From an uncultured bacterium (GTDB lineage: Bacteria; Fidelibacterota; Marinisomatia; SCGC-AAA003-L08; GCA-002704045), in assembly GCA_964345035.1 (NCBI GenBank), contig CAYFPO010000007.1, forward strand, positions 2,444 through 66,443: 64,000 nt of DNA. Reading direction: 5' to 3'. Positions 1 to 64,000 of the stretch are shown here, one piece after another (within the stretch, counting starts at the first letter, position 1; each line of letters starts with the position of its first letter). Both the position numbers and the translations under genes were made by a program. The notes under the pieces were generated by a model. It was not told the DNA's origin, did no database searches, and worked only from the letters and a program-made list of their open reading frames with translations.

Positions 1-1
1 A

Positions 2-274
2 CTCAACGAATTTGTAACATCAGGAATTGAACCCGGATGCACATTTTATCTGGATATTGATACAGAAGAAACTAACAGAAGGAAAAAGGGTGAAACGGAA
101 GACCGTATGGAGTCTTTAGGCCCCGAATTTATGGATAGAGTACGGAAAGGATATCTCAGTATTGCAGGAAAAAATCCTGAAAGAATTATGGTACTGGACG
201 GATATCAGGATATGGAAATTCTTTCCGATCAGATATGGAAAAAAATGCAGGAAAATTACACGGAATTAAAATGA
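2..274 (+). CDS. tmk: thymidylate kinase, C-terminal fragment (5' end outside window)
   Basis: Frame is open from the window edge to TGA at 272-274. The translation LNEFVTSGIEPGCTFYLDIDTEETNRRKKG..DRMESLGPEFMDRVRKGYLSIAGKNPERIMVLDG fits the C-terminal pattern of dTMP kinases (PDxTxxLD..R..DRxE..F..VR.GY). Confidence 0.7.
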   Translation, partial: LNEFVTSGIEPGCTFYLDIDTEETNRRKKGETEDRMESLGPEFMDRVRKGYLSIAGKNPERIMVLDGYQDMEILSDQIWKKMQENYTELK

Positions 275-1992
275 AAAAAATAAAATTGACTTTAGGATTC
301 CTTTTAGCTTTAAATCTTTTGATTGGTGAGGAATCTCCATCCACAACTGAAGAAATGCTTCAATTACTGAATGATGCTTTTTATAAACTTCGGGAAACCT
401 ATGTTGATTCCATTAATGACGAGGAAATCATAAAGGCAGGAATTAAAGGAATGCTGAAACCATTGGATCCATATACTAAATTTTTGGTTGGCAGCAGTAA
501 AGACCGGCTGGAAATGATGACCAAAGGAAAATATGGAGGAGTAGGCATTCAGATCGGGATGCGCCGGGACACCTTGGTGGTTTTATCACCTATGGAAGCC
601 AGCCCTGCGTATGAAGAAGGCATCATGTCCGGTGATAAAATTATTCAAGTGGATACTACCTCGACAATTGGAATGAGTACTACTGACGCTGCAGGTTTGA
701 TACGTGGAAAAATGGGAACTGAAGTTGTATTGCATATTTTGAGACCTTCCACAAAGCAACACCTGGAATTTTCGTTAACCCGTTCAAATATCAAAGTTGA
801 GGATGTGCCGTACTGGGGTATGGATGAACATGGTATCGGATATATCCGTATAACCAAATTTTCTAAACATACTGCCAGTGATTTTCATAAAGCATTGACA
901 AGTTTGGTTAAAAAAGATGACCTATCAGGAATCGTCATAGATTTGAGAGGGAACTCCGGTGGATTGCTGCAGAATGCCTTAGCAATTCTGGATGAATTTA
1001 CAGAGAGAAAAACTGAACTTTTGAATACAAAGGGACGGACCAAAAAAGCCAATAGATCTATGTATGCAAGAAGAAAAAATTTAGTTTCACCGGATATTCC
1101 TGTTGCTGTATTGATCAACAGGAGTTCTGCTTCAGCAAGTGAAATTGTGTCAGGGGCATTGCAGGATCTGGACAGAGCAGTGATAATCGGTCAAAAATCA
1201 TTCGGCAAGGGACTTGTTCAAAGTATTTATGCTATGAATGATACAGCAACATTAAAGGTGACAACCGCTAAATATTATACACCATCCGGTAGATTGATCC
1301 AAAAACTGGACTATTTGGAAAATGGAGTTCTGACAGATGGATATGATAAAAAAGATACATTGTTTACCACAATCGGCGGTAGAACAGTCCGTGGAGGCGG
1401 AGGGATTACCCCTGAGGTTGAAGTCATTCCTGAGAAACTACCGCCATTTGTTCAGGCATTATGGAGGCAGGGTGTATTCCTTAATTTTGCTGCATTGTAT
1501 GATAAGGCCAAAATAGGATATACCGACAGAATAATGATAACTGACCAAATTTTAAAAGATTTTGAAGAATTCATCAAAGAAGACAGTCTCGATTATAGTG
1601 AATATGGTGAGAAATATCTGGAACGATTAAAAGAAACTCTTACAAAACAGGATGAATTTACAGATTCTACAAAATCATTATTAGAAAAACTGATATTTTG
1701 GAGACCAAAAAAGAAGAGTGTTGATTTTTTAACACAAAGACTTGACAGTTACTATTCCAAAAAGAAAAATAACCCATTTGACGACCCAGATAATGTTAAA
1801 TGGATAATTAACGGACTTCAGAGAGAATTTTCCCGTGTTATGTGCGGAGTGACTACAGAATGCCACGAGAACCTCAATGGTTCCAAAGAAAGAATACGTG
1901 TAGCGCTGTTTGACGATGTAATTTATCAAAAAGCAGTGGAAATTCTATTGGATGCCAATCAATATTATGCACTGTTATCACCTGAGGAATAA
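271..1992 (+). CDS. ctp: carboxy-terminal processing protease (S41 peptidase with PDZ domain)
   Basis: ORF 235..1992. I prefer the ATG at 271, which gives the signal-like N-terminus MKKIKLTLGFLLALNLL. It has a PDZ-like segment GGVGIQIG..SPAYEEGIMSGDKIIQVD and S41 motifs DLRGNSGGLL and SASASEIVSGALQD..IGQKSFGKG. Confidence 0.9.
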   Translation: MKKIKLTLGFLLALNLLIGEESPSTTEEMLQLLNDAFYKLRETYVDSINDEEIIKAGIKGMLKPLDPYTKFLVGSSKDRLEMMTKGKYGGVGIQIGMRRDTLVVLSPMEASPAYEEGIMSGDKIIQVDTTSTIGMSTTDAAGLIRGKMGTEVVLHILRPSTKQHLEFSLTRSNIKVEDVPYWGMDEHGIGYIRITKFSKHTASDFHKALTSLVKKDDLSGIVIDLRGNSGGLLQNALAILDEFTERKTELLNTKGRTKKANRSMYARRKNLVSPDIPVAVLINRSSASASEIVSGALQDLDRAVIIGQKSFGKGLVQSIYAMNDTATLKVTTAKYYTPSGRLIQKLDYLENGVLTDGYDKKDTLFTTIGGRTVRGGGGITPEVEVIPEKLPPFVQALWRQGVFLNFAALYDKAKIGYTDRIMITDQILKDFEEFIKEDSLDYSEYGEKYLERLKETLTKQDEFTDSTKSLLEKLIFWRPKKKSVDFLTQRLDSYYSKKKNNPFDDPDNVKWIINGLQREFSRVMCGVTTECHENLNGSKERIRVALFDDVIYQKAVEILLDANQYYALLSPEE

Positions 1993-2001
1993 TTGAAAAT
2001 G

Positions 2002-2075
2002 GGTCGGTTAGCTCAGTTGGTTAGAGCGCCACGTTGACATCGTGGAGGTCACTGGTTCGACTCCAGTATCGACCA
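2002..2075 (+). tRNA. tRNA-Val (anticodon GAC)
   Basis: Hand-folded cloverleaf. Acceptor GGTCGGT/ATCGACC, D arm GCTC-AGTTGGTTA-GAGC, anticodon arm CCACG-TTGACAT-CGTGG, T arm ACTGG-TTCGACT-CCAGT, discriminator A. CCA is not encoded. Confidence 0.9.
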
Positions 2076-2082
2076 CATCGAT

Positions 2083-4038
2083 ATGAATACTATAGAGATT
2101 ACATTACCGGACGGAACCAAGCAATCCGTTAACCCGGGAACCACTCCCGGTGATATTGCATTGGGGATTGGAGAAGGATTATTCCGTGCATCCATAGCAG
2201 GAAAAGTGGATGGGGCTGAAGTAGATTTGAGTTATCCAATTGTTGCCGATGCACATGTAGAGATAATTACAGAAAAATCACCGGAAGCCCATGAGATCCT
2301 GCTCCACAGCACAGCCCATTTATTAGCTCAGGCGATAAAGGAATTATTTCCCAATGCTAAAATTGCAATCGGTCCTGCTATTGAGAATCGGTTTTATTAT
2401 GATATTGATTTGGATGATCCTGTAAATGATGAGGTTTTGGAAAAGCTGGAACACAAAATGAAAGAATTATCCAAATCCGACTATTCCGTTTCCAGGGTGG
2501 AATTAACCAAAGAAGAAGCCATGCAGAAATTTACCGAATTGAAGGAAGATTATAAGCTGGAGATTCTGGAACAGATTGACGATGGAGATATTATTTCTGC
2601 TTACACACAGGACAGTTTTATTGATCTGTGTCGAGGTCCCCATATTCCCACTACCGGTAAAATAAAATATTTTAAACTATTGTCCTCTGCAGGTGCATAT
2701 TGGCGAGGAGATGAAAACAATAAAATGCTTCAGAGAATATATGGGACTGCCTGGTTTTCAAAAAAAGACTTGAACACATATCTTCATCGTCTTGAGGAAG
2801 CCAAAAAACGGGATCATCGGAAACTTGGGAAAGAACTGGAAATTTATGCATTTGATGAAGAAGTCGGTCCCGGATTACCATTGTGGCTTCCAAACGGAAC
2901 GGTGCTCATCGATGAGCTTGAAAATCTGGCAAAAGAAACGGAAACCCGTGCAGGGTATCAAAGAGTAAAAACTCCCCATCTGACAAAAGGAGATTTATAT
3001 AAAAAATCCGGTCATTTGGAATTATATGAGGAACATATGTATCCTGCCATGAATATTGACGGCATTGATTATTATGTAAAACCAATGAACTGCCCTCATC
3101 ATCATAAAATTTATGCATCCAAACCACGGAGTTATCGGGATTTACCTCTTCGTCTTGCTGAATACGGCACTTGTTACCGATATGAAAAATCAGGTCAATT
3201 ATTTGGGTTGATGCGGGTGAGGAGTATGCAGATGAATGATGCGCATATTTATTGTACTCCTGAACAATTCAGAGAAGAATTCCTGAATGTCTGTAAAATG
3301 TACCTGGAATATTTTGAAATTTTCGGTATTGAAAAGTATCAAATGCGTCTTAGTCTCCATGACAGTGATGGGCTTGGTAACAAATATGTGGATGAACCTG
3401 AATTATGGAAACAAACAGAAGCAATTGTTAGAAACACGCTTGAAGAGGGAAAAATCAATTTTATTGAAGTTCCCGGAGAGGCTGCATTTTATGGACCAAA
3501 AATTGATGTACAGGTTTGGAGTGCTATCGAACGAGAATTCACATTGGCAACCAATCAGGTAGATTTTGCAATTCCTCACCGGTTCGATTTAACGTATACA
3601 GATGTTTCAGGTGATGAAAAAACACCACTATGCATCCACCGAGCGCCATTAAGCACCCATGAAAGGTTCATTGGATTCCTTATTGAACATTTTGGCGGGG
3701 ATTTTCCATTGTGGCTTGCTCCAGTTCAAGCTGTAATAATTCCTATTTCAGATAAATTTATTGATTACGCAGAATATATAAATAATCGTATCTTTAGCGC
3801 CCAAATTCGAACTAAAATTGATAGAAGAAGTGAAAAAGTCGGAGCAAAGATAAGAGATGCGGAATTGAATAAAATTCCGGTGATGGTAATTGTCGGCGAA
3901 AAGGAAGCCGAAGACAAGTTGGTTTCTGTTAGAAGACGGCATTTAGGTGATATGGGATCTATGGATTGTGATACATTTATTACTGATTTGAGAGCTGAAA
4001 TACAGAACAAAGCAAAAGGAGTAGCGAATAGCGGATAA
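2083..4038 (+). CDS. thrS: threonine--tRNA ligase
   Basis: 651 aa. It has an N-terminal TGS-like start MNTIEITLPDGTK, the editing-domain motif HSTAHLLAQA, and class II core motifs (YRYEKSGQL.GLMRVRSMQMNDAHI, FYGPKID). Confidence 0.97.
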   Translation: MNTIEITLPDGTKQSVNPGTTPGDIALGIGEGLFRASIAGKVDGAEVDLSYPIVADAHVEIITEKSPEAHEILLHSTAHLLAQAIKELFPNAKIAIGPAIENRFYYDIDLDDPVNDEVLEKLEHKMKELSKSDYSVSRVELTKEEAMQKFTELKEDYKLEILEQIDDGDIISAYTQDSFIDLCRGPHIPTTGKIKYFKLLSSAGAYWRGDENNKMLQRIYGTAWFSKKDLNTYLHRLEEAKKRDHRKLGKELEIYAFDEEVGPGLPLWLPNGTVLIDELENLAKETETRAGYQRVKTPHLTKGDLYKKSGHLELYEEHMYPAMNIDGIDYYVKPMNCPHHHKIYASKPRSYRDLPLRLAEYGTCYRYEKSGQLFGLMRVRSMQMNDAHIYCTPEQFREEFLNVCKMYLEYFEIFGIEKYQMRLSLHDSDGLGNKYVDEPELWKQTEAIVRNTLEEGKINFIEVPGEAAFYGPKIDVQVWSAIEREFTLATNQVDFAIPHRFDLTYTDVSGDEKTPLCIHRAPLSTHERFIGFLIEHFGGDFPLWLAPVQAVIIPISDKFIDYAEYINNRIFSAQIRTKIDRRSEKVGAKIRDAELNKIPVMVIVGEKEAEDKLVSVRRRHLGDMGSMDCDTFITDLRAEIQNKAKGVANSG

Positions 4039-4543
4039 AGGTACGGAACACCGTGTAAACGGTGAGATCACTGCAGAGTCAGTACGACTCATTGATGCAA
4101 ATGGAAAACAAGCTGGCATTCTCATCATCGAAAAAGCCCTTGAAAAAGCGGATAAAGCAGATTTGGATCTGGTTGAAATTGCACCAAATGCAAATCCACC
4201 GGTTTGTAAGTTGCTGGATTATGGTAAGTTTAAATATGAACAGCAAAGGGAACAGAAGAGAAACCGGAAAAAACAACATACAGTAAGTGTTAAAGAAATA
4301 CGACTAAGACCTAGTATAAGCGATCACGATCTTCTGACTAAATTAACAAAAGCAAAGCAATTCCTTGGAGAAGGCTGTAAATTAAAATTCACAGTCATGT
4401 TCAGAGGTAGAGAACGGGCAAGGATGGAAACCGGTGAAGTGTTATTAAACAGGGTGATTGAAATATTAGAAGATTTAGCTAAGATCGAAAAGGCGGCAGA
4501 TACTGAAGCAAACAGAATGACTTTGATCATGTCGCCAAAGTAA
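4028..4543 (+). CDS. infC: translation initiation factor IF-3, probable non-canonical ATA start
   Basis: The track ORF (4163..4543) lacks the conserved N-domain. The same frame is open back to TAG at 4022-4024 and encodes (I)ADKGTEHRVNGEITAESVRLIDANGKQAGIL..DLDLVEIAPNANPPVCKLLDYGKFKYEQ, a typical IF-3. No ATG, GTG or TTG lies upstream of the conserved RVNGEI. ATA at 4028 is preceded by GGAG at 4017-4020. Confidence 0.8.
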   Translation: MADKGTEHRVNGEITAESVRLIDANGKQAGILIIEKALEKADKADLDLVEIAPNANPPVCKLLDYGKFKYEQQREQKRNRKKQHTVSVKEIRLRPSISDHDLLTKLTKAKQFLGEGCKLKFTVMFRGRERARMETGEVLLNRVIEILEDLAKIEKAADTEANRMTLIMSPK

Positions 4544-4558
4544 GGAGATATATTTAAA

Positions 4559-4753
4559 ATGCCAAAAATGAAAACAAGAAGATGTGCTGCAAAGAGATTC
4601 AGCAAAACCGGATCAGGAAAAATAAAACACAACAGATCAGGTGCAAGGCATCTATTGACGAGAAAAAGTTCCTCGAGAAAAAGAAAATTGAGGAAAAACG
4701 GTACATTATCCGGTGGTGTGTACCGCAGAACAAAAAAAATGATCAACTCATAA
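4559..4753 (+). CDS. rpmI: 50S ribosomal protein L35
   Basis: 64 aa, [24 protein letters not shown].., very basic, in the canonical position after infC. SD AAGGAG lies upstream. Confidence 0.95.
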
Positions 4754-4766
4754 AGGAATATTTACT

Positions 4767-5111
4767 ATGCCAAGAGCAAACAGTTCAGTACCAAGACACA
4801 GAAGACATCGAAAACTTGTTAAACAGGCGAAAGGGTATTTTGGTACAAGAAAATCCAATTACAGAACCGTAAAAGATGCCCTCGCAAAAGCATGGAGTTA
4901 TGCATATCGCGACAGAAGGCAGAAAAAAAGAGACTTCCGCAGATTATGGATTACCCGTATTAACGCTGGTGTCCGCCTGCATAATATGAAATATTCAGCA
5001 TTTATTTCTGGATTGAAATCAAAAAATATTGAATTAAACAGGAAATCTCTCGCCCATATGGCTGTCCACGATCCAGATGGTTTTGCAGAAATTGTAAAAT
5101 CAGTCAGCTGA
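4767..5111 (+). CDS. rplT: 50S ribosomal protein L20
   Basis: 114 aa, MPRANSSVPRHRRHRKLVKQAKGYFG..YAYRDRRQKKRDFRRLWITRINA, the classic L20 sequence. Confidence 0.97.
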   Translation: MPRANSSVPRHRRHRKLVKQAKGYFGTRKSNYRTVKDALAKAWSYAYRDRRQKKRDFRRLWITRINAGVRLHNMKYSAFISGLKSKNIELNRKSLAHMAVHDPDGFAEIVKSVS

Positions 5112-5121
5112 AATAATTCTC

Positions 5122-6141
5122 GTGTCCATTAAGGATAAGATACGGGAAGTAGAGAATCAATTTTTACAGGACACAAAAGAACCCCCACAAACCCCTGAAG
5201 AATTAGAACTGCTGAGGAATCAGTATCTTGGGCGGAAAGGAGTAATCGCTGCATTATTTTCCGAAATGGGCGCATTATCCAAAGAAGAACGCCCAATTGC
5301 AGGTAAATTGCTGAATGATCTGAAGATTCAGACTGCGGCAAATATTGAACAAATATCCAGCAATATAACTGTAGAAAAAACTCAGTCGGATACATTGGAT
5401 TATACTCTACCTGGAGATCCATTACCAGTTGGCTCCAGACATCCATTGACAATTGTAATGGAAGATATTAAATCCATTTTCACCAAATTGGGTTTTTCCA
5501 TTGCATACGGTCCCGAAGTGGACACTGAATTCTACAATTTTGAAGCATTAAATATCCCTGAGCATCATCCTGCCCGGGATATGCAGGACACATTTTATAT
5601 AGAACCCGGTGTTGTGTTGAGAACACACACTTCAAATACCCAGATCCATACTTTATTACAACATGCTGTCCCGGTGAAAATTATTGCTCCGGGAAGAGTA
5701 TATCGTAATGAGGATATCAGTGTTAGGAGTTATTGTCTTTTCCATCAGGTGGAAGGCTTGTATGTAGATAAAAATGTGACTTTTGGTGACCTAAAAGGAG
5801 TGCTGGATTTCTTTGCAAAGGAATTTTTTGGGAATGATGTTAAAACCAGGTTCAGACCAAGTTATTTCCCGTTTACAGAACCCAGTGCTGAAATGGATGT
5901 ATCCTGTATTTTCTGTCAGGGAAAAGGGTGTAAGATCTGCAAACATGCAGGTTGGCTGGAAATACTTGGATGCGGTATGGTTGACCCTGAAGTTTATAAT
6001 TCTGTGGAAATTGATCCGGATGAATGGACAGGATATGCATTTGGAATGGGAATTGAAAGAATGTCAATGCTCAGATATGGAGTAGAAGATATACGTATGT
6101 TCTATGATGGAGATATCCGTTTTTTGAGGCAATTCAGTTGA
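5122..6141 (+). CDS. pheS: phenylalanine--tRNA ligase alpha subunit
   Basis: 339 aa with a GTG start. Motifs HPARDMQDTFY, RTHTS..Q, FRPSYFPFTEPSAE, GMGIERMSMLRYG. Confidence 0.96.
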   Translation: MSIKDKIREVENQFLQDTKEPPQTPEELELLRNQYLGRKGVIAALFSEMGALSKEERPIAGKLLNDLKIQTAANIEQISSNITVEKTQSDTLDYTLPGDPLPVGSRHPLTIVMEDIKSIFTKLGFSIAYGPEVDTEFYNFEALNIPEHHPARDMQDTFYIEPGVVLRTHTSNTQIHTLLQHAVPVKIIAPGRVYRNEDISVRSYCLFHQVEGLYVDKNVTFGDLKGVLDFFAKEFFGNDVKTRFRPSYFPFTEPSAEMDVSCIFCQGKGCKICKHAGWLEILGCGMVDPEVYNSVEIDPDEWTGYAFGMGIERMSMLRYGVEDIRMFYDGDIRFLRQFS

Positions 6142-8519
6142 AAATTTCACTAAACTGGATACAGGATTATTTAAAAACTACCAAACCACCGGATGAACTG
6201 GTTGCGGGGTTGACCGCCCTTGGACTTGAATGCACTGCTGAATCCAGTGAATATACATTCTCTGGTGTGGTAATAGGTGAGGTTGTTGAATGTGAAAAGC
6301 ATCCCAATGCGGATAAATTATCACTGTGCAGAGTAAATGCTGGAGGAAACTCTTTGTTGGATATTATTTGCGGTGCTCCTAATGTCATAGCGGGAATTTC
6401 TGTGCCCGTAGCACCTGTGGGTGCTGTCCTGAAATCGGGCGAATTTAAAATCAAAAAAACTAAAATTCGCGGAGTGGAATCAAATGGTATGATTTGTTCC
6501 GGTGCTGAGTTGGATTTATCTGAGGATCATACCGGTATTCTCGTCCTGGAAACTGATGAGTCGCCTGGAACAAATTTCAAAAATACACTACCACAAAAAC
6601 AGGATACAATTTTTGAAATTGATCTTACTCCAAACAGGGGCGATTGTTTTGGACATTTGGGAGTTGCAAGGGAAATTGGATTGCTTGAAAATACTCCGGT
6701 AATCAGACGTAATAAAGAAATTTTGCCCGGAAACACAAAAATTGAAGATGTTGCATCAGTCAAAATACTGAGCATGGAGGGATGTCCAAGGTATGCTGCC
6801 CGTGTAGTCACCGGAGTGAAAATTGGTCCATCACCGGATTGGCTGGTAGAAAAACTATCTGCAATCGGACAGAAATCCATAAACAATGTGGTAGATGCCG
6901 CAAATTTCGTTTTGATGGATACAGGACATCCCATGCATACTTTCGATTTGAAAAAACTCGCTGGCAATGAAATTCAAGTTAGATTTGCAAAAACAGGTGA
7001 AAAAATTACCTTGCTGGATGAACAGGAATATGATCTAAAGGAATTCCACCTGTTGATTTGTGACAAGGAAAAGCCTGTAGCTTTGGCTGGAATTATGGGA
7101 GATTTGGATTCCGGCATATCAGGTGATACCACTGATATATTGATTGAAAGTGCATATTTTGATCCGACAGTTATCCGGAAAGGAGCTAAACATTTTGACC
7201 TATCAACGGAAGCATCCAAGCGGTTTGAAAGAGATACGGATATTGAAGGATTAATACCTGCATTGAATCAACTCGCTGCATTGATACAGGAGGTTGCCGG
7301 AGGAGAAATTGCAGATGGAATCATAGATGTATATCCTGACAAAAAAAATCCCGGTAAGATCACATATAGTTTGGTTGAATGTAATGCATTCTTAGGAACA
7401 GATATTAGTGAAAAAGAAGTAGAAAAATATTTAACCGGTTTGGAAATTACATGGGAAAAAACCAATCAGGACTATAATTGTGTCGTCCCCACATTTAGGA
7501 ATGATTTGACCCGTACAGTGGATATTTATGAAGAAATTGCCAGAGTGTATGGTTTTAATAATATTCCATATAAACCCGTATTTACAGGAAGTTATACATC
7601 ATTTATTCATGATGACCATAAAAAAACATCCGATATTCAATCCACTTTAGCAAATTTGGGATTTATTGAGCATTATTCCAATAGCCTGATAAATAATCGA
7701 TATGCAAAAGAATTTTCAAATAATGTACCGGTAAAAATATCGAACCCCCTCAGCATGGAAATGGAAGTTTTAAGAACTTCATTACTACCCGGTTTACTCG
7801 AGGCAGTATCTTATAATGAAAAACGAAGCCAGAATAATTTCAAATTGTTTGAAATTGGCGCTGTACATAAATTTATTCCCAAAAAAGAGACAAGATCTTG
7901 TGAGTCATTTTCAGTTGGTATCGTTTGGAATTTTGCTGAAGATCTGCATTGGAGGGAATTAAATCCAGGAGATTTTTACCGTGTAAAAGGAGAATTAACC
8001 ACAATTCTGCGTTTAATCGGATGCACTAACATTCAGTTTTCATTGACTGAGCAATTGGGATATCAAGCAGCTTTTCAGGTAAAATCCGGAAAAATTAAAA
8101 TTGGTGTGGTTGGAACACCTGTGCTGGAAATTTTACAGTCCCGTGATATTAACCATGAAATTTTCGTTTTTGAAGGGAATATTGACAATATCAGAAAATC
8201 CTGTGATAGAAAACAAATAACTATCAGTAAACCAAACCCATTCCCGGCAATCAGTAGAGATATCGCAATTCAGGTGAAACACGAAATTTCTAATAAAAAT
8301 ATTATGGACTTGATACATTCAAACGGGGGTGAATTTCTAACATCCGTACATTTATTTGATTTTTATCAGGATGAAAAATTAGGTGATGATCAAAAAAGTT
8401 TGGCATATTCACTGGTATTTCAATCAGCAGATAAAACACTAACTGATAAAGAAGCAGATAAATGGGTAGGCCAGGTCATTTCTGCATTGAAAACAAATTT
8501 TAATATAATTCAGAGATAA
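6138..8519 (+). CDS. pheT: phenylalanine--tRNA ligase beta subunit
   Basis: 793 aa, overlapping the pheS stop by 4 nt. It starts MKISLNWIQDYL, has a tRNA-binding OB domain (VVECEKHPNADKLSLCRV), B3/4 and B5 regions, and a C-terminal FDX-ACB-like end. Confidence 0.96.
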   Translation: MKISLNWIQDYLKTTKPPDELVAGLTALGLECTAESSEYTFSGVVIGEVVECEKHPNADKLSLCRVNAGGNSLLDIICGAPNVIAGISVPVAPVGAVLKSGEFKIKKTKIRGVESNGMICSGAELDLSEDHTGILVLETDESPGTNFKNTLPQKQDTIFEIDLTPNRGDCFGHLGVAREIGLLENTPVIRRNKEILPGNTKIEDVASVKILSMEGCPRYAARVVTGVKIGPSPDWLVEKLSAIGQKSINNVVDAANFVLMDTGHPMHTFDLKKLAGNEIQVRFAKTGEKITLLDEQEYDLKEFHLLICDKEKPVALAGIMGDLDSGISGDTTDILIESAYFDPTVIRKGAKHFDLSTEASKRFERDTDIEGLIPALNQLAALIQEVAGGEIADGIIDVYPDKKNPGKITYSLVECNAFLGTDISEKEVEKYLTGLEITWEKTNQDYNCVVPTFRNDLTRTVDIYEEIARVYGFNNIPYKPVFTGSYTSFIHDDHKKTSDIQSTLANLGFIEHYSNSLINNRYAKEFSNNVPVKISNPLSMEMEVLRTSLLPGLLEAVSYNEKRSQNNFKLFEIGAVHKFIPKKETRSCESFSVGIVWNFAEDLHWRELNPGDFYRVKGELTTILRLIGCTNIQFSLTEQLGYQAAFQVKSGKIKIGVVGTPVLEILQSRDINHEIFVFEGNIDNIRKSCDRKQITISKPNPFPAISRDIAIQVKHEISNKNIMDLIHSNGGEFLTSVHLFDFYQDEKLGDDQKSLAYSLVFQSADKTLTDKEADKWVGQVISALKTNFNIIQR

Positions 8520-8528
8520 GGGGAAAAA

Positions 8529-8834
8529 ATGAGTGAGCAAAATGTAATAAAAGTGCCGATTATGGGGCAGGAATATGTTGTGAATACAACAGCACCGGCA
8601 AAATATATCAATGATATAGCTTCATATGTGAATGACAAAATGGAAGAGATTCAGGAATCTGGTATTGAGCAGGATTCACAGCTCCGAATTGCAGTGCTTG
8701 CAGCAATGAATATCACTGATGAACTTTTTACCGGAAAGAAGAATCAGGATAAACTCTTCAGTGAACTTGAAAAGAAAACCAACAAAGTAAAAAAACTGGT
8801 AGATAAAGAAATCCAAAACCTGGAAAAACAGTAA
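8529..8834 (+). CDS. zapA: cell division protein ZapA-like
   Basis: 101 aa. V.I.GQEY.V......YI.DIASYV.DKM.EI ... AVLAAMNITDEL followed by a coiled-coil tail fits the ZapA pattern. A position downstream of pheST is seen in other bacteria. Confidence 0.7.
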   Translation: MSEQNVIKVPIMGQEYVVNTTAPAKYINDIASYVNDKMEEIQESGIEQDSQLRIAVLAAMNITDELFTGKKNQDKLFSELEKKTNKVKKLVDKEIQNLEKQ

Positions 8835-8844
8835 TTATTACAAT

Positions 8845-9726
8845 TTGAAAACCACACTACTGGTTGGTAAACCTGTTGCTGACCATCTAAGAAAAAGACT
8901 GAGCAATGTTGTTCAGACTCTCGCAGATGCCAGTATAACACCTGGATTAGCTGCTGTAATAGTTGGTGATGATCCTGCATCGCAAGTTTATGTCAGAAAC
9001 AAGGAAAGAGCATTTGCAAAACTGGGATGCTACAGCAAAACAATTCATCTACCACAAAATACTACTGAAGAGGAAATTCTAAATCTCATAAGAAATCTAA
9101 ACAACGATCCTGCATTTCACGGTATATTAGTACAATTACCACTACCAAAACATTTAAACAGTAGAATAATTCTCCATGCTGTGAATCCCAAAAAAGATGT
9201 AGATGGGTTCCATCCTGAAAATCTGGGATTACTTCTGGAGGGGAATCCTGGTTTTGTTCCCTGTACTCCGAATGGAATTTTAGAAATCTTGAAGTATTAT
9301 CAAATTCCGGTCAATGGGCGGCATGCGGTAATCGTAGGCAGAAGCAATATTGTAGGTAAACCAATGTTTGCGTTATTATGCCAAAAATTTGAAATGGGAA
9401 ATGCCACGGTGTCCATTTGTCATACAGGTACACAGAATATTAACCAATTTACAAAACAGGCAGATATACTCATAGCCGCAGCAGGTTCACCCGGAATGAT
9501 AACAGGAGAAATGCTCAAACAAGGTGTGGATATCATTGATGTTGGGATCAATCGAGTTGAGGATGATTCTGAAAAGGGATACCATTTATGTGGAGATGTG
9601 GATACAGAATCCGTGATGGGTATTGCAAACAGTGTCACTCCCGTACCGGGAGGTGTAGGTCCATTGACCATTACAATGCTGCTCTCCAATACCATAAAAT
9701 CTGCGAAAAGAAATTTATTTAATTGA
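8845..9726 (+). CDS. folD: bifunctional methylenetetrahydrofolate dehydrogenase/cyclohydrolase
   Basis: 293 aa with a TTG start. Motifs PGLAVI.VGDDPASQVYVRNK, GILVQLPLP, VDGFHP.N.G, VIVGRSNIVGKP, TPVPGGVGP.T. Confidence 0.95.
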   Translation: MKTTLLVGKPVADHLRKRLSNVVQTLADASITPGLAAVIVGDDPASQVYVRNKERAFAKLGCYSKTIHLPQNTTEEEILNLIRNLNNDPAFHGILVQLPLPKHLNSRIILHAVNPKKDVDGFHPENLGLLLEGNPGFVPCTPNGILEILKYYQIPVNGRHAVIVGRSNIVGKPMFALLCQKFEMGNATVSICHTGTQNINQFTKQADILIAAAGSPGMITGEMLKQGVDIIDVGINRVEDDSEKGYHLCGDVDTESVMGIANSVTPVPGGVGPLTITMLLSNTIKSAKRNLFN

Positions 9727-9736
9727 TAATTTACTT

Positions 9737-9808
9737 GCCCCTGTAGTTCAATGGATAGAATGAAGGATTCCGGTTCCTTTGATACAGGTTCGACTCCTGT
9801 CGGGGGTA
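9737..9808 (+). tRNA. tRNA-Arg (anticodon CCG)
   Basis: Hand-folded. Acceptor GCCCCTG/CGGGGGT (G-U at pairs 1 and 6), anticodon arm AAGGA-TTCCGGT-TCCTT, T arm ACAGG-TTCGACT-CCTGT, discriminator A. Confidence 0.85.
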
Positions 9809-9898
9809 CAAATCTACATCCGGATAAATCCGGGATTACAATTTACATGCCGGTTTCAATTGTGAATCAAACATCGATAAATATTAGTAAATGGAAAT

Positions 9899-9972
9899 AG
9901 GATTCCGGTTCCTGGGATACAGGTTCCCTGTCCGCCCTACAGTGAAGCCGGCGGGGACTCCTGTCGGGGGTA
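9899..9972 (+). pseudogene. tRNA-Arg 3'-half copy interrupted by a 29-nt GC-rich insertion in the T-loop (unit 1)
   Basis: AGGATTCCGGTTCCTgggATACAGGTTC[cctgtccgccctacagtgaagccggcggg]GACTCCTGTCGGGGGTA compared with the genuine tRNA. There is no acceptor 5' strand and only a degenerate D-arm-like stretch (TAGTAAATGGAAAT). Confidence 0.8.
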
Positions 9973-10062
9973 CAAATCTACATCCGGATAAATCCGGGAT
10001 TACAATTTACATGCCGGTTTCAATTGTGAATCAAACATCGATAAATATTAGTAAATGGAAAT

Positions 10063-10136
10063 AGGATTCCGGTTCCTGGGATACAGGTTCCCTGTCCGCC
10101 CCGCGTGCAAGCCGGCGGGGACTCCTGTCGGGGGTA
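10063..10136 (+). pseudogene. tRNA-Arg 3'-half copy interrupted by a 29-nt GC-rich insertion in the T-loop (unit 2)
   Basis: Same as unit 1, but the insertion reads cctgtccgccccgcgtgcaagccggcggg. Confidence 0.8.
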
Positions 10137-10343
10137 CAAATCTACATCCATGGTAAACCGAAATTATAGATTTACTCAAAAAATACGGTTTTAGATATTT
10201 TAACAAAGTTACAAATAAAAAAAATCTCTATGTAATTGAATGAAATTCTTTTTTAAATTTGTAAATGTTTATCAGGTGAAATTGCATTCGGTTAACTTAC
10301 ATTTTAATTTTATGAAAAATCAAATCAATAAAGAGGATAAAGT

Positions 10344-11147
10344 ATGAATCTTGGTACCTTAGTAGGATTATTATTAGGTTTCGCATTAATAGGTACAGGT
10401 ATGTACCTGTCTGCAAGTGGTGCAGGAAAAACAATGCTTGACTATTATGATACAGTTAGTATGCTTATTGTTTTGGGTGGTTCCTTGTCCGCAACTGCAA
10501 TTGCTTTTAAAATCGGAGATGTACTGTCTATTTTTAAATCCCTGGGCAGATTATTCAAGGATGATAATTTCACATTGGGGGACGTAGTGGATGATTGTGT
10601 AGAACTGGCTGAATCAAACAGAAAAGGACAGTTGGAAGGGCAATTAGATGCAACACCATCCTCCATGCCATTCAGGATGCATCCAATTAAAACTGGCATA
10701 CAAATGATCGTTGATGGTAGTAAACCTGAGGATATTGAGGAAGTATTAGAAAATACAGAGAAATACCGTTCACAAAGGGAAGCTATCAAAGCCAATGTAT
10801 TGAAAAAAATGGGTGAATATTCACCGGCATTTGGGATGGTAGGAACATTAATCGGCCTAGTTATGATGTTGTATGGTATGGGTTCAGGTGAAAGTGAAGA
10901 TATGGCAGCCAAATTAGGTCTTTCAATGGCGGTAGCATTAATAACCACATTATATGGAGCCATATTCGCTAATTTTTTCTTCTTACCATTTTCTGATAAA
11001 CTCAAAGGTAAAAATGAACAAAAAAGTGTTGAAAGTGCTTTATGTAGTGCAGGAGTCATGCTCATAGCAAAAAAGGTGCATCCAATATTAGTTAGAGAAA
11101 AACTCAATGCATATATTCCACGGGTTCAACGAAAAACTGAAGAATAA
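10344..11147 (+). CDS. motA: MotA/PomA-family stator channel protein
   Basis: 267 aa with a 2 TM + ~100-aa cytoplasmic loop + 2 TM layout. It has the conserved TM3 motif YSPAFGMVGTLIGLV and a TM4 proline (FFFLPF). Confidence 0.85.
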   Translation: MNLGTLVGLLLGFALIGTGMYLSASGAGKTMLDYYDTVSMLIVLGGSLSATAIAFKIGDVLSIFKSLGRLFKDDNFTLGDVVDDCVELAESNRKGQLEGQLDATPSSMPFRMHPIKTGIQMIVDGSKPEDIEEVLENTEKYRSQREAIKANVLKKMGEYSPAFGMVGTLIGLVMMLYGMGSGESEDMAAKLGLSMAVALITTLYGAIFANFFFLPFSDKLKGKNEQKSVESALCSAGVMLIAKKVHPILVREKLNAYIPRVQRKTEE

Positions 11148-11899
11148 TGGCAAAACCATTTAGAGAAGAAGATTGTCCTGTATGTCCTGATGAAGGATTG
11201 CCGGGATGGATGGGTACATTTGCAGATATGATGACATTATTGTTTGCATTTTTTGTACTTTTGTTTTCCATGTCAACCTTAGACCCTGTTAAAATGGCTC
11301 AAATGGCAGAAACAATGACTGATTTTACAACAGGTGCTAAGGAGGATACACCAGATAAAGAACCTATGAAAAGTTCTTCTCAAATAAAATCAGATCTAAA
11401 CGAAATTAAGGATAATGTTGATGAAAGTTTAAAAGGTAAAATTACCGTTTCAAGTGATGAACAAGGCGTTGCTGTTGAATTGGATGGTGATATTTGTTTT
11501 GATATGGGAACTGTGATTTTACATGAAAAATTGATGGAAATATTAGATACAGTAGCTCCAAAATTGATGACACATCCTACAGATATGCGACCAATTCAAA
11601 TACAGGGGCATTCGGATAATATCAAGGTTCCTTTTCCATTAAGTGAAAAATTTCCTACGAACTGGGAATTATCATCTGCAAGGGCTGCTGTGGTAGTAAA
11701 TTATTTAATTAAAAATCATGGCATTAATCCGACCAGGCTAAGGGCAATTGGATTTGCAGATAGATGGCCATACGGGATTGATTTTATGGATATGAGAAAA
11801 CACGGGTTTGTTGATGATGCAAAGATTGCAGAATATAATTCTACTCCTGAAAAAATGGCGAAAAATAGAAGAATAAAAATCGTATTCCAACCCAGTTAA
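11147..11899 (+). CDS. motB: MotB/PomB-family stator protein with OmpA-like peptidoglycan-binding domain
   Basis: 250 aa. The ATG overlaps the motA stop (TAATG). N-terminus ..CPVCPDEGLPGWMGTFADMMTLLFAFFVLLF carries the conserved TM aspartate. The C-terminal OmpA-like region is NWELSSARAAVVVNYL...RLRAIGFADRWP. Confidence 0.85.
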   Translation: MAKPFREEDCPVCPDEGLPGWMGTFADMMTLLFAFFVLLFSMSTLDPVKMAQMAETMTDFTTGAKEDTPDKEPMKSSSQIKSDLNEIKDNVDESLKGKITVSSDEQGVAVELDGDICFDMGTVILHEKLMEILDTVAPKLMTHPTDMRPIQIQGHSDNIKVPFPLSEKFPTNWELSSARAAVVVNYLIKNHGINPTRLRAIGFADRWPYGIDFMDMRKHGFVDDAKIAEYNSTPEKMAKNRRIKIVFQPS

Positions 11900-12069
11900 T
11901 AATATTCTTCTTCATCTGATTTTCTATTTATTAACCACCGCTTAATCATTAGTACTATTAGAATTACTCCTGAAATAGTTATTAATTTTGAAAAAATAAG
12001 TAATTTTGTACCAGTACCAAATACAGTAGTGATTTGGACAGTAAACCATTCTAAAAAATTTTCAATCAT
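11896..12069 (-). CDS. possible small membrane protein (57 aa), below the ORF-track cutoff
   Basis: Hand translation: MIENFLEWFTVQITTVFGTGTKLLIFSKLITISGVILIVLMIKRWLINRKSDEEEYY*. It has one hydrophobic helix and a charged tail. There is no clear SD, and it lies in AT-rich DNA where chance ORFs are plausible. Confidence 0.25.
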   Translation of the reverse strand: MIENFLEWFTVQITTVFGTGTKLLIFSKLITISGVILIVLMIKRWLINRKSDEEEYY

Positions 12070-12176
12070 AATACAGGTAATATTTTGCCGGATAAATTAA
12101 AAAATTCTGTACAATTTATCATTTTTATAATCATATTTATTTTGGTATTGATCTTAATCATTGCTGATAAATAAAT

Positions 12177-13784
12177 TCAGCATTTCAATAAATTAATGCT
12201 CACCGTTGTCAATTCACCCCCGGGAAATAGTTTTTGAAATTTTAGATCTTCGATTAAACCTGCTTTTCGGGCACAGTCCAGCATAATATCTAACTCAACA
12301 ATATATTGATCTGTATATCCATGGGTTGCATCATAGGCGGTTGCTAAAGTTCTACCTAAATTATTTGCTGTGAGTTCCGGTGGGATTGTATGCAGTTCCA
12401 GAACGAGGAGTCCGTGTTTCTCTATATATGGTTTCCAATTATTAAAATGATCAATCAGATTCTGCTCTAATTCATAATTTGGAATCCATTTACCTCTAAA
12501 CGCAAATGCTCCGGTTGAGTTGCTTTTATAAGAAGAATCCATTTGGTTAGGGGAGGTATAAATCCGGTTATGATCCAGAAATGACCGTACATTCAACAAG
12601 TTGCTCAAATCTACATTAAATTCGGATTTAATTTTTTCAGCAAATGACTTTGGGTTACCAATATTCCCATGAAGAACGTGGTGGTGAATTCCTGCATCTG
12701 ATAATGTCTTTTCTGTCGCAACTCTTGCTGCAGGGTTAAAGTCACCACCAATAATTACAAGCGGGTAATCATGTATATAAGCACCTCTGCGGGTTGAGGA
12801 TGTCACTACCTCATAAATATGTTTCAGGAATGATCCATCACCACAGCCCATATCTGCAATTCCTATGGGTTGTTGTTCGATGGGTTGATTGAATGTTTCA
12901 ATAATTATTTTATCAATGGTATCAAAATAGGTTTTATGAGCACCACCGCTTCCCCATACATTCATGGGCCGGTTCACGTGGGATTCATCTCCGGATTCTG
13001 TTCTGTGCCATAAAACGGTAGGATTTCCATACAATAATTCCGATAATTGTAGGAAAGTGGATAAATAAGACACTGTAACACCATAGGCAGTTGCAAGGGA
13101 AATAGCATATTCTCCCTCCGGAGTGACAACATAATTATCGTCATTTTTAAGAATCCAGGATTCCAATGAGAAAATTCTACTGATGCTCTGGTAATTATTG
13201 CAGACAAGGTAATCCAGTAATGTATTGGGCTCTTTCAATAATCCTGCTCTGCCGAGTGCTACTATTACAGGTCCGATGAGCCCACCATTCAGTTGATTGA
13301 GGATTTGAAATTCTACAGATGATATATCATCAATATCAGATTGTGTAAATCCCCAGAGATTCTCCGCAGACTGCAATAATTCATAAAAAATACCATCGAT
13401 ATCATGGAGATTATTTTCAGTAATCAATTTCTCCAGATACACTGCTTCAGAATACCATGGGATCAGTTGTGAATATTTATGTGCATATTGAATCATATTT
13501 CGTCCTAAGTCCGTAAGAGAATATTCAATATTTTTACCATCTTTCAACACAGTTCTCATCAACCAACCCTGTGAAGCTAATAATCTCAACGCTATATTAA
13601 TATATCCAATGTTCGCATTAAATTTTCTAATAATGGAACATAAATCCCAGTGTCCTTCTTTTTCCATATAATCAATGATTCCTTTTTTGAACAATGCATC
13701 AATTGTTGGCGCTATGGTAATTCCATCCAAATGGCGAAAAATGGTATTACGTATTTTTAATTTAGATTGTCTCGAAATATTCAA
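12177..13784 (-). CDS. class I SAM-dependent methyltransferase with a ~300-aa N-terminal extension (two winged-helix/lid-like segments)
   Basis: 535 aa. The Rossmann-fold motif I is IGIADMGCGDGSFL, followed by an acidic beta-2 end (VIIGGDFNPAA) and a later GLLVLELH. The N-terminal half holds two similar segments (FRHLDGITIAPTIDALFKKGIIDY.. and LNQLNGGLIGPVIVALGRAGLLKE..). Substrate is unknown. Confidence 0.65.
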   Translation of the reverse strand: MNISRQSKLKIRNTIFRHLDGITIAPTIDALFKKGIIDYMEKEGHWDLCSIIRKFNANIGYINIALRLLASQGWLMRTVLKDGKNIEYSLTDLGRNMIQYAHKYSQLIPWYSEAVYLEKLITENNLHDIDGIFYELLQSAENLWGFTQSDIDDISSVEFQILNQLNGGLIGPVIVALGRAGLLKEPNTLLDYLVCNNYQSISRIFSLESWILKNDDNYVVTPEGEYAISLATAYGVTVSYLSTFLQLSELLYGNPTVLWHRTESGDESHVNRPMNVWGSGGAHKTYFDTIDKIIIETFNQPIEQQPIGIADMGCGDGSFLKHIYEVVTSSTRRGAYIHDYPLVIIGGDFNPAARVATEKTLSDAGIHHHVLHGNIGNPKSFAEKIKSEFNVDLSNLLNVRSFLDHNRIYTSPNQMDSSYKSNSTGAFAFRGKWIPNYELEQNLIDHFNNWKPYIEKHGLLVLELHTIPPELTANNLGRTLATAYDATHGYTDQYIVELDIMLDCARKAGLIEDLKFQKLFPGGELTTVSINLLKC

Positions 13785-13933
13785 AATTTTATGTAATATA
13801 CACTACAAAATAGGGTATCTTTTTCTTTGCTAAGAAAAATGAACCCTATAATTTAAAAAGTTATATCGAGGAAATGAATAATCCTTTATTCAATTTTCAT
13901 ACAAAATTCTCTTTTATAAAATCAGGAGGCAAC

Positions 13934-16792
13934 ATGAAGTCCATAGATGTCAAAAGTGTAATAATCGGAATGCTATCAATGGTAATCATTTTTATGACTG
14001 TTGGTATGCGCCAGACTGTAACCAATATGGGTGATATAGGTGTCACCTCTATTACCGTGATCGGCGAGGATGATGAAAAAGCATTGTTCATCGGCAGCGG
14101 AGGTGGTGGAAACGGTTATTTAAAAACGTATAATAAATATGGTAAAACCAGCGCATATCTGGGAACCGGAGGAGGCGGAACAGGTGGTTTCAAAATCTAT
14201 AACAGAGATGGTAAAACTCTGGCCTTCATTAGTGGATCTAAAGAAGGGAGAGGATTTCTGGAAATTTCAAATTCTAATGGAGATGCTGCAGCAAAATTAC
14301 TCGCAGATGATAATGATAGTGGACAATTGAGATTAAATGATGCGGATGGCAATATGGCATTTGATTCGGATAATGCAATGACTGGAGATGCATCTTTAGG
14401 TGATGTAACTGTTAATTCACTTTCTGTAATTGATGCAGAAGATGCACTGAAAGTGTATCTGGGTGTGGATGATGAGAAAAATGGGTATCTCCGGGTCACT
14501 CATGAAATTGAAGATTATTATTATCCATCAGATGAACCGGAAATTGAATTAGATACTTTTGGTGACATTTCAGTAAAATCCATTACAATTACTGATAGTG
14601 ATAACAATACCAGGGCATTCTTAGGATTGGATGATTCCCAAAATGGTCAATTAAAACTCTCAGATACTGAAACAGAAACTGTATATCCTCTGACTGAAGC
14701 TGAGCCGGAATTAGATTTCGGGGATATTCGTGTATCGTCCCTTACTGTAGTAAACGAAAATCAAAGTGCAATAGGATATTTTGGGCCATCTGATGAGGGA
14801 AAAGGCAATATCCGCACTTTGGATATGGAAGGAAGTGTACTGTTTTCATCAGATGAAACATCCAAAGTTGAAGGAAATCTTGGAAATATCCGTGTTAATT
14901 CCATAACTGTCCAGGATGGTGCAGAAAATGAGGTAATATACCTTGGTACTGATGAAGCTTTAAATGGACTCATCAGTGTTGCAAATGCAGATGGAGATGT
15001 TACATTTACAACTTCAGATCCTGCTAAAGAGAGTAAAGAGAAAAATCTGGGGGACATCACAGTAAATTCTATTACTGTAATGAATGAATATTTCACACCT
15101 ACTACATTTATCGGAAATACACCTGAGGGAAGTGGCCGTTTGGAAGTAAATGATTTTACGGGAAATTCAATTTTTAATTCGGATCAGGCAGTACAGACGG
15201 GTGAAGAATTTGGAGAGATCCAGGTGAGATCACTTGAGATAGTTAATCAAAATCAAGAAACCATGATGACACTTGGCACCGCACAAGGACAATTCGGTGT
15301 AATGAAAGCCAGGGATTCCGCCGGAAATGTGATCTTTTCATCTGATGAGATACCCAAGGGTGGGGATGGTCAAATTACCGGTGACGATATTGTTGTGAAT
15401 TCCATTACACTAAAAAATGAAAATGATGAGATAACCGGATTCCTTGGAAATTCCGAAGATGGAAACAGTGAGTTAAGGATATACGGTACTGATGAATCTG
15501 AAACAGTATTATTAGGGACAAACTTCAGTGGACACGGATTTATGAGGACGTATAATACAGATGGTACTCAGACATTGTATATGGGAACTTCTGAAAGTGG
15601 CGACGGATTATTAAAAACGTATAGTTCAGAGGGAAAAAAGACTACTTATTTGGGTTCTAACAAAAACAATACAGGCATGTTGAACACCTATAATGATTTT
15701 GGAGATATGGCGGCAATGATTGGTACATCATCTAATAACAGCGGCACTACAAAAATGTTTGATTCAAACGGTGGATTGATTTTTTCAGTTAATGATACTT
15801 CTGGCAATACTACAACTAAAAATCTTACAGCAAAAAGTGTAACCGTAGTAGATGGTTCGGGTGCAGGGAAAGGATTTATTGGTGTTAATAATTTCGGTAA
15901 AGGATTTATCAGTACCAATAATGTATATACTGACACAATTAGGTCTGAATATGGCAATACTACTAAAATTCAAGCCAATCAGGTCGCAGTTAAAAATGAC
16001 TACGGTGAGGAAAGAATTTTCTTGGGAGTAAATCAAGAAGATATAGGTTTTATAAAAACCAATTTATCCAATACAGATATTGACTTTCTTTCAACTGAAT
16101 CGGCTAAAAATACAGAAGTCCTGGGAGATATTCAGGTTTCCTCTTTATCCATCACTACCCCGGAGGGAGATACCCGTGTATTTTTGGGGAGAAATAAGGA
16201 AGGAAATGGAATCATTACCACTCATAATGAAATAGGCGCCCAGACTAACTTTCTTGGCTCAGATATTGACGGTAGTGGTAAACTACAGATATCAAATACA
16301 ACTGGACAAAAAATTGCGACAATCGGAACAGGAGTGAATGATGGAGGTTCATTGACTACATACAATCGAATGAATGAGATAACTGCATCATTGGGTGTCA
16401 GTGAAGATGGTGTTACCGGTCACCTCACTGGAATTGATCACGTGGAAACATTTAATCAAATTGGTTTTAAAACCGCTTACTTTGGGAACGGAAGTAGTGA
16501 TGAAGGACTGTTACGTGTATTTAATGCAGAAGGTGTACAATCCATGTTGATGGGGACCTTATCCACAGGTGGTGGAATTATCACATCAAACACTAAAGGA
16601 CTGATTACATCCTTTCTTGGAACCAGCGGTAGTGATGGCGGTCATTTGATCACTTATAATTCTTATGGTAAGAAAACATCCTTTATGGGTACAAATAAGC
16701 ATAATGACGGGATGGTGATCCTACGGGATAAAGGTGGCAATATCGGATGGGGAAAAGATGGGAGAATTCCGGCATACTACGCAAAACAATAA
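13934..16792 (+). CDS. membrane-anchored repeat protein (single N-terminal TM, then ~36 degenerate 22-29-aa Gly/Asn/Thr-rich repeats)
   Basis: ORF 13874..16792. I prefer the ATG at 13934, preceded by AGGAGG. TM helix SVIIGMLSMVIIFMTVG. Repeats are of the form G.G.L.(T/V)YN..GK.T.YLGT.... and of the form (L/F)GDI.V.SITV.D......(Y/F)LG.....G.L.... No enzymatic motif is recognised. Confidence 0.75.
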   Translation: MKSIDVKSVIIGMLSMVIIFMTVGMRQTVTNMGDIGVTSITVIGEDDEKALFIGSGGGGNGYLKTYNKYGKTSAYLGTGGGGTGGFKIYNRDGKTLAFISGSKEGRGFLEISNSNGDAAAKLLADDNDSGQLRLNDADGNMAFDSDNAMTGDASLGDVTVNSLSVIDAEDALKVYLGVDDEKNGYLRVTHEIEDYYYPSDEPEIELDTFGDISVKSITITDSDNNTRAFLGLDDSQNGQLKLSDTETETVYPLTEAEPELDFGDIRVSSLTVVNENQSAIGYFGPSDEGKGNIRTLDMEGSVLFSSDETSKVEGNLGNIRVNSITVQDGAENEVIYLGTDEALNGLISVANADGDVTFTTSDPAKESKEKNLGDITVNSITVMNEYFTPTTFIGNTPEGSGRLEVNDFTGNSIFNSDQAVQTGEEFGEIQVRSLEIVNQNQETMMTLGTAQGQFGVMKARDSAGNVIFSSDEIPKGGDGQITGDDIVVNSITLKNENDEITGFLGNSEDGNSELRIYGTDESETVLLGTNFSGHGFMRTYNTDGTQTLYMGTSESGDGLLKTYSSEGKKTTYLGSNKNNTGMLNTYNDFGDMAAMIGTSSNNSGTTKMFDSNGGLIFSVNDTSGNTTTKNLTAKSVTVVDGSGAGKGFIGVNNFGKGFISTNNVYTDTIRSEYGNTTKIQANQVAVKNDYGEERIFLGVNQEDIGFIKTNLSNTDIDFLSTESAKNTEVLGDIQVSSLSITTPEGDTRVFLGRNKEGNGIITTHNEIGAQTNFLGSDIDGSGKLQISNTTGQKIATIGTGVNDGGSLTTYNRMNEITASLGVSEDGVTGHLTGIDHVETFNQIGFKTAYFGNGSSDEGLLRVFNAEGVQSMLMGTLSTGGGIITSNTKGLITSFLGTSGSDGGHLITYNSYGKKTSFMGTNKHNDGMVILRDKGGNIGWGKDGRIPAYYAKQ

Positions 16793-16811
16793 TGGAACTA
16801 CTTCCTGAATT

Positions 16812-17909
16812 ATGGCATTAGTTCCCAGACACATAAAAAACCTGTCACCATACAAACCCGGGAAACCAATTTCTGAGGTAAAACGTGAACTAGGGTTAGA
16901 GAGGATTATTAAACTCGCCTCCAACGAAAATCCACTGGGTGCTTCACCGGCAGCACTCAGAGCGCTGACCGAGCATTGGAAGGATGTTCACAGATATCCT
17001 GATTCTGCAGCTTTTGAACTCAGATCCAAACTTGCTAAGCGGTTTGAAGTCAAAATTAACAATGTTATCTTAGGCAGCGGTAGTGAAGGTATTATGTCTG
17101 CAATTATGCGGACATTTCTATTCCCGGGAGATGAAATTGTTGCTGTACAAAATTCGTTTATTGGATTCAGAGTTCTTGCCAATGCAAGCGGAATTCATAC
17201 AAATTGGGTACCGATGAAAGATTATCACTATGATCTTGTTGGAATGGCTGAATATATAAACGAATATACAAAATTGATCTATCTTGCAAATCCTGATAAT
17301 CCTACCGGTACATTTTTTACAAAATCTCAATTTGACATATTTATGAGATCTGTATCGGAAAACACATTGGTCATATTGGATGAAGCCTATTTTGAATATA
17401 TTGAAGACAGAGAAGATTTTCCGGATTCAATGCTGTACCGATATGACAATGTTATCACGTTACGGACTTTTTCGAAAGCATATGGTTTGGCAGGGTTGCG
17501 GGTTGGATACGGATTTGCACACGAGGATCTTATTGGAAATTTGATGAAAGTTAAATTACCCTTTGAACCGTCCATACCTGCACAAATTGCAGGATTAGCA
17601 GCATTGGATGATGAAGAATTCCTGAAAAGAACATTGGAAACAAATAAAAAAAATAAAGAAGTGTTAGAATCAGTTTTGATGGAAATGGAATTGCAATTTA
17701 TCCCGTCATCAACCAATTTTATTACAATTTGCTTTTCTACAATCAAAAAAGCAGAAATATTCACACAAAAAATGCTGCAAAAAGGTATAATTTTACGCTA
17801 CCTGAAAGGGTTTGGATTACCTGAATGTGTTAGAATAACAGTGGGTAATCAATCTGAAACTGAGTTTTTGATTAGAATTTTGAAAGAAGTAAATCCTACT
17901 GACAAATAA
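16812..17909 (+). CDS. hisC: histidinol-phosphate aminotransferase
   Basis: 365 aa. Motifs L.PY.PGKP, KLASNENPLG.SP, ANPDNPTG, and TFSKAYGLAGLRVGY (PLP lysine). Confidence 0.92.
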   Translation: MALVPRHIKNLSPYKPGKPISEVKRELGLERIIKLASNENPLGASPAALRALTEHWKDVHRYPDSAAFELRSKLAKRFEVKINNVILGSGSEGIMSAIMRTFLFPGDEIVAVQNSFIGFRVLANASGIHTNWVPMKDYHYDLVGMAEYINEYTKLIYLANPDNPTGTFFTKSQFDIFMRSVSENTLVILDEAYFEYIEDREDFPDSMLYRYDNVITLRTFSKAYGLAGLRVGYGFAHEDLIGNLMKVKLPFEPSIPAQIAGLAALDDEEFLKRTLETNKKNKEVLESVLMEMELQFIPSSTNFITICFSTIKKAEIFTQKMLQKGIILRYLKGFGLPECVRITVGNQSETEFLIRILKEVNPTDK

Positions 17910-18069
17910 TTCTATATGGATCTGTTACCTGCCGCACAATATTAAAATTGTATTCTGAGTAGATTTTACCTATAAAATCGAATTGGCAATCATATTAAAA
18001 CATTTCCAACTTGTTACATCCCGAAATGAATAAAAAGATAATAAACACAATAAATTACAAACTATAGAA

Positions 18070-20133
18070 ATGGGTAATATTAAAATTATATTATTAGTAT
18101 TTTGCGCTTCAATAACGCACATCTATGGACAATCGTATAATATGGAGTTGTTAGGGCATCTGCCTTTTGACCAGGAATGTTCAGATATCACCGGTTTTTA
18201 TCAGGATGGTAGAGAGTTTGCAGTCGTTGGTTTATATAACGGTTCTGTATTTGTGGATGTTACAGATCCAGGTGAACCATTTGAAGTTGGCAGGATAACA
18301 GGAAGTAACAGCATTTGGAGGGATTTAAAATACTGGAATCGCCATGTTTATATCGGAACAGAAGCAAATGATGGAGTCCAGGTGGTAAGTGTTGATGATC
18401 CAGACACTCCGATACTGGTAAATTTAATTAATGATTTTACCAGCAGTCATAATATCCACGTAGCAGATGGATTTTTATATGTCGTGGGTGCAGGTGATCA
18501 TCATATCTGGATTTATGATCTATCAAATCCAGAGAATCCGACACTAGCCGGCACCTGGGATGAGGAATATATCCATGATCTCCATGTGTATAACAATAAA
18601 GCGTATTGTGCGGCGATTTATTCCAGTACGGTCTATATATTGGATGTATCTGACAAAAATTCTATAAATACACTTACCAGTTGGTCTTATGAAGGGAAAG
18701 CCCACGACTGTGCTGTTACCAGCGATGAGACCATTCTGATCACCGGAGATGAAATGACAGGAGGAAATATAAAAATTTGGGATATATCTGATTATGACAA
18801 TATTCAATTATTGAGTGAATATATGGTTGACCCTGCACATTCAGTACATAATGTATATAATATAGATAATCTGGTTTATTGTTCATATTATGCTGACGGG
18901 ACCAGAGTTTTGGATATCTCTGATCCTGAATATCCGATTGAAGTTGGGTATTATGATACAAGTGAATTGGAATCATTATATGTGGGGAATTGGGGGGTTT
19001 ATCCATTTTTACCCAGTGGAAATATTATTTCAAGTGATATAGAAACCGGATTATATATTACCCGATTAACAGGGCTGTCAATTATCCACGACCCGATAGA
19101 AGATGTATCTCACGAAGCAGCCAACTATCCGATAGAATCAATAATCAGATCATTTTCCGGCGAAGTTGCAGCTGCTTTTGTTTTTTACCGGTTATTAGGT
19201 ATCGGTAATGAATCCTGGACCTCTATTAGTTTATCTGATGATGGAGATGGAAACTATTCAGGTGAAATTCCACAACAGATATTAGGTACGGTTATTCAGT
19301 ATTATATTTATGCCACTAATGAATTTTATGAAGAGTCTACATTTCCACCTGAAGGAATTATAGATCCTCTGCTATTTACAGTTGGTCAACTACCCGAAAT
19401 ATATACAGAAAATTTTGAAGTTGACTCCGGTTGGTCAACTGATCCATCCGATGATGCATCCTCAGGTATCTGGGTTAGAGATGAGCCCATTCCAACTTAT
19501 TTGGGTGACATTAATGTCCAGCCGGGCACTGACCACACACCTGACGGCACAAATTGTTTTATCACAGGAAATACAGATAATCCATATGAACCCGGTTTAG
19601 ATGACGTAGATTCAGGAACAACCACATTGATAAGTCCGGTTTTTGATTGTTCATCCTATGATCATGCTATGTTAACCTATTGGCGGTGGTACACAAATAA
19701 TACGGGTGATAATCCCAATGAAGATTACTGGCAGGTTGAGATTTCCAATGATTTCGGGTCAACTTGGAGCACTCTTGAAATGACAAATCAATCAAATGCA
19801 GATTGGACATTTCACAGGGTGATTTTGTCTGACTATGTAGAAATTACAGAAGGAATACAGCTAAGATTTAAAGCATCAGATTACTTCAACCCATCTTTGG
19901 TTGAAGCAGCAGTAGATGATATTGCAATAGCTGTGTTCGGTCAGCCTGTCATACTTGGTGATGTAAATTTTGACATCTCAGTTGATATTTTGGATGTTGT
20001 ATCCATTGTTCAATTCATTCATGGTAATATTGAATTTAATGCTTTTGAAATACAGGCAGCAGATTTTGATATGGATGGAATTGTAAATGTCCTGGATATT
20101 GTTGCTATTATTGATTTTATTTTGGATAATTGA
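18070..20133 (+). CDS. secreted LVIVD-repeat (choice-of-anchor-B-like) beta-propeller protein with a MAM/anchor-J-like domain and a C-terminal dockerin module
   Basis: 687 aa with a signal-like N-terminus. It has repeated LVIVD-type strands (VFVDVTDP, VQVVSVDDP, IWIYDLSNP, VYILDVSD, IKIWDISD, TRVLDISDP). The C-terminus is GDVNFDISVDILDVVSIV....AADFDMDGIVNVLDIVAIIDFIL, two dockerin-like Ca-loop/helix repeats. Confidence 0.75.
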   Translation: MGNIKIILLVFCASITHIYGQSYNMELLGHLPFDQECSDITGFYQDGREFAVVGLYNGSVFVDVTDPGEPFEVGRITGSNSIWRDLKYWNRHVYIGTEANDGVQVVSVDDPDTPILVNLINDFTSSHNIHVADGFLYVVGAGDHHIWIYDLSNPENPTLAGTWDEEYIHDLHVYNNKAYCAAIYSSTVYILDVSDKNSINTLTSWSYEGKAHDCAVTSDETILITGDEMTGGNIKIWDISDYDNIQLLSEYMVDPAHSVHNVYNIDNLVYCSYYADGTRVLDISDPEYPIEVGYYDTSELESLYVGNWGVYPFLPSGNIISSDIETGLYITRLTGLSIIHDPIEDVSHEAANYPIESIIRSFSGEVAAAFVFYRLLGIGNESWTSISLSDDGDGNYSGEIPQQILGTVIQYYIYATNEFYEESTFPPEGIIDPLLFTVGQLPEIYTENFEVDSGWSTDPSDDASSGIWVRDEPIPTYLGDINVQPGTDHTPDGTNCFITGNTDNPYEPGLDDVDSGTTTLISPVFDCSSYDHAMLTYWRWYTNNTGDNPNEDYWQVEISNDFGSTWSTLEMTNQSNADWTFHRVILSDYVEITEGIQLRFKASDYFNPSLVEAAVDDIAIAVFGQPVILGDVNFDISVDILDVVSIVQFIHGNIEFNAFEIQAADFDMDGIVNVLDIVAIIDFILDN

Positions 20134-20242
20134 TGAACTTTTGGCAATTTAGTATGTTTCATTTATTCAAAAAAATCATCTAAACAGGGTAATCAATCCC
20201 TAATTAAATTATACAGTAAGATAGTAAAAAATTTCAGACACT

Positions 20243-21316
20243 ATGAATATACATCTTTCATACATGGAACGTGCAATACAATTAGCACGACAGGGATTAG
20301 GAAAAACATCACCAAACCCACTGGTTGGCTGTGTACTGGTAAAAGAAGGGCAAATAATAGGGGAAGGGTATCATGAATTTTATGGTGGTCCACATGCAGA
20401 AAAAATTGCACTGGATAATTCATTTTTACCACCTGAAGGATCCACTGCCTACATAACCTTGGAACCATGCAGTATAGCAGCAAAAACTCCTCCGTGTACA
20501 AAATTATTAATCGAAAATGGAATTCGGGAAGTTTTTGTAGCTATGCCGGATCCAAACCCTAAAATATCCAACAGTGGAATTAAAGAATTAGAAGACCATG
20601 GAATCACAGTACATGTTGGTCTTTGCAAAGATGAAGCTGAAGAAATGAATAAAGGGTTTAATAAATGGATAACATCAGGCCGGCCGTGGGTTATTGGAAA
20701 AGCAGCACAATCCATAAATGGTTTCATGGGAATAGACCAGGGCAGTCAGGTATGTATTACCGGAGCTGAAGTACGTAAAGACTCTCATCGCTTAAGGGCT
20801 TCAGTGGATGCAATTATGGTGGGTAGGCAAACAGCACTTATTGATGATCCAAAACTCACTGTTAGGGATGTGAATGGTAAAAATCCGGTTCGGGTAATAG
20901 TTGATACAAATAGAAAATTACCATTGACATTGAATATATTTAGAGACGAAGCCGCAGAAACAATTGTTTTGTGTTCACAGAATAACTTTTCCAGAAGCCG
21001 AACTTCATTCTGCACCTATATTCCAGTAAAAGAAGAAAATGACAAATTATCCGCAGACCATATTTTACTGACTCTCGGACAGGAAGGGATTACAACTGTA
21101 CTTATTGAAGGAGGATCTAAATTACTCTCTACCTTTAATGAGGAAAAACTCATTGATGAAATTTATATTTACACATCTCCTGATAAAATGGAAAATGCAC
21201 AATTAATAAATCCACTCAGATTGGATGAATCCTGGGAAATCCGTGAAGAAAAAACCCTGGGCAAAGATTCTTTAGTAACAGCTATACGAAAGGAAAAATG
21301 TTTACAGGAATCGTAG
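20243..21316 (+). CDS. ribD: bifunctional riboflavin biosynthesis protein RibD (pyrimidine deaminase/reductase)
   Basis: 357 aa. Deaminase zinc motifs HAE...(TLEPC..AAKTPPC), followed by the reductase domain. Confidence 0.93.
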   Translation: MNIHLSYMERAIQLARQGLGKTSPNPLVGCVLVKEGQIIGEGYHEFYGGPHAEKIALDNSFLPPEGSTAYITLEPCSIAAKTPPCTKLLIENGIREVFVAMPDPNPKISNSGIKELEDHGITVHVGLCKDEAEEMNKGFNKWITSGRPWVIGKAAQSINGFMGIDQGSQVCITGAEVRKDSHRLRASVDAIMVGRQTALIDDPKLTVRDVNGKNPVRVIVDTNRKLPLTLNIFRDEAAETIVLCSQNNFSRSRTSFCTYIPVKEENDKLSADHILLTLGQEGITTVLIEGGSKLLSTFNEEKLIDEIYIYTSPDKMENAQLINPLRLDESWEIREEKTLGKDSLVTAIRKEKCLQES

Positions 21317-21954
21317 AAGAACTTGGTACGTTAACAGGAATTCAGGATACAAAAGCCGGTAAAAAATTCACAATCCGGGTAAATGTAATAAATGAAGATA
21401 TTCAGATAGGTGACAGTGTTTCTGTAAATGGTGTGTGTCTGACTATAGTGGATTTTACGAAAAATACACTCCAGGTGGATCTTGTAGAGGAGACGTTAAA
21501 TAGGTCTAATCTGGGCGAATTAGAAATTAATACGCAGGTGAATCTTGAACGAGCGTTGACATTATCCACTCGTATTGGCGGGCATATTCTCCAGGGGCAT
21601 GTAGAAACAACTGCTGTAATAATTGATAAACAAGAGTTGGGAGAATCATCCGTCATGGTTATCAGCATCAGTCCTGAATGGCGCAGGTATTGCATTGAAA
21701 AGGGATCCATTGCATTAGATGGAATTTCACTCACTATTGCAGACATTGAGGAAAATTTTATCTCAATTGCATTAATTCCACAGACATTAAAAATGACTAC
21801 TTTAGGATACAAGGATATTGGTGATACTTTGAATGTAGAAACAGACATAATTGCCAAATATGTTGAAAACCTTCTATATTGTGATGAAGAAGAACAGACA
21901 AAGAAAACCGAGCTGGTGAATAAACTTGTTAATTGGGGGTTTGGTGAGAGTTAA
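21298..21954 (+). CDS. ribE: riboflavin synthase
   Basis: 218 aa, MFTGIVEELG.., with internally duplicated lumazine-binding halves (SV.VNGVCLT / SIALDGISLT). Confidence 0.93.
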   Translation: MFTGIVEELGTLTGIQDTKAGKKFTIRVNVINEDIQIGDSVSVNGVCLTIVDFTKNTLQVDLVEETLNRSNLGELEINTQVNLERALTLSTRIGGHILQGHVETTAVIIDKQELGESSVMVISISPEWRRYCIEKGSIALDGISLTIADIEENFISIALIPQTLKMTTLGYKDIGDTLNVETDIIAKYVENLLYCDEEEQTKKTELVNKLVNWGFGES

Positions 21955-23177
21955 TGTCCGAATTTGAATCCATAATATCAGCCATCGAGGCCTTTAAAAA
22001 TGGTTCTATGATAATTGTGGTGGATGATGAAAAACGCGAGAATGAAGGTGATTTTATAATAGCCGCGGATAAGATCACGCCCGAAGACATTAACTTTATG
22101 ATCAAGGAAGGGAAGGGTCTTCTCTGCATGCCTATCACTTTGAAGAATGCCCAGAGACTACAATTAAATCCCATGGTAGGAGATAATACATCTCTCCATG
22201 AAACTGCATTCACTGTTAGTGTGGATGCCAGAGACAACACATCCACAGGAATTTCTGCAAGAGACAGATGGGAAACCATACAGGTGATCATTGATGAAAA
22301 CTCCAAACCATCTGACTTGGCACGTCCCGGTCATATGTTCCCCCTGATTGCAAAAGAAGGTGGTGTTTTACAGCGGGCAGGTCATACAGAAGCTGCCGTT
22401 GATTTAGCAACAATTGCAGGATGCAGCCCTGCAGCAGTATTAGTTGAAATTGTGGATGATGATGGCACTATGGCACGTCTCGACAGACTTCAGGAGATCT
22501 CAGAAAAATTTAATCTGCCTCTGGTGTCTATTGCTGATCTCATAAACTATCGAAGGCACCAAGTGCGGTTAATAGATAAATTAACCACGATCCCATTTCC
22601 CACAAGGTATGGTGACTTTACTCTGAACTTATTCGAAGATAAAATACATGGTGATCATCACGTAGCACTGGTTAAAGGAACGATCGACCCTGACAGGGAA
22701 ACTCTGGTTCGGGTACATTCCCAATGTCTGACCGGTGATCTATTCGGTTCGCTCCGTTGTGATTGTGGTGAACAGTTAAATGCCACCTTAGAACAGATTG
22801 AGAATGAAGGCAGTGGTGTGTTGGTTTATCTCCGGCAAGAGGGGAGGGGTATTGGACTCAAAAATAAGATTCTTGCCTATGAGCTTCAGGATACCGGAAT
22901 GGATACTGTGGAAGCCAATCAGGAATTGGGATTTCCTCCGGACTTGAGAGAATATGGGATTGGAGCTCAAATACTGAAGGACTGCGGAGTGAAGAAAATG
23001 CGTATTTTGACAAACAATCCCAGAAAAATTATAGGACTTGAAGGATTCGGATTAGAAGTTGTTGGCAGGGAACCTATTGAAATGGATACCAATGAAATGA
23101 ACCATAAATATCTCCAGACAAAACGTGATAAACTCGGACATCTTATTTTAAATCATCATTTATTCGAAAATGAGTAA
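21954..23177 (+). CDS. ribBA: bifunctional 3,4-dihydroxy-2-butanone-4-phosphate synthase / GTP cyclohydrolase II
   Basis: 407 aa. DHBP synthase motifs (VVDDE.RENEGD, RAGHTEA..DLA) and GCH II motifs (VRVHS.CLTGD.FGS.RCDCG.QL). Confidence 0.95.
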   Translation: MSEFESIISAIEAFKNGSMIIVVDDEKRENEGDFIIAADKITPEDINFMIKEGKGLLCMPITLKNAQRLQLNPMVGDNTSLHETAFTVSVDARDNTSTGISARDRWETIQVIIDENSKPSDLARPGHMFPLIAKEGGVLQRAGHTEAAVDLATIAGCSPAAVLVEIVDDDGTMARLDRLQEISEKFNLPLVSIADLINYRRHQVRLIDKLTTIPFPTRYGDFTLNLFEDKIHGDHHVALVKGTIDPDRETLVRVHSQCLTGDLFGSLRCDCGEQLNATLEQIENEGSGVLVYLRQEGRGIGLKNKILAYELQDTGMDTVEANQELGFPPDLREYGIGAQILKDCGVKKMRILTNNPRKIIGLEGFGLEVVGREPIEMDTNEMNHKYLQTKRDKLGHLILNHHLFENE

Positions 23178-23643
23178 AATTACCGGTGATACCTCTGCGG
23201 AGGGTAAAAAAATTACAATTGTCGCTGGTGAATTCAACCAACCCATAGTAGATCAATTAATTGATGGTGCTTCAGATGCATTCGTTCATTTTGGTGGTGA
23301 ATCCAAAAATTTGAAAATAATAACCGTGCCCGGTGCATTTGAGATTCCGGGAACAGTTAATCAGGTACTGAAAAACTCCAGTCCAGATGCCATAGTCACA
23401 CTGGGTGCTGTCATTCGGGGCGGTACAGCTCATTTTGATTTCATTGCAGGGGAGGCTGCCCGCGGTATAGGAGAATTTTCCAGAACCAGCGACATTCCGG
23501 TGATTTTTGGTGTGTTAACTACATACGATCTTCAACAAGCACAGGAAAGAGCAGGTACAAAAGCAGGAAATAAAGGCTGGGAAGTAATGGAAGCGGCACT
23601 CCAGACAATCTCAGTGTATAAGCAGATTAAACACTCCGCTTAA
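23170..23643 (+). CDS. ribH: 6,7-dimethyl-8-ribityllumazine synthase
   Basis: 157 aa. Motifs VPGAFEIP, GAVIRGGTAHFD, FGVLT, and RAG.KAGNKG.E.A. Confidence 0.95.
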   Translation: MSKITGDTSAEGKKITIVAGEFNQPIVDQLIDGASDAFVHFGGESKNLKIITVPGAFEIPGTVNQVLKNSSPDAIVTLGAVIRGGTAHFDFIAGEAARGIGEFSRTSDIPVIFGVLTTYDLQQAQERAGTKAGNKGWEVMEAALQTISVYKQIKHSA

Positions 23644-23644
23644 T

Positions 23645-26128
23645 TTGCTAAAAGCTGCTTTATTCAGTTTTATTTCCGTATTGTATTCCGGCGGAATTTT
23701 TGGTGAATGGAACCATTATACATCATTACTCACACCAACCGATGTGGTCATTCAGGATGATGATAGAATTTATGCAGCCACCATTGGCGGGTTACTTGAA
23801 CTTAATACTGAAACAAATAAGTTTAATTTTATAACAAGTAATTACCTCGAATACCTTGATTTATCGTCAATGATTAACGATTCCTTCCAAAACCTCATTC
23901 TTGGCGGTAATCCACCTGATAGAACAATCCAGATTTTTCACAATGAATTTGGATTACGAAATACCATTAATAATCTAGGTGAAGTTGATAAAATCCTGAA
24001 ATTTGAGTTGAATGAACCATATCTATTCGCAGCATATAAATCTGATGCATCCTATGGTATATTGAAGTTCTTGTATAATGAATTTGGAGTTCCGGAATAT
24101 CAGGACTTCTACAATAATTTTCCTGAGCAATTTACCAATATATCCGATATTGATTTGATGAATGATACCGTGTTTGTTACAACCCCGGAAGGAATCTTTT
24201 ACGGCAATTATATTACGGAAAACCTGAAATCAAGTGACAATTGGAAAAGTATGTCAATTCCCATAGAATTACCTATGGTATTTTATCCGGATTCATCAGG
24301 ATATTTCATCGGGGGATATAATGAGTTATGGAGGAAAATAAACGAGAATTGGGAAGTATTGGAGTTGGAAATTGATACTGAATTATCTACGGATTTTCAA
24401 GCACTAGATATTGCTGGTATTGGAAATAATTCTGTGGGGATTCTGACCAAAAAACAATACTTCCAATTAGAAAACTCTGAAACAGTGACTACTGAGTTTG
24501 AATTTTCTATACCGGTTAACACTGATTTTACTGCATTTGATTATTTAGAAAATACCGCAGCATTTGGTATGAAGCATCATGGCATATTGATGTTGGATGT
24601 GGATTCCAACAGTTATGAAATTTACGTACCGGATACTCCAATTCATAATCAGTATGATGCTATTGAAGTTTTGGGTAATGGAAGTCTGGTCGGAGTATGT
24701 AATAGAAACGAGGTAGATGAATATAATATTTCTGATGAAATCGGTGGTGTTACAATCTTTGAAAATGAGGGATTCATCAATTATATTTCCTCTATGTCTA
24801 ATTCTTATTGGGAATACCCTGTTAATGTATCTGAATTCAATTATTTTACAGGGATTGAGATTGATTATCGCCCTGGTGCCAATGATACTTGGAGTATTAT
24901 TGAATCCGAATCAGGTAATTTATTGGTTTCCAATAGTGGAAACCGCCCTAATTTGGATCAGGGAAAGGGAGGTGTTATCGAATTAAATTTAAATACAAAT
25001 GAAGCCATAATTTATGATACAACCAATAATGTGCTCGACGGTTTGGATGGAATTTACCGGAATATCTGGACTACCAGATATTTAACCATTAACCAATTGA
25101 ATAAAGATCCGGAAGGTAATATTTGGGTTATGAATCCCTACTCAGAAGTGTATAATCTGCCTGCTGCCATCCAATTATCAGACGGTCAGACCTGGAGTCA
25201 TATTTCAGCACAAGATGAATTATCCTATATGCCCCAGGAAATTGCATTTGACCAGACTGAGCTTGCATGGTTTGGTTTTCAATATGTGTTAAATTGGGCA
25301 GGTACTGCAGTTTATTCAGATGGAGGACTAAAAGTGCTTGATACAAAGGGTACCTATGGTAATCCAACAGATGACACGTGGTTGAATTTAACAAATCCAG
25401 AAATTTTACCAAATGGAAAAAATACTTCTATCTGGTCATTAACATCAGATAATCTGAATCGAATCTGGGTACTGACATCTTTTGGAGTCCAGGGATATAT
25501 ATTTTCCAGATATGGAAATTCCATTTCTTTAATGCCATTGTATACGGATATTGAAGGTGAACTATTTAACTATCTCTCATTTTTAAATCTGAATCAAGGA
25601 GATCGTATTCGCGTGGACAGTCAAAATAATATCTGGATTTCTACGCGGAATTCAGGAGTTTGGTTCATCCCGGAAGACACTCCTCCGTGGGAAGATCTCA
25701 CACAATATTCAACAGAAACATCTCCAATATTATCGAATATAGTATATGATATGGCATTTGATCATACAGACGGAACTGTGTATTTCGCTACTGAAAAGGG
25801 AATTTCATACTTGACGCTTCCCATCAATTCAGTAAAAAAAAACGCAGATAATCAGATTAGAATAAGCCCTAATCCATTACGGTTACCGGATGATAGTTAT
25901 GCAGAAATTTATGATATCTACCCCGGTTCCACAGTCAAAATAATGCAATTATCCGGTGAAGTCGTCCGAAGTTTAAACAGTAATGTGATCAGTCAAAATG
26001 ACACAGCAGTACAATGGGATGGACGTAATTCATCCGGCGAGTATGTGGGGTCCGGTGTGTATCTGGTTGCCGTATCTCATCCGGAAGGTGGAAATGCAGT
26101 GTCCAAGATCGCAGTGATCAGACAATAA
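23645..26128 (+). CDS. secreted beta-propeller-like repeat protein with T9SS-type C-terminal sorting domain
   Basis: 827 aa, TTG start, signal-like N-terminus. Recurrent W/Y-rich propeller-like segments. The C-terminal ~90 aa (ISPNPLRL...VQWDGRNSSGEYVGSGVYLVAV....SKIAVIR) is a FlgD-Ig/T9SS-tail-like domain. Confidence 0.6.
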   Translation: MLKAALFSFISVLYSGGIFGEWNHYTSLLTPTDVVIQDDDRIYAATIGGLLELNTETNKFNFITSNYLEYLDLSSMINDSFQNLILGGNPPDRTIQIFHNEFGLRNTINNLGEVDKILKFELNEPYLFAAYKSDASYGILKFLYNEFGVPEYQDFYNNFPEQFTNISDIDLMNDTVFVTTPEGIFYGNYITENLKSSDNWKSMSIPIELPMVFYPDSSGYFIGGYNELWRKINENWEVLELEIDTELSTDFQALDIAGIGNNSVGILTKKQYFQLENSETVTTEFEFSIPVNTDFTAFDYLENTAAFGMKHHGILMLDVDSNSYEIYVPDTPIHNQYDAIEVLGNGSLVGVCNRNEVDEYNISDEIGGVTIFENEGFINYISSMSNSYWEYPVNVSEFNYFTGIEIDYRPGANDTWSIIESESGNLLVSNSGNRPNLDQGKGGVIELNLNTNEAIIYDTTNNVLDGLDGIYRNIWTTRYLTINQLNKDPEGNIWVMNPYSEVYNLPAAIQLSDGQTWSHISAQDELSYMPQEIAFDQTELAWFGFQYVLNWAGTAVYSDGGLKVLDTKGTYGNPTDDTWLNLTNPEILPNGKNTSIWSLTSDNLNRIWVLTSFGVQGYIFSRYGNSISLMPLYTDIEGELFNYLSFLNLNQGDRIRVDSQNNIWISTRNSGVWFIPEDTPPWEDLTQYSTETSPILSNIVYDMAFDHTDGTVYFATEKGISYLTLPINSVKKNADNQIRISPNPLRLPDDSYAEIYDIYPGSTVKIMQLSGEVVRSLNSNVISQNDTAVQWDGRNSSGEYVGSGVYLVAVSHPEGGNAVSKIAVIRQ

Positions 26129-27173
26129 CTTTTTCTTCAAACCGGAATTCAACCTCCAGTTCATTCACCACCTGTTTGATTAAATCCCTTCTTTTATTGT
26201 GTGCTAAAAATGCGCTTTTAAAGCCATTCATGATAATCCGACGGATATCGTTTGCATTCAGGTCAAATTCCTCCACAGCTCTACAATATTCCTCCGTTAA
26301 AGTAGTACTTGAAATTAACCGGTTATCTGTATTCAGTGTAACGCGTAAATTATTATTTAGATAATATTTAAACGGATGCTTTTTCAGGCTCGGTATGGAC
26401 TTTGTATGTATATTGCTGATGAGACAGATTTCTAATGCTATCCGGTGATCATTGATATAGTTCATCAAATCGGGATTTTCTCTCAAACGGGTACCATGAC
26501 CAATTCTGTGAGCACCGCAGGCGTGGATTGCCTGATGGATACTTTCAGGTCCGTACGCTTCTCCGGCATGTAAAGTGGTATTAATATTATTTTTTAAAAT
26601 GAGTTCAAATGCATCCTGATGGTGTTTTGCCGGAAAATTTTCTTCAGCACCGGCAAGATCAAATCCGACTACTCCTCTGTTTTTATACTGTACCGTCAAA
26701 TCTGCAAGTTTCAGGGAAATATCCGGTGAAATATTCCGAATCCCGCAAATGATAATCCCTGTTATTATTCCAAAATCACTTTCCGCTTTATCCAAACCCT
26801 TTTTTACAGCATCCACAGATTCTGCAAGGGTCATTCCATTATCAGTATGGAGTATAGGCGAGTACCGGATTTCAACATATCGGACTCCGTCATTCCAACA
26901 ATCTTCTGCTAATTCGTATGCTGTGCGGGTTAGGGAATCCGGGGTCTGCATAACACTCAAAGTGAGCTTAAATCTGGACAGATATTCTTCCAATGATCCC
27001 GTATTATTGCCAATTTCCAAAATTTGTTTTAATTCCTTTGGATGTTTAGAAGGCAGTTCCACTTTCTGCTGTTCAGCCAACTCCAGAATAGTGTCAATAC
27101 GAAGAGATCCATCCAGATGACAGTGGAGCTCTGCCTTTGGCAGCTTCTGCAGTATTGATTTAGATAATCTCAA
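26118..27173 (-). CDS. add: adenosine deaminase
   Basis: 351 aa. Motifs LPKAELHCHLDGSLR, VRYVEIRYSP, GFDLAGAE, HAGE, and TLNTDN. Confidence 0.93.
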   Translation of the reverse strand: MRLSKSILQKLPKAELHCHLDGSLRIDTILELAEQQKVELPSKHPKELKQILEIGNNTGSLEEYLSRFKLTLSVMQTPDSLTRTAYELAEDCWNDGVRYVEIRYSPILHTDNGMTLAESVDAVKKGLDKAESDFGIITGIIICGIRNISPDISLKLADLTVQYKNRGVVGFDLAGAEENFPAKHHQDAFELILKNNINTTLHAGEAYGPESIHQAIHACGAHRIGHGTRLRENPDLMNYINDHRIALEICLISNIHTKSIPSLKKHPFKYYLNNNLRVTLNTDNRLISSTTLTEEYCRAVEEFDLNANDIRRIIMNGFKSAFLAHNKRRDLIKQVVNELEVEFRFEEKVIV

Positions 27174-27176
27174 ATT

Positions 27177-29060
27177 CTATTTATTTTTACTTACATTGAA
27201 AAACCAGAATATGATTCCAATAAATGGTAAAGTTCCTAACCAGTCTGGACCGTTAATCTGAGGCCACCAATCCTTGTTGCCAGTAATAAAAATTGGTAAT
27301 GCAACCAGAATTCCCATTAATGCTTCACCTGTTATAAGACCTGATGCGAACAGTAATCCTTTGTTATTGGAATCATTTAAAGTTGAATTCGTAAAATGAG
27401 CGATCATTCCACCAATAAAAATCGGTGTGGATAATTCAATTGGGAGGTAGATCCCCACAGCCACTGCAAGCACCGGCAGACGGAAAGTTGAACCTCGTTT
27501 TTCCTGAATAATATCCAGAATAATGATTCCCAATCCGATTACAGCTCCAAACTGTACCATTTCCCAGGGAAGACCGCCGGTGAACACCCCTTCTGCCACA
27601 GATTTCATTAATGTTGCTTGTGGTGCGGGAAAATCCGCTGATCCAATTGTATAAGCAGTATGCAGGATGTCAAGTACCAGTCCTAATACTCCTGCCGCGG
27701 CCAGGGTACCGATTATTTGCATTATCTGCTGTTTCCAGGGAGTTGCCCCTACGATATGACCGGTTTTCAAATCCTGGAGATTATCTCCTCCAATAGCCGC
27801 AGCGCAACATACCACAGCACCGATTAAAATGGCTCCAGCAGCACCGGTTGGTGATCCAGTGCCAAGCAATAATAGTAATAACAGTGAAGAGAAGAGGATT
27901 GTTGCAATAGTAACCCCGGAAATTGGATTATTGGACGAGCCAACAATACCCGCCATATAAGATGCAACAGCAGAAAACAGAAATCCAAAAATTAACATTA
28001 CAATGGATAACAAAATTGCAAGATTGACGGATTGAATTACATCCTGGTATAATAAGAATATTGGAACGAGGAGTGCAATTAATGCCAGAAATACAAATTT
28101 AACAGGAAAATCCCGTTCTTCTCTGGGGATGACTACATCGTCTCCTATTTTGGAATATGTTTTAAAACTGGATCGAATTCCATCTACCAGCGGTTTGGTA
28201 AGTTTGATAAGGGACCAAATTCCACCCACAACCATTGCGCCAACACCCAGATATCTAATTTTGGTGTTCCAAATATTCCAGGCGGTTGAGCTTACATCAC
28301 CTTCCCATCCATGATAAGCTGAATATAGAGGAATTGCAATGAACCAGGAGATCAATCCACCGGCAAACACCAAAATGGAGATATTCCTTCCGACAATATA
28401 ACCAACTGACAACAGAGCAGGAGACAGGTCACAACCTATCCCAAAGATTGAGCCACCAAATGACCGGATACTTTCAATTGAAGCATGCCATATACCAAAA
28501 CCCTGCTGTGCAAGTTTCATCAATGCTCCGGTAATTCCTGCAATACTCAATATTTTTAATCCGCCACTGCTGCCCTCACCGGTTCTGGATCGTTCGCCGG
28601 TTTTTAAAACTTCTGCAGTGGCAATTCCTTCGGGAAATAATAGTTTTGCTTCCAGAATCAATGCACGTCGAAGAGGAACAGTAAATAACACACCTACAAC
28701 ACCGCCGATTGCAGCGATTTTTGCAACTTCCAGATAATTGAAATTTTCCCAATATCCGATCAGTAGTAGTGCAGGGACTGTAAAAATAACTCCTGCAGCC
28801 AGAGATTCACCTGCAGAGGCAGCAGTCTGCACGATGTTATTTTCCAGAATATTGGAATGTTTGAACATCCCTAATATCCCCATAGAAATGACAGCTGCAG
28901 GGATTGATGCTGATACAGTCATCCCGGCAAACAGCCCCAGATATGCATTTGCTCCGGCAAGTACCATGGAGAGGGCAATTCCCAGTAATATTGATTTAAT
29001 GGTAATTTCTTGTAGTGGTTTCACATTCACCGCCTTGTAATTATGATTATTTCGAATCAA
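27177..29060 (-). CDS. OPT-family oligopeptide transporter
   Basis: 627 aa and polytopic. N-terminus ..LQEITIKSILLGIALSMVLAGANAYLGLFAGMTVSASIPAAVISM, and the length is typical of bacterial OPT proteins. It sits 3 nt upstream of add in the same operon. Confidence 0.8.
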   Translation of the reverse strand: MIRNNHNYKAVNVKPLQEITIKSILLGIALSMVLAGANAYLGLFAGMTVSASIPAAVISMGILGMFKHSNILENNIVQTAASAGESLAAGVIFTVPALLLIGYWENFNYLEVAKIAAIGGVVGVLFTVPLRRALILEAKLLFPEGIATAEVLKTGERSRTGEGSSGGLKILSIAGITGALMKLAQQGFGIWHASIESIRSFGGSIFGIGCDLSPALLSVGYIVGRNISILVFAGGLISWFIAIPLYSAYHGWEGDVSSTAWNIWNTKIRYLGVGAMVVGGIWSLIKLTKPLVDGIRSSFKTYSKIGDDVVIPREERDFPVKFVFLALIALLVPIFLLYQDVIQSVNLAILLSIVMLIFGFLFSAVASYMAGIVGSSNNPISGVTIATILFSSLLLLLLLGTGSPTGAAGAILIGAVVCCAAAIGGDNLQDLKTGHIVGATPWKQQIMQIIGTLAAAGVLGLVLDILHTAYTIGSADFPAPQATLMKSVAEGVFTGGLPWEMVQFGAVIGLGIIILDIIQEKRGSTFRLPVLAVAVGIYLPIELSTPIFIGGMIAHFTNSTLNDSNNKGLLFASGLITGEALMGILVALPIFITGNKDWWPQINGPDWLGTLPFIGIIFWFFNVSKNK

Positions 29061-29185
29061 AAAAATAAGGGATATTTAGGATTGATTAAAAGATTTAGTT
29101 TTCAACATTTAATTTTATGATATTTTAGATATTATTAGGGTGGGGTTAACCTTTTAAATTTCCTATTGTCCTAAGTGACAAATGT

Positions 29186-29704
29186 ATGAAAACAGACAAA
29201 GAACTGATCCAAGAATTTCAACAGGGAAGCGAGAAGTCCTTCAATGAGCTGGTACTCAGACATCAGGAATGGGTACGGGGATTCATCCAGAAATCTGTCA
29301 GAAATCAGGAAGATTCTGAAGATCTTGCCCAGGAAGTGTTCGTTAAAGCGTATTTCGGACTTGAATCTTTCCGGTTTGAAGCAGAATTCACAACCTGGCT
29401 GTATCGCGTGGTCATTAATCAGATCAATAATTTTTATCGAAAACAAAAATTATTTTCCTGGTTTCACAGAGATATCCAAGAAGCCCACACACAAACCACG
29501 AATGAACCTGATGATGACAGGAGCTATAAGCTGATGATGTCAGTGAAAAAGTTACCCAAAATGCAGCGGAATGTGATGATTCTGCGGACTTTCCAGGATT
29601 TACCTTTCAGGGATATTGGAAACGTCCTTTCCATTACAGAAAACTCCGCAAAGGTTAATTATCACAAAGCCAAGAAAAACCTGAGGAAATATCTCGATGA
29701 CTGA
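29186..29704 (+). CDS. ECF-type RNA polymerase sigma factor
   Basis: 172 aa. Region 2 (F.ELV.RH...V..F......EDSEDLAQEVFVKAY......F..EAEFTTWLYRVVIN) and region 4 (LP...R.V..LR.FQDL.F.DI......TE.S.K...HKAK..LR). Confidence 0.9.
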   Translation: MKTDKELIQEFQQGSEKSFNELVLRHQEWVRGFIQKSVRNQEDSEDLAQEVFVKAYFGLESFRFEAEFTTWLYRVVINQINNFYRKQKLFSWFHRDIQEAHTQTTNEPDDDRSYKLMMSVKKLPKMQRNVMILRTFQDLPFRDIGNVLSITENSAKVNYHKAKKNLRKYLDD

Positions 29705-30050
29705 TCCAGTAAATATAGAATTTCTTGAACAGGTAAGAAAGCGCATTCAAACCAAAAAAAAACACAATGCAATACTCCATACCATTCCACTCGCAATGGT
29801 CATGGTTTTCACCGTGATCCAATCAACACTACTGATCCGGCACGAATTACAAATCAATTATATGAATGAATTCTGGTACAGTCAGGCTGAAGAAGAAATC
29901 ATTGATTATGAATATGAAGATGAATTTGAAATTAGTGATGATGTGGCAATTGAATATTTAATCAACACAATGGATATAGAAGAATTTATTCAATTTGTGG
30001 AATTAGTTGAAGACATTGATTGGATACAAAATTTAAAGATGAAAGGATAA
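29697..30050 (+). CDS. putative anti-sigma factor (single TM)
   Basis: 117 aa, overlapping the sigma gene stop by 8 nt. It has one TM (ILHTIPLAMVMVFTVIQSTLLI) and an acidic C-terminal part. The call rests on position only. Confidence 0.45.
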   Translation: MTDPVNIEFLEQVRKRIQTKKKHNAILHTIPLAMVMVFTVIQSTLLIRHELQINYMNEFWYSQAEEEIIDYEYEDEFEISDDVAIEYLINTMDIEEFIQFVELVEDIDWIQNLKMKG

Positions 30051-30054
30051 TAAG

Positions 30055-30537
30055 ATGAAATACACAATCACATGCATAATAATGATTTCAACATTACTAA
30101 CGGGGCAATTTAGACCGGAAGAGAGGGAACCAAATCCCGGGATGGTGATCAAATGGAAGCTAACTGAATTTCTGGATATTACAGAAGAACAGGCTGAAAC
30201 ATTCTTCCCCAGAGTAAATACCTTGGAAAATGACTTAAAATCATTAAGAGAAAAAGACAAAGAACTGTTCAAAGAACTAAACGAAATGATAGATGAAGAG
30301 AAGGTCAGCAGTAAGAAAGTTGATAAGATCTTGGATGAACTCTATACCAATGAAGAAAAACGGTTACAATTAAAAAGAGACCACATCAAAAATATGGATG
30401 ATATTTTATCACCGGAACAGATGGCAAAATATGTGGCATTCGAAAGAAGTTTTAAACACAGGTTAAAAGATAGATTCCGGGAAAAAAAACATAAACGTGG
30501 TGGATTTCGTAAAAAATTACATAGAGATTGGGATTAG
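30055..30537 (+). CDS. periplasmic Spy/CpxP-like (LTxxQ-motif) protein
   Basis: 160 aa, signal-like N-terminus, helical and charged. Two LTxxQ-type motifs (LDITEEQAETF, LSPEQMAKY) and a basic tail. Confidence 0.6.
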   Translation: MKYTITCIIMISTLLTGQFRPEEREPNPGMVIKWKLTEFLDITEEQAETFFPRVNTLENDLKSLREKDKELFKELNEMIDEEKVSSKKVDKILDELYTNEEKRLQLKRDHIKNMDDILSPEQMAKYVAFERSFKHRLKDRFREKKHKRGGFRKKLHRDWD

Positions 30538-30640
30538 CATACATTATTACAGTTAAATTAGTATTATTTCCCAAATGTTTAAAATGCTCACCTGAACAAC
30601 CGTAGAGTGATGAATGAAGTCACTCCTCCAATAATCCATG

Positions 30641-30680
30641 CTCCTCCGGCGTCCCTATGCCGGAGGAGTATGATATTTAT
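30641..30680 (+). terminator. rho-independent terminator candidate after the Spy-like gene
   Basis: A perfect 10-bp stem CTCCTCCGGC (30641-30650) / GCCGGAGGAG (30659-30668) with an 8-nt loop, followed by TATGATATTTAT. Confidence 0.6.
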
Positions 30681-30774
30681 GGAAAAATTATCTCCCTAAT
30701 ATATGGATTTCACGATGTAAATTACTCCCCTTAAAACTTCTGGCGAAACGTATGTTGAGCCGTTATACTACTCG

Positions 30775-31131
30775 ATGGATAAAATTAGATTGAATAATAT
30801 TGAATTGTATGCGTATCACGGCGTAGCACCTGAAGAAAATCGGCTTGGCCAGAAATTTCAGATTGATGTAGTACTTTCTACAGACTTGACACCCGGAATT
30901 GATTCGGATGATATACAAAAATCCACAGATTATCAAAAAATATTTAATACGGTATCGGACGTATTTGTAAAGCCGACTAATAAATTGATTGAAACTGCAG
31001 CAAATAGAGTTGCCGGTGAACTACTGAAAATGGAAAATGTATCAGAGGTAATGGTAAAAATCAGAAAACCGTCGGCACCGTTAAAAGGAATTTGCAGGTC
31101 TGTTGAAGTAGAAATTATTCGGAGTAAATAA
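30775..31131 (+). CDS. folB: dihydroneopterin aldolase
   Basis: 118 aa. I.L.N.E.YAYHGV..EE..LGQKF.IDV.L..D, the classic FolB start. Confidence 0.9.
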   Translation: MDKIRLNNIELYAYHGVAPEENRLGQKFQIDVVLSTDLTPGIDSDDIQKSTDYQKIFNTVSDVFVKPTNKLIETAANRVAGELLKMENVSEVMVKIRKPSAPLKGICRSVEVEIIRSK

Positions 31132-31133
31132 TT

Positions 31134-31646
31134 ATGAAACACAAAGTATTTCTATCTCTTGGTTCAAACGTTGGTGACAGAATGAAAAACCTTGAACAGG
31201 GGATCAACTTTCTCACAGAAAATAACAATGTTGAATTGGTCCTTACTTCCAACATATATGAAACTGAACCGATGTATAATAAAGATCAAGATGATTATTA
31301 CAATCTAATTATTGAAGTTAGAACTGTTCTGTCACCTGCAGAATTACTTGGATTCATTAAATTAATTGAATTAAAATCAGGTAGGCGAATCTCACAGAAG
31401 AGAAATTTGCCACGGGTATTAGATATTGATATCCTCACAATTGATGATATTGTAATGGAATCCCCCGGTTTGGTGCTGCCCCATCCCAATATACAGGAAC
31501 GAAGATTCGTTTTGGAACCCTGGGCTGAAATAGCCCCGGAATTTGTAGTTCCGGCTGCAAACAAGACAGTAAAGGAATTAATGATTATAACCAATGACAA
31601 TTCAAAAGTAACTATGCTTGAGGAGGAATCTGCACCAGCTGTATGA
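31134..31646 (+). CDS. folK: 2-amino-4-hydroxy-6-hydroxymethyldihydropteridine diphosphokinase
   Basis: 170 aa. Motifs LSLGSN.GDR, S.IYETEP, PR.LDIDIL, LPHP....R.FVL.P. Confidence 0.9.
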   Translation: MKHKVFLSLGSNVGDRMKNLEQGINFLTENNNVELVLTSNIYETEPMYNKDQDDYYNLIIEVRTVLSPAELLGFIKLIELKSGRRISQKRNLPRVLDIDILTIDDIVMESPGLVLPHPNIQERRFVLEPWAEIAPEFVVPAANKTVKELMIITNDNSKVTMLEEESAPAV

Positions 31647-32284
31647 AATCAGCCTATCACGTAGCAATTGAAGGTAGTATCGGTGTAGGAAAAACCAGCC
31701 TGGCAAAACTCTTGGCAGAACGCCTTTGTGCACAATTGATCTTGGAAAAATTTGAGGAAAATCCATTTCTCCCTGATTTTTACCAAGACCCGGAAAGATA
31801 TTCCTTTCAGACTCAGTTGTTCTTTCTGTTATCCCGTTACAGACAGCAGATCGATCTTCAACAAACCGATCTGTTTTATAATTGTATCATAACCGATTAT
31901 ATGTTTGCCAAAGACCGATTGTTCGCATCATTAAATTTGAATGAAAAGGAAATTACATTGTATGATAAAGTGGCCAGTTTACTTGAGAAAAGTATTTCAA
32001 ATCCAAATCTGGTGATTTTCCTGCAATCTGATACCGAACGGCTTATGGCGAATATACGTAAGCGGGGAAGAGAATATGAGAAGCAAATGGACTGGAAATA
32101 TATTGACGCTTTAAATCAGGTGTATAATGAATATTTTTTCAGATATGATGGCAGTCCGCTGATGATTATCAATACCAATGACATAGATTTTGTCAATAAT
32201 GAAGATGACCTCGAAGAAGTTTTAAACTTTATCCGTACACCGGTTCACGGAGTGAAATATTATAATCCGGTAAAAAGCCTTTAA
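31643..32284 (+). CDS. deoxynucleoside kinase
   Basis: 213 aa. P-loop IEGSIGVGKTSLAKLL, then E.F..NPFL..FY.D..RY.F..Q..FL..R and a RGR.YE lid. Confidence 0.85.
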   Translation: MKSAYHVAIEGSIGVGKTSLAKLLAERLCAQLILEKFEENPFLPDFYQDPERYSFQTQLFFLLSRYRQQIDLQQTDLFYNCIITDYMFAKDRLFASLNLNEKEITLYDKVASLLEKSISNPNLVIFLQSDTERLMANIRKRGREYEKQMDWKYIDALNQVYNEYFFRYDGSPLMIINTNDIDFVNNEDDLEEVLNFIRTPVHGVKYYNPVKSL

Positions 32285-32460
32285 TGTTTCTCATCAGGCT
32301 GGTGTATCTTGTACTGGTCTGGATGGGCATTGTATATCTTATAAAATTGTGGAAAAAATATCGCCTCACCAGAAGTTCACATTACCACACAAATCCATCA
32401 AGCAAAAGAAGAAATATAAAATCTGAAATTCACGATGCAGAATTTGAGGAAATAGATTGA
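32284..32460 (+). CDS. small membrane protein (58 aa), below the ORF-track cutoff
   Basis: Hand translation: MFLIRLVYLVLVWMGIVYLIKLWKKYRLTRSSHYHTNPSSKRRNIKSEIHDAEFEEID*. Its ATG overlaps the dNK stop (TAATG), and its TGA overlaps the TTG start of the next gene. That gives translational coupling on both sides. Confidence 0.55.
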   Translation: MFLIRLVYLVLVWMGIVYLIKLWKKYRLTRSSHYHTNPSSKRRNIKSEIHDAEFEEID

Positions 32461-33485
32461 GAGCAGCGAGAATTCACAATCATGGTGGACCTGAAGTACT
32501 GCAGATTGATGATATACCAGAGCCCATTTGCCCATCAGATGGAGTAAAAGTGAAAATCCATGCAGCCTCTCTAAATCACCTGGATATATGGATTCGGGAG
32601 GGAATTCCGGGATTGCCAATTGAATTACCATTAATCCCAGGTTCAGACGGTTCCGGTGAGATCGTTGAAGTTGGAGCTGAAATTTCGGGTTGGAAAGTCG
32701 GTGATGCAGTGGTCATTCAGCCGGGTACATTCTGCGGTAACTGTGATTTTTGCAGGAAAGGTCAGGAAAATTACTGCATACATTATGGAATTATTGGTGA
32801 GACAGTAAATGGAACTGACTGTGATTATTTTATTACAAAACCAGAAAATCTTCACAAAAAAGCTCACCATTTAAGCTGGGAGGAGGCTGCATCTCTCCAG
32901 CTTGTGAGTATGACGGCGTATCAAATGCTCATACCCAGGGCTAATCTGCAAAAGGGTGAAACTGTATTGATCTACGGGGCAACTTCCGGAATTGGCTCTG
33001 CAGCTATACAAATTGCAAAACATATTGGTGCCTCAGTAATTACAACCGTTGGATCAGAAGAGAAACAAGCGCACGCAGAAAAAATGGGAGCCGATTTCGT
33101 AATACTGCATTCTCAGGATAATTGGATAAAAGAAGTAAAAAAAATAACAGGCAGACAAGGGATTCAGGTCATATTTGAACATATTGGACAGGCAACCTGG
33201 CAGAATTCTATGCGTCTGCTTGGCAAAGGTGGGAGAGTGGTAACTTGCGGTGCAACTACCGGACCAAAGGTAGATTTTGATCTTAGACATCTATTTATGA
33301 AACAGCAGACAATATTGGGTTCAACTATGAGTGATATGAAAAGTTTTAAAGCAGTACAGGAATTGATTCATCAAAAAATAATAACTCCATTTGTGGATAA
33401 AATATTTCCATTGGAAGAAATTTCAGATGCGCATCGTTATCTGGAGAACCGGAAGCAGTTTGGGAAGGTATGTATTTCAATCTGA
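32457..33485 (+). CDS. zinc-type alcohol dehydrogenase / quinone oxidoreductase family protein (MDR superfamily)
   Basis: 342 aa. Includes GSDGSGEIVEVG, a Cys cluster (C..C..C......C) and the Rossmann motif YGATSGIGSAAIQIAK. Confidence 0.85.
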   Translation: MRAARIHNHGGPEVLQIDDIPEPICPSDGVKVKIHAASLNHLDIWIREGIPGLPIELPLIPGSDGSGEIVEVGAEISGWKVGDAVVIQPGTFCGNCDFCRKGQENYCIHYGIIGETVNGTDCDYFITKPENLHKKAHHLSWEEAASLQLVSMTAYQMLIPRANLQKGETVLIYGATSGIGSAAIQIAKHIGASVITTVGSEEKQAHAEKMGADFVILHSQDNWIKEVKKITGRQGIQVIFEHIGQATWQNSMRLLGKGGRVVTCGATTGPKVDFDLRHLFMKQQTILGSTMSDMKSFKAVQELIHQKIITPFVDKIFPLEEISDAHRYLENRKQFGKVCISI

Positions 33486-33516
33486 ATGTGAATATCCATT
33501 GGCTGATTACGGTAAA

Positions 33517-34074
33517 ATGTTATTATTTTTCGGGGAGGATATCAGATTGAAAACAGCAAAAATATACCCCATATTTATTGGATTTATTATTCAAACCCTG
33601 TTTGCAATCCCAAATTTACATCATGGTGCTGGATTCAGATTAACTAATGGTGGTCAAGGGATGTATTATGAATTGGCAGGGAATATAAACCGACTGAATC
33701 AAGCCTATTTCAATTCGGGTTTTCATATTGAAAAATCCCAGTACACAGTAAGCTATTATGGTGAATTCACCGGAAATTCAATGAACTCTGATGTTTTGAT
33801 ACCTGCAGTATTTGGTTACCGAAAGATATTATTTGACTCAAAGCTTGCCGGGACGATGCGTCCCTATTGGTTTGGTGAGCTTGGGCAAGTGGGACAGCTA
33901 ACCGGAAATAAACTCAAGAATCTCAGATTAAACGGTTGGTCCAGTGAGTGGTCAACGGGAATCGGCCTACAGTTTCGGGCAGGAAGACTCATTCACCGCA
34001 TCCATGCTGGATATACATCAAATACTTTTATTGACGGCAATGCGGTTTTGGGTATAACATTTTTCTGGAAGTAA
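33517..34074 (+). CDS. hypothetical protein, possibly a small outer-membrane beta-barrel
   Basis: ORF 33391..34074 overlaps the upstream gene, so I prefer the ATG at 33517. It has a hydrophobic N-terminus, alternating aromatic/Gly-rich strands, and the C-terminus ..LGITFFWK. Confidence 0.4.
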   Translation: MLLFFGEDIRLKTAKIYPIFIGFIIQTLFAIPNLHHGAGFRLTNGGQGMYYELAGNINRLNQAYFNSGFHIEKSQYTVSYYGEFTGNSMNSDVLIPAVFGYRKILFDSKLAGTMRPYWFGELGQVGQLTGNKLKNLRLNGWSSEWSTGIGLQFRAGRLIHRIHAGYTSNTFIDGNAVLGITFFWK

Positions 34075-34086
34075 CACTATGAGTGA

Positions 34087-34407
34087 TTGATGATTGATAA
34101 AAAAATAGTCAGCCTATTATTACCTTACTGTAACAATCCTGAATCCCTTTACTGTCCAGCCGGGCAACTTCCTTGTGAGAATCAAACAACTTGCTGTGAT
34201 GTGATCTGTGAGGATGGGTATCATCTTGGAGGGGAGGATTCTACTGATTGTTTGCTGGATACGACAAATCACGATATTTATTGGGAAATTGATACAATTA
34301 CTTTCGGTGATATTTGGGATGCTACCGAAATTTCCACAGGAGTATATTATATTCGATTAGAAACTAATCATTTCACACAAACTCAGGAAGTAACACTATT
34401 GAAATAA
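34087..34407 (+). CDS. Cys-rich hypothetical protein ending in a short T9SS-tail-like segment (possibly a gene remnant)
   Basis: 106 aa. There is no obvious signal peptide. It has 8 Cys in the first 55 aa. The end ISTGVYYIRLETNHFTQTQEVTLLK resembles only the last strands of the sorting domains seen elsewhere in the window. Confidence 0.35.
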   Translation: MMIDKKIVSLLLPYCNNPESLYCPAGQLPCENQTTCCDVICEDGYHLGGEDSTDCLLDTTNHDIYWEIDTITFGDIWDATEISTGVYYIRLETNHFTQTQEVTLLK

Positions 34408-34417
34408 TGTGTAATTT

Positions 34418-34768
34418 ATGACTATGGTGGATTGTTTATTTTGTAAAATTTCTGCAGGCGATATTCCTTCGGAGGTGGTAAAAGAGAATGAAACAGTATT
34501 GGCATTCCGGGATATCAATCCCCAGGCACCTACCCATATTCTGGTGATTCCAAGAGAACATATTGCTTCTACACTGGACTTGAATAAGGACAATGCTAAT
34601 GTGCTTGCAGATATGGCACTTCTGGCTCAGGAAATTGCGATTGATGAGCGAATTGACGACTCCGGTTACCGCTGGGTGATTAATACAGGTGCAGCGGCAG
34701 GACAGACCGTATTTCACATTCACCTCCATCTTTTAGGAGGAAGACCGATGACCTGGCCTCCCGGATAA
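34418..34768 (+). CDS. HIT-family (histidine triad) nucleotide hydrolase
   Basis: 116 aa. CLFCKI..G.IP, F.DI.PQAP.HILVIP, and the triad HIHLHLLGG. Confidence 0.92.
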   Translation: MTMVDCLFCKISAGDIPSEVVKENETVLAFRDINPQAPTHILVIPREHIASTLDLNKDNANVLADMALLAQEIAIDERIDDSGYRWVINTGAAAGQTVFHIHLHLLGGRPMTWPPG

Positions 34769-34771
34769 ACT

Positions 34772-37700
34772 GTGTATATCTCCAATCTCAATATTCAGGG
34801 ATTCAAATCCTTTCTACCTAAAACCAAACTTACATTTGGAGATGGTATCACCTGCATTGTAGGTCCCAATGGATGCGGTAAAACCAATATTGTGGATGCT
34901 ATCCGCTGGATCCTTGGTGAACAAAAGACATCTGTCCTCCGATCTGATAAAATGGATGGAATTATTTTTAATGGAACCAAAACAAGAAAACCCATCGGAT
35001 TTTGTGAAGTTTCATTAACCATTCATAATGATAAGGGCCGTCTCCCTGTGGAATATACTGATGTTGAGATAACCCGTCGATTTTATCGTAATGGGGAAAG
35101 TGAATATTTTATCAATAAGGTACCGTGCAGATTAAAAGATATCAAAGGATTGTTCGTTGATACCGGTATGGGTGCCAATGCATATTCAGTTATTGAACTG
35201 AAAATGATTGAAACAATTTTGTCACAAAACGCTGCAGACAGGAGAAGACTCATTGAAGAAGCTGCAGGTATCAGCCAGTATAAACATCAAAAAAACGCAA
35301 CTCTCCGCAAACTGGAAGCTACAAAATCAGATCTCGAACGTGTAAAAGATATAATCGCTGAAGTAGAATCCACTGTTAAAAATCTCAATCTTCAAATGAA
35401 ACGGTTTGAGCGTCATAAAATTCTGGTGGAAAAAGTCAAAAATACTGAATTGACGTTGGCACAAGCTCAAATTCAACTGTTAAATGAAAAAGAACAACCA
35501 CTCAGGGAAAAATTAAACAAGGAACAGACTGATACTTCTGCAATGACGGGACAAGTTAGTCTGGATGAATCTTTATTAACAGAGATGGAAACTCAATTTG
35601 CAACAGCTAAGGATGATCTCAATAATTGTCAGATTGAATTAACGAAAGTTGTAGATAAATTACGAACCACAAATAACAATATTCTGGTGTGGACTGAACA
35701 GAAAAAATCCAATGAATTAAGGATTCAGCAATATACAGATGAAAAAAACCAATCCGAAGGAAGGATAAAAACCCTGGAGTCACAAATTAAAGAAATCCGG
35801 GAAAAAATTAAGACCTTTCAACCTGATATTAAAAACAGAAAAGAGGATTATGACAGGGTTAAGGCAGAATTCGACACATTGCAATCAGAAACTGAAACCC
35901 ATCAAAAACAATGGAAAACATTGAGAAATGAATACGATGTGCACATGGATTATATACACCAACTCAGAGCAAAGGCTGAGCGTGCGCGGGCAGGGCTGGA
36001 AGAAAAAGAATCCGGAATAATTAGGCTTCAGGAGGAAATTGTTGACCTTGAAAAGCAGGGTAAAATATTACTGGAAAGTGAAAAAGATTTTAAAACTCAG
36101 GTTAAAAACCAGGAACATTTAAACAGCAAACTATCTCTTAAATTGGAAAAATTGCAGGAAAATCATTCTCAACTAGAAAATTCCGTTCTCAATAAAAAGG
36201 AAGAAATTGTCAAGGAAGAATCAAAATTGGAGAATATGTGTTCCAGACTGCAGTTCTATACAGATTTAGTTGAAAATCAGGGAGGTCGATCTTCCGGTAT
36301 ACAGTATGTCATGGAGAACAAAGCTCAGCTTCCTGGAATTTGCGGTGTGGTATCAGATCTTTTAGATGTGGAGGAATCTCATGCTCTTGCTATTGAGGTA
36401 GGGCTTGGAGAAGCAGCGAATTATCTTGTTGTGGATACCAGAAAAAATGCAATGAATATTTTAAATTGGTTGAAAGAATCTAAAACGGATAGCCAGGTCA
36501 GTATCATCCCGCTCGATGTTCTGCCCTCCATAAGTTTGAATAATAATGGCAGTAAAGAATATGTTTCTGCAGTTCAGTGTGTTAAGTCAAAATCCCGATT
36601 TAAGGCGTTGTTTAATCTATTGTTGCATGATGTAAGGGTGATTACCAATGGAATGGATATCAATACTATTCCTGTAGATAATCCGGAGTTTAATTGGGTG
36701 ACTCTGGACGGTCAATTCATTGGGAGAAAATATGTAATGAAATCATCCCGCGGTACAAAGCACGCAGTTTCTGTAGGCAGGGAGAAAATGATCAAAAACC
36801 TGAAAAAGGAAATATTTTCAATAGAAAAACATCTTTCTGACCTCAGAGGAAACTTGGATTCAACTATAAAGAAAGCTGACAAAAGTCGAAATTATGTTGA
36901 AATTGAAGAAGTAAGTTTAGAGTCTGGTATTAAAAGCTTGTCAACACTGGATAAAGAATTGTCTAAAATTGAATTTATCAATTCTCAAAACATTGATAAA
37001 TTGAAAAAATCCAGGGAATTTCTCTCAAATTCGAAAATTTCAATCCGGAATATTGAAATTGAAAAACAAAAAATGAATACTCAGCTGGAAGAATTACAAC
37101 TAAAAAATGATGCATATAAATCAGAAATTGCAGAAATTCAAGCCATCCTGGATGATCTACAGTCAAAACGTGTGCAGGTTCAACAAACAGTTCAGGATGC
37201 CCGTGTGGCTCTGGTCGAAATAGAAAAAGAAGCAGATGGATGTGAATACCGCCTGAATACTAATAAAAAATTGAAAACCGACCTTGAAAACAGAATCATG
37301 GAATATGATACAAAATCTAAACAACTCAATACTGAAATAACTGATTTGGTCAAGAAAACTGAATCTGCTGAAATGGATAAGCTAACCGTTGTCAAAAAAA
37401 GGGAAAATCTTCAAAAAACCAAAGTTCAATTTGAAAAAGTGTATAATGAAAAATACGAAGAAGTACAAAATTTACAGAGAGAAATCCGGGAACAGCAAAA
37501 AAAGAAGGAAGAGAGTTTGTTAGAACTTCGGGATATGGAATTGAAAATTGCCGGAATAGAAAAGGAAAAAGAACTCATCATCAGCAGAATTCGGGAGTTA
37601 TATCATATATCTGTTCCAAAGGAAGCAATTGATTTAGAGACTGTAAATCTTGAAGAATTAAAACAGACTGTTCAAACCATGCAAAGATCCATTGAAAGGA

Positions 37701-38323
37701 TTGGTCCCATCAATATGGCAGTACAGGAAGAATTTGAAGAAGAATCTGATCGGCTGCAGCATCTTCAGGAGCAATATGATGATATTATTGAATCAGAAAC
37801 GAATCTGGAGGAGACTATCCAAAAGATTGATGTAGAAGCCCGCAATAAGCTCTTAACTACATTTGATAAGATTGCTGATAATTTCAAAAAAACCTATACA
37901 ATGTTTTTTGATGGCGGACAAGCACATCTTCGGCTAATTGGTGAAGATGCAGACCCAATGGATTGTGATATTGAAATTATTGCCCAACCACCGGGTAAAC
38001 GGACACAGACCTTGAGAATGCTCTCTGCGGGTGAAAAGGCACTCACCGCTATCTCTCTGCTGTTCGCTATTTATCTCGTCAAGCCATCTCCCTTCTGCAT
38101 TTTGGATGAAGTAGATGCTCCGCTGGACGATCGAAATATCAGCAAGTTCACAAATGCCCTCCGTGAATTTGCAAAGGAAACCCAGTTTATTGTAGTAACC
38201 CATAACAAACTGACTATGGAAAAATCTGACTATCTATATGGAGTAACTCAAGAGGAAGAGGGAGTATCCAAAATTGTATCTGTGAAATTTAATGGAAATA
38301 CGGTGGAAGTCCCCTCCGCCTGA
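34772..38323 (+). CDS. smc: chromosome segregation protein SMC
   Basis: 1183 aa, GTG start. Walker A GPNGCGKTNIVDAIRW, long coiled coils with a central hinge (GICGVVSDLL...), signature LSAGEKALTA, and Walker B FCILDEVDAPLD. Confidence 0.96.
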   Translation: MYISNLNIQGFKSFLPKTKLTFGDGITCIVGPNGCGKTNIVDAIRWILGEQKTSVLRSDKMDGIIFNGTKTRKPIGFCEVSLTIHNDKGRLPVEYTDVEITRRFYRNGESEYFINKVPCRLKDIKGLFVDTGMGANAYSVIELKMIETILSQNAADRRRLIEEAAGISQYKHQKNATLRKLEATKSDLERVKDIIAEVESTVKNLNLQMKRFERHKILVEKVKNTELTLAQAQIQLLNEKEQPLREKLNKEQTDTSAMTGQVSLDESLLTEMETQFATAKDDLNNCQIELTKVVDKLRTTNNNILVWTEQKKSNELRIQQYTDEKNQSEGRIKTLESQIKEIREKIKTFQPDIKNRKEDYDRVKAEFDTLQSETETHQKQWKTLRNEYDVHMDYIHQLRAKAERARAGLEEKESGIIRLQEEIVDLEKQGKILLESEKDFKTQVKNQEHLNSKLSLKLEKLQENHSQLENSVLNKKEEIVKEESKLENMCSRLQFYTDLVENQGGRSSGIQYVMENKAQLPGICGVVSDLLDVEESHALAIEVGLGEAANYLVVDTRKNAMNILNWLKESKTDSQVSIIPLDVLPSISLNNNGSKEYVSAVQCVKSKSRFKALFNLLLHDVRVITNGMDINTIPVDNPEFNWVTLDGQFIGRKYVMKSSRGTKHAVSVGREKMIKNLKKEIFSIEKHLSDLRGNLDSTIKKADKSRNYVEIEEVSLESGIKSLSTLDKELSKIEFINSQNIDKLKKSREFLSNSKISIRNIEIEKQKMNTQLEELQLKNDAYKSEIAEIQAILDDLQSKRVQVQQTVQDARVALVEIEKEADGCEYRLNTNKKLKTDLENRIMEYDTKSKQLNTEITDLVKKTESAEMDKLTVVKKRENLQKTKVQFEKVYNEKYEEVQNLQREIREQQKKKEESLLELRDMELKIAGIEKEKELIISRIRELYHISVPKEAIDLETVNLEELKQTVQTMQRSIERIGPINMAVQEEFEEESDRLQHLQEQYDDIIESETNLEETIQKIDVEARNKLLTTFDKIADNFKKTYTMFFDGGQAHLRLIGEDADPMDCDIEIIAQPPGKRTQTLRMLSAGEKALTAISLLFAIYLVKPSPFCILDEVDAPLDDRNISKFTNALREFAKETQFIVVTHNKLTMEKSDYLYGVTQEEEGVSKIVSVKFNGNTVEVPSA

Positions 38324-38331
38324 TAACGCCA

Positions 38332-39018
38332 TTGTATTCAACGTCCTTCACCAGTTCCGCGAAAATACTTGAACAATTTATTTATCCCCAATCCTGTTGT
38401 TCATGCGATGTAAAATTGAATTCAATTGAGATATTGTATTGTAATAATTGTTTACAAAATCTACAATCAAGTAGATTAGATAATTGGGTGGAAAACCTTA
38501 CGATAGGAGATGAACTTAACGCTGCATATTCATTGTTCTGGTTCGATGATTTATTACAGGATGTAATTCATCAAGTAAAATATAACGGTTATAAACGTTT
38601 TGCAAATTACCTGATAAATTCTTTTGCAGACGAAATTCAGAAATTATTAATTGGCTGTAATATTTGTGCAATGTTACCAGTGCCACTCCACAAGGTTAAA
38701 AAACGGGAACGAGGATATAATCAGGCAGAAGTGATAGCAAAGTCAATTGGAAGGATCATTCACTTACCTGTCGAAAACAATCTATTGAAACGAACTCGAT
38801 GGACACAAACACAAACCAAACTTGATATAGAAGATAGAAAGAAAAATACTTATAATGCATTTGCTGTTGTAAAAAATATTACCTACAAAAGAATTTTATT
38901 GGTTGATGATGTACTAACTACCGGTGCAACAGCAAATGCCTGCGCAACTGTAATGAAAAATGCAGGTACAGATTGGGTGGGAGTGTTTACACTAGGAACA
39001 CCTCTGGTGGAAAATTAG
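38332..39018 (+). CDS. comF: ComF-family phosphoribosyltransferase-like protein
   Basis: 228 aa. N-terminal Cys pairs (CCSC...CNNC), then RGYNQAE and the PRTase loop ILLVDDVLTTGAT. Confidence 0.8.
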   Translation: MYSTSFTSSAKILEQFIYPQSCCSCDVKLNSIEILYCNNCLQNLQSSRLDNWVENLTIGDELNAAYSLFWFDDLLQDVIHQVKYNGYKRFANYLINSFADEIQKLLIGCNICAMLPVPLHKVKKRERGYNQAEVIAKSIGRIIHLPVENNLLKRTRWTQTQTKLDIEDRKKNTYNAFAVVKNITYKRILLVDDVLTTGATANACATVMKNAGTDWVGVFTLGTPLVEN

Positions 39019-39142
39019 AATTTTTATTTACGAAAATTTAAACGATTTAACCCAACCACTCTCTTAATTATTTTTCATCAATAAACCTGTTTGAAATAAT
39101 CAAGCAAAAAGTGGAAATTTTGGGCGCTGAAAATCAAGAAAT

Positions 39143-40339
39143 ATGAAAACTTTAAACGATATAAATCTGAATGGAAAACGGGTGCTTATTCGCGTAGATT
39201 TCAATGTACCTGTAAAAGGCTCTGTAGTTACGGACAACTTTCGAATAAGAGCAGCTCTACCGACAATCCAACATTGTCTGAAAAATGGTGCAGCGGTTGT
39301 GTTAATGTCTCATATGGGAAGGCCGAAAAGTAACTCAGACAACCAATATTCTTTGGAGCCTGTGTTTTTTGAGTTAGAAGAGCTCCTTGGTGTGGATGTC
39401 TATTTTTCTGACGATTGTGTATCAAACCACGCATTGAAATTTTCACAGGAATTGATGCCTGGAGAAATTCACCTTTTAGAAAATCTCAGATTTCATTCTG
39501 GGGAAATAGAAAATAACGAGGAATTTGCAGGCAAATTAGCCGGGCACAGTGAAATATTTATTAACGATGCTTTTGGAACTGCACACAGATCTCATGCATC
39601 AAACGTTGGTATAGTAGACTATATGTTGGATGCTGTTCCGGGATTTCTTATGGAAAAAGAGTTAAAATATCTTTCAGATGCAATGGCACATCCAGAAAAA
39701 CCATTTATAGTTGTGCTGGGCGGTGCAAAGGTAGAAGGAAAAATAGAACTTATTCAGCATTTACTTGACTCGGCAGATGATATCCTTATTGGGGGAAAAA
39801 TGGCATTCAGCTTCCTCTCTGCTTTAGGAAAAAACTGCGGAGGTGTATCTATAGAAAAAAGAACAATCAATATTGCAGATCAGTTATTAAAAACCGCAAA
39901 TGATAAAGGTGTGGGTATAGTTTTACCGTCAGATTTTGTAACCGTAAAAGATATAGAAAAAGATTATGAATGGGATATGACACCCCTGGATAATTTTACA
40001 AACAATGACCTTGGTCTGGATATCGGGCCAGAATCTTGTTCTATTTTTGAAGAAAAAATATTAAAGGCTAAAACAATTCTGTGGAACGGTCCAATGGGAG
40101 TATTTGAAAATTTCAATTTTTCAACCGGTACAAATGCCATTGCATCTGCAATCCTGCATCAGACAGATAATGGAGCAATATCCATTGTTGGCGGAGGTGA
40201 TACAGCGTCGGCAGTTAGGGTTCTCGGGTTAAAGAATAACTTTAGCCATATTTCTACTGGTGGAGGTGCATCATTAGAACTTCTTTCAGGAAGAAAACTG
40301 CCAGCAGTTGAAGCATTGAAAAATTTGGAATATGCGTAA
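39143..40339 (+). CDS. pgk: phosphoglycerate kinase
   Basis: 398 aa. Motifs RVDFNVP, SH.GRP, NDAFGTAHR, and GGGDT.... Confidence 0.96.
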   Translation: MKTLNDINLNGKRVLIRVDFNVPVKGSVVTDNFRIRAALPTIQHCLKNGAAVVLMSHMGRPKSNSDNQYSLEPVFFELEELLGVDVYFSDDCVSNHALKFSQELMPGEIHLLENLRFHSGEIENNEEFAGKLAGHSEIFINDAFGTAHRSHASNVGIVDYMLDAVPGFLMEKELKYLSDAMAHPEKPFIVVLGGAKVEGKIELIQHLLDSADDILIGGKMAFSFLSALGKNCGGVSIEKRTINIADQLLKTANDKGVGIVLPSDFVTVKDIEKDYEWDMTPLDNFTNNDLGLDIGPESCSIFEEKILKAKTILWNGPMGVFENFNFSTGTNAIASAILHQTDNGAISIVGGGDTASAVRVLGLKNNFSHISTGGGASLELLSGRKLPAVEALKNLEYA

Positions 40340-41081
40340 AAAATACTGCGTCGCAAATTGGAAAATGAATAATTCTCTTGACGAGAGCTCAACTTTTTTT
40401 AAAAAATTTTTAAAAAAACCTTTGACAATACCTCAAACTCAAATTATCTTGTGTCCCCCATTTACAGGGCTCTTTTACATAAGTGAAATTTTAAACGGTT
40501 CAGAGATAGAATTAGGTGCTCAAAACGTATATTTCGAGGAAAATGGGGCGTTTACGGGCGAAATCTCAACCAAAATGTTGCGTGATTGTGGATGTGTGTG
40601 GGTGATTTTGGGCCATTCAGAGCGCAGGCACATATTTCTTGAGGAGGAGGACCTGATCAGGAGGAAGGTCAGAAATGTGCTTCAGGATGGCCTGTCACCC
40701 ATACTTTGTATAGGGGAGACATTGCAAGAACGCGAAAATGACCTCACTCACCAGGTGCTGGAACGTCAGCTCAAATCTTCAATAGCTAATCTAAATCAAA
40801 ATGAAATCCAAAATTTAATAATTGCATATGAACCCGTATGGGCAATAGGTACCGGAAAATATGCCACACCTGATATTATTCAGGATACCCATCAAACAAT
40901 CAGATATATTTTGGAACAATTACAATTTAAAAGTGATTCAATGTCTATTCTATATGGCGGCAGTGTAAACCCTGAAAACGCAGAAGAATTGATTACAGTA
41001 GATGGGGTAGATGGATTCCTTATCGGCAGCGCTTCTCTTACACCCGAAAGTTTTTACAGTATTTACCAAGCATTTGCATAA
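40332..41081 (+). CDS. tpiA: triose-phosphate isomerase
   Basis: 249 aa. Motifs ANWKMN, ILGHSERR, AYEPVWAIGTG, and YGGSV. Confidence 0.96.
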   Translation: MRKKYCVANWKMNNSLDESSTFFKKFLKKPLTIPQTQIILCPPFTGLFYISEILNGSEIELGAQNVYFEENGAFTGEISTKMLRDCGCVWVILGHSERRHIFLEEEDLIRRKVRNVLQDGLSPILCIGETLQERENDLTHQVLERQLKSSIANLNQNEIQNLIIAYEPVWAIGTGKYATPDIIQDTHQTIRYILEQLQFKSDSMSILYGGSVNPENAEELITVDGVDGFLIGSASLTPESFYSIYQAFA

Positions 41082-41093
41082 ACAGGAGAAATA

Positions 41094-41441
41094 ATGATAT
41101 ACGGAATATCTTTAATAATTTTTGTTCTTATCTGTACTTGCCTGATTGGAATTATTTTACTTCAATCAAGCAAAACTGGGGGAATGGGGACAGCAATGGG
41201 TCAGCAGGCAATGGGCGCTGCTTTCGGTGGAGAGAGCGGCGACAAGTTGCTTGTAAAGATTACAAGCGGACTTGCAGGTGGTTATATGCTGCTGGCAATT
41301 ATTATTAATTTGATACTTAGTCCAGGAACTGCAGTACCATCAGATGAAAGTATAATCCGTCAAAGGGCACAAACTACTGAAAGTATTTTAAATCCAGTAG
41401 AATTTGCCCCAGTAGCGCCGGAATCGGATACTGCACAGTAA
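41094..41441 (+). CDS. secG: preprotein translocase subunit SecG
   Basis: 115 aa, two TM helices, LLQSSKTGGMG motif, in the conserved position after tpiA. Confidence 0.85.
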   Translation: MIYGISLIIFVLICTCLIGIILLQSSKTGGMGTAMGQQAMGAAFGGESGDKLLVKITSGLAGGYMLLAIIINLILSPGTAVPSDESIIRQRAQTTESILNPVEFAPVAPESDTAQ

Positions 41442-41448
41442 TCAGTCT

Positions 41449-41533
41449 GCTGAAGTGGTGGAACTGGTAGACACGCTGTCTTGAGGGGGCAGTGTCCGAG
41501 ACGGATGTGCGGGTTCGAGTCCCGCCTTCAGCA
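41449..41533 (+). tRNA. tRNA-Leu (anticodon GAG), class II with long variable arm
   Basis: Hand-folded. Acceptor GCTGAAG/CTTCAGC, anticodon arm CTGTC-TTGAGGG-GGCAG, long variable arm, T arm GCGGG-TTCGAGT-CCCGC, discriminator A. Confidence 0.88.
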
Positions 41534-41557
41534 CAGTTTAATGATGGAGATTATTCA

Positions 41558-42835
41558 ATGAGAATATTAACTGTAATTATTTTAATTTCAACCGGATTCA
41601 GTCAAACTGGTTCGAACATATCTGCCAGTTCATTGTTCGCTGCCGGGGAATTTATACAAGCACGAGAAACTATTTTACAAACCATAGAATCAGGAAGTGA
41701 AAATCATGAATATTTCAAGTTAGCTGCTGAAATATTTATTCGGCTTGATGATCTGGAAAATGCAAATTCATATCTAACAAAAGCCATAGAGCTTGCCCCC
41801 AAAAATACAGAATATCGCGAAAGATGGGAATCTCTGAATGATATGAGATCCCGGTTAAATGAATCCAAGAAATCTTTTGATAACGGCTTTACTGATGAAT
41901 CTATTATGAATTATGAAAAAACCATTCAAGCTTATCCAGAGTTTGCATTAGCCTTTTATAATTTTGGATTAACCTATTTTAAGTTGAATGAATTTGATTT
42001 GGCTGTGGAAAATTTCCGAAAAGCATCTGAACTGAATCCTTTTGAAATTAAATATACGTCATCAATTTCAAATATTGGTGCAAAGTTGACTCAGCAAGGG
42101 AACGAAGAATATAGACGGAGGGATTATGATCTTGCACTGGATTATTATCAACAAGCTGTGAGATATGTCCCGGAATTTTCAGAAGCACGATTTAAATCAG
42201 CACTAATTATGAACAAATTGGGTGATTACGAAAATGCAAAATCTACACTACACAAAAATCTGGAGATAGACCCACAACATCTGCAGTCTTATAAACTCCT
42301 GGGGGATGTATATTCAAGATTGGGCGACTTAGAGAATGCTTTGGTTTGGTATGGTAATGCGGTAAAAATAAATTCAAAATATGATAAGGCGTACTATGCT
42401 CTTGGAAAAACTTATATTAATCTGGGAAAATTTGCAGAAGCAGAATCCGAATTAAAAAATGCAATTAATGTAAATCCAGAATACTCAAAAGCTTATGAAT
42501 CATTGGGATTTATTTATTCATCAAGGGAAGAATATAAATCAGCAGCAGATCAATATCTATTGGCAGTGAAATTTAATCCGAAATCTTTTGATGCATATTC
42601 CAGGCTGGCTTCTGCATATAATGCACAGGGAATGTTTAGCCAAGCGAGGGATGCAGCAAAAACGTCATTGGATTTAAAGAAGAAAAATGCCGGTGCATCA
42701 TATGAATTAGGGGTAGCTGAAAAAGCGCTTGGCAATATTGCCGCAGCCAAATCTGCATTTGAAAGTGCCACAAGAGATAAAAAATGGAGAAAGATTGCAA
42801 AATACGAACTCACAATGATTGAAAAAGGATTATAG
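41558..42835 (+). CDS. TPR-repeat protein (secreted or lipoprotein-like)
   Basis: The track ORF starts at 41492, inside tRNA-Leu. I trimmed it to the ATG at 41558 (GGAG 8 nt upstream), giving MRILTVIILISTGFSQ. It has many 34-aa TPR units (A..Y..A....P....A...LG..Y). Confidence 0.8.
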   Translation: MRILTVIILISTGFSQTGSNISASSLFAAGEFIQARETILQTIESGSENHEYFKLAAEIFIRLDDLENANSYLTKAIELAPKNTEYRERWESLNDMRSRLNESKKSFDNGFTDESIMNYEKTIQAYPEFALAFYNFGLTYFKLNEFDLAVENFRKASELNPFEIKYTSSISNIGAKLTQQGNEEYRRRDYDLALDYYQQAVRYVPEFSEARFKSALIMNKLGDYENAKSTLHKNLEIDPQHLQSYKLLGDVYSRLGDLENALVWYGNAVKINSKYDKAYYALGKTYINLGKFAEAESELKNAINVNPEYSKAYESLGFIYSSREEYKSAADQYLLAVKFNPKSFDAYSRLASAYNAQGMFSQARDAAKTSLDLKKKNAGASYELGVAEKALGNIAAAKSAFESATRDKKWRKIAKYELTMIEKGL

Positions 42836-42858
42836 AATTAACTATCAAATCAACTTAG

Positions 42859-42893
42859 AAAAAGGGCAATAATTATTGCCCTTTTTCTTTATT
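42859..42893 (+). terminator. rho-independent terminator
   Basis: AAAAAGGGCAATAATTATTGCCCTTTTTCTTT: a GGGCAAT/ATTGCCC stem, a 4-nt loop, and a T-run. Its symmetry means it could work in both directions. Confidence 0.75.
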
Positions 42894-42900
42894 TTATAAT

Positions 42901-43584
42901 ATGATCAAAGCAGTTGTATTTGATTTGGATAACACACTCCTGGATTTTATGGCAATGAAATCCTATGCGGTCAAGGCAGGAATCAATGGAATGATTGAAG
43001 CGGGATTGAGCATAAATTCTGAAAAAGCCATAAAGATAATTATGAATATTTATGATGAAAAAGGGTATGAATATCAGGAAGTATTTGATGACTTGCTCCA
43101 AAAGGAATTAGGTCAAATGAATTATAAGTTTCTTGCTGCCGGTATTGTTGCGTATAGAAAAGCCAGAGAAGCCTCACTGATTCTATATCCAAACGTTAAC
43201 TCAACGCTCATAAAGTTATCAAAATTGGGATTAAAATTAGGAGTGGTTTCCGATGCTCCCAGCAGAGAAGCCTGGATGAGAATCTGTTACCTGAATCTAC
43301 ATCATATTTTTGATGCGGTAGTTACATTTGATGATACTGGATTAACAAAACCAGCTCCCGAGCCCTTCCATAAAATTTGTAGATTATTGAATGTGCAGCC
43401 TGAAAATTCCATTATGGTCGGTGATTGGCCGGAAAGGGATGTAATTGGAGCTAAAGAGGTGGGTATGCTGACAGCATTCGCGAAATATGGAGATACATTT
43501 GAAACTGTGAAATCCAATGCAGATTACGATATTAATGACATCAATGAGCTTGTTGAAATAATAGATCAGGAAAACCAATCGTGA
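42901..43584 (+). CDS. HAD-superfamily hydrolase
   Basis: 227 aa. Motif I VVFDLDNTLLDF, motif II VVSDA, and motif IV MVGDWPERDV.GA. Confidence 0.85.
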   Translation: MIKAVVFDLDNTLLDFMAMKSYAVKAGINGMIEAGLSINSEKAIKIIMNIYDEKGYEYQEVFDDLLQKELGQMNYKFLAAGIVAYRKAREASLILYPNVNSTLIKLSKLGLKLGVVSDAPSREAWMRICYLNLHHIFDAVVTFDDTGLTKPAPEPFHKICRLLNVQPENSIMVGDWPERDVIGAKEVGMLTAFAKYGDTFETVKSNADYDINDINELVEIIDQENQS

Positions 43585-43946
43585 TTTATATCGGCAATGA
43601 TATTGTTGAGGTGGGGAGGATACGAAAATCCATCCAAACTCACGGTAAAAAATTCATAAACAAAATCTTTTCACAGGAAGAAATTGATTTCTGTGAAAGA
43701 AGATCACTTCCGGAAATCCACTATGCGGGGCGATTTGCTGCCAAGGAAGCAGTCAAAAAAGCCTTACTTTCTCTGGATCCCAATCAAATAATCCCATTGA
43801 ATAAAATCCAAATATCCCGGAAAGACAATGAATCGCCAAAGGTAGAATATCTACAAACATCACCCCTTCAAAAATTGGAAATTCAATTATCTATATCACA
43901 TACAGAAAAATATGCAAGTGCTGTAGCTTTAGTGAGTAATCAATAA
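43581..43946 (+). CDS. acpS: holo-[acyl-carrier-protein] synthase
   Basis: 121 aa, GTG start. IGNDIVEV.RI, FS..E, RFAAKEA..KA, and SISHT..YA.A. Confidence 0.9.
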   Translation: MIYIGNDIVEVGRIRKSIQTHGKKFINKIFSQEEIDFCERRSLPEIHYAGRFAAKEAVKKALLSLDPNQIIPLNKIQISRKDNESPKVEYLQTSPLQKLEIQLSISHTEKYASAVALVSNQ

Positions 43947-45463
43947 TGATTACAATTCTCAGTGAAAACCAGGCAAGGCAATTGGATGAGCAAACAATCC
44001 AGTCTGGATTATCAGAATCAAAGTTAATGAAAAACGCGGGAATGGTAATCTCCAGATTTTTTCTGGATGAAGTAATTGATCCATTTTCTCAATCTGTGCT
44101 GGTTGTAGCGGGTAAGGGAAATAATGGAGGAGATGCAATAATTGCCCACCATTTTTTATTGAAGTTTGGCATAAATTCACAGTTAATGGTGATACAGGAG
44201 TCTCAGTTACATTCACCACTGCTTACTGAATATCCATTGAGATCCGAAGAAATCCTGATATACGAAAAAGAAAAAATTCTACCTGAAACAGATTGGATTA
44301 TTGAAGGAATTTTTGGTATTGGATTAAAGCGTGATATCACAGGCATATATGCAGAACTGATAAATGAAATAAATCAACAAGAAAATGTAATATCGGTAGA
44401 TATCCCATCAGGAATACAGTGTGATACAGGAATGTCAGCAAATATTAATATTCAAGCGGATAAGACATTAACAATGGGCTACCCAAAAATTGGAAATTTA
44501 ATAAATGATGGATTGAATGCTGCCGGAGAACTTCATATCATGGATATTGGTTTTACTGAATTGCGAAAAGAAGCTGAGAAAATACAATTACTTACAATAC
44601 CGGATGGGGCTCAATATATTCAGCCATATCCAAGAGATTCACATAAATATTCCCGTGGAAAAGTAGGTGTTCTCGCCGGTTCTATAGGGATGACAGGTGC
44701 TGGGATATTAACTGCTAATAGCACATTAAAAGCTGGTGCAGGAATTACCCGAATTGCAGTACCCGAAAGTCTAAATACAGTATTTGAAACAAATCTCATT
44801 GAAGTTATCACCATCCCAATGGCGGACAATAACTCTGGAATATTGACGATGGAAAATAAAAATAAGATTAAAGAATTATCCAAATGGTGTGATTGTTTAG
44901 TATGTGGACCAGGATTATCCTCTGAAGATAAAACAACAGAATTAACACGATATTTACTTACGGAAACACAAAAATCTATTATTTTGGATGGATCAGGATT
45001 TAATCCAATCATCAATGGCTCAATGAAAATATCTGAATTAAGTCAAAATACAATTCTGACGCCACATCTTTCTGAATTTTCTGCAATATTCTCCTTGGAT
45101 ATTGAACGTGTAAGAAATGATCCAATTACAGCACTTCAGTCTGTGACAGAAAATTTATATGGAAGGGTCCTAATACTGAAAGGATCTCCGACTTTTATTG
45201 TAACTTCATCAGAAAGTATAGAAATTTGCAACATGGGCTCACCTGTTTTAGCAACTGCCGGAACCGGAGATGTTTTAGCAGGATTATTGGGTGGCCTGGT
45301 TGCTCAGGGTTATGCAGTGGATATTGCAGCAAGAATTGGTGTAACTCTTCATGCAATTGCAGGTGAATTATATTTGAAGTCCATATCAGAACGAGGTATG
45401 TGTGCAGGAGATTTGATCAATTTGATTCCATCAGCCTGGGATGTGTTATTAAATGAAAATTAA
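43946..45463 (+). CDS. nnr: bifunctional NAD(P)H-hydrate repair enzyme (epimerase / ADP-dependent dehydratase)
   Basis: 505 aa. The N-terminal YjeF_N part has GKGNNGGD. The C-terminal carbohydrate-kinase part has HKY.RG.V.V.AGS..MTGA and ATAGTGDVLAG. Confidence 0.92.
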   Translation: MITILSENQARQLDEQTIQSGLSESKLMKNAGMVISRFFLDEVIDPFSQSVLVVAGKGNNGGDAIIAHHFLLKFGINSQLMVIQESQLHSPLLTEYPLRSEEILIYEKEKILPETDWIIEGIFGIGLKRDITGIYAELINEINQQENVISVDIPSGIQCDTGMSANINIQADKTLTMGYPKIGNLINDGLNAAGELHIMDIGFTELRKEAEKIQLLTIPDGAQYIQPYPRDSHKYSRGKVGVLAGSIGMTGAGILTANSTLKAGAGITRIAVPESLNTVFETNLIEVITIPMADNNSGILTMENKNKIKELSKWCDCLVCGPGLSSEDKTTELTRYLLTETQKSIILDGSGFNPIINGSMKISELSQNTILTPHLSEFSAIFSLDIERVRNDPITALQSVTENLYGRVLILKGSPTFIVTSSESIEICNMGSPVLATAGTGDVLAGLLGGLVAQGYAVDIAARIGVTLHAIAGELYLKSISERGMCAGDLINLIPSAWDVLLNEN

Positions 45464-45806
45464 TTCTTTTAATACTTGGATTCTTGCTGGATATTCCTGT
45501 GCCATATTAGTATTTACATGGTATTCCCCAAAAGAAATTACAACTCTAACATTTATAGGTGAATATGATAAATTTATTCACTTTATTGAATATTCCATTT
45601 TAGGTTATTTAATCATCAATGCACTGAACACTTCCATTTTTAAATCGAATACACTCATATTTGCAATGGTGTATGTGATATTTATTGCGGGATGTGACGA
45701 AATATTGCAACACTTTATTCCGGGAAGAATACCTGATATTTGGGATGGTATAGCAGATTTGGCGGGTGGACTTACAGGAGCAGTAATTAAATATAAAATA
45801 GGTTGA
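45453..45806 (+). CDS. VanZ-family membrane protein
   Basis: 117 aa with 4 predicted TM segments. It has DK..HF..Y..LG and DE..Q.F.PGR......D...D..G motifs. Confidence 0.75.
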   Translation: MKINSFNTWILAGYSCAILVFTWYSPKEITTLTFIGEYDKFIHFIEYSILGYLIINALNTSIFKSNTLIFAMVYVIFIAGCDEILQHFIPGRIPDIWDGIADLAGGLTGAVIKYKIG

Positions 45807-47428
45807 TGTTACATTCACTGTATATTAAAAATTTTGCAATAATCCAGGAAATTACCATTGAATTTAATAGAGGCTTAAACATTTTAACAGGTGAAACAGG
45901 TGCAGGAAAATCCATCATCATTAATGCGGTTGATCTCCTGATGGGGTCAAGATTCAGCAAGAGCATGATCAGAACCGGAGAGGACCGATGTGTAATTGAA
46001 GGTGTATTTAAATCAAAACTTAGATCACATACAATCAGGAGAGTATTCTCGAAATCAGGGAACTCGAAAACCTACATAAATGATGAGCCGGCAACATTAG
46101 ACGAACTAAAATCCAGGTCTGAATTTCTTGTAGATATGCATGGTCAGCACGAACACCAAAGATTACTAAATTCGGATTTTCATTTAGAATACCTGGATGC
46201 TTTTGGAGATTATGAAACTGATCTATTAACATTAATGAATACCTTTAAGTCAATAATGGATGTTAATAATAAATATAATGAAATTAAAAGAATCGAAAAG
46301 GATTATCGAGAAAAACGAGAGCTCTATGAATTTCAATTGAATGAATTAAAAGTACTGAAACTATACACGGGAATTGACGAAAAAGTAGATTCAGAATACC
46401 GGAAATTGATAAATACTCAGGAAATAATCGATACATTGAAAACACTCAGCGAGTATTTAGATGGAAGTCAAAATGCAGTTGCCGGTGAGATGAATAAGCA
46501 TATTAGAGAATTAAAAAATCACGGTGGACTTGATGATGATCTGGATTCTCTGATACACAGAGTAAACTCAACACAGGTTGAATTACAGGATTTAGCACAA
46601 GAGTTAACTCATTATTCATCCCAAATGACTGTAGATGCTGATCAGATTTCTATGATTGGTGAAAAATTGGAACATATCGAAATGTTGAAACGGAAATATG
46701 GTGGGAGTATTGATGGAGTTATATCCTATCAGGAGGAGATAGAAAAATATTTGCAAGGTGCTCACAACCAAGTATCAGATCTTAAGGAGTTAGAGGAAAA
46801 ATTAACAAAATTAAAGGACAATTATTTTAGTCTTTCAAGTAAATTGACAATAACAAGATTGAAGACTGCAGATGAATTAGAAAAAAAAATTATTTCAACT
46901 TTAAATCAATTGGACATGTCAAATACTAAAATTAAAATATCATTACATACAAATAGTGAAGAAATTGGCACTGGGAAAGGGCAGGATAACTGTGAAATAC
47001 TGATATCTCCCAATATGGGAGAAGAACTGCGTCCACTGCATAAAATAGCTTCCGGCGGGGAACTGTCCCGGTTCATGCTTGCAATTAAATTTGCTTTGCA
47101 AGAAAAAGACCCTGTAGATACAATTATATTTGATGAAGTGGATTCCGGAATATCCGGAAAAACTGCTGAAAAAGCTGGGAACCTGATTGAACAATTAGGT
47201 GATAGCAGACAAGTAATCTGTATAACACATTTAAGCCAGATTGCAAGCAAGGGATGTAATCATTTGAATGTATATAAGGTCACCGATGGATCAAGGACAA
47301 AAGTTGCTGTTAAACAATTATCCAAGGATGAAAGAATTCAGGAAATTGCAGGATTGATCAGTGGTAGGGTTATTACAAAATCCGGTAAACTGCAGGCAGA
47401 AGAATTATTGGAGGGATACCATGGATAA
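45803..47428 (+). CDS. recN: DNA repair protein RecN
   Basis: 541 aa. L.I.NFAII......F..GLN.LTGETGAGKSII, a coiled-coil middle, signature ASGGELSR, and Walker B IIFDEVDSGISG. Confidence 0.94.
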   Translation: MMLHSLYIKNFAIIQEITIEFNRGLNILTGETGAGKSIIINAVDLLMGSRFSKSMIRTGEDRCVIEGVFKSKLRSHTIRRVFSKSGNSKTYINDEPATLDELKSRSEFLVDMHGQHEHQRLLNSDFHLEYLDAFGDYETDLLTLMNTFKSIMDVNNKYNEIKRIEKDYREKRELYEFQLNELKVLKLYTGIDEKVDSEYRKLINTQEIIDTLKTLSEYLDGSQNAVAGEMNKHIRELKNHGGLDDDLDSLIHRVNSTQVELQDLAQELTHYSSQMTVDADQISMIGEKLEHIEMLKRKYGGSIDGVISYQEEIEKYLQGAHNQVSDLKELEEKLTKLKDNYFSLSSKLTITRLKTADELEKKIISTLNQLDMSNTKIKISLHTNSEEIGTGKGQDNCEILISPNMGEELRPLHKIASGGELSRFMLAIKFALQEKDPVDTIIFDEVDSGISGKTAEKAGNLIEQLGDSRQVICITHLSQIASKGCNHLNVYKVTDGSRTKVAVKQLSKDERIQEIAGLISGRVITKSGKLQAEELLEGYHG

Positions 47429-48674
47429 ACTAATCATCCGTGGGGGAAATCAATTAAATGGCAATGTGTCGATCAGCGGCGCAAAAAATGCTGTTTTACC
47501 TATAATGGCATCCACATTATTGACATCAGGAAAATTTATAATTAATAATGTTCCGGATCTACGGGACACACGAACCATGTCTCAATTGCTGCGGGAAATT
47601 GGTGCAACTGTGATTTATTCTGATAATACATTAGAAATTGATACAACAACATGTACAAACCCGGTTGCTCCTTATGATCTGGTGAAGACAATGAGAGCAT
47701 CTTTTTATGTATTGGGACCGCTTATGGGAAGGTTTAATCACGCTGAAGTATCCCTGCCGGGAGGTTGCGCATGGGGACCAAGACCGGTTGATATTCATTT
47801 AAAAGCTCTTGCAGAATTAGGTGCAGATGTACAATTAAATAAAGGGAATATAGTAGCGACCGGTAACCTTACCGGTGGAGAGATTCATTTAAGGTTTCCC
47901 AGTGTTGGTGCAACCGGTAATATCTTAATGGCAGCTGTGAAGGCAAATGGAAAGACAAAAATCACTAATGCTGCCTTAGAGCCAGAAATAACATCTTTGG
48001 GAGAATTCTTAATTGAGTTAGGCGCAAATATATCTGGGCTTGGCACAAATGAAATCACCGTTTGCGGAGTCGGAAAACTTAAGGGTAAACTCGAATATTC
48101 AGTGATACCTGACAGAATTGAAGCTGGAACATTTCTTATTGGAGGAGCTCTCTGCGGTGGAAAAATTACATTGACTGAGTGTAATCCGGAACATCTTGAA
48201 TCAGTGATATTGAAATTGAGGGAATCTGGTTCAGAAATAGGCACAACAATGAATTCAATAACAATTATAGGTAATGATTCAATAAAACCGGTCAATATCA
48301 ATACTGAACCATATCCAGGTTTTCCGACTGATCTTCAGGCACAATGGATCGCATTTATGTGTCGCTCTAATGGCACCGCTGATGTTACAGAAGGAATTTA
48401 TCATGACAGATTTACCCATATATCAGAACTGAATCGATTTGGTGCAGATATTACATTGAACAATAACACAGCGATTGTTCATGGTGTATCGGAACTCCAT
48501 GGTGCACCGGTAATGTCAACAGACATTCGGGCGAGTGCTTCATTAATCCTTGCTGCTTTAGCAGCAACAGGTAAAAGTGATATTTCTAGAATTTACCATA
48601 TTGACCGTGGTTACGAAAATATTGAAGAAAAATTTAATAAATTAGGTGGTAATATAATTCGTACAAATGAATAA
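47421..48674 (+). CDS. murA: UDP-N-acetylglucosamine 1-carboxyvinyltransferase
   Basis: The track ORF starts at 47361. The conserved N-terminus MDKLIIRGGNQLNGNVSISGAKNA starts at the ATG at 47421 (ATGGATAA overlaps the recN stop). It has the active-site loop LPGGCAWGPRPVD. Confidence 0.95.
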   Translation: MDKLIIRGGNQLNGNVSISGAKNAVLPIMASTLLTSGKFIINNVPDLRDTRTMSQLLREIGATVIYSDNTLEIDTTTCTNPVAPYDLVKTMRASFYVLGPLMGRFNHAEVSLPGGCAWGPRPVDIHLKALAELGADVQLNKGNIVATGNLTGGEIHLRFPSVGATGNILMAAVKANGKTKITNAALEPEITSLGEFLIELGANISGLGTNEITVCGVGKLKGKLEYSVIPDRIEAGTFLIGGALCGGKITLTECNPEHLESVILKLRESGSEIGTTMNSITIIGNDSIKPVNINTEPYPGFPTDLQAQWIAFMCRSNGTADVTEGIYHDRFTHISELNRFGADITLNNNTAIVHGVSELHGAPVMSTDIRASASLILAALAATGKSDISRIYHIDRGYENIEEKFNKLGGNIIRTNE

Positions 48675-48782
48675 TGTGACAAAAGTCAATTGCAATATAT
48701 TGTTACATTTTAAAATTAAAATTGGTTTGCATGATGTTAAATAAGTAATATAACTTTGAGGCGTAAATTAAAGGAGAATGTC

Positions 48783-49523
48783 ATGAAAAAAATTAACATC
48801 TTACTAAGTACCTCCGTAGCTCTTTCTTTGGTAATGGGAGCAGCTACTGTAGGTATCAACAAAGCTCTAACAGAATCTGTCGGGTCGAAAGTAAATCTTT
48901 CAGTGGACTCACAAGAAGATGTTTACGGCTTACAATTTGAAATCAAATACAACACCGATGAATTAAATTTGAATTCAGTTTCCTCAAAATTAGAGGGATT
49001 CACATTTGAATATAGAGAAAAAGAAAACGGTATTGTAAAAGGTCTGATGTTCAGTCTGGAAGGCGTTGCTCTTTCTACTGCAAATTCTGTATCAGATCTA
49101 TTGGAATTTGATTTCACTTCAAAAAATGGTTTTGATGGATCAAGCACAGTAAATTTCAATGAAGTTATTCTAGCTGGCGAACATGGTACTTCAATAGAAG
49201 TCAGTACAAACTCATTTGAAGTAAACGCAGGTGCTGCAATTCCTGATAAAACCAATTTAAATAAAAACTATCCAAACCCATTTAATCCTACAACTCAGAT
49301 AGAATACTCTCTTGCTGACGCAGGAATGGTTTCGCTGATTGTTTATGATTTGAATGGCGCTGAGGTAAATACTCTGGTGTCTGAATCAAGAGATGCCGGT
49401 CATTACACAGCAGTTTGGACTGGAATAAATAACCAAGGTAATCCGGTTGCAAGTGGTCGTTATATTCTGAAAATGACTGCACCGAATTATACCGAAACAA
49501 TTACCATGACTCTCCTTAAGTAA
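48783..49523 (+). CDS. cohesin-domain protein with T9SS-type C-terminal sorting domain
   Basis: ATG at 48783 (AAAGGAG upstream) gives the signal peptide MKKINILLSTSVALSLVMGAA. The cohesin-like core is KVNLSVDSQEDVYGLQFEIKYNTDELNLNSV...GIVKGLMFS...LLEFDFTSK..FDGSSTVNF. The tail is KNYPNPFNPTTQIEYSL......VYDLNG.......GRYILKM. Confidence 0.7.
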   Translation: MKKINILLSTSVALSLVMGAATVGINKALTESVGSKVNLSVDSQEDVYGLQFEIKYNTDELNLNSVSSKLEGFTFEYREKENGIVKGLMFSLEGVALSTANSVSDLLEFDFTSKNGFDGSSTVNFNEVILAGEHGTSIEVSTNSFEVNAGAAIPDKTNLNKNYPNPFNPTTQIEYSLADAGMVSLIVYDLNGAEVNTLVSESRDAGHYTAVWTGINNQGNPVASGRYILKMTAPNYTETITMTLLK

Positions 49524-49546
49524 TTAAAACACAGTAGAGTTGTTGA

Positions 49547-49578
49547 AAAGCCCTGTTCGGCCGGACAGGGCTTTTTTC
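49547..49578 (+). terminator. rho-independent terminator
   Basis: AAAAGCCCTGT-TCGGCCGG-ACAGGGCTTTTTTC: a GC-rich stem (GCCCTGT/ACAGGGC) followed by T6. Confidence 0.85.
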
Positions 49579-49661
49579 ATGGATAATACTTGGTTTTAAT
49601 TCCCTACCAAAAGTAATATAGACGAATCTGAATTTATAACTATTCATCTATTGTTGATAAA

Positions 49662-51008
49662 ATGGGACTAAATATTGTCATAATTGGTGTGGGGGAAGTA
49701 GGGTATAACCTTGCCCGATCTCTGAGTAAAAGTGATTATGAAATTACAATTATCGATATTGACCCTGCAAAATGCAGTAGGGTTACTGATAATATTGATG
49801 CACAGGTCTATGAAGGTGACGGAGCATCACAAAGATTGTTGGAGAAAATAAATATGCAGAATGTTGATTTTCTGCTTGCCTTAACCAGGATCGATGAAGT
49901 CAATCTCGTAGCCTCGAGGATTGCAAGAAAAATGGGAGCAAAGAAAATAATCTGCAGGTTACGGAATACAGAATATCAACACCGAGACGCTGTAATTACT
50001 CCTGAACAATTCGGCATAGATTATGTCACCTATCCTGAAAAGGCAGCAAAGGATGAAATAGAAATGCTGATTCGTCAATCTTCCACTGCAGAAATTCAAA
50101 AATTTAAAAATGGTGAACTTACTTTGGTGGGAATTCAGCTGGAACCTTCATCACCACTTATCGGCAGGTCAGTAATGAGTGTTGAATTGGCAAATCCATT
50201 TGTTCCACATAAATTAGTGGTGGTAAATAGAGAAGAAAAAACATTTGTTCCACACCAAAACACAAAATATAAAAAAGGTGATATTGCATATTTCATTGGG
50301 AAATCTCGTGATATTGATAAAATCCAAAAAATTGCTGGTAAGCCTGCCATAAAAGTAAATAACATTATGATTTTGGGTGCAGGTAAAATTGGTCGACTGC
50401 TTGCTAAATCTCTCCAATCTGATTACAATGTCCGCTTGATTGAAAAAAATAAAGAAAAAGCTGAATGGGTAAGTAATAATTATCCTGATACATTATTGTT
50501 AACCGGCAGCGGAACAGATATTGAATTTCTCGAGGAGGAACATATTTCTGAAGTGGACTGTTTTATTGCTGTAACTGAAAGTGAACAAACCAATATACTT
50601 TCCGGCATTCTTGCAAAAGATCTTGGAGCAAAGCAGGTTATAGTACACATAATCACTACTTCATATCTTCCGGCTGTCCGACGTGTGGGTGTAGAAGCTA
50701 TTGTTAGTAAAAATATTTCAGCAGTGAATGAGGTGATCAAATATATCAAAAGTGATGTATCTGTGTCCATTTCTCGATTTGAGGATATAGATATTGAAGT
50801 CCTCGAATTAGCTGTGAATACAGATTCAAAATTTGCCCGAAAAAACTATTCCATTGACAAAATTCCAGAAGATATTGCTCTTGGTGCAATTGTCAGAAAC
50901 GGAAAATCAATCATTCCCGATTTAAACACTCATATCCAACCACATGATGAATTAGTTGTGTTCACTAAAGAAGAAAACATAATCAAAGCCGAAAACCTCT
51001 TTCAATAG
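49662..51008 (+). CDS. trkA: Trk potassium uptake system NAD-binding protein TrkA
   Basis: 448 aa. Two RCK/NAD-binding halves, each opening with a Rossmann motif (IIGVGEVG, ILGAGKIG). Confidence 0.9.
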   Translation: MGLNIVIIGVGEVGYNLARSLSKSDYEITIIDIDPAKCSRVTDNIDAQVYEGDGASQRLLEKINMQNVDFLLALTRIDEVNLVASRIARKMGAKKIICRLRNTEYQHRDAVITPEQFGIDYVTYPEKAAKDEIEMLIRQSSTAEIQKFKNGELTLVGIQLEPSSPLIGRSVMSVELANPFVPHKLVVVNREEKTFVPHQNTKYKKGDIAYFIGKSRDIDKIQKIAGKPAIKVNNIMILGAGKIGRLLAKSLQSDYNVRLIEKNKEKAEWVSNNYPDTLLLTGSGTDIEFLEEEHISEVDCFIAVTESEQTNILSGILAKDLGAKQVIVHIITTSYLPAVRRVGVEAIVSKNISAVNEVIKYIKSDVSVSISRFEDIDIEVLELAVNTDSKFARKNYSIDKIPEDIALGAIVRNGKSIIPDLNTHIQPHDELVVFTKEENIIKAENLFQ

Positions 51009-51014
51009 CATGGA

Positions 51015-52493
51015 ATGATTAGAAAACAAGTATTTCATATTGTTGGACTGATATTGATCTTTTTGGGACTTTCAATGCTTTTCAGTGCAGCATGGAGTTT
51101 CTATTATGATTATATTCTAGGTCAGGAAGATGATCTCTACCCATTTATAAAGTCAATTTTAATTACCATTTCAGTTGGTTCAGCATTATCTCTTTTAACC
51201 CGTCCAAAACACAAAATTGAACTCAGTAACAGAGATGGATTTGCTATTGTTACAATTGGATGGATTGCAATGGCAACCTTTAGTGCATTTCCATTATTTT
51301 TCTATGGACATGGATTTACATATGTAAATGCATTTTTTGAAGTAATGTCTGGTTTAACAACAACCGGTGCAAGTGTATTGGGGCATTCTTCAACAATGGA
51401 AATTGAATCACTTCCCCATGGGATTCTATTCTGGAGGAGCTTCACACATTTTATTGGTGGAATGGGGATAATTGTATTCAGTATTGCAATTTTACCACTG
51501 TTAGGGATGGGAGGAGTCCAGCTTTTCAGAGCAGAAGTTGCGGGTCCAGTCGCCGATAAACTAACTCCCCGGGTTAAGCAGACAGCTAAAATGCTTTGGA
51601 GTATATACGTGGGATTTGTATTGTTAGAAACTCTTATTCTGTGGATTGAAGGCATGGATATACACGCAGCATTTTGTCATTCTTTCGGTACCATGGCAAC
51701 TGGTGGATTTTCAACGAAAAATGCAAGTGTGGGCGCATACAATCCGCTGATACAATGGACTATTATATTTTTTATGTTTTGTGCAGCTACAAATTTTTCA
51801 CTCCATTTTTTGTTCTTATCAAAAAAATCACCGGAATATACCAAAGATACTGAATTCAAATTTTATCTTGCAATGATTGGGATTTTCAGTCTCTTATTTC
51901 TTATTAATATTGTTCAATCCAATCTTTATGAATTTAACCTAAACTCTATTCGGCATTCCGTTTTTACATCAGTTTCTCTTTTAACCACAACCGGATTTGG
52001 AACAGAAAATTTTGAAAATTGGCCTGCCTTATCCAAAACATTGATATTCTTTCTGTTTTTCATCGGTGGATGTGCAGGATCTACTACAGGCGCAATGAAA
52101 ATAATCAGAACAATTCTTGTCGGAAAATATCTCATGTCCGAGATCCGAAAAATGCTTCACCCGAAAGGTGTATTCCCCCTAAGGATCAGCGGAAATGTTG
52201 TACCGGATGAAATTGTTAATACAACATTGGGATTTTACCTGTTTTATATTTTTATTTTTGTGACAACAGCATTGGTATTTTCAATGTTGGGACTGGATAT
52301 TGAGACTTCATTAACTGCCTCAGCTTCGGCAATTGGAAATATTGGTCCGGGTCTTGGTACAATCGGACCCTGGGAAAATTGGGGGCATTTTCCAGATTTA
52401 GCAAAATGGCTGGCTAGCTTCTGCATGCTCCTTGGAAGATTAGAAATATTTACTGTGATGGTTTTATTCAGTCGGGGATTCTGGAAAAAATAA
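51015..52493 (+). CDS. trkH: TrkH/KtrB-family potassium transporter
   Basis: 492 aa and polytopic. It has repeated pore-loop motifs (TTTGAS, ATGGFS, TTTGFG) and follows trkA. Confidence 0.9.
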   Translation: MIRKQVFHIVGLILIFLGLSMLFSAAWSFYYDYILGQEDDLYPFIKSILITISVGSALSLLTRPKHKIELSNRDGFAIVTIGWIAMATFSAFPLFFYGHGFTYVNAFFEVMSGLTTTGASVLGHSSTMEIESLPHGILFWRSFTHFIGGMGIIVFSIAILPLLGMGGVQLFRAEVAGPVADKLTPRVKQTAKMLWSIYVGFVLLETLILWIEGMDIHAAFCHSFGTMATGGFSTKNASVGAYNPLIQWTIIFFMFCAATNFSLHFLFLSKKSPEYTKDTEFKFYLAMIGIFSLLFLINIVQSNLYEFNLNSIRHSVFTSVSLLTTTGFGTENFENWPALSKTLIFFLFFIGGCAGSTTGAMKIIRTILVGKYLMSEIRKMLHPKGVFPLRISGNVVPDEIVNTTLGFYLFYIFIFVTTALVFSMLGLDIETSLTASASAIGNIGPGLGTIGPWENWGHFPDLAKWLASFCMLLGRLEIFTVMVLFSRGFWKK

Positions 52494-52494
52494 A

Positions 52495-53445
52495 ATGAAA
52501 TTGTGTCAGATAGATGAATTTAAAGTAGGGAAATCTGTTCAGGGGTTTTATTTATGCAAAGAAAAACAAGTAAGAAACACGCGGAATGGTGATTTATACC
52601 TTGATTTATTACTGGTGGATGGTTCGGGAAGTGTTCACGCAAAATTATGGGATCATGTTGATACGTTCATGAACAGATTTATAAAGGGGGATGCAGTTGC
52701 AGTGAAGGGAATACCTACAGAATATCACAATGAAATTCAGTTAACTATTACCCAAATTAATAAAGCCACAAATGAAAAATATAACAAGTATGGATTTAAC
52801 CCTTTACTGCTGATTCCGTCTTCAGAAATTCCACCTGAAAAATTATGGAAAGAACTCCAATCTATAATTAAAAAGATTACTGACTCAAATGTGCAGAATC
52901 TGTTAAAAATAATCTTTGACAAGCATAGAGAAATAATTTCCATATTACCTGCGTCGGTACACCATCACCATCCGGTACGTGGTGGATTTCTGGAACATAT
53001 TGTATCTACAGGAAGCATTGCAGTTAAGTTAAAAAACCAATATAAAGATGTGAATAATGATTTAGTAATTGCAGGTGTGTTGTTACATGATATTGGAAAA
53101 ATTAATGGTATGACCGGTGAACTTGAATCTGATTATACTTTAGATGGTCATCTCATCGGTCACACAGTGCTCGGTTGGGAAATTGTGAAAAATGCAATTT
53201 CTGAAATTAAAGAGTTTGATGATGTTTTGGCTAAAAAGCTGGAACATATCATAATTGCCCATCAGGGAAAGCAAACAGACGGGGCTCCTCGGATTCCTAA
53301 ATTTCCTGAAGCATTATTGGTTCATTATATTGACGAGATCGATGGTAAAATTGACCTAATGATACGAACTATTAAAGAGGACAATAATTTAGAGGAATGG
53401 ACGGACAAAAGAAATATATTTCGTACTCAAATCTGGAAAAAATAG
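52495..53445 (+). CDS. yhaM: 3'-5' exoribonuclease YhaM-like (OB fold + HD domain)
   Basis: 316 aa. N-terminal OB-fold segment (NG..YL.L.L.D.SG...AKLWD), then an HD domain (HHHHP..GG.LEH, LLHDIGK). Confidence 0.8.
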   Translation: MKLCQIDEFKVGKSVQGFYLCKEKQVRNTRNGDLYLDLLLVDGSGSVHAKLWDHVDTFMNRFIKGDAVAVKGIPTEYHNEIQLTITQINKATNEKYNKYGFNPLLLIPSSEIPPEKLWKELQSIIKKITDSNVQNLLKIIFDKHREIISILPASVHHHHPVRGGFLEHIVSTGSIAVKLKNQYKDVNNDLVIAGVLLHDIGKINGMTGELESDYTLDGHLIGHTVLGWEIVKNAISEIKEFDDVLAKKLEHIIIAHQGKQTDGAPRIPKFPEALLVHYIDEIDGKIDLMIRTIKEDNNLEEWTDKRNIFRTQIWKK

Positions 53446-53500
53446 TTCAAATATTTAACAGCAGATTGGTTAAATTTCATTTAAAATAACGAAGGGAAAA

Positions 53501-54025
53501 ATGAAAAATATCAAAAATATTACAATTACCGGCATCATACTGGTTGCGGTAGTTTCAAGATTTATACCACATCCGCCGAATTTTACGCCTATTCTTGCAA
53601 TTTGCATGTTCAGTGGGATCATGTTTCAGGATAAAAAATTAAGTTTCCTGATTCCAATTATTATGATGGTAATTAGTGATGCATTTCTTGGATTTCACAA
53701 TAATTTGTTTTGGGTGTATGGAACATTACTTCTCATAGTTGGTATGGGCATATATATGCAAGATAAAGTTAAATTACCCACTGTAATTTTAGGTGTAACA
53801 TCAAGTTCGATAGGCTTTTTTCTAATCACTAATTTTGGTGTGTGGCTGGGGAGTATTTCATATCCCCAAACATTGTCAGGATTAGCATTATGTTATACTG
53901 CTGGGATTCCTTTCCTGAAAAATACAATCCTAAGTAATTTCCTGTTTTCCGGGATATTTTTTGCCGTATATAGTATAGTAAGTAGAATCATCCCGGAATT
54001 GAAATTCAATCCTCAACAACATTAA
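53501..54025 (+). CDS. integral membrane protein of unknown function (5-6 TM)
   Basis: 174 aa and strongly hydrophobic. The N-terminus ..VSRFIPHPPNFTPILAICMFSG recalls a conserved uncharacterised transporter-like family (possibly DUF6580, from memory and unverified). Confidence 0.5.
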   Translation: MKNIKNITITGIILVAVVSRFIPHPPNFTPILAICMFSGIMFQDKKLSFLIPIIMMVISDAFLGFHNNLFWVYGTLLLIVGMGIYMQDKVKLPTVILGVTSSSIGFFLITNFGVWLGSISYPQTLSGLALCYTAGIPFLKNTILSNFLFSGIFFAVYSIVSRIIPELKFNPQQH

Positions 54026-54026
54026 T

Positions 54027-55571
54027 TTGAAAAAATATAATCATTTCTATTTCAAAAACCGCTCTTATCCGGAGCGGTTTTTACTTTTAGTACTATTCAT
54101 CATCTCTTCATTACTAATCGGAAATGAATCTCAATTTATATCTATTCAAACAGATCAGACAGGACAATCACAGTTTTTGATTGATATAAATTCACCGGGG
54201 TATTTCCCCGATATTAAAATTGGATCTATTCGATATGATGGTACCTTAAATCTACCTATAGGAATCTACAAAATTACTGAATTTCCTCACTCATCAAATT
54301 CAGATACAAACGAAGTAAGAAATTTTTTCAACTGGAAACAAGGCGATTTTGAGTATAGAGAAATCAGCATTGGAGCAAAGTCTGCAAGTATTGATAGCGG
54401 CAGGATTCGCTTTTCCGGATTTGGCAGGTCGTTTCCCGGGAATGACGGCAGATTGGGACCACCCGGCTCTGATTATAAAGGAAATGTACTACAGAATTAT
54501 TTATTAGAATATGAAAAGGAATATAGAAATGGTGAATTTACTTCCGGATTCGCCTACCATAAGGAAAATGTGGGTTTACCGACAGTTGGTTCTTCAAACG
54601 GATTTAGAAACACTGAGTCTTTCCATCTAAGTACCGATTACAATGTTAAATTGAAAAAAATGAACATCGTCTCCTCATCAGCTTTCCAAATTGGAACTTT
54701 TGACAGGGAGGGGCATACTGCAGAATATTTGGTTAAATGGCTGGATGTTTCAGGAGATTATGAACTGAATGATAATAATTGGTTCATCATTCAATATTCT
54801 GGTAAAAAACTATCGGTTGAATCAAAGGAATTACTCCAGGATATTTCAAGTATTGCAATTAATCATACAAAACTAAATTATTTTTATCATAAACCAACTT
54901 TTGGAATTTCAGTAAGCATTGATGCTCTTGGGTCAACAGTTTTTCCGGGAATTGAGATTAGTAAAAACCTGTTTGATTTTCAATTTTCCATAAAACGCAG
55001 TATTGCCAATGAAATGAATACTACGGATTCTTTAAAATTCACCAATGTGTCTGTAATAAATAATAATGTTTCAGTAAAATATAATTCAGATCGCTTCTTG
55101 CATTTTAATACAAAAATTACCGGGATGTATTTAGAATGGGATAAATATCAATTCCCCGGAATTTCAGGTCAATTCCAAATTTCTCAACCATGGATATCTT
55201 TATCGGGAGAAGGTGTCTATTATAATTCTCAGGATATATTGGTAAGTCGATATGGACATTTATCTGCTAATCTGCATCCGGTTTTATGGTGGACTGACAG
55301 ATACAGATTTTCTGCAGGGATAGAAGGCATTTATTATCATTTGCCAGGTACATTTACTCTTGATCTAAATTCCATTACCGGTGTTACAAATGAAATAGCA
55401 AACCCTGCAAATGTTGGATTTATTAATTGGAAATTTGGATTGAAGGTAAAAAATTTCAGTCTGACATATTATACAAGTTTCCTGTCAAATCAGGAAATAA
55501 ATATATCACCAGCCATTATCCCGATAGAGCCTTTCTCATATTTGGCAGTTGATTGGCGATTTATAAATTAA
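54027..55571 (+). CDS. hypothetical protein, probable outer-membrane beta-barrel
   Basis: 514 aa, TTG start directly after the previous stop, hydrophobic N-terminal segment. The C-terminal two thirds show alternating aromatic/polar strand patterns (..YLAVDWRFIN at the end). No family is recognised. Confidence 0.4.
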   Translation: MKKYNHFYFKNRSYPERFLLLVLFIISSLLIGNESQFISIQTDQTGQSQFLIDINSPGYFPDIKIGSIRYDGTLNLPIGIYKITEFPHSSNSDTNEVRNFFNWKQGDFEYREISIGAKSASIDSGRIRFSGFGRSFPGNDGRLGPPGSDYKGNVLQNYLLEYEKEYRNGEFTSGFAYHKENVGLPTVGSSNGFRNTESFHLSTDYNVKLKKMNIVSSSAFQIGTFDREGHTAEYLVKWLDVSGDYELNDNNWFIIQYSGKKLSVESKELLQDISSIAINHTKLNYFYHKPTFGISVSIDALGSTVFPGIEISKNLFDFQFSIKRSIANEMNTTDSLKFTNVSVINNNVSVKYNSDRFLHFNTKITGMYLEWDKYQFPGISGQFQISQPWISLSGEGVYYNSQDILVSRYGHLSANLHPVLWWTDRYRFSAGIEGIYYHLPGTFTLDLNSITGVTNEIANPANVGFINWKFGLKVKNFSLTYYTSFLSNQEINISPAIIPIEPFSYLAVDWRFIN

Positions 55572-55573
55572 AT

Positions 55574-56860
55574 TTATTTCATTAACAGCATTTTACCGGT
55601 TTTAGTGCCACTTGAAGTAGATAATCTGTAAAAATAGGGTCCTGATACTTCATTTTTAAAACTAACTTTCACCGAATTCATCCCAGGTGAAAATATAGAT
55701 TGTTTCTCTGCAAAAATTTGTGTACCAAGTGCATTATATACAGATAATGTCACATTATCTGGTGTATCCAGAAAAAATGAAATTGTAGTTTCCGGATTGA
55801 ATGGATTTGGATAATTTCCAAATAGTTTAAATTCATCCGGAGAGATTATTTGTTCGGTAATGGATAATGGAGAATTCCAAAATGCAAAGGAACCGGGTAT
55901 GCCTCCAACTGAATGCCTTACCACTTCATTGCTGTTAGAATCCAGAACCACCACTTCATCCGGTGCAATAAAATCATCTGAAAGTCCCAGATAAACATAT
56001 TCACCGTTTGCAGCCATTGAATATACATACTCAAAATCTTCAGTACCTATTCTGGTTTCTGGAATAATTTCCAGATTTTCATCCAGCTTAGCAATACCAC
56101 CATTCCAGGTTCTATACACCGAACCCTGATAGGTAGTTATATCACCGCCACATAAAGCCAAACTATTCACACCATAATTCTGGATTGTAATTTCTCCTGT
56201 GGATAGATTAATGGATGATGTGCCGGTAAATTGTGTCCAGGACTCGTCATAAAATATGCGTGCGATATAAAGTACGCCATCGTGCAGCACCATTTGGCCG
56301 GGTCCCGTACCTACATCATAAGTAGTCACAACCGTGTTGGATTCCGGGTCAATTGCAGCCACCAGGTTCCCATCACTCCAATCGGAATGTAGTACGATGG
56401 ATACATAAATCAGATTACCGTCTGTTACCATCATCTCAGGTAATCCGTCAACCGGAATGGAAGTGATGAAATTATAAGTTGTCATATCAATTATAGAAAT
56501 TGATTGTGTATCCCATTCGGTTAAATATCCGTAATTGCCTAAAACAAGCAATTCTCTTGGCACTGAATTATTAGTGTCTATTGTTTGGGAATAGGTAATG
56601 CTTCCGTCATCTTCCTCAATATCATACACACGAATCTGACTTGAGCCATTCAGGATAACGTAGAGTGTATTGTCAACAACGGTCATAGATTGCCCGACAT
56701 TCCCGATGGGATTGTCTATTGCTTCTGTGATTTCAAAATTTCCATTTTCAACCCACAGAGAAGCATCATTTGAGTAGAAGTCCCCTTCACACAGAATAAA
56801 TGCAGATTCAGCTGAAATTGCAATGGAAATCATAAAGATTAATTGGATCAGTATTTTCAT
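55574..56860 (-). CDS. secreted YncE/YVTN-like beta-propeller protein with T9SS-type C-terminal sorting domain, controlled by a cobalamin riboswitch
   Basis: The track ORF extends to 56887, inside the riboswitch terminator. The ATG at 56860 has AAAGGAG upstream and gives the signal peptide MKILIQLIFMISIAISAES. Propeller-like strands include FILCEGDFYSNDASLW, LYVILNGSSQIRVYD and GVLYIARIF. The tail is GNYPNPFNPETTISFFL...LSVYNALG...GPYFYRL.... Confidence 0.75.
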   Translation of the reverse strand: MKILIQLIFMISIAISAESAFILCEGDFYSNDASLWVENGNFEITEAIDNPIGNVGQSMTVVDNTLYVILNGSSQIRVYDIEEDDGSITYSQTIDTNNSVPRELLVLGNYGYLTEWDTQSISIIDMTTYNFITSIPVDGLPEMMVTDGNLIYVSIVLHSDWSDGNLVAAIDPESNTVVTTYDVGTGPGQMVLHDGVLYIARIFYDESWTQFTGTSSINLSTGEITIQNYGVNSLALCGGDITTYQGSVYRTWNGGIAKLDENLEIIPETRIGTEDFEYVYSMAANGEYVYLGLSDDFIAPDEVVVLDSNSNEVVRHSVGGIPGSFAFWNSPLSITEQIISPDEFKLFGNYPNPFNPETTISFFLDTPDNVTLSVYNALGTQIFAEKQSIFSPGMNSVKVSFKNEVSGPYFYRLSTSSGTKTGKMLLMK

Positions 56861-56873
56861 TTTTACTCCTTTA

Positions 56874-57045
56874 AACAAAAAACCCACAATCGTGAATCAA
56901 GTGGGTAATTTAAATTTCCTGACCTTAATCCACGAAGGTAATATAGAAAGTGAAAGTATCTGGCTTGTCCCATGCAGGGGCTTCACAGTTGCGGGTCAGC
57001 TTCGGATTTCAACCGAATTCCTTCCAGTTAGTATGATTGAATTTA
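56874..57045 (-). promoter_or_regulatory. cobalamin (B12) riboswitch with candidate terminator
   Basis: The minus strand reads ..TAACTGGAAGGAATTCGGTTGAAATCCGAAGCTGACCCGCAACTGTGAAGCCCCTGCATGGGACAAGCCAGATACTTTC.. This matches the conserved core (GGGAA..GGTGaaAatCC....C.G..CCCGC.ACTGT) and a B12-box-like AAGCCAGATAC. It is followed by ACCCAC-N13-GTGGGTTTTTTG and AAAGGAGTAAAAATG. Boundaries are approximate. Confidence 0.75.
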
Positions 57046-57175
57046 CAGGCTAAGTTACTACCTCAGAAACAATTATTTTTTCAATTTATTATGAAATTAC
57101 CCAATGATTTATACCTGTTTATCCAAGTAACTTATAAGCTGATTTTAAACTAATATTTTACTAAAGGAGGCTAAA

Positions 57176-57505
57176 ATGAGTGAATTTATAAGTGAATTTA
57201 CAGATGAAAATTTCACTGAAGAAGTGCTTCAATCCCCAGTTCCTGTATTGGTTGATTTCTGGGCTGAATGGTGTGGACCTTGTAGAGCACTGAATCCGGT
57301 TATTGAAGAAATTTCAAAAGAATATAACAGCAAAATAAAATGTGGAAAGGTGAATGTGGACCATAGTCCAAACACTGCATCAAGTTACGGGATAAGAAGT
57401 ATTCCCAGTTTATTATTTTTTAATGATGGAAAAGTCAGTGAACAATTGGTTGGTGCTGTGCCAAAAAATCAAATTACTAATATTTTGGACGGGTTAACAA
57501 AATAG
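57176..57505 (+). CDS. trxA: thioredoxin
   Basis: 109 aa with the active site FWAEWCGPCR. A strong SD (AAAGGAGG) lies upstream. Confidence 0.96.
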   Translation: MSEFISEFTDENFTEEVLQSPVPVLVDFWAEWCGPCRALNPVIEEISKEYNSKIKCGKVNVDHSPNTASSYGIRSIPSLLFFNDGKVSEQLVGAVPKNQITNILDGLTK

Positions 57506-57512
57506 GACATTA

Positions 57513-58448
57513 ATGGTTGAAAATGTAACAATTATTGGATCAGGACCGGCAGGGTTGACTGCTGCATTGTATACAGCCCGAGCCGGATTAAACCCCATTG
57601 TTTTTGAGGGGCAGCAGCCGGGAGGACAGTTGACTATTACAACAGATGTAGAAAATTATCCTGGATTTCCGGAAGGTATTATGGGACCAGATCTTATGGA
57701 TATTTTTCGAAAACAGGCACAGCGATTTGGTGCAAGAACAGTTTTTGAACATATTACAAAGGTAGATTTTTCTACGCAGCCATTTAAAGTATGGTCTGGT
57801 GGAAAATTAGTAGAATCGAAAACTATCATTCTCAGTACCGGAGCTACGGCACGGTTGTTAGGATTGGAATCCGAATCTAAACTGATGGGGCATGGTGTTT
57901 CCGCCTGTGCAACATGTGATGGATATTTCTTTAAGGGAAAAAAGATATTGGTTGTCGGCGGGGGAGACTCTGCAGCAGAAGAGGCGCTATTCCTGACAAA
58001 ATTTGCATCCACTGTAACTCTAGTACACAGACGGGATGAATTGAGAGCATCAAAAATAATGCAGACGAGAGTCTTGGAACATCCAAAGATTGAAATAGCA
58101 TGGAATTCTGTCATCACTGAATTCCATGGTGATCCTTCTGAAGGTGGATTGAACAGTGTTTCCATCCAGGATACTGTGTCTGGTGATTCAAGAATAGACA
58201 AGTGTGATGGAGTATTTCTTGCGATTGGTCATGTGCCGAATTCTCAGGTATTTAGTGATCAGATCGAAGTTGATAAAAATGGATACGTCATTACAAAAAA
58301 TAATTCTACTGCAACATCAATACCCGGAGTATTTGCTGCAGGTGACCTGCAGGACCATAAATACCGACAGGCAGTGACGGCTGCAGGAACCGGATGTATG
58401 GCTGCGATAGATGCAGAAAAATATCTTGAATCACTGAATCACTCCTGA
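57513..58448 (+). CDS. trxB: thioredoxin-disulfide reductase
   Basis: 311 aa. FAD motif IIGSGPAG, redox-active CATCDG, NADPH motif VVGGGDSA.EEA, and GVFAAGD. Confidence 0.96.
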   Translation: MVENVTIIGSGPAGLTAALYTARAGLNPIVFEGQQPGGQLTITTDVENYPGFPEGIMGPDLMDIFRKQAQRFGARTVFEHITKVDFSTQPFKVWSGGKLVESKTIILSTGATARLLGLESESKLMGHGVSACATCDGYFFKGKKILVVGGGDSAAEEALFLTKFASTVTLVHRRDELRASKIMQTRVLEHPKIEIAWNSVITEFHGDPSEGGLNSVSIQDTVSGDSRIDKCDGVFLAIGHVPNSQVFSDQIEVDKNGYVITKNNSTATSIPGVFAAGDLQDHKYRQAVTAAGTGCMAAIDAEKYLESLNHS

Positions 58449-58533
58449 ATTATCCAATAATCAAACTGTTACATATCAACTTATTCAACTATTATCAATA
58501 ATATTTATTGAAAATTAATTCCTGATATTTAAC

Positions 58534-59259
58534 ATGAAAAAAGTAATCCTAATTGTAACAGGTCCAACACAGAAATCAATTGCAAAAAGAGTTGGAGACA
58601 AATTAGACTGGTATTCTCGATTAATCTCCAGTGAAGGAGTGCAAATTGATGTACGGGAAGTATATTTGAATGATGTCATTCATCCGGATGAAGGAGATGG
58701 GTGGATCATTACCGGTAGTGAATATTCGGTTGTCGATGATGACTATCCCTGGCTTGAATCCCTTGAAAAGGCAGTTAGGGAAGCTATTAAACAAAAAAAA
58801 CCCATGTTGGGAATCTGTTTTGGACATCAACTCATAGCCAAAGCATTGAATGGAAAAGTATGGCAGAATCCTCACGGTTGGGAAGTGGGAGGCTGCACAG
58901 TACAATTAACAGAAGCCGGTAGATTGTCACCAGTTTTTGAGGGTTTACCAAAAAAATTCCCTTGTGCTGAAACCCACAGGGATGCGGTGCTGGAGCTATC
59001 TGATGGATGTATCGAGCTGGCATCCAATTCCATGGGGATACAGGCGTTCCAATATGGCAATTCAGTGTTCTGTGTTCAATTCCATCCTGAATTTACTCAG
59101 GAAATAATGCAGGAGTATGTTCAATTTAGATTACAAGCAGGAATACCTGTAATATCACCGGATATACCTGATCTTTCTCACACAGAGAAAATATTTACTA
59201 ATTTTTTACAACATACAATTTTAGGAGAGAAAAATGCAAATTCCATTATATACGATTAA
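58534..59259 (+). CDS. class I glutamine amidotransferase-like protein
   Basis: 241 aa. Nucleophile elbow LGICFGHQLIA and a later FQFHPEF, the GATase1 Cys/His/Glu pattern. No synthase domain is attached. Confidence 0.8.
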   Translation: MKKVILIVTGPTQKSIAKRVGDKLDWYSRLISSEGVQIDVREVYLNDVIHPDEGDGWIITGSEYSVVDDDYPWLESLEKAVREAIKQKKPMLGICFGHQLIAKALNGKVWQNPHGWEVGGCTVQLTEAGRLSPVFEGLPKKFPCAETHRDAVLELSDGCIELASNSMGIQAFQYGNSVFCVQFHPEFTQEIMQEYVQFRLQAGIPVISPDIPDLSHTEKIFTNFLQHTILGEKNANSIIYD

Positions 59260-59929
59260 AAATTTACTGATTCAAAAAGGTGAACTCAGAAGATTATCTG
59301 TAAAATCATTTGATCTGCATAGAGGAGCAGTTTATGTAATTTCAGGCAAGCCGGGTTCAGGAAAAACCACATTTATTCAATCGCTGCTAAAGGATGTTAA
59401 ATTGAACGAAGGCGAAATCCTATTCGAGGGGAAAGATATAAAATCTATTAGTAAATCAACTTTCCAATCTGAATTAATGTATGTTCCACAAACCTGCAGC
59501 AGGAATTGGGGTACTGTAGAGAACTATATGCTGAAAATAATTGGCAGAAGTCCTCACCGCAAGGATAATGCAAAGAAACATATGGAAAAAATAGCCAGGC
59601 AATTGAACTGTACACATTTGGTTGGCAGGAAGATGCGTGACCTCACTCCGGGTCAGTTAAGATGGGTGATGATTGCTGCTGCAATTGCATCCGACACAAA
59701 GGTGATGATCATTGATGAGGTAGAACAGCATCTTACAAAAGATATGCTGAAAACATTGAATAAGATACTATACAGAAAATGCAATCACGATGGTGTGAGT
59801 ATTATTTTAAGTACATTGAATCCAGACTTGTTGTCTAATATTACATCAGTTTCCATTACACTATCCGATGGTAGAATCACCAGCGTGAGAAGTTCCGGTA
59901 AAAAGAATTCTAAATTCAAAAGGAACTAA
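59234..59929 (+). CDS. ABC-type ATPase, stand-alone (degenerate signature motif)
   Basis: 231 aa. Walker A GKPGSGKTT, signature position LTPGQ (not LSGGQ), and Walker B MIIDEVEQHL. It overlaps the GATase gene by 26 nt. No permease gene is adjacent. Confidence 0.75.
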   Translation: MQIPLYTIKNLLIQKGELRRLSVKSFDLHRGAVYVISGKPGSGKTTFIQSLLKDVKLNEGEILFEGKDIKSISKSTFQSELMYVPQTCSRNWGTVENYMLKIIGRSPHRKDNAKKHMEKIARQLNCTHLVGRKMRDLTPGQLRWVMIAAAIASDTKVMIIDEVEQHLTKDMLKTLNKILYRKCNHDGVSIILSTLNPDLLSNITSVSITLSDGRITSVRSSGKKNSKFKRN

Positions 59930-59931
59930 CC

Positions 59932-61518
59932 TCAATTAGGAATGGGGAAGAGTTCATCGCCGGATATGATGGACCCTCTTGCATCCTTGTAAACAATATG
60001 GTTACGCTGAAATTGGGTAGGAGATGTTAATCCTGCTGCAGCTGCCAAAGAATTAAGCCCATTACGGAGTGTGATGATATAGTTCATAACTCTGTATTTT
60101 TTCTCATCAACGACCAATGCTTTCTGTAATTCTTTGTCTGTTGTAGCAACTCCAACCGGGCAATCATTTGTATGGCATTTAAGTGCCTGAATACAACCTA
60201 CGGAAATCATCATACCTCTTGCAATATTAATGCAGTCAGCACCAAGGCTTAGTGCAATGGCAATCCGGTCAGGTGAAAATAATTTTCCGGATGCAAAAAT
60301 CTTGATTTTGTCCCGCAATCCAAATTTTCTGAGTGCATCATCCAACACAACAATCCCTGATTTCACTGGTAAACCCATTGTATCCGCCATTTCCTGATAT
60401 GTTGCACCGGAACCTCCTTCTCCGCCATCAACAGTGATCCAATCCGGTCCTTTACCTGAATCTGCGATATACTTCAGCAATTCTTCCGGTGAACTGGAAG
60501 AACCCATGACCAGCTTTAATCCCACAGGTTTGCCTCCTTCTGATTTCATTCTGTCAACCCAATCAATTAATCCCGGAATGTCATCAAAAACCGTGAATCT
60601 GTTAGGACTATCTATATTCTGTCCAACTGTAACACCCCGAATGGCAGCGATAGATTCTGAAACTTTAGACCCTTCAACATGACCGCCGCGGATTTTTGCA
60701 CCCTGATGAAGTTTAAGTTCAAATCCTTTAACGAGTGGATTTTCTGCTTTATCACTGAATTTATCCCAGCACCATTCACCTTCCGGATTTCGTACACCGA
60801 ACATACCAGGCCCGATCTGCATCATGATATCCGTATTACTCTGTTGATGACATTCTGCAAGTCCGCCTTCTCCAGTGTGCACCCAGGAACCGGTTGCCAG
60901 TCCGATCCCCTCAGATATTGCAGATATTGCATTTTCACCCAACGCACCATAACTCATTGCGCTCATGCCTACCAGACCTTTAATTTCCCAAGGATTAGAG
61001 ACAGCGCCATGGCCGAGTTTGATTGTATTATTATCTGTTAAGAGCCATGGACATACATCTACTTTTTCAATGGACTCTTTTCGGCGAAAAATTCCTTCTT
61101 GTTCTATTTTATACCGTTTGGTGTTAATCTTTGGTTTCAGTACCACTTCCATATCCTCAGTAAGTGTGGTCATTAGTGCATTTCTGAGATACCAGCCCGG
61201 TTCTTCAAAATTGCGTTTAGATCCATAGGATATCAATGTTTTCAGATATTTCCCTGAAATGACAATATTGGTGTAATCATTACGTGAAAATGGTTTTCCT
61301 GCATGATCAGGATTAAACATATACTGGCGGAGTTCTGGTCCGATATGTTCAAAAATATACCGAAGCCGACCCAATATGGGGTAGTTTCTAAGGACCGAAT
61401 GTTGTTTTTGCTGCCGGTCATAAAAGTATAAGTAGAAAGCAATGACCAATGGTGTCAATATCATTATTGTAGTAACAACAAAAATGAAAATGATTAATAA
61501 TGTAGTTATTGTATTCAA
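59932..61518 (-). CDS. membrane-anchored FMN-binding glutamate-synthase-domain (GltB-like) family protein
   Basis: 528 aa, TTG start 4 nt after the glpK stop. N-terminal TM (TLLIIFIFVVTTIMILTPLVIAFYLY), then HSVLRNYPILGRLRY. The FMN-domain motifs are VDGGEGGSGAT and GCIQALKCHTNDCPVGVATTD. Confidence 0.8.
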   Translation of the reverse strand: MNTITTLLIIFIFVVTTIMILTPLVIAFYLYFYDRQQKQHSVLRNYPILGRLRYIFEHIGPELRQYMFNPDHAGKPFSRNDYTNIVISGKYLKTLISYGSKRNFEEPGWYLRNALMTTLTEDMEVVLKPKINTKRYKIEQEGIFRRKESIEKVDVCPWLLTDNNTIKLGHGAVSNPWEIKGLVGMSAMSYGALGENAISAISEGIGLATGSWVHTGEGGLAECHQQSNTDIMMQIGPGMFGVRNPEGEWCWDKFSDKAENPLVKGFELKLHQGAKIRGGHVEGSKVSESIAAIRGVTVGQNIDSPNRFTVFDDIPGLIDWVDRMKSEGGKPVGLKLVMGSSSSPEELLKYIADSGKGPDWITVDGGEGGSGATYQEMADTMGLPVKSGIVVLDDALRKFGLRDKIKIFASGKLFSPDRIAIALSLGADCINIARGMMISVGCIQALKCHTNDCPVGVATTDKELQKALVVDEKKYRVMNYIITLRNGLNSLAAAAGLTSPTQFQRNHIVYKDARGSIISGDELFPIPN

Positions 61519-61522
61519 ATGA

Positions 61523-63004
61523 TTAATTCCTGATTAAAGTTTTATTTACGGCTTTTTCCCACCCGGTTAAAATTGTTTTTCTATGATAATCCTCAATTTG
61601 AGGCGAAAAGGTTTTATCAATCCTTTGGCATTTGTGTAACTCTTCAGAAGATTTCCACACTCCGGATTGCAATCCTGCAAGCATTCCGGCACCCAATGCA
61701 GTGGTTTCGATGTTTTGGGGGCGTATTACCGTAATATTCAATACATCTGATTGAAACTGCATGAGGAAATTATTTTTCACGGCACCTCCGTCAACTTTCA
61801 TTTCATGAATTGAAATATTCAGGTCATTGGTAATGGAAGAAAACAGGTCATTCACCTGATAAGCAATACTCTCCAGTGCAGCCCGAATGATCTGGGATCT
61901 GCCTGATCCTCGGGTTAGTCCGGTAATAGTTCCTCTTGCATCCATATCCCAGTAGGGAGCACCCAACCCAGCAAATGCCGGCACCACATACACACCGCCT
62001 GTGTCTGTTAATGATTCAGCGATTGCTTCTGTTTCTGATGCCTTTGTAATAAATTTCAGTTCATCCCGAAGCCATTGAATAACTGCGCCTCCGATAAACA
62101 CGGATCCTTCCAATGCAAATACCGGTTCACCTTTTTCATTACACGCCAGTGTTGTGAGGCATCCTGATGAAGAGTTAATTCGGTCCTCACCGGTATTTAC
62201 CATCATGAAACAACCCGTTCCATATGTGGTTTTTACCTCACCGGAAAGAAATCCACATTGTCCGAATAATGCTGCTTGTTGATCTCCTGCAATCCCTGTA
62301 ACAGGGACTGGTGAACTGAATAAATCTGATCTGGTAGTTCCAAAATCACTCATAGAATTACATACTTCCGGAAGAATATTGTAAGGGATATTCAAATATT
62401 GCAACAGTTCTTCGTCCCAGCATTTTTCAGTGATATTGAATATTAATGTGCGGGAGGCATTCGTGAAATCAGTTTTGTGGGATTTCCCTGCTGTTAAATT
62501 CCATAAGAGCCAGGTATCAATTGTGCCGAACAGTAAATCTCCGCTTTCTGCTGATTCCCTTGCATCCGGAATATTATCCAATATCCACTTGATCTTTGTT
62601 CCGGAAAAATAGCTATCAAGAACAAGGCCGGTTTTTTTCTTAAAAATATTTTCCAAACCATTCTCTTTGAGGAAATCACAGGCGGGTTTAGTCCGTCTGT
62701 CCTGCCAGACAATTGCATTGTTGATTGGTTTCCCTGTATTTCGATTCCATAAGACAGTGGTTTCTCTCTGATTTGTGATACCGATACTGATTATCTCTTC
62801 AGAGTTATTTTTTGCTGTTATTTGTTTTATCAGAGTTTCTGTTAACTTCCAGATTTCAACAGGATTATGTTCTACCCAACCCGGTTGAGGATAGATTTGT
62901 TCAAATTCAGAATATGCTCTATCCACAATGTACAGATCTGGACTCAGCAGCAAAACCGTGATCCCTGTAGTTCCCGCATCTATGGATAGTATGTATTTAG
63001 ACAA
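61523..63004 (-). CDS. glpK: glycerol kinase
   Basis: 493 aa. Y.LSIDAGTTG, WVEH.P.EIW, ITNQRETT..W, GD.QAALFGQ, and VDGG...N..LMQFQ.D. Confidence 0.96.
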   Translation of the reverse strand: MSKYILSIDAGTTGITVLLLSPDLYIVDRAYSEFEQIYPQPGWVEHNPVEIWKLTETLIKQITAKNNSEEIISIGITNQRETTVLWNRNTGKPINNAIVWQDRRTKPACDFLKENGLENIFKKKTGLVLDSYFSGTKIKWILDNIPDARESAESGDLLFGTIDTWLLWNLTAGKSHKTDFTNASRTLIFNITEKCWDEELLQYLNIPYNILPEVCNSMSDFGTTRSDLFSSPVPVTGIAGDQQAALFGQCGFLSGEVKTTYGTGCFMMVNTGEDRINSSSGCLTTLACNEKGEPVFALEGSVFIGGAVIQWLRDELKFITKASETEAIAESLTDTGGVYVVPAFAGLGAPYWDMDARGTITGLTRGSGRSQIIRAALESIAYQVNDLFSSITNDLNISIHEMKVDGGAVKNNFLMQFQSDVLNITVIRPQNIETTALGAGMLAGLQSGVWKSSEELHKCQRIDKTFSPQIEDYHRKTILTGWEKAVNKTLIRN

Positions 63005-63175
63005 GAATTTCCTCCGATTTTCAAGGTTATTAAATTCGCAACGTTAAGAAATTTACTATAAAGAGAATGAATCAAACCCTGTATATTTTATGTAAAATAA
63101 TAAATCCTGTTTTTAGGTGCAAATAGTTTAAAAACCATAATCCAATTGAAAATTAGATAACATATTAAGATTTTA

Positions 63176-64000
63176 ATGAGAAACCGTATATTCAGATTTC
63201 TGGCTAAATCAACAGTCAGCCATACCTGGGCAGCATTCACATTCATCCTTATTATTTCGGTGGCTGCAGGGGTGCTTGCAGGCAGACTTGAAATTTCAAC
63301 GGGATATACTGATTTAATGCCTGAAGGAAATCCCAAAGCAGAAGCATTTGAATTCATCCTTAAGGAATTCAACAATTCTGCAAATATCATCATTGTAGCT
63401 GAGGGGGATGAGAAAAATCTCAAGAGATTCAGTGAGTATGTAAAACCACGACTTTTGGAATTTGAAACCTGGGTGGATCGTGTTGATGATCAAATTCCTG
63501 TTGATTTTTTACGGCGTCATGGACTCAAACTCCTATCGGCATCACAACTTGATTATTTCAAAAATCTCTTTGCAGATCCGAATTTAATTCCTGTACTGAA
63601 ACATTTGAATGACAGTTTTGAAGCTGAAATTGTAAGTACGCCTGAAATTTCCACAGAATACAGCGAAAATTTAGCAGTTCAGTTTCTGGATGGTATTGAA
63701 CAATTTATTGAAATTCAGAAAAATGTGATCTCAGATGGATACCGGAAGGAATATGCTCAAACTGCTGTGGATGCACTGACATTTGGTGAGCCCTATATGC
63801 TGAATATAGATAGAACCATGATGCTTATCATCGTGGAACCAAAATTTAATATGATAGATGATTTTATGATTGTTGTGGATGCAGTGAATGGAATCGAAGC
63901 CCTTGTAAAGGATGCGGCTGAATTATTTGAAGTTCAGGCAGGTCTGACCGGTTCACTGGTGTTGGGGCGTGATGAAATGAAAGCAATGGAAGAAGATTCT
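63176..64000 (+). CDS. RND/MMPL-family transporter, N-terminal fragment (runs off the window)
   Basis: Absent from the ORF track because there is no stop. ATG at 63176 gives MRNRIFRFLAKSTVSHTWAAFTFILIISVAAGVLAGRLEISTGYTDLMPEGNPKAEAF..., an N-terminal TM followed by a large periplasmic loop as in MMPL/HpnN-type exporters. The frame stays open for 275 codons to the edge. Confidence 0.6.
   Translation, partial: MRNRIFRFLAKSTVSHTWAAFTFILIISVAAGVLAGRLEISTGYTDLMPEGNPKAEAFEFILKEFNNSANIIIVAEGDEKNLKRFSEYVKPRLLEFETWVDRVDDQIPVDFLRRHGLKLLSASQLDYFKNLFADPNLIPVLKHLNDSFEAEIVSTPEISTEYSENLAVQFLDGIEQFIEIQKNVISDGYRKEYAQTAVDALTFGEPYMLNIDRTMMLIIVEPKFNMIDDFMIVVDAVNGIEALVKDAAELFEVQAGLTGSLVLGRDEMKAMEEDS

Follow-up and report, generated by a model that had tools for sequence, protein, structure and literature searches.

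A short-P6 cobalamin riboswitch in the leader of a btuG-like gene at a Marinimicrobia locus that has lost btuB

The btuB leader of Escherichia coli is said, after work by Nou and Kadner in 1998, to be a translational riboswitch with a secondary transcriptional effect that depends on early coding sequence. The architecture of class Cbl-II cobalamin riboswitches was defined by Johnson et al. in 2012 and is summarised in PMC7367189. The Priestia megaterium metE corrinoid riboswitch has been dissected as a transcriptional OFF switch, and its register of L5 NCCCG with L13 CGGG was proven by mutagenesis (PMC10327014). In Bacteroides, riboswitch-btuB-btuG loci have been described together with BtuG1-3 of B. 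thetaiotaomicron (PMC6143338, PMC10404256), and the structures 8BMX and 8BMY are BtuG2-cobalamin complexes (PMC10404256). BtuG is a lipoprotein that was described, from a survey of gut strains, as exclusive to Bacteroidetes (PMC6143338).

We scanned the window, meaning the whole 64-kb stretch of DNA analysed here, with Rfam 15 at gathering thresholds and read positions 57300-56700 of the minus strand. The matches were three tRNAs and a single riboswitch, which was RF00174 (Cobalamin) at positions 57083-56934 of the minus strand. With 39.8 bits (E 1.4e-6) this match exceeded the gathering score of 31.5, and it covered the full model (positions 1-189). The original prediction had proposed a cobalamin riboswitch for minus-strand positions 56874-57045, with an RF00174 covariance-model scan as the check, and the significant match agrees with it. 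The motif that it quoted, GGAAGGAATTCGGTTGAAATCCGAAGCTGACCCGCAACTGTGAAGCCCCTGCATGGGACAAGCCAGATAC, is present at 57025-56956 (-). The interval does hold the riboswitch, but its 5' limit does not stand, as the aptamer starts about 40 nt further upstream. For the alignment we used the window and six relatives, namely locus L040, which lacks btuB as the window does, and the btuB-linked loci L001, L002, L003, L007 and L043. The following features were assigned.

56934-57083, minus strand: cobalamin riboswitch aptamer in the short-P6 (class-II-like) form, from the RF00174 match and the alignment with six relatives
56952-57025, minus strand: core four-way junction P3-P6, from the cmscan alignment and RNAalifold on 7 sequences
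57025-57021 and 56956-56952, minus strand: P3, GGAAG with CUUUC, 5 bp
57017-57001, minus strand: P4 and L4, UUCGG-UUGAAAU-CCGAA
56998-56990, minus strand: P5 and L5, with L5 ACCCG at 56996-56992
56988-56986 and 56962-56960, minus strand: P6, CUG with CAG
56980-56969, minus strand: P6 extension, a 3-bp CCC/GGG hairpin
56966-56956, minus strand: B12-box-like element AAGCCAGAUAC
56922-56939, minus strand: P13 hairpin, conserved in the alignment, with ACCUU at 56939-56935, L13 CGUGGAUU at 56934-56927 and AAGGU at 56926-56922

The cmscan alignment and RNAalifold both place the conserved core sequences in a four-way junction with a T-loop in L4. RNAalifold on the seven sequences recovered P3, P4, P6, the P6 extension and P13, with compensatory changes in five pairs (two of them in P3 and one in P4). 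In the P6 extension, both sides had changed in four of the 7 aligned sequences. This extension measures 11 nt in the window, against 64 in the RF00174 model. Because the long P6 extension (P7-P11) is absent and only the 3-bp CCC/GGG hairpin is found, class Cbl-I was ruled out. The element appears class-II-like by its short P6 extension, a J1/3 bulge and a P2 arm being indistinguishable in its unconserved 5' region. Six of the 12 pairs of the modelled P1 are non-canonical in cmscan. Inspection by eye and RNAalifold of the seven-sequence alignment yielded no conserved P1 or P2 beyond the 5-bp P3 helix, and the roughly 50 nt 5' of P3, where P1 and P2 would lie, are not conserved there.

The modest RF00174 score is explained by the short P6 extension and the poorly paired P1. 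Since btuB-linked relatives of the same short-P6 form also score only 40.5-49.8 bits, the low value is a trait of the subclass and not a sign of decay. The minimum-free-energy (MFE) structure of the whole 241-nt leader was no better than those of shuffled sequences (z 0.16), and this fold is non-native. Compared with RF00174 (clan CL00101) and Cbl-II, the window has the same P3-P6 junction, GGAA...GGU.AAAUCC T-loop, L5 NCCCG, B12-box-like AGCCAGAUAC, short P6 extension hairpin and predicted L5-L13 kissing loop to P13. It differs from RF00174 in that L5 is one base shorter than the consensus, the middle base of the kissing loop is bulged or mismatched, and P1 is poorly formed. Judged by family match and anatomy, the window RNA is a genuine cobalamin riboswitch that belongs to RF00174 and has the short-P6 form; as an RNA there is nothing unusual about it, and standard annotation can detect it.

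P13 adjoins the 3' end of the aptamer. Its ACCUUCG is invariant in 7/7 aligned sequences, and the stem is kept. The L5-L13 pairs in the window are G56992-C56934, C56993-G56933, C56994-G56931 and C56995-G56930, with U56932 bulged; without this bulge the kissing loop would contain a C-U mismatch. The register is the one supported by the metE mutational data (PMC10327014). L5 (A/U)CCCG occurs with L13 CG(U/A)GG in the window, L040, L001, L003 and L002, and L5 ACGCG occurs with L13 CGCG, a contiguous 4-bp match, in L007 and L043. L5 and L13 change together, which is covariation across the pseudoknot as read from complementarity in seven sequences. In the btuB-linked relatives, the P13 3' arm GAGGU is also the btuB Shine-Dalgarno sequence, and the start codon lies 0-6 nt downstream.

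Downstream of the leader lies one gene, and two further open reading frames overlap the leader.

55574-56860, minus strand: regulated gene of 428 aa with a signal peptide, a BtuG-like seven-bladed beta-propeller and a T9SS type A sorting domain, from profile and fold
56858-56872, minus strand: Shine-Dalgarno AAAGGAG (56872-56866) and ATG (56860-56858), from reading and from M1/K2 conservation
56823-57053, plus strand: spurious 76-aa ORF over the riboswitch, from a mechanical listing, uncalled in public assemblies and in L040
56861-56887, minus strand: spurious extension of the propeller ORF at its 5' end, beginning with GTG and overlapping the 3' arm of the terminator-like hairpin

The C-terminus of the gene product matched Por_Secre_tail in Pfam (2.4e-7) and TIGR04183 (1.1e-9), which is the T9SS C-terminal sorting domain. 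A phmmer search of the PDB gave weak matches to BtuG structures. With a profile of 29 homologs, the BtuG2, BtuG3 and BtuG1 chains matched at E 1e-37 to 2e-30 over nearly the whole propeller; for 8bn0, 8bmx and 8bmy, E was about 1e-37 over positions 15-327. The AF2 model had a pLDDT of 86.9, and its top 16 Foldseek matches in the PDB were all BtuG1/2/3 (E 4e-18 to 1e-13). Target-normalised TM scores were 0.75-0.82 for 15 of these 16 and 0.43 for the 626-residue BtuG1 chain 8blw_B. By profile and by predicted fold, the product is BtuG-like. The gene behind the riboswitch is thus B12-related: it is BtuG-like here, and in relatives the genes at this place are btuB and then btuG.

Trp194 of BtuG2 aligns with W161, a near-invariant position of the family, and this is a likeness to the Bacteroides proteins. 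Trp272 and Tyr316 of BtuG2 are without an aromatic match, the former falling in an insertion that has no counterpart in the family profile and the latter aligning to a non-aromatic position. The window protein would bind B12. The N-terminus, MKILIQLIFMISIAISAES, has a cleavable SPI-type signal peptide and no lipobox; C24 aligns with an Asn in the first strand of BtuG2 and is not placed as a lipoprotein anchor. As a homolog of BtuG, which captures B12, the product would be secreted or attached to the surface, with a type IX tag replacing the lipid anchor. The Bacteroides loci and this one are alike in having a B12 riboswitch before a BtuG-type seven-bladed propeller, and the window's relatives share the riboswitch-btuB-btuG order. 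The window differs from them in its phylum, Marinimicrobia, in its SPI-type signal peptide and T9SS domain (a dockerin in some homologs) without lipobox, and in the absence of btuB from the locus.

The nearest homologs, which were found in Marinimicrobia/'Neomarinimicrobiota' MAGs, have T9SS tails or, in some cases, dockerin domains. In many propeller homologs (P0006, P0007, P0009 and others), a dockerin type I domain takes the place of the T9SS tail. The window itself encodes, at 18070-20133 (+), a 687-aa LVIVD-repeat protein with a dockerin. These observations hint at cohesin-dockerin-style surface display in these Marinimicrobia.

The assignment of ATG 56860 as the true start, made in the original prediction, holds: M1 is invariant and K2 nearly so (at least 90%) across 10 aligned homologs, and AAAGGAG stands 5 nt upstream. 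For these two reasons ATG 56860 is the better start. Public gene calls (P0001, 419 aa) begin at Met10 (window 56834-56860 (-)) and are probably nine residues short. The two open reading frames over the leader had been suspected of being artefacts, and the comparisons bear this out. None of five independent public assemblies calls the 76-aa ORF, and it is not called in L040 either. The GTG that begins the 5' extension has an equivalent in L040 that is out of frame with the ATG. GTG 56887 was also considered as the ancestral btuB start and rejected, because the ancestral frame is a different one that reads ...GGG UUU UUU GUU UAA and ends at the UAA.

Between P13 and the Shine-Dalgarno sequence we found a hairpin followed by a U-run.

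56877-56906, minus strand: terminator-like hairpin, ACCCAC, 13-nt loop and GUGGGU, followed by U6; -10.5 kcal/mol

The stem of 6 bp (4 G-C) is formed by ACCCAC (56906-56901) and GUGGGU (56887-56882), encloses a loop of 13 nt and is followed by U6 (U-run 56882-56877); the free energy of -10.5 kcal/mol includes flanking A-U pairs. A simple promoter/terminator consensus scan called no terminator at this hairpin, since its 13-nt loop exceeds the limit of 8 used in that scan. By consensus standards the terminator is weak and atypical. Its loop and adjoining bases are complementary to L13 and the P13 3' arm: UCGUGGAUUAAG (56935-56924) pairs with CUUGAUUCACGA (56901-56890) over 12 bp, and ACCU with GGGU. 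The energy of the antiterminator duplex is -18.3 kcal/mol, compared with -8.9 +/- 2.0 when the 13-nt loop was shuffled, and 0 of 5000 shuffles reached the observed value. The odd length of the loop is accounted for by this antiterminator complementarity. In the fold model, the probability of the terminator stem was 0 without constraints and 0.97-1.0 when P13 was forced and L13 was made unavailable, a constraint that mimics the kissing loop.

The design modelled in this way is a terminator/antiterminator OFF switch. With a corrinoid bound, L5 (ACCCG) would kiss L13 (C-G-(bulged U)-G-G) and lock P13; the ACCCAC/GUGGGU hairpin with U6 would then form, and transcription would stop ahead of the gene. 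In the absence of ligand, L13 and the P13 3' arm would pair with the 13-nt loop of the hairpin over 12 bp and the P13 5' arm with the 3' arm of the hairpin, an antiterminator that would let RNA polymerase enter the gene. Ligand binding, formation of the kissing loop, the response to ligand and termination by RNA polymerase are each predicted from this model. As modelled, the element is most likely a transcriptional OFF switch that controls the gene of a BtuG-like propeller exported by T9SS. The two-state folding supports the hairpin and T-run as the expression platform, as originally proposed, and the hairpin, the T-run, AAAGGAG and ATG 56860 are all present where they had been reported. That account did not mention the kissing-loop hairpin P13/L13 or the antiterminator, nor did it name the regulated gene or recognise the hairpin as a remnant of the deleted btuB (see below).

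The metE riboswitch (PMC10327014) and the window follow the same logic: the kissing loop stabilises P13, ligand leads to the terminator, and without ligand the 3' side of P13 joins an antiterminator with the terminator region. They differ in that the window antiterminator pairs mainly with the terminator loop and not with the 5' arm, and also uses L13. In addition, the metE aptamer is of the long class I form, whereas the window design is known from modelling. A promoter scan upstream of the leader found no convincing sigma-70 or Bacteroidetes-type promoter. The spacer from the thioredoxin start to the aptamer (57084-57175 (-)) is about 72-76% identical to that of L040, with synonymous sites saturated, and presumably holds the promoter(s).

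A locus search from a 10-sequence alignment gave 34 genome loci that encode relatives of the propeller. In 32/34 of them an RF00174 match lies on the same strand about 2.1-2.4 kb upstream, and these homologous aptamers ahead of the same protein family further uphold the minus-strand riboswitch. The riboswitch precedes btuB-btuG in these 32; a 33rd locus, L006, is cut by a contig end. The gene between riboswitch and btuG in the relatives encodes a TonB-dependent receptor of about 700 aa, for which the best NCBIfam matches are B12 receptor models. The shared gene order is TrxB-Trx, riboswitch-btuB-btuG, a 505-aa protein, a DUF6580 protein and an HD/OB protein. In L002 and L007 the flanks of the window are found on both sides, and L001 shares the upstream TrxB-Trx flank within the limits of its contig. 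The window has the flanks of its relatives, but btuB (about 2 kb) is missing. A tblastn search of the 64-kb window with the L001 BtuB gave no match, and no TonB-dependent receptor was found among the large ORFs of the window, so the btuG-like gene has no btuB beside it. Several separate sample assemblies of the same organism show the btuB-less junction again, and so does L040, which comes from another project and whose BtuG-like protein is 71% identical; the junction is therefore not an assembly error.

Local alignment to L001 located the deletion and the corresponding hairpins of the relatives.

56872-56873, minus strand: deletion scar, from local alignment to L001
L001 1925-1957; L002 1775-1808; L003 1925-1955; L007 1868-1896; L043 440-470: hairpin and U-run inside btuB

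Window 56918-56873 aligns with L001 1915-1961, the first btuB codons, including 13 identical bases, GGGTTTTTTGTTT, which in L001 encode the start of the BtuB signal peptide. Window 56872-56845 aligns with L001 3977-4003, comprising the last codons and stop of btuB and the start of btuG. This alignment shows that the window 'terminator' derives from a hairpin inside the btuB ORF of the relatives, and the AAAGGAG Shine-Dalgarno sequence from what was the end of btuB. The leader was inherited from a riboswitch-btuB-btuG operon in which a deletion of about 2 kb took out btuB, beginning at about codon 18 and reaching into the last codons, with the old in-ORF hairpin kept and reshaped.

The btuB-linked relatives have a strong hairpin and U-run (-11 to -18 kcal/mol) within the first ~20 btuB codons. 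The same element is found in L008, L012, L013, L023, L025 and L026, and the Flavobacteriaceae loci (L027-L034) are without it. Its U-run encodes a Phe/Ile-rich signal-peptide start. L003 and L007 have no alternative start after the hairpin, which suggests riboswitch-controlled translation coupled to a terminator masked by ribosomes. The E. coli btuB leader resembles these btuB-linked relatives, and not the window, in that the Shine-Dalgarno sequence is sequestered by a ligand-stabilised hairpin; it also resembles them in having a terminator-like element within the first btuB codons. In the window, unlike E. coli, the btuB ORF is gone and the element cannot depend on btuB translation.

In the fold model, the btuB-linked relatives form the hairpin whatever the state of P13. 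In both btuB-less sequences, the window and L040, a more stable alternative competes with P13 and the hairpin. This comparison of two sequences with five suggests, as a hypothesis, that the platform was rewired from translation-linked to RNA-only control. A third btuB-less relative was sought, and the candidate L044 has just 63 nt upstream. L015 was rejected as a comparable btuB-less locus, because the propeller there is the C-terminal part of a 1134-aa fusion ORF (L015 1808-5212, on a MAG chromosome); no cobalamin riboswitch or btuB was found upstream of it. A pattern scan of metagenomes returned three loci, of which one was a duplicate and one was truncated.

The aptamer of L040 (596-742) scored 22.8 bits, below the gathering score, and differs at 8/47 core columns. 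Its core substitutions are GCUG to ACUG, ACUGU to ACUGG and AGCCA to AACCA. L040 keeps P13, L13, GUGGGUUUUUU and a strong Shine-Dalgarno sequence. Regulation in the L040 lineage may be dispensable or decaying.

It could be argued that the window aptamer is a relic by descent, with a btuG-like gene that is constitutive or attenuated by a leaky hairpin and shows no B12 response. In favour of this, the ancestral UUG is lost and the P13 3' arm has no start codon behind it, the sister lineage L040 has fallen below threshold through changes in GCUG, ACUGU and AGCCA, and the terminator is weak. The core of the window, however, is as intact as in the btuB-linked relatives: it differs at 3 of the 47 columns on which those five relatives agree, where leave-one-out controls gave 0-4, and one of the three differences keeps a G-U pair. 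Four-fold sites between the window and L040 are saturated (33-35% identity, with 28% expected by chance), whereas the aptamer core is 77% identical and the linker with P13 80%. Conservation of the leader despite this saturation indicates purifying selection since the window and L040 split, after their shared deletion. The 12-bp antiterminator complementarity also lies beyond chance, and a relic would not keep or evolve one. We consider a relic unlikely.

A riboswitch that is functional but translational, in which the ligand-bound fold hides AAAGGAG and the U-run hairpin has no terminator role, would fit the relatives, where the P13 3' arm is the btuB Shine-Dalgarno sequence directly ahead of the start codon; in one MFE structure of the window, moreover, the U-run pairs weakly with AAAGGAGUAAAAA. 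Yet about 50 nt separate the Shine-Dalgarno sequence of the window from P13, no stable ligand-linked helix includes this sequence, and the sole pairing over it is a weak A-U/G-U helix. Locking of P13 instead moves the hairpin with U6 from a probability of 0 to about 1, the signature of transcriptional control, and we hold translational control here to be very unlikely. The modest bit score and the non-significant z-score of the fold might also suggest a chance resemblance in AT-rich intergenic DNA, with the 76-aa or the GTG-extended ORF as the real feature. The score is nevertheless above the curated threshold, homologous aptamers stand at the same position in dozens of loci, covariation is present, and the ORFs are neither called nor conserved. 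These comparative data refute the chance reading, to which we give practically no weight. Taken from sequence comparison and fold modelling, the window, part of a Marinimicrobia genome, probably has a functional short-P6, class-II-like cobalamin (corrinoid) riboswitch in the 5' leader of its btuG-like gene, which is monocistronic.

On the other side of the btuG-like gene and convergent to it, window 52495-55571 (+) encodes an HD/OB-fold protein, a DUF6580 membrane protein (5.9e-51) and a 514-aa protein. The 514-aa protein had no match in Pfam, NCBIfam or the PDB, and the homolog search detected no homolog beyond the protein itself. L002 and L007 share the trio, with a counterpart of the 514-aa protein that is 26% identical, and the L040 contig holds just its end. 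Elsewhere in the window, a 972-aa ORF at 13874-16792 (+) matched no Pfam family at E <= 1e-5.

For annotation, the riboswitch replaces two false ORF readings and the start codon of the downstream gene is fixed. The unusual points of the locus are contextual, namely the loss of btuB, the reshaped platform and a BtuG that is neither from Bacteroidota nor a lipoprotein. The locus adds BtuG-type B12-capture proteins outside Bacteroidota that are exported by T9SS or bear dockerins and are not lipid-anchored. It is a natural example of a riboswitch that outlives the deletion of its first regulated gene, with an expression platform apparently remodelled from translational to transcriptional control.

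We tentatively propose, as a possibility that is less likely than not, that this lineage lost btuB and kept the riboswitch and a type-IX-secreted BtuG under purifying selection, that the platform was rewired from Shine-Dalgarno sequestration with a translation-dependent in-ORF terminator to an RNA-only terminator/antiterminator, and that the product is a B12-regulated, free-standing corrinoid scavenger of a 'cobalophore'-like kind. If so, the scavenger would supply a transporter encoded at another locus, or would keep B12 away from its competitors in the sea. Marinimicrobia are an abundant ocean group, and B12 is a micronutrient that is traded there. A secreted, B12-repressed binder in this phylum would therefore bear on marine B12 ecology.
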